A stretch of DNA of 20,960 bases from a virus (lineage: Duplodnaviria; Heunggongvirae; Uroviricota; Caudoviricetes), in the IMG/VR virus record IMGVR_UViG_3300049216_000317, positions 1-20,960 of that record. The stretch is one strand, 5' to 3'. A program made the position numbers and the translations under genes. A model generated the notes under the pieces. That model was not told where the DNA came from, ran no database searches, and worked only from the letters and a program-made list of their open reading frames with translations. Below are positions 1 through 20,960 of this stretch, one piece after another (the first letter of the stretch is position 1; each line of letters starts with the position of its first letter).

Positions 1-6526: not shown

Positions 6527-7015
6527 TCAGCCCTTCTTGATTTCTTCTTCTTTTTCTTTTTGACGACGGGCTAGAGCTTCTTCAGCGGCCTTTTTAGCGC
6601 GCTCCACGGCCTCTATACGACGTTGCTCAAGAACCTTCTTGTACTTGAGTTCAGATTGAATTGCGGCCTCTAAAACCTGGGCTACGATGTTGTCATCCTC
6701 AATGTCTCCTGCAAAACCAGAAGTGGTTGAGTTCCAAAAAGGGGGGGCCTCAATAATTCGCTGTTTAAGTTGAGTTAAGCAGTAAGTCACAAAAGTGATG
6801 TGCTCATCCGCCATGGTGATGTTCTGACCTAAAAGTTCACGATATTCGCGATTGGCTGCAATCTGTTGCAAAGGAGTCAGGTAGCATCTGAACTTGAAGA
6901 GTCCAGTATAAAGGCCTTTGATCGGACCATGCTGCGAAATCATCCAAGTCGAAGTTCCATCAACGTTGATCGTGATGTCTGGACGTTCGTCTTCAATCTT
7001 TTTCTTTTTTGCCAC
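6527..7015 (-). CDS. putative tail assembly chaperone-like protein (first of a pair)
   Basis: GAGGT SD and GTG start; GLFKF...QQIA...LKQRIIEAPPFW pattern recalls myovirus tail chaperones; C-terminal coiled coil. Confidence 0.55.
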   Translation of the reverse strand: MAKKKKIEDERPDITINVDGTSTWMISQHGPIKGLYTGLFKFRCYLTPLQQIAANREYRELLGQNITMADEHITFVTYCLTQLKQRIIEAPPFWNSTTSGFAGDIEDDNIVAQVLEAAIQSELKYKKVLEQRRIEAVERAKKAAEEALARRQKEKEEEIKKG

Positions 7016-7100
7016 GCTTACCTCTTAAACTTCTATCACGTCGCTGAACTTTAGTTTTTGGTGCAAAGGGAAAATCAGGGATTGATCTATTTTTGACGCA

Positions 7101-7165
7101 GGACTGACATTCAATGTACTAGACTCAACTGTACTCTACTCTGATCGACTGAACTCGCTTCTACT
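7101..7165. repeat. 13 in-phase pentamers, NNACT consensus
   Basis: GGACT GACAT TCAAT GTACT AGACT CAACT GTACT CTACT CTGAT CGACT GAACT CGCTT CTACT: all 13 end in T and 9 end in ACT. Confidence 0.8.
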
Positions 7166-7301
7166 GAAGCTATATCATATCTTTTTGATCGTAATTTTTG
7201 ATCTAAGAGCGAATTAGGCTTTTATTTCTTTGCTGAAATATAAAAATATGGCAAAACGCGATAGATTTCATCTATTTACAATTTTGCAAATTATTTTCAG
7301 A

Positions 7302-7682
7302 TTATTTTACGTGAGCGATGAATTCGCCGATAACTTTCCAAGCAGCAATAAACGCTTCGGAAGTAATGATCGTGATCATCAGTAAGGCGAGTTTCCAATA
7401 GGCGACGATGAATAACGATTGCTTTTCAAGCGGACGAAAGCGGTTTTCATAGACTTCGACCGATTTTTTACGATCTTCTTTGATTTCTTTGACCACTTCT
7501 TCGAGGAGTTCGGTCCTGCGAATGTGCTCTTCAAGGCTGATCGTATTTTGGGTGAGAACTTTGGACATGGCTTTTTGCTCGTCCGTGATTTCCTTTTGGT
7601 CCTCACGCACGCCTTTAACCTCATCCAAGATGTGCTTAAGCCAGTCTTTCCACTCTGTGTTGCTGTCGTTCGGTCTGCTCAT
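7302..7682 (-). CDS. coiled-coil protein with C-terminal membrane anchor, holin-like/XhlA-like
   Basis: Heptad coiled coil (LTQNTISLEEHIRRTELLE) followed by a hydrophobic segment LFIVAYWKLALLMITIIT. Confidence 0.6.
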   Translation of the reverse strand: MSRPNDSNTEWKDWLKHILDEVKGVREDQKEITDEQKAMSKVLTQNTISLEEHIRRTELLEEVVKEIKEDRKKSVEVYENRFRPLEKQSLFIVAYWKLALLMITIITSEAFIAAWKVIGEFIAHVK

Positions 7683-7785
7683 TGATCATCTCTAAATTCT
7701 TAGCCAGCTGCGTCTACAATTAAGATTGCCGGATAGCCCTGATTCCGCTGTTTTCCTCTATGATATAAAGGTTTTAGAGGTACAC

Positions 7786-7980
7786 ATGAAAATCAGGGGC
7801 GCAATCTCTGCATTTCGAAAAAAGTTAAGTGAATTTGAAGCTTCGGTGCTTTGCAGGTCGGGGAGCGGAGAAATCCTATCCCCTTTGGACGCAGTCACGT
7901 TCTGCATTGTTTTTTACCACGTCAAACTCTCTGTTTGGCTCCAGAAGGCGCGCAAAAAGAGTTCAGGACCCGACGTTTAG
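7786..7980 (+). CDS. possible small antisense-oriented protein (64 aa)
   Basis: AGAGGT SD 5 nt before ATG 7786; fills the gap between two - strand genes; hydrophobic patch followed by a basic tail. Confidence 0.35.
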   Translation: MKIRGAISAFRKKLSEFEASVLCRSGSGEILSPLDAVTFCIVFYHVKLSVWLQKARKKSSGPDV

Positions 7981-8484
7981 GTCTTTAGGCAGCTGCGATA
8001 CGATCGCCAGCATGTTCTTTGGCGTCGCATTGGCCAAGTCGAATAAAATGTTCTTTTGGCTTAAATCGTCCAGAGCCGCGGCCACAAAGACAGAGCATAC
8101 AAACCCGGTGTTATCGCTGAATGGATTGTTAATTGATACCCCGAAATAGGAAAGGATCTGGACGATAGCCAAGCCTAAAACTTCTTTTAAGCTATAAGCC
8201 TTCCCCATGTTGTCCATGACGAATTTCTTCATTTTTTCAAATGCCGCATCGGAAATCGTAAAATCATATTCGTGAATGACCTTTTCCTGCGAGAGAAAAA
8301 CCTGTTCAGTCATCAGGTTTACCAAATCATGACTTGCTTGGTAATAGACCCATTCCTGAATTTCATCATCGAAGGCTTTGATGTAGACGTGTGAAAAGTC
8401 CACGTTTTCTGCCGCCATGATGATCCAAGAGAAAATTGGTAAAGCCATTGTGGATCTGGAAAAGCCGACTACGATTTGTTTCAT
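7963..8484 (-). CDS. permuted papain-like amidase (YiiX/YaeF-like, permuted NlpC/P60)
   Basis: FSHVYI (His) precedes MGKAYS and FVCSVFV (Cys), the permuted catalytic order. Confidence 0.75.
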   Translation of the reverse strand: MKQIVVGFSRSTMALPIFSWIIMAAENVDFSHVYIKAFDDEIQEWVYYQASHDLVNLMTEQVFLSQEKVIHEYDFTISDAAFEKMKKFVMDNMGKAYSLKEVLGLAIVQILSYFGVSINNPFSDNTGFVCSVFVAAALDDLSQKNILFDLANATPKNMLAIVSQLPKDLNVGS

Positions 8485-8978
8485 GAGTTATTTTCTGCCG
8501 CCAAATAAGCCTGCATCTGCTGCACATAGCTATTGATCGTGGCTTGCGGTAAAAGAGTCGAGGGTGTCATATTTTGGATTGCAGCTAAGGCCGTCGTGAT
8601 TGAGCCAGACAAAAGTAGCGATTGCAGCGGAGCGAGTTGTTGAGAAATCTGAATGATCTGCGTTGTGCTGAGATTGGCCGATCGATTCGCTGCTCCGAAC
8701 TGAGCGATCAGATCCAGTCCGAACTGAATATCTTTATACATTTTGTTAATTTGAACGGTCGAATTCGGCAGGGCATCAACGTAAGAGGCCATTAGCGAAG
8801 TTAAAGTCGTTTGATCTTCATCTGAAAGAACGTCGGAAAACCAAAGTAAAACTGTTCCATCCCCTGGGATTTCGATATAAGCGAGTGAAGGTGCGATTGT
8901 GCTGCTTTGGATCGCAAGAGTAAGAACGTCTGGATGGTCGATTTTTTGTGTGAATGAATAGCTGGTTTGTGTTGCCAT
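8481..8978 (-). CDS. putative virion/fibre-associated protein
   Basis: Coupled to the fibre-like gene upstream (1-nt overlap) and to the amidase gene downstream (ATGA overlap). Confidence 0.7.
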   Translation of the reverse strand: MATQTSYSFTQKIDHPDVLTLAIQSSTIAPSLAYIEIPGDGTVLLWFSDVLSDEDQTTLTSLMASYVDALPNSTVQINKMYKDIQFGLDLIAQFGAANRSANLSTTQIIQISQQLAPLQSLLLSGSITTALAAIQNMTPSTLLPQATINSYVQQMQAYLAAENNS

Positions 8979-10567
8979 TATGCGAGCCTCACGACGTCGA
9001 AATTTAAGCCGGTGACTGTGATCGTACCGGCACTTGACACGGCTTCAGCTGCGATTGCTTGGCTGCCATTCACGGTGACAATTTTATTGAATGCTACGTT
9101 CATGTTTTGAAAAGCGGCGCCAAAAGCTGTTCCCGTTGGCATTGCTTGTCTTTTGGTGTCTGCGACTGCGGTTCCACCAACATACAATTGGAAGGTAAGA
9201 ATATTACCACCTGCGCTTGAAGCGGTGATATTGGCACTGCCGATGACGAGATAGGTTCCTGCGGCTGGCGTGACGGTTGCTCCGCCAATTACCGCAAGTG
9301 TTGTGCTTACCGTAATAGCAGAAGAACTGCTAAGATCGTAGTTTGCGACCCCGTATGTTAAAACCTGCCCCGACGTAATAGTTAATGGAGCTCCGGAAGC
9401 AGAGGCTGGAATTCCAGTATCGGTCAGATTTATTGCGGTTAGCCCGTTGGTCGTCGCTTGCGCGGTGACGTTATTATAACCACCGACCGAGAAGACAATA
9501 GGATCTGTACCACCGCTTGCATTGTTGACGTCGCTTGCAAGCCATAGCGCGTTTGTGCCAGACAATCGAGTGGCATTGCTTAGGTAAGAAGCAACAAAAT
9601 TATTGGCAAAAATCGTTAGGGCGCCGCTTGCACCGTTTTGATTAGTTACGCTGTAAAGCGCACTGGCTGATGTGCTTGCGTTTGAATTAGTGAGATTTGC
9701 TGTGATCGTTCCAGCTGCATTTTGCACCATTTGGAGCAAACTCGTCGGCGTTGCGGTTCCAATCCCGAGCCTGAAATTGGTATTGTCCCAGAAAAGGTTT
9801 GAATTGTTTTGAGTTAGAGCCGAACCATTTGAGAAAATGACTGATCCTGCGGTGTAAGCAGCAGAATTGTTAGTTCCCCCGTTAGCAATTGGAAGAATAC
9901 CTGAAACGTCAGTGGTTGCTGTTAATACGATTGGACCGTTGGACAAAAGGCCAGCAGCGCTTGAACGAACAGGCGAAGCGCTAGTCAGTCCGTTGATCGT
10001 AACGCCACCGTTTTGGTCAATAGTCAGGCGAGGAGAGGATGCTCCAACTGTTCCGCTTGGTCGCGTAAAAAACTGTAGCATTGCGGCGCCAGTCGAATCA
10101 GAGAAGTTCTCTGCGGCCATTGAAACGATCTTCGATGCGCCTAAAGCTTGATAAGCAGTAGCACCATAGCCGTAGAAAACGTATTGACCTAAAATATCTC
10201 CACTTTGAACCGCTGATGGAGAAGCGTTAGTTCCATCGGCGCGACGTAAAACCTGTTGCGGGACACCTCCGAATGCATCGTAAAGAACTGTGTTCGGTAC
10301 TCCATCAAGGGAGCCTGTGTGAATTGTATTGTAGCTGCCAGCAATTGCGGCGGGCAGTGTGGTTGCGTTGCCGCTAATCGTAAGAGAAGAATCGGGAAGA
10401 TTAGTTCCAATTCCCAACCGATAATTCACATCGTCCCAAAACAAATGAGTATTGTCTTGAGTTAAAGCTGTGCCTGTTCCCTGAAAAACAATCGATCCAG
10501 TGGTGAAATTGCTGAAAAGAGATTGAATCGTTTGGGTTGAAGAGAAGTAGCCACTTGAATTTGGCAT
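8978..10567 (-). CDS. tail fibre / receptor-binding-like protein
   Basis: G/A/S/T-rich; two copies of GS(I/V)(V/I)F...LTQ.N..LFWD..N.RLGIGT..P; beta-sandwich-like C-terminus (TVTPAAGTYLVIGSA). Confidence 0.7.
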   Translation of the reverse strand: MPNSSGYFSSTQTIQSLFSNFTTGSIVFQGTGTALTQDNTHLFWDDVNYRLGIGTNLPDSSLTISGNATTLPAAIAGSYNTIHTGSLDGVPNTVLYDAFGGVPQQVLRRADGTNASPSAVQSGDILGQYVFYGYGATAYQALGASKIVSMAAENFSDSTGAAMLQFFTRPSGTVGASSPRLTIDQNGGVTINGLTSASPVRSSAAGLLSNGPIVLTATTDVSGILPIANGGTNNSAAYTAGSVIFSNGSALTQNNSNLFWDNTNFRLGIGTATPTSLLQMVQNAAGTITANLTNSNASTSASALYSVTNQNGASGALTIFANNFVASYLSNATRLSGTNALWLASDVNNASGGTDPIVFSVGGYNNVTAQATTNGLTAINLTDTGIPASASGAPLTITSGQVLTYGVANYDLSSSSAITVSTTLAVIGGATVTPAAGTYLVIGSANITASSAGGNILTFQLYVGGTAVADTKRQAMPTGTAFGAAFQNMNVAFNKIVTVNGSQAIAAEAVSSAGTITVTGLNFDVVRLA

Positions 10568-10569
10568 AG

Positions 10570-10980
10570 TTAACTTCCTTCAAAAATATTTACGGTCGTG
10601 CTTGCCGCTGCAATTAAATAAGGTGTGACGTTTGCCGAAAAAGCAAACGAGATGACTTGGCCAGGATAAATTGGGAATCCATTGGAAACTGTCACCGAAC
10701 TCGATGCGCCTAAATAGACAATGCCGCCCGCAGGTGCAGGAGAAATCATCAGCATTTTGCGATTGGCCAAATTGGCGGAACTCACACGCGCAGCAATAGC
10801 AGTCGTGGAAACTGTGATGCTTCCACTGCTAATCGCGTTTTGAATTGTATCGACGGCATACATGTTACCGTCGCCGTCAGCATTGACATAGTTTCCATTC
10901 GGAACGCCGGTAGAATTTAGACCTGCGATTCCCGATGGCTGTTCTTGTATTTGCTGACGATCAGTTCCTGGAATCGCCAT
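10570..10980 (-). CDS. putative virion appendage/decoration protein (starts MAIPGTD)
   Basis: Beta-rich; inside the structural operon. Confidence 0.7.
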   Translation of the reverse strand: MAIPGTDRQQIQEQPSGIAGLNSTGVPNGNYVNADGDGNMYAVDTIQNAISSGSITVSTTAIAARVSSANLANRKMLMISPAPAGGIVYLGASSSVTVSNGFPIYPGQVISFAFSANVTPYLIAAASTTVNIFEGS

Positions 10981-10988
10981 TTATATCC

Positions 10989-12314
10989 TTAGTTTTCAGT
11001 TCCCGAAATCGTCGATGAGATACCGAAGGTTTGACCAACTTCTTCGTTGTAACGGATAATCTGGACAGCAGCGCCAGTTCCGGAATCTGAAACAGCGAAT
11101 TCGTTCATATCGATCGAAATGTTAGGATTTACGGTCGAGTTATATCCGGTGAAGACGGTTGTGAATGTCGAACCGTTGGTAGAAACCTGAACATCAATAC
11201 GAATGCGTCCGGAAGCAGCAGCCCAAAACTTTTTAATATTAAACGTTTTGCCCGAAGTGATCGTGTAAAGATGGGTATCAGACGCACCATAGGCTAAATT
11301 CGTAGTCGACATGAAATAGTTGTTAACTGGATTTCCAGGCAACGACGAAGAAAGAATCACGGGAACAGGATTGGTTACGCTGACAGGAGCACTTGCAACT
11401 TGTAAGTTTGCAAGGACTGAACCGATTGCGTTGGTTCCAGCAGGCAATGGACTATTTGGAGAAAGAGCGACTACAGCTGAGGTATCGGTAGCAGCCGCAG
11501 CAGTAGAAGCTGACTTGATCGTAAGAGTATTGGTCGAAGTTGCGGAAGATCCATCAACAAGCTTAATTGCATTGGCAACATAAACGCTCGAAGGATTAAG
11601 CGATTCGATAACCTTAATCGTCGCGCTTCCAGTCATGGCGGCAGTCGAACGAATACGGAAAGTCGTTTTTGCTGCGGCGTTTAGAGATCCAATTGCGTTT
11701 GAAGTAAAGCTAGCAATGAAAAGTGGCGTTCCAATCAAGTGGATCGCATGGGTAATCCAGGTCGTACCACCATCAACTGAGATTTCCGATTGCAACGTAC
11801 CAGTCCAAGTTCCGGTAATTTCGACCATCAAGGTCTCTTGCGAGGCCAAGGTAAAGACCGCTGCTGAGCCAGCCGTTGGAGTTCCAGTGACGAAAGTCTG
11901 CGTTCCAGAAACTGTTGAAGTCGAAGCAATATCTTGAGTCGTAACGCTTAAGGTAGAAGGAAGGGTATCTCCCACACTTGCGGTATAAAGAACGCCGCTT
12001 GCGTTTAGTTGTGGGCTAGCAAATGTGCCGCTGCTGAGTGTAGGTAGAGCACTGTTGTATTGACCGACCGCTCTAGGATCAATTTGAACCCCAGCTACGT
12101 TGATGCCAATATCTAATGCGCGCTGAGTACCGTTAACTTGTGATGTAACTAGGTTACCACTACCATCATCTAGTTTGATGGTAATACGTCCTGAAGTATC
12201 AACGCCTAATCCCTGGGAAGGGGTTGTTGCGTCGACAATTTTAGCGGCGACATCGCCGGGGCTAATTGTTCTTACGCCTTGACCTTGTGCTGAGTCAGTT
12301 CCTGGGATTGCCAT
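10989..12314 (-). CDS. putative virion appendage protein (starts MAIPGTD)
   Basis: S/T/A/G-rich, beta-rich modules; GGA SD; inside the structural operon. Confidence 0.75.
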   Translation of the reverse strand: MAIPGTDSAQGQGVRTISPGDVAAKIVDATTPSQGLGVDTSGRITIKLDDGSGNLVTSQVNGTQRALDIGINVAGVQIDPRAVGQYNSALPTLSSGTFASPQLNASGVLYTASVGDTLPSTLSVTTQDIASTSTVSGTQTFVTGTPTAGSAAVFTLASQETLMVEITGTWTGTLQSEISVDGGTTWITHAIHLIGTPLFIASFTSNAIGSLNAAAKTTFRIRSTAAMTGSATIKVIESLNPSSVYVANAIKLVDGSSATSTNTLTIKSASTAAAATDTSAVVALSPNSPLPAGTNAIGSVLANLQVASAPVSVTNPVPVILSSSLPGNPVNNYFMSTTNLAYGASDTHLYTITSGKTFNIKKFWAAASGRIRIDVQVSTNGSTFTTVFTGYNSTVNPNISIDMNEFAVSDSGTGAAVQIIRYNEEVGQTFGISSTISGTEN

Positions 12315-12523
12315 TATTTATTTCCTTTTTCTTTAAGTTCTTTTTCCATCTCGGCAACCTTTTCGGAAACCTCGGCTTCTTGTTTCAATTGCAGTTCAAG
12401 CGTTGGCTTGAGCCGTTCCGCATTGTCCAAGAATTCCTCAATGCGGAATTCCGTCTGAGCGCGCCCAGTCGCAATTTGCATGAGTTGCAGTTTTAAACGT
12501 TTCAGTTCCAATGCATTCGACAT
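12314..12523 (-). CDS. small coiled-coil protein
   Basis: Heptad pattern; 1-nt overlap with the next gene. Confidence 0.7.
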   Translation of the reverse strand: MSNALELKRLKLQLMQIATGRAQTEFRIEEFLDNAERLKPTLELQLKQEAEVSEKVAEMEKELKEKGNK

Positions 12524-12554
12524 TAAAGATTCCTTCGATACTTTTAAGATTGGC

Positions 12555-13439
12555 TTAGGTGGAAAGCTGACTTACCTGGATTCTGGCTTCAAATTCAGCC
12601 GAAGAACCTGATGGCGAGTTGTTCAAAACAATGACCGTAACGATGTCGTTTGGGTTTAGTGGATAGCCACCATTTGATTGATCCGTCATAAAGTTGAAGA
12701 CCGTATTGAGAGATCCCCAATAGGTTCTTTGGGTTTCAATCGTGTTTCCGTTCACTTTCACGTCGTAACGGGCCAAATTCTCGCCAGAAACGGCAATTCT
12801 CTGCAAATTTGCAGAAGTTATACTTCCTGGAACGGAATAAGTGATAATTGTGGCGCTCGTCCCTGATGGAACGGCTGCTGCGACAGCATAGAAATTGTTA
12901 ATCGTATTAAGGGCGCTTCCGCCATCTAATACGACGTTAATTGAACCGTCAGCATTTGGTTCAATGGTGTTTCCATTAGTTCCCTGGACCGTGACGTCAC
13001 CGATGCTGACGCTGCCAGAGAACTGAATTGGAATGGGGTGAGTTTCGGTATATTTGTCCCCGTGCTCATCGACGAGGATGACTCGGTCAGCGGCGATTGG
13101 ATCACCCTCATAGACCGCCATATAATGGTCTTTATCAGGCACATTGGATTTGTCTTGCTCACCAGCAGAGATTTGAGAATTATTCGCTAGCGTGAAAGAA
13201 GAGACATCGACGCCAAAATTGCGTCCAACTTTTTGATCGACTAGACCTAAGACGAGTTGGGTATCACTAAGAACCCACTTTACTTGAAATTGCTGAGGAG
13301 TAAGATTTTGCCCTGTAAGGGCTACGACTTGCTTGACGTAGAATCCGGCAGTGTCGGCGAGCGTGACTACTCCGAGCGTACTGCCATTTTGCGTAAAACT
13401 AACGGGCGCTACTGCTGCCCATTTTCTTTCGAACGCCAA
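12555..13439 (-). CDS. putative virion structural protein (TTG start)
   Basis: AAAGGA SD before TTG; beta-rich C-terminal domain. Confidence 0.75.
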   Translation of the reverse strand: MAFERKWAAVAPVSFTQNGSTLGVVTLADTAGFYVKQVVALTGQNLTPQQFQVKWVLSDTQLVLGLVDQKVGRNFGVDVSSFTLANNSQISAGEQDKSNVPDKDHYMAVYEGDPIAADRVILVDEHGDKYTETHPIPIQFSGSVSIGDVTVQGTNGNTIEPNADGSINVVLDGGSALNTINNFYAVAAAVPSGTSATIITYSVPGSITSANLQRIAVSGENLARYDVKVNGNTIETQRTYWGSLNTVFNFMTDQSNGGYPLNPNDIVTVIVLNNSPSGSSAEFEARIQVSQLST

Positions 13440-13512
13440 GCTATATCCTTTGATTGTCGCCCATGCGACGGCCCCTTAGCCGATCTAGGGGACAACCTAA
13501 AGATTGCTTTGA

Positions 13513-14328
13513 TTAATCTTGATCTGGATCGGGATCTGAATCCGATTTTTTAATAGGAGCAAACCAACATAAAGGGCGGGAGCCTTCGGAATATGTCTTT
13601 TTGGTTGGATATTGGTAGCAGCTATTTACTTTCGGATTAGCATCTGACATCAAACCGATAGAGATCGGGCATGTCATAGCCGACATATAAGTATCAAACC
13701 GGCATTGTGCGGCAGGATGATCTTCATAGACTTTTTTAACGACGCTTTTGTCTTGGGTGGCAACAGAAGGATTTGCACTACCTTCCAACGAAGCAAGAGT
13801 ATTAGACAGAACCTGAATAGCTGCTGCTTGGTTTTGTGGATCAAGACGCTTCATGCAAATAAGTTCCGACCAATAATCGGCTTCTCCTTCTACGGCAGGT
13901 CCCCCGCCTCCCCATGCTGTTTGATCGGAGAATAAGGGCGCTCCTCCCATGTGATGACCAAGTTCATGGCAGGCAACGGCGAGGTAGCCTGACGGAGTCA
14001 TGCCTGCGTAACGTGCGAGTCCACCATAAGAATTGATGACCCAGTTTTTTCCTTCGGTATCTGTGTCCGAATTGACCGTATCATCTGACCAAAGACGGTT
14101 GATGACAAGATGATAGCCCATCGCTTCAACTTCGGGACCATACGCTTTAACAAGAATATCAAGCTCTGCATTGAACTGATCTTCGGAGATTCCCGTTGTG
14201 TCGGTCGACATAAGAACACGATTAAAAGAAGACTCGGATTGCTCAGGAAAGCAGGAAGCGTAGGTTTGAGTCGAGAAGGCGAAGCAAGAGAAAAGAAGAG
14301 CTAAAAGAAGAGCTAAAAGATATTTCAG
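13513..14328 (-). CDS. secreted zinc metallopeptidase-like protein (HExxH), probable CTG start with signal peptide
   Basis: CHELGHH zinc motif plus EGEADY. The frame is open 39 codons upstream of ATG 14211, giving (M)KYLLALLLALLFSCFAFSTQTYA-SCF; GGGGG lies 5 nt before CTG 14328 and an in-frame TAA lies shortly upstream. Confidence 0.75.
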   Translation of the reverse strand: MKYLLALLLALLFSCFAFSTQTYASCFPEQSESSFNRVLMSTDTTGISEDQFNAELDILVKAYGPEVEAMGYHLVINRLWSDDTVNSDTDTEGKNWVINSYGGLARYAGMTPSGYLAVACHELGHHMGGAPLFSDQTAWGGGGPAVEGEADYWSELICMKRLDPQNQAAAIQVLSNTLASLEGSANPSVATQDKSVVKKVYEDHPAAQCRFDTYMSAMTCPISIGLMSDANPKVNSCYQYPTKKTYSEGSRPLCWFAPIKKSDSDPDPDQD

Positions 14329-14370
14329 AAAAACCCCCGATGTATATGACTTTCCTTAAAGATTCGGGGA

Positions 14371-14400
14371 AATAAAAAAGGGACCCAAAGAGTCCCTTTT
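14371..14400 (-). terminator. intrinsic terminator after the tail tube gene
   Basis: On the - strand: AAAAGGGAC-TCTTTGG-GTCCCTTTT followed by TTATTT. Confidence 0.8.
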
Positions 14401-14426
14401 AGCGATCATAAATTTTCTGGATCTTG

Positions 14427-14879
14427 TTACGGGAGCGAAACTCCGTCGCCTTCTGCTTGCGCACCTGACTCATCAGACATTATGGTTCCGATATAATTCA
14501 CGGTGACTTTTGAGGTCGCTCTCGCGTTGACTCCGCCATTATCGCCATTCGGAACGACACCAATCAAAGTCATGATTGTGCTGCCAGATTGACGGTCGAC
14601 GACTGTCAAGGTGAGTGCTTCAAAATTCAGAAGATCTTGGACCATTGGAACTGCGGGCAAGACGTGAACGCCCTGGCCAACGACGCGGAAACCTGAGCAA
14701 GAAACCGTGATAGCTTCTGAACTGGTGATCGCGATTTCATCGGGTGAGTAGCGACCCAGCAAATGAATCGCTTCTGTTCCGTATGAACGGTTCCAAGTGC
14801 AGGATTCGAAAATCCCCACCAAGTTATTGTTCACGTAAACTTTCGCTCGCGCGCCTGTAAGTGTTTTAGCTGCTGCCAT
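14427..14879 (-). CDS. tail tube protein
   Basis: 150 aa, beta-rich, directly downstream of the sheath; TGARAKVYVN...LGRYSPDEI pattern typical of myovirus tubes. Confidence 0.85.
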   Translation of the reverse strand: MAAAKTLTGARAKVYVNNNLVGIFESCTWNRSYGTEAIHLLGRYSPDEIAITSSEAITVSCSGFRVVGQGVHVLPAVPMVQDLLNFEALTLTVVDRQSGSTIMTLIGVVPNGDNGGVNARATSKVTVNYIGTIMSDESGAQAEGDGVSLP

Positions 14880-14892
14880 TGTTAACTCCTAA

Positions 14893-17037
14893 TTACCCAG
14901 CGCTCTGAGTGATTTGTGAAATGTTGAAGTTGATCGGGATGAAGTAAACAGCCGTTGCAAGCTTCACTTCCACGCTCACGCTCATAGTCGGAGCCTGGAT
15001 GTCGACTTTCGCATTTTTGAATCCGAGCGGAGCATCTGAAGACGCACCGATAAGTTTCTGTTTGCGGTAAGCGTCCATTTTTTGTCCCAAGAAACTCAAC
15101 GCGATTGCTGCATTCACATCTGCCAAAGACTTTCCGACGAAAGCTTGTTGGAATGATTGAGCAAGGTCGATTTCAAGGATGTCCGAGCAGTACACGGCCT
15201 GCATCGAGTTGTAGACGAAGTTCGTATCCAAACCGTAAGTAGTTTGGTCAGAAACCCAAGTCACACCTGCATTCAGAGATTGCAAGATCAGCATTCCGCC
15301 ATCCAATGCATCTTCGACGTCGCCGGGCGAACCTGAATCGAATCCAACTGGATCAATAACGCTTGAAACGTTTGCGATCTTATTGGTGATTGACTGATAG
15401 AATCCGCCAGCCTGCATACCAGCTGCGACAACAGCTGCATACCAAGGCTGGAACGTAGTAACTACGCCAGCAGAGTTAAGCTGTTGAGTGCTTTGGAAGG
15501 TGAAGCTGATTCGGAAATCTGCCAATGCCTGTGCTCGCGCCTTAGCATTGTCGTAAGTATCCAGGTTCGAAAGAACCGCAATACGATTACGTTTCAGCTT
15601 AGGAGTCGAGTATTGCAAACAGTGGTTTTTAACTGCCAAGTTGATCGCATCAATCGTGTAAGTCGAAGAAGAATCAGTAACACCAGCTGCGATGTCTTTT
15701 GATGCATCTTGCGAAAACAAAGGGACCAAGATATTGCACTGAATACCAGCCAGTTGCGCAATTGCGGCTACGACATCAGCTGCCAAGGTTCCACCGCGCA
15801 AACCACCTGCGAGGTAGGTAGCTGCTTGGACGTTTGGAAGTCCAGCGGTTGCTTGAGGAGTGAATGTCAAAACAGTCGAGTTGCCAACGGCACCTGCGAA
15901 TGAAGAAGCTGCATCTTTGATACGTCCCGGTTGTCCTGTTGCCGAAGCGATACCGATTGCAGAAACAGAATCCAGAACTGAAGGGGCAGATTGCTGAGCC
16001 TGAGCAATAACAGAAGCCGAATAACCAGTTTGGCTGTTAATGTAAGCGGCGAGATCTGCGACAGTTGAGTAAGCCGAAAGTTTGAGCGAAAGGTTTGCGC
16101 CAGATCCGCCAGTAACAGTCGTAGTTAAGGTGCCAGCCGCTTGGTTGATCGTGAGAGTTCCGGTCGTACCATTGTAACCAACGGTCATAGCGATTTCCGC
16201 TTGCACATCGATAGTTTCGTTTACGCCAGTATCTGCGCGCACGATTGAAACTTCGACTTCTGGTTCTTCTGAAGAAACAGTAAGTCCTGCGCTCAATCCA
16301 AGTGCGGCGAGGTCACCGGAAGTAGAATCGATCAGTTCAAACGATTTTCCATAACCAATGTGGTTTGCGTTTGCGTCAGCCGCCATCGTCAAAACGATAG
16401 TTCCCGTAACAGTTCCAGCTGAGGCCGCAATTCCCGAAGGAAGAAGACTGTTCAGTTCAGTTGCTAGGGTGGCCGCGCTTGAATGGTTAGCGGAAACGCT
16501 GCCAAGAGTAACGACGCTCGCGACACCACCATTTAAACGGATGCTGAATGAGCAACCGTTAAGAGGTGCGCCAAAGGCAGGAATTGCAGTACCAGTGATG
16601 GTCGGTGCAACTTCTGACTGGAGTTGAGTAATCGTGAACTTATATTTATTGCCCGGAAGGCCGTAGTTCTTATCTTGGAACTTACCATAGTTGGTATCGA
16701 CCAATGCCGAAGCTTGCGTTCCAGTGTTCGTTTTCACGATATACACCGTATTCGCAGTAGCTTGGATCGCCGGATCAGCAGATGGAGCAGCCAAAGCTGA
16801 CATTGCATCCACGATCGGGCCGCTAATATAAGCCTGAGCAACGTTCGATAGTTGATCGGGTGTGAATGAGTTATTTTTAAGGACTACGCTTTGATAGCTC
16901 GGTCCGCCATCGGCTTCACCAATGATGACGATAACGCCAGAAGCGCCAGCACCAACAGGCAAGCTGATAACGTTAGGCTTAACGTATGCCCCAGGAATCG
17001 GCGTTGTGACGAAATCTGTGGTTAAAAGTTGTGACAT
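14893..17037 (-). CDS. contractile tail sheath protein
   Basis: 714 aa; N-terminal PGAYV, LAGG mid-motif, C-terminal ...VEVKLATAVYFIPINFNI; precedes the tube gene. Confidence 0.92.
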   Translation of the reverse strand: MSQLLTTDFVTTPIPGAYVKPNVISLPVGAGASGVIVIIGEADGGPSYQSVVLKNNSFTPDQLSNVAQAYISGPIVDAMSALAAPSADPAIQATANTVYIVKTNTGTQASALVDTNYGKFQDKNYGLPGNKYKFTITQLQSEVAPTITGTAIPAFGAPLNGCSFSIRLNGGVASVVTLGSVSANHSSAATLATELNSLLPSGIAASAGTVTGTIVLTMAADANANHIGYGKSFELIDSTSGDLAALGLSAGLTVSSEEPEVEVSIVRADTGVNETIDVQAEIAMTVGYNGTTGTLTINQAAGTLTTTVTGGSGANLSLKLSAYSTVADLAAYINSQTGYSASVIAQAQQSAPSVLDSVSAIGIASATGQPGRIKDAASSFAGAVGNSTVLTFTPQATAGLPNVQAATYLAGGLRGGTLAADVVAAIAQLAGIQCNILVPLFSQDASKDIAAGVTDSSSTYTIDAINLAVKNHCLQYSTPKLKRNRIAVLSNLDTYDNAKARAQALADFRISFTFQSTQQLNSAGVVTTFQPWYAAVVAAGMQAGGFYQSITNKIANVSSVIDPVGFDSGSPGDVEDALDGGMLILQSLNAGVTWVSDQTTYGLDTNFVYNSMQAVYCSDILEIDLAQSFQQAFVGKSLADVNAAIALSFLGQKMDAYRKQKLIGASSDAPLGFKNAKVDIQAPTMSVSVEVKLATAVYFIPINFNISQITQSAG

Positions 17038-17046
17038 CGTATTCTC

Positions 17047-17355
17047 CTACTTAACTTTCTGAAGTCCGAAGTGTTTGATCCCTTGGTCGAACTGGCTCGG
17101 GTGATCCAATCCAATTGCTTTCAAGTGCGCCCAAATAATCGGCTCATATTCTTTTCCTTGGCCGAACGAAGCTTTGTGCTGCGCCCAGTATTTGCGGAAC
17201 TCTTCGCGCTTTTGCTCTTCAGGGAGTTCCTGCTTTTTCGCTTTCGCGAGTGAGAGTCGGAATGCGCGAGCTTCTTCAAGAGTCATCTCTTGTGGCTCAT
17301 CGGCTACCTGAATCTCTTCCATCTCTTGGTCTTCGAATTTTTTGTTCTTACCCAT
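17047..17355 (-). CDS. hypothetical protein (102 aa)
   Basis: Stop overlaps the AGGAG SD of the sheath gene; 1-nt overlap with the upstream gene. Confidence 0.75.
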   Translation of the reverse strand: MGKNKKFEDQEMEEIQVADEPQEMTLEEARAFRLSLAKAKKQELPEEQKREEFRKYWAQHKASFGQGKEYEPIIWAHLKAIGLDHPSQFDQGIKHFGLQKVK

Positions 17356-18092
17356 TACTTCGACTCTTTTTTCGTGAGTTTTGGCTTAGGCATTGATTTC
17401 AATTCAGCGAGCTTTTCCTTGTGAGCGTCACGTTTTGGCTGAGGATCGTGCTGACCCTTGGCTTTCAGTTCAGCTTTATATTCGTGTGAACCTTCGCTCG
17501 CTTTTCGGCTTGACCAAGGCATGTGAACGCCCTTTTGGCTCAAGTGATTGTCGAACTCTTTTCCTGATGAAATGCTTTGCGGGATGAAAGAGCCTTTTTT
17601 AGGAGCGGCTTTCTTGCCTGCGATTTCAGCTTTCTTTTGCTTTTCGCCTTTTGAAAGATCACCTTCAGGTTTTTCGCCTTCTGGCTTTTTCTCTTTAATT
17701 TCTTGGGCAGGCTTATCTTCTGGAGCTTTGCCTTCGCGTTTATGTTCCATGCGGCCCATAAACTTCGCGAGCTTCATATGGCCCTTAAGATTTGACTCTT
17801 TTTCGCCATCGCCTTCTTCAGCTTTTTCATGACCATGTTCGGCCAGATGCTGTTCGACGACTTCATTTACTTTTTCGCCAAGTGTCTTCTCACCAAGATC
17901 TTGTTCGCCATTGCCCTCTTTTGGAGCTTTGTCGGGGTTGTTACCCTTAACGCCATCTTTTGGAGTGTCATTTGGTTCGTCAGCAGCGAGCTTCTTGCCT
18001 GGCTCTTTTTCTTCAGACTTCTTGAGAACTTCGACGCAAGTTTTCAAAACTGCGTAGGCTGCCTCTTTTGCTGTGTACTTTTTTTGATCCAT
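17355..18092 (-). CDS. K/E-rich, probably disordered hypothetical protein
   Basis: GAGGA SD; low-complexity charged sequence; coupled to the next gene. Confidence 0.75.
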   Translation of the reverse strand: MDQKKYTAKEAAYAVLKTCVEVLKKSEEKEPGKKLAADEPNDTPKDGVKGNNPDKAPKEGNGEQDLGEKTLGEKVNEVVEQHLAEHGHEKAEEGDGEKESNLKGHMKLAKFMGRMEHKREGKAPEDKPAQEIKEKKPEGEKPEGDLSKGEKQKKAEIAGKKAAPKKGSFIPQSISSGKEFDNHLSQKGVHMPWSSRKASEGSHEYKAELKAKGQHDPQPKRDAHKEKLAELKSMPKPKLTKKESK

Positions 18093-18146
18093 TAAAGGTT
18101 CCTCGTGGTTACGCTAAAGATTGGTTCAGGGATTGTTTTCAAAATT

Positions 18147-18395
18147 TTAACTATTTGTTTTCCCAGAGCTTTTTCCCTTACCCCGTTGTTTTTCGAGGAA
18201 AGAGCGAAGACTTTCGATACTGGGTCGCTTGATCTCTTCAAAATCTTCGCTTTTAAAGAAAAGGCTCTTTTTGCCAAACGGATCGGCAGGCTTTTTAGCC
18301 TTTGGAGTCTTTGTCGCAGTCGCTTGAGTTCCGACCTTAGTAGGCGCAGGAATTGGCGATTTTAACTTTAGTTTGGGGAGCAAGCTCATACCCAT
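18147..18395 (-). CDS. basic hypothetical protein (82 aa)
   Basis: Fills the operon gap on the - strand; K/P-rich. Confidence 0.6.
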   Translation of the reverse strand: MGMSLLPKLKLKSPIPAPTKVGTQATATKTPKAKKPADPFGKKSLFFKSEDFEEIKRPSIESLRSFLEKQRGKGKSSGKTNS

Positions 18396-18408
18396 AAGAT
18401 TGGTTCAG

Positions 18409-18573
18409 CTATTCGTCTTTGGGCTCACAAAGACGTTTGGCTTTTTGTCTTTCGGATTTCTTTGAGGGTCTGGGTGGGACTAAAGCTTGGTCGCAGGAAT
18501 CGCACCAGCACTTCTTACGGACAGCACCATAGGGTATCTTTTTTGGCTTTCGATGCCCTTTATGACAGCGCAT
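18409..18573 (-). CDS. small basic Cys-rich protein MRCHKGHRKPKKIPYGAVRKKCWCDSCDQALVPPRPSKKSERQKAKRLCEPKDE (54 aa)
   Basis: Translated by hand; exactly fills the gap between neighbouring genes; CWCDSCD motif; below the ORF-track cutoff; weak SD. Confidence 0.55.
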   Translation of the reverse strand: MRCHKGHRKPKKIPYGAVRKKCWCDSCDQALVPPRPSKKSERQKAKRLCEPKDE

Positions 18574-18581
18574 GAGTCGTA

Positions 18582-19589
18582 TTAGTCTTCGTTGAAATCC
18601 GCTTTGGCAGTCGCAATGGTATCGGTGTACCAGGCGTCTTCAAAAGAATCGGCGTCCAGGTTCGACAAGATAGAAACTCCACCAATGTAACCAGATCCCC
18701 GTTTTTCACGCAGGGCTACGGTTTCAACCAAGCGTTGCGGTGATTTGATCCAGGTCATTTCAACCTGTGCAGAAATGCTAATGGTTCGATCAAATACCAG
18801 ATCGCCGCCATCATTGGTTAGTTCTTCGGATGGCTTTAGTGGTCCGCTTTGGAAGGTCGTTTCGGCCATTCCATTAGCTTCGAGCAATGACTCTCGGTAG
18901 CGATATAGACCATATAAAACGATGTCGTGAAGCCAAATGGTCGACTGAGGGTCGCCATGGCATGAGCAAATGATATTATAGCTAGCTTGGCTGAAAGAAT
19001 GCTCAACGCGGGCAACATAGAATTGGTTAGCAGGAACTACGGCCAGCTGCGTCGCATTAATCTCAATTCCGGGTTCAAGAATAATCGTATTGTCTGTGGC
19101 ATCTTGGATAGCCCATCCTTGACCCGTTGCTGGATTGACGAGAATCATGCCAGCAGCAATAAGGGTGTCGCCCAATACGTTTGGATCAAGGGTAACAGTG
19201 CCCGTGCTTTGATTATAGCTAATAGGCGAAAATGGTTTGATGATGTATGGAATTGGCTTTTTGATCTGTTTAGGCAGAAGCTTGACCGTATCAGTGCTAG
19301 CGTCTCCAAGCAGTTTCATTTCGGTCTTTTCGTTTTGACCCCCCAAGACAATGGCAATGTGGGGAAATTCCATTCGGTCCGAAACATAAGCCAAAGAGAT
19401 ATTGATTTTATTGTTTTTGAACCACTCTTTAGCTGCCTGGACCTGTTTTTTACCGTATTTTTGATTCAAATATGAATTGGTCACAAGATCAGAGAAAATA
19501 TCGTCGATTAACCATTCGTTGGCTCGAAGATCGTCCAAGAAGAGTTCAATTGCCGTTTTAAGAATCGCGTCAGCTGAGATGATGCCCAT
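18582..19589 (-). CDS. putative neck / tail-completion (terminator-like) protein
   Basis: Position upstream of the sheath; FPHIAIVLG and DRTISISAQVE pattern recalls tail terminator folds (inference). Confidence 0.6.
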   Translation of the reverse strand: MGIISADAILKTAIELFLDDLRANEWLIDDIFSDLVTNSYLNQKYGKKQVQAAKEWFKNNKINISLAYVSDRMEFPHIAIVLGGQNEKTEMKLLGDASTDTVKLLPKQIKKPIPYIIKPFSPISYNQSTGTVTLDPNVLGDTLIAAGMILVNPATGQGWAIQDATDNTIILEPGIEINATQLAVVPANQFYVARVEHSFSQASYNIICSCHGDPQSTIWLHDIVLYGLYRYRESLLEANGMAETTFQSGPLKPSEELTNDGGDLVFDRTISISAQVEMTWIKSPQRLVETVALREKRGSGYIGGVSILSNLDADSFEDAWYTDTIATAKADFNED

Positions 19590-19600
19590 ATTAACCTATA

Positions 19601-20401
19601 TCATTCCCACTTCGTCCAAGACTCGATGTTCTTCAAAGCCTCTGGCAGGACCTGAGATTCCCAAATCGCCATGGCATGTTCTTTCGCGCGCTCAAAGAAG
19701 TTCTTGGCCTGAAGTCCAGGGTGAATCCATTTGCCTTGGCTTTTAGGTCCTGAAGTGACGGTGCGGAAGGTTTTTACCGAAAGGGTTCCGGTGCGCTGCC
19801 CTTTTTTGTTTTGGCCCGTTACGCGCTGAAAGGCGTTTACGTTTTGGCCGATTGGCGTGTTGCCACGCCCAGGGATTGGACCACCAAGATCTAGATCTTT
19901 GATGGTGCGGCCATGTTTTAGGTTTCCTGCGCCGTCAGTTGTTTTACCGAAAAGACTTGCGCCTTTACCAAACTTCTCTTTATAGCCCTTTTGAAGCTGT
20001 TCGCGCATGTTACTCATATTGACTGTACGATCCTGTGCTGGACCATTGTGTTCGAAGGGGATGATTCGATACCGAATGCCATTTTTCCCGACCTTGCCGT
20101 TTTTTAAAAGTCCCGGCTTCATGTCGAAATTTTCTGGCAAACCATCTTCAATAAAAATTGCCGATTGCTCTAAGGTGCAAACGAATACGCCGGGCGCGAT
20201 TTCTTTAAATGGAGTTAAAGCCTGCAAATAGGTATTACGAGTTGAGTGAAGTTCGTTTTGAACCATTTCAAGAAGGAAGGTGTAAGTTTGGTTCGCGAGA
20301 TTTCGAGCCGCTTCGTTAAGTTCTTGCTCAACCTCTTGCCGAAACAAATGAAAAGTCTCGGCAATTTCGTCCGTATTTAGTGAAAAATGAACGTTTGGCA
20401 T
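19601..20401 (-). CDS. putative neck / head-tail protein (HK97 gp10-like neighbourhood)
   Basis: FDMKPGLL, RYRIIPF, FRTVTS and WIHPG..AKNFF motifs recall neck-region proteins of large myoviruses. Confidence 0.65.
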   Translation of the reverse strand: MPNVHFSLNTDEIAETFHLFRQEVEQELNEAARNLANQTYTFLLEMVQNELHSTRNTYLQALTPFKEIAPGVFVCTLEQSAIFIEDGLPENFDMKPGLLKNGKVGKNGIRYRIIPFEHNGPAQDRTVNMSNMREQLQKGYKEKFGKGASLFGKTTDGAGNLKHGRTIKDLDLGGPIPGRGNTPIGQNVNAFQRVTGQNKKGQRTGTLSVKTFRTVTSGPKSQGKWIHPGLQAKNFFERAKEHAMAIWESQVLPEALKNIESWTKWE

Positions 20402-20402
20402 A

Positions 20403-20612
20403 TTACCCTTTCGAAGGGTTAACAGGCACTCCGGAATCGCCCATCACTCGCGGCTTTTTCATATCGATGAAGCGGACTTTACCCTGTGCATCGGTAACCT
20501 TTTGTTGGCCTTTGCCATTAATGCCACCGTCCGGGATCACAGTCCGCGCGATATGTTTGGTCGTATGTTTCGCGGACAACTTGCCTACGCCTTGGCCGAT
20601 TGTCCCTTGGGC
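20403..20612 (-). CDS. -1 frame extension (69 aa) of the upstream gene; no own start
   Basis: Open frame AQGTIGQGVGKLSAKH...VRFIDMKKPRVMGDSGVPVNPSKG* ends 1 nt before the next ATG; no ATG until residue 51. Confidence 0.65.
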   Translation of the reverse strand, partial: AQGTIGQGVGKLSAKHTTKHIARTVIPDGGINGKGQQKVTDAQGKVRFIDMKKPRVMGDSGVPVNPSKG

Positions 20613-20636
20613 TTTGGGGGCGGGGCACCGCCCTCT
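20574..20636 (-). other. candidate programmed -1 ribosomal frameshift signal
   Basis: In-frame slippery heptamer C_CCA_AAG (20618-20612); AGAGGG 12 nt upstream; GGACAA/TTGTCC stem starting 6 nt downstream. Confidence 0.65.
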
Positions 20637-20960
20637 TTTGCTGGAGCAGCCGACTGCTCTTGTGGAACTTGTTTTTCAGGCGCTTGCGCTTCGTCAGGAC
20701 CATTTTCTTGAGTTGGAACTTCGTCATCACCACTGAAACCCAACATTTTGGCCATTTCAATCATTGAACGCAGCATGGCAATTGACGCCTGATAAAATTC
20801 AGGAGCCTGTTCTTTTGCCATTTCGAGGACCTTCTTCTGGGATTTGAATCCTTGAAGAGCTTGTCCTACCATTTGCGAGACTTTTTCTTTTTGAATATTT
20901 TGAGCGTGGTTATCTAATCCGTCTTTTAGAACAGAACCTAGGTCTGGACCTTCGTCATCT
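20585..20960 (-). CDS. hypothetical protein, 5' end outside the window
   Basis: The frame stays open upstream of ATG 20872 to the window edge (DDEGPDLGSVLKDGLDNHAQNIQKEKVSQ-MVGQ...). Confidence 0.8.
   Translation of the reverse strand, partial: DDEGPDLGSVLKDGLDNHAQNIQKEKVSQMVGQALQGFKSQKKVLEMAKEQAPEFYQASIAMLRSMIEMAKMLGFSGDDEVPTQENGPDEAQAPEKQVPQEQSAAPAKEGGAPPPKPKGQSAKA

Follow-up and report, generated by a model that had tools for sequence, protein, structure and literature searches.

The locus examined here raises the question of whether a late gene of a large, uncultured phage yields a single protein, or whether a fraction of its ribosomes changes reading frame near the 3' end and appends a second C-terminus. 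The window, that is, the whole stretch of DNA analysed (20,960 nucleotides), is the first part (1-20960) of an IMG/VR virus record that is 164,531 bp long and carries direct terminal repeats. A first-pass annotation had described a -1 frameshift cassette at this place, comprising a zero frame with a slippery heptamer, an upstream AGAGGG, a downstream stem, a -1 frame of 69 residues whose TAA lies 1 nt before the next ATG, and a gap of 183 nt that would remain between the zero-frame stop and the next gene without the shift, and all of these elements held base for base. The comparative evidence presented below makes it very likely that a programmed -1 ribosomal frameshift of the dnaX/IS911 type adds a C-terminal extension to the product of this gene, and no read, RNA, peptide or reporter data stand behind this reading.

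The mCpol gene and its probable frameshift cassette

Read on the whole record, the short product of the gene comprises 454 codons (49 kDa, pI 4.1) and begins with an mCpol domain, continues with a long acidic stretch that contains CxxC pairs, and then has a helical hairpin. The mCpol match (PF18182) spans residues 4-117, approximately the first 115 residues, with an E-value of 9.6e-18 and 65.1 bits against a gathering cut-off of 26.4, and it includes GGDE-type motifs, so the earlier description of the product as an uncharacterised protein held only in part. The mCpol domain bears on the roles of the isoforms and not on the mechanism of frameshifting. The protein resembles Panoptes OptS/mCpol (PF18182) in its N-terminal 115 residues; Panoptes is a bacterial defence locus in which an mCpol lies beside a membrane effector gated by nucleotides, whereas the present gene lies in a phage late structural operon, and its product carries about 340 extra residues and a putatively recoded C-terminus. 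It is possible that an mCpol protein made by the phage from its late operon could feed or spoof host nucleotide signalling. The mCpol domain is followed by a strongly acidic stretch of about 200 residues that includes two CEYC motifs (contig ~20960-21949; L001:1789-3153, minus strand).

The major head protein and several unknown genes are located upstream of the mCpol gene, while the phrog_16819 gene is located downstream, followed by a terminator-like protein and then by the tail sheath; by this gene order the mCpol gene belongs to the head-neck section of the late operon and does not occupy a tail-chaperone position. The earlier claim of a location outside the tail-chaperone genes likewise held, the gene being situated between the major head protein and the neck/sheath genes and showing no chaperone homology. 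The upstream neighbour of the mCpol gene (L065:1091-1999, minus strand; contig ~21990-22898) encodes 302 aa, and its counterpart in L002 310 aa; it has a C-terminal CxxC...C.C zinc-ribbon-like segment, shows no family match and adjoins the mCpol gene in every locus inspected. The tail sheath (window 14893-17037, minus strand; 714 aa) belongs to phrog_279, whose profile has only 489 positions, and a weak Flagellin_IN-like stretch at its residues 295-347 (E 0.002) suggests an inserted surface domain.

Table 1. Features around the 3' end of the mCpol gene, in window coordinates.
Feature	Position	Strand	Details
Zero-frame ORF, 3' end	20585..20960	-	TAG stop 20587-20585; start outside the window, at approximately contig base 21949
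SD-like AGAGGG	20636-20631	-	12-nt spacer (20630-20619) to the heptamer; candidate 5' stimulator
Slippery heptamer C_CCA_AAG	20618-20612	-	In phase with the zero frame: CCA 20617-20615, AAG 20614-20612
3' hairpin	20574..20605	-	GGACAAU 20605-20599 with GUUGUCC 20580-20574 (7 bp), plus inner GCC/GGC (3 bp)
-1 frame extension	20403..20612	-	69 codons (20612-20406), plus TAA 20405-20403
Next gene downstream	19601..20401	-	266 aa, phrog_16819, function unknown, conserved neighbour; ATG at 20401

The presence of the cassette, as listed in Table 1, is shown directly by the sequence of the window. The zero frame reads ...KEGGAPPPKPKGQSAKA*, that is, it ends in ...GGAPPPKPKGQSAKA before its TAG, and non-shifting ribosomes would stop 8 codons past the heptamer, and the -1 frame has no stop from 20675 until its TAA ends at 20403. 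At C_CCA_AAG, a -1 slip would let tRNA-Pro exchange CCA for CCC and tRNA-Lys exchange AAG for AAA, and the same heptamer has been reported as highly shift-prone in E. coli (PMC5009743). The predicted long product would measure about 515 aa and 55 kDa with the junction ...GGAPPPK/AQGTIGQGVGK..., and no ATG, GTG or TTG was found ahead of the GKL motif in the extension frame of the window. The anti-SD duplex of AGAGGG was calculated at -10.9 kcal/mol, and the phage's own starts also use SD sequences, 46% of them having duplexes of -6 kcal/mol or below, compared with 6% within ORFs. The hairpin begins 6 nt 3' of the heptamer, encloses the zero-frame stop and has an MFE of -15.6 kcal/mol (z -2.58 against dinucleotide shuffles, 1 of 200 folding equally well), a stability that exceeds 95% of synonymous recodings. 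The cassette of the window stands at the weak end of the family, with an SD core of GAGGG and not GGAGG and with a hairpin of the 7-bp outer-stem type, which has a large loop, and not of the 9-bp type. A search of 20350-20750 against Rfam returned no family.

Conservation of the cassette and of the extension

A scan of viral and metagenome contigs with an alignment of the extension recovered 62 loci with 42 distinct junction sequences, whose frames were assigned by homology (tblastn) to the upstream protein and to the extension, a few contigs being too truncated for a frame class. Fourteen loci need a -1 shift (15 with L039, which was assigned by hand), nine need +1 or -2, and 13 are fused in frame. 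Besides the window, 13 distinct junction sequences need the same -1 shift, and identical -1 junctions recur across separate assemblies (L007/L008/L029, L011/L012/L061 and L019/L020). The closest relative via the downstream neighbour (43% identity) exhibits the same layout, with a zero frame that ends soon after an in-phase GAC_CCA_AAG and a -1 ORF that has no start codon and encodes a homologue of the extension (51% identity). The relatives share ancestry, so the counts given here are not independent events and joint probabilities overstate independence.

The first-pass annotation had proposed an alignment of homologues as a check on the conservation of CCCAAAG and of the frame break. An in-phase X_XXY_YYZ heptamer was present within the frame overlap of all 14 -1-class members (NNC_CCA_AAR in 13 and A_AAA_AAG in one), and six of these overlaps are merely 19-40 nt long. 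The background rate of in-phase X_XXY_YYZ in the rest of these ORFs is 55 per 14,677 codons (0.37%), and a heptamer of the -1 kind was found in none of the nine +1/-2 members. The conservation of the site is thereby shown, and it is a constraint on the heptamer as nucleotides and not as protein, because the cassette-free fused relatives retain Pro-Lys with other codons, spelled CCT AAA, CCC AAA or GCA CCA AAA.

The flanking elements are conserved likewise. The anti-SD duplex has a median of -10.3 kcal/mol in 30 site-bearing sequences against -2.9 kcal/mol in 11,517 background windows (Mann-Whitney p 1e-19), with 0.4% of the background windows matching the family-median strength, and the modal distance from the SD-like element to the heptamer is 12 nt across the family, as in the window. 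The onset of the hairpin falls 5-8 nt 3' of the site in nearly all site-bearing members, and two types of hairpin were observed. The first is a 9-bp stem formed from the codons of Pro-Ile-Gly paired with those of Pro-Ile-Gly, with the compensatory variants CCGAUAGG/CCUAUCGG, CCAAUUGG/CCAAUUGG and CCAGUGGG/CCCAUUGG; the second is the outer stem, the kind found in the window (GGACAAU/GUUGUCC), which covaries in relatives as GGGCAGU/ACUGCCC, GGGAAGU/ACUUCCC and GGGCAAUU/AAUUGCCC. When the extension frame was recoded synonymously, the mean z was -1.7 for site-bearing members (n=29) and +0.6 for site-free fused members (n=7; p 1e-4). A count of pairs at fixed geometry, restricted to the two hairpin models, failed to distinguish relatives with a site from those without (p 0.27) because several members place the hairpin elsewhere; the more general tests, by MFE and by synonymous recoding, did distinguish them. 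The action of the SD-like element and of the hairpin as stimulators of shifting is inferred from sequence alone, without reporter data.

The extension is conserved as protein (47-67% identity across 40 sequences), with a 65-aa module that is retained in all 42 distinct relatives, invariably at the C-terminus of mCpol proteins, and displays the motifs GKLxxKHTTxHxAR, INxKGQxKV and GKxRFID. Its dN/dS among the shift-requiring genomes is about 0.17, a rough value with dS saturated, and purifying selection on the extension is shown. In 13 of the 14 -1-class members no ATG, GTG or TTG precedes GKL in the extension frame, the exception being a TTG at the very start of the open frame. A profile search of 1.84 billion representatives returned 69 hits, 37 of them at E below 1e-10, and about 17 of these 37 strong-hit cluster representatives are proteins of 367-838 aa with the module at the extreme C-terminus, their lengths having been read off the hit table; an N-terminal mCpol domain was detected in 10/10 tested long relatives. 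The junction of one fused member (L023), EGAAPAPK-SKAPVGQPIGKL, reproduces the predicted trans-frame junction.

The extension is basic (7 kDa, pI 10.5) and was predicted by AlphaFold as one beta-hairpin (pLDDT 79). It matched no family in Pfam or PHROG, nothing in 50,697 deposited phage genomes and nothing usable in the ESM Atlas, and its model had no PDB match at E 0.001 or better. Weak profile hits to NHL, beta-propeller and cadherin repeat proteins were judged to reflect Gly-rich beta-hairpin resemblance and not homology. A model of the C-terminal 210 aa of a fused relative (pLDDT 66, pTM 0.28) places a disordered linker between the helical hairpin and the beta-hairpin module and shows no confident contact among these three parts. 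The role of the extension is inferred only; it is possible that it serves as a tethering, binding or targeting module for part of the protein pool, a guess for which there are no binding data. As a separate observation, a linker motif, EWxDPFPxHPDxGG, is conserved in many relatives between the helical hairpin and the shift site (L002:2690-2730; alignment A5, columns ~175-200) and is absent from the protein of the window.

Fused relatives and the +1/-2 class

Fused relatives without a slippery site had been named beforehand as a finding that would refute the cassette. Such relatives exist, yet the claim is not refuted, because the SD-like element and the hairpin are lost there too and other fused relatives keep the whole cassette. 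In seven of the 13 fused relatives all three elements are gone, the heptamer through synonymous changes and with it the SD-like element and the hairpin; the remaining six have kept the cassette, and a slip there would truncate the protein, as in dnaX. Four fused members carry CCCAAAR (L023:2990-3060, L025:2990-3060, L052:1800-1870 and L056:2475-2545), and their -1 frame stops after 1, 1, 2 and 14 codons, while two carry a -2-type site (L003 and L006, near 2985-3060) at which a slip would end after 6 codons. The path that does not lead into the extension invariably ends 1-14 codons from the site. The cassette-keeping fused members probably resemble producers of a truncated isoform of the dnaX type, which is again an inference from sequence alone. 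Such a role reversal has been described for dnaX, with the long form either in the zero frame, where the slip truncates, or needing the slip (PMC5009743), and the mCpol family likewise shows the long form in the zero frame in some members and slip-dependent in others. Since the cassette is missing from seven fused relatives, these phages can do with the long form alone, and a fixed ratio of two isoforms is therefore not universally required.

The +1/-2 class consists of L010:2869-2978, L013:2875-2996, L014:2881-2996, L017:2821-3005, L027:2770-2987, L035, L040, L041 and L055. All nine carry NCC_CCA_CAG (CC_CCA_CAG) in the zero frame, flanked by a GGAGG-like element about 10-12 nt upstream and by a hairpin 6 nt downstream. 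A +1 shift at the stop is disfavoured by the variable codon that precedes it (CAG, CGA, CGG, CAA and CGC). Moving two bases back on CC_CCA_CAG, both tRNAs would keep their first two base pairs (CCA to CCC, CAG to CAC), and the distance to the SD-like element is the one seen in backward shifting; a spacer reduced by 1-2 nt relative to -1 shifting favours -2 shifting (PMC3458567), and phage Mu is a named phage precedent for it (PMC5009743). On account of the variable pre-stop codon, the tandem re-pairing, the SD spacing, the short hairpin spacer and the Mu precedent, the simplest reading is that this class shifts by -2, which appears likely and is inferred without proof.

The spacer to the same 9-bp hairpin measures 8 nt in the cassette-keeping fused members, 7 nt in the -1 members and 6 nt in the +1/-2 members. 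On the gene tree of the downstream neighbour the three frame states are interspersed, with at least 13 changes, and one clade (100/99 support) contains -2, fused and -1 members; recombination between the mCpol gene and the neighbour gene could inflate the count of 13 changes. A bolder reading, which we advance tentatively and judge a little more apt to fail than to hold, is that the family represents a natural allelic series in which one SD-slip-hairpin cassette has three outcomes, namely dnaX-like truncation, -1 extension and a true -2 tandem slip on CC_CCA_CAG, set by single-base changes of the spacer.

Proposed mechanism, rival explanations and meaning

In the proposed mechanism, a ribosome translating the mCpol gene would arrive at C_CCA_AAG holding tRNA-Pro (P site) and tRNA-Lys (A site), the AGAGGG 12 nt behind the site would pair with 16S rRNA, and the hairpin 6 nt ahead would resist unwinding. 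A fraction of the ribosomes would then slip back one base (CCA to CCC, AAG to AAA) and continue in the -1 frame. Ribosomes that do not slip would stop 8 codons on and release the acidic protein of 454 aa, while those that slip would add the basic module of 69 aa, carried on a flexible linker after the helical hairpin, to give the product of about 515 aa. It may be guessed that the extension acts as a tethering or binding module and that the shift would set the proportion of the two forms in which a late and probably virion-associated mCpol protein is made. The slip itself and its efficiency are inferred, and the two isoforms claimed by the first-pass annotation remain an inference that has not been shown; its claim of a dnaX/IS911-type architecture held, with the heptamer, the SD-like element, the stem-loop and the conserved -1 ORF all met.

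The rival that survives best is a corrective shift, in which single-base indels in the rapidly evolving spacer broke the frame, a pre-existing shifty cassette merely rescues enough of the long protein and the short product is a useless by-product; the molecular mechanism would be unchanged and the biological meaning different. It is supported by the hairpin spacers of 8, 7 and 6 nt across the fused, -1 and +1/-2 classes, by the interspersed states on the neighbour-gene tree, by the viability of the long form alone in the seven cassette-free members, and by the fact that 'corrective' frameshifting is a recognised class (PMC5009743). However, four fused members retain the SD-like element, the heptamer and the hairpin, three of them with a -1 stop 1-2 codons past the site, and there is little reason for such retention unless selection favours the truncated form; the uniformly short non-extension path also speaks against this reading, which we consider unlikely.

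An assembly or sequencing indel in the window, for instance in the C5 or G3 run, would mean that the true gene is one open frame. The homopolymer runs at 20616-20625 and 20604-20606 and the existence of fused relatives speak for it. Against it, 13 other distinct sequences, some from independent assemblies, exhibit the same -1 layout with an in-phase heptamer, and the window has both the SD-like element and the hairpin, which are absent from the cassette-free fused relatives. An indel upstream of CCA would leave the heptamer out of phase with the upstream ORF, and an indel in the spacer would yield the dnaX-like state of a fused gene with a cassette, which is still a recoding site; this rival is accordingly rated as very improbable.

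It is equally improbable that the 3' ORF represents a small gene in its own right, with translation starting independently or by termination-reinitiation. In its favour, a TTG at 20579 opens an ORF of 58 codons, and public gene calls often list the module as a protein of 36-153 aa. However, this TTG is the Leu codon of the invariant GKL, and conservation reaches upstream of it to the heptamer; start codons ahead of GKL are lacking in all but one of the -1 members, and the module is fused to the mCpol protein in the 13 in-frame loci and in about 17 of the 37 strong profile hits.

Transcriptional slippage, the addition of a base to the mRNA by RNA polymerase, is suggested by runs of A6-A7 at the site in L005, L018 and L019, but can be all but dismissed. 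The window offers no run beyond C5 and the A3 after it, and CCCAAAG or CCCAAAA is the usual sequence among the relatives, far short of the runs of about 8-9 or more at which efficient slippage is known; the conserved in-phase position, the SD spacing and the spacing of the 3' hairpin are ribosomal features.

The preferred reading, a programmed -1 frameshift, can be set beside three known kinds of system. E. coli dnaX (tau/gamma) and the IS911/IS3-type elements share with the mCpol gene an in-phase heptamer of the X_XXA_AAG type with an SD-like element about 10-14 nt before it and a stem-loop 5-8 nt after it, whereas the mCpol gene encodes a phage late protein, its heptamer is mostly C_CCA_AAR and not A_AAA_AAG, a third state (+1 or -2) uses the same flanking stimulators, and the family is without experimental data. 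Frameshifted C-terminal extensions are known from gene 10A/10B of T7/T3, the major head protein of Lactobacillus phage A2 and the Listeria phages A118, A500 and PSA (PMC5009743); these are alike in the shift near the 3' end of a late-operon gene, in the small extra domain placed on a fraction of the molecules and in that related phages can differ in the direction of the shift (PMC5009743). They differ in that the carrier here is an enzyme-domain protein with mCpol, acidic and helical-hairpin parts and not a capsid or tail protein, and in that the added part is a basic beta-hairpin module of 65 aa without a known fold match and not an Ig-like domain. The tail assembly chaperone G/GT (lambda, and Mu with -2) is alike as a conserved phage recoding site giving two proteins with a common N-terminus, with shifts of -1, -2 or +1 depending on the phage (PMC5009743); unlike G/GT, the mCpol gene does not lie between the tube and tape-measure genes, and its product carries an mCpol domain. 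The mechanism is thus of a known kind, the dnaX/IS911 type, while the gene family and the three-state series (-1, apparently -2, and in frame) are new.

Most annotated phage frameshifts are found in tail-chaperone genes or in genes of capsid and tail proteins, and the mCpol site belongs to a different gene family. Gene callers currently split or truncate the mCpol gene, and annotation should join the long product across 20612. The relatives represent ready controls (fused cassette-free, fused cassette-keeping, -1 and +1/-2), and with this natural series the contributions of SD-like element, spacer length and hairpin can be tested directly. The family also offers a candidate for a new -2 slippery site; if the bolder reading of an allelic series is true, CC_CCA_CAG would be a new bacterial -2 slippery motif, and recoding would set the share of the phage-made mCpol cyclase that carries a basic tethering tail.
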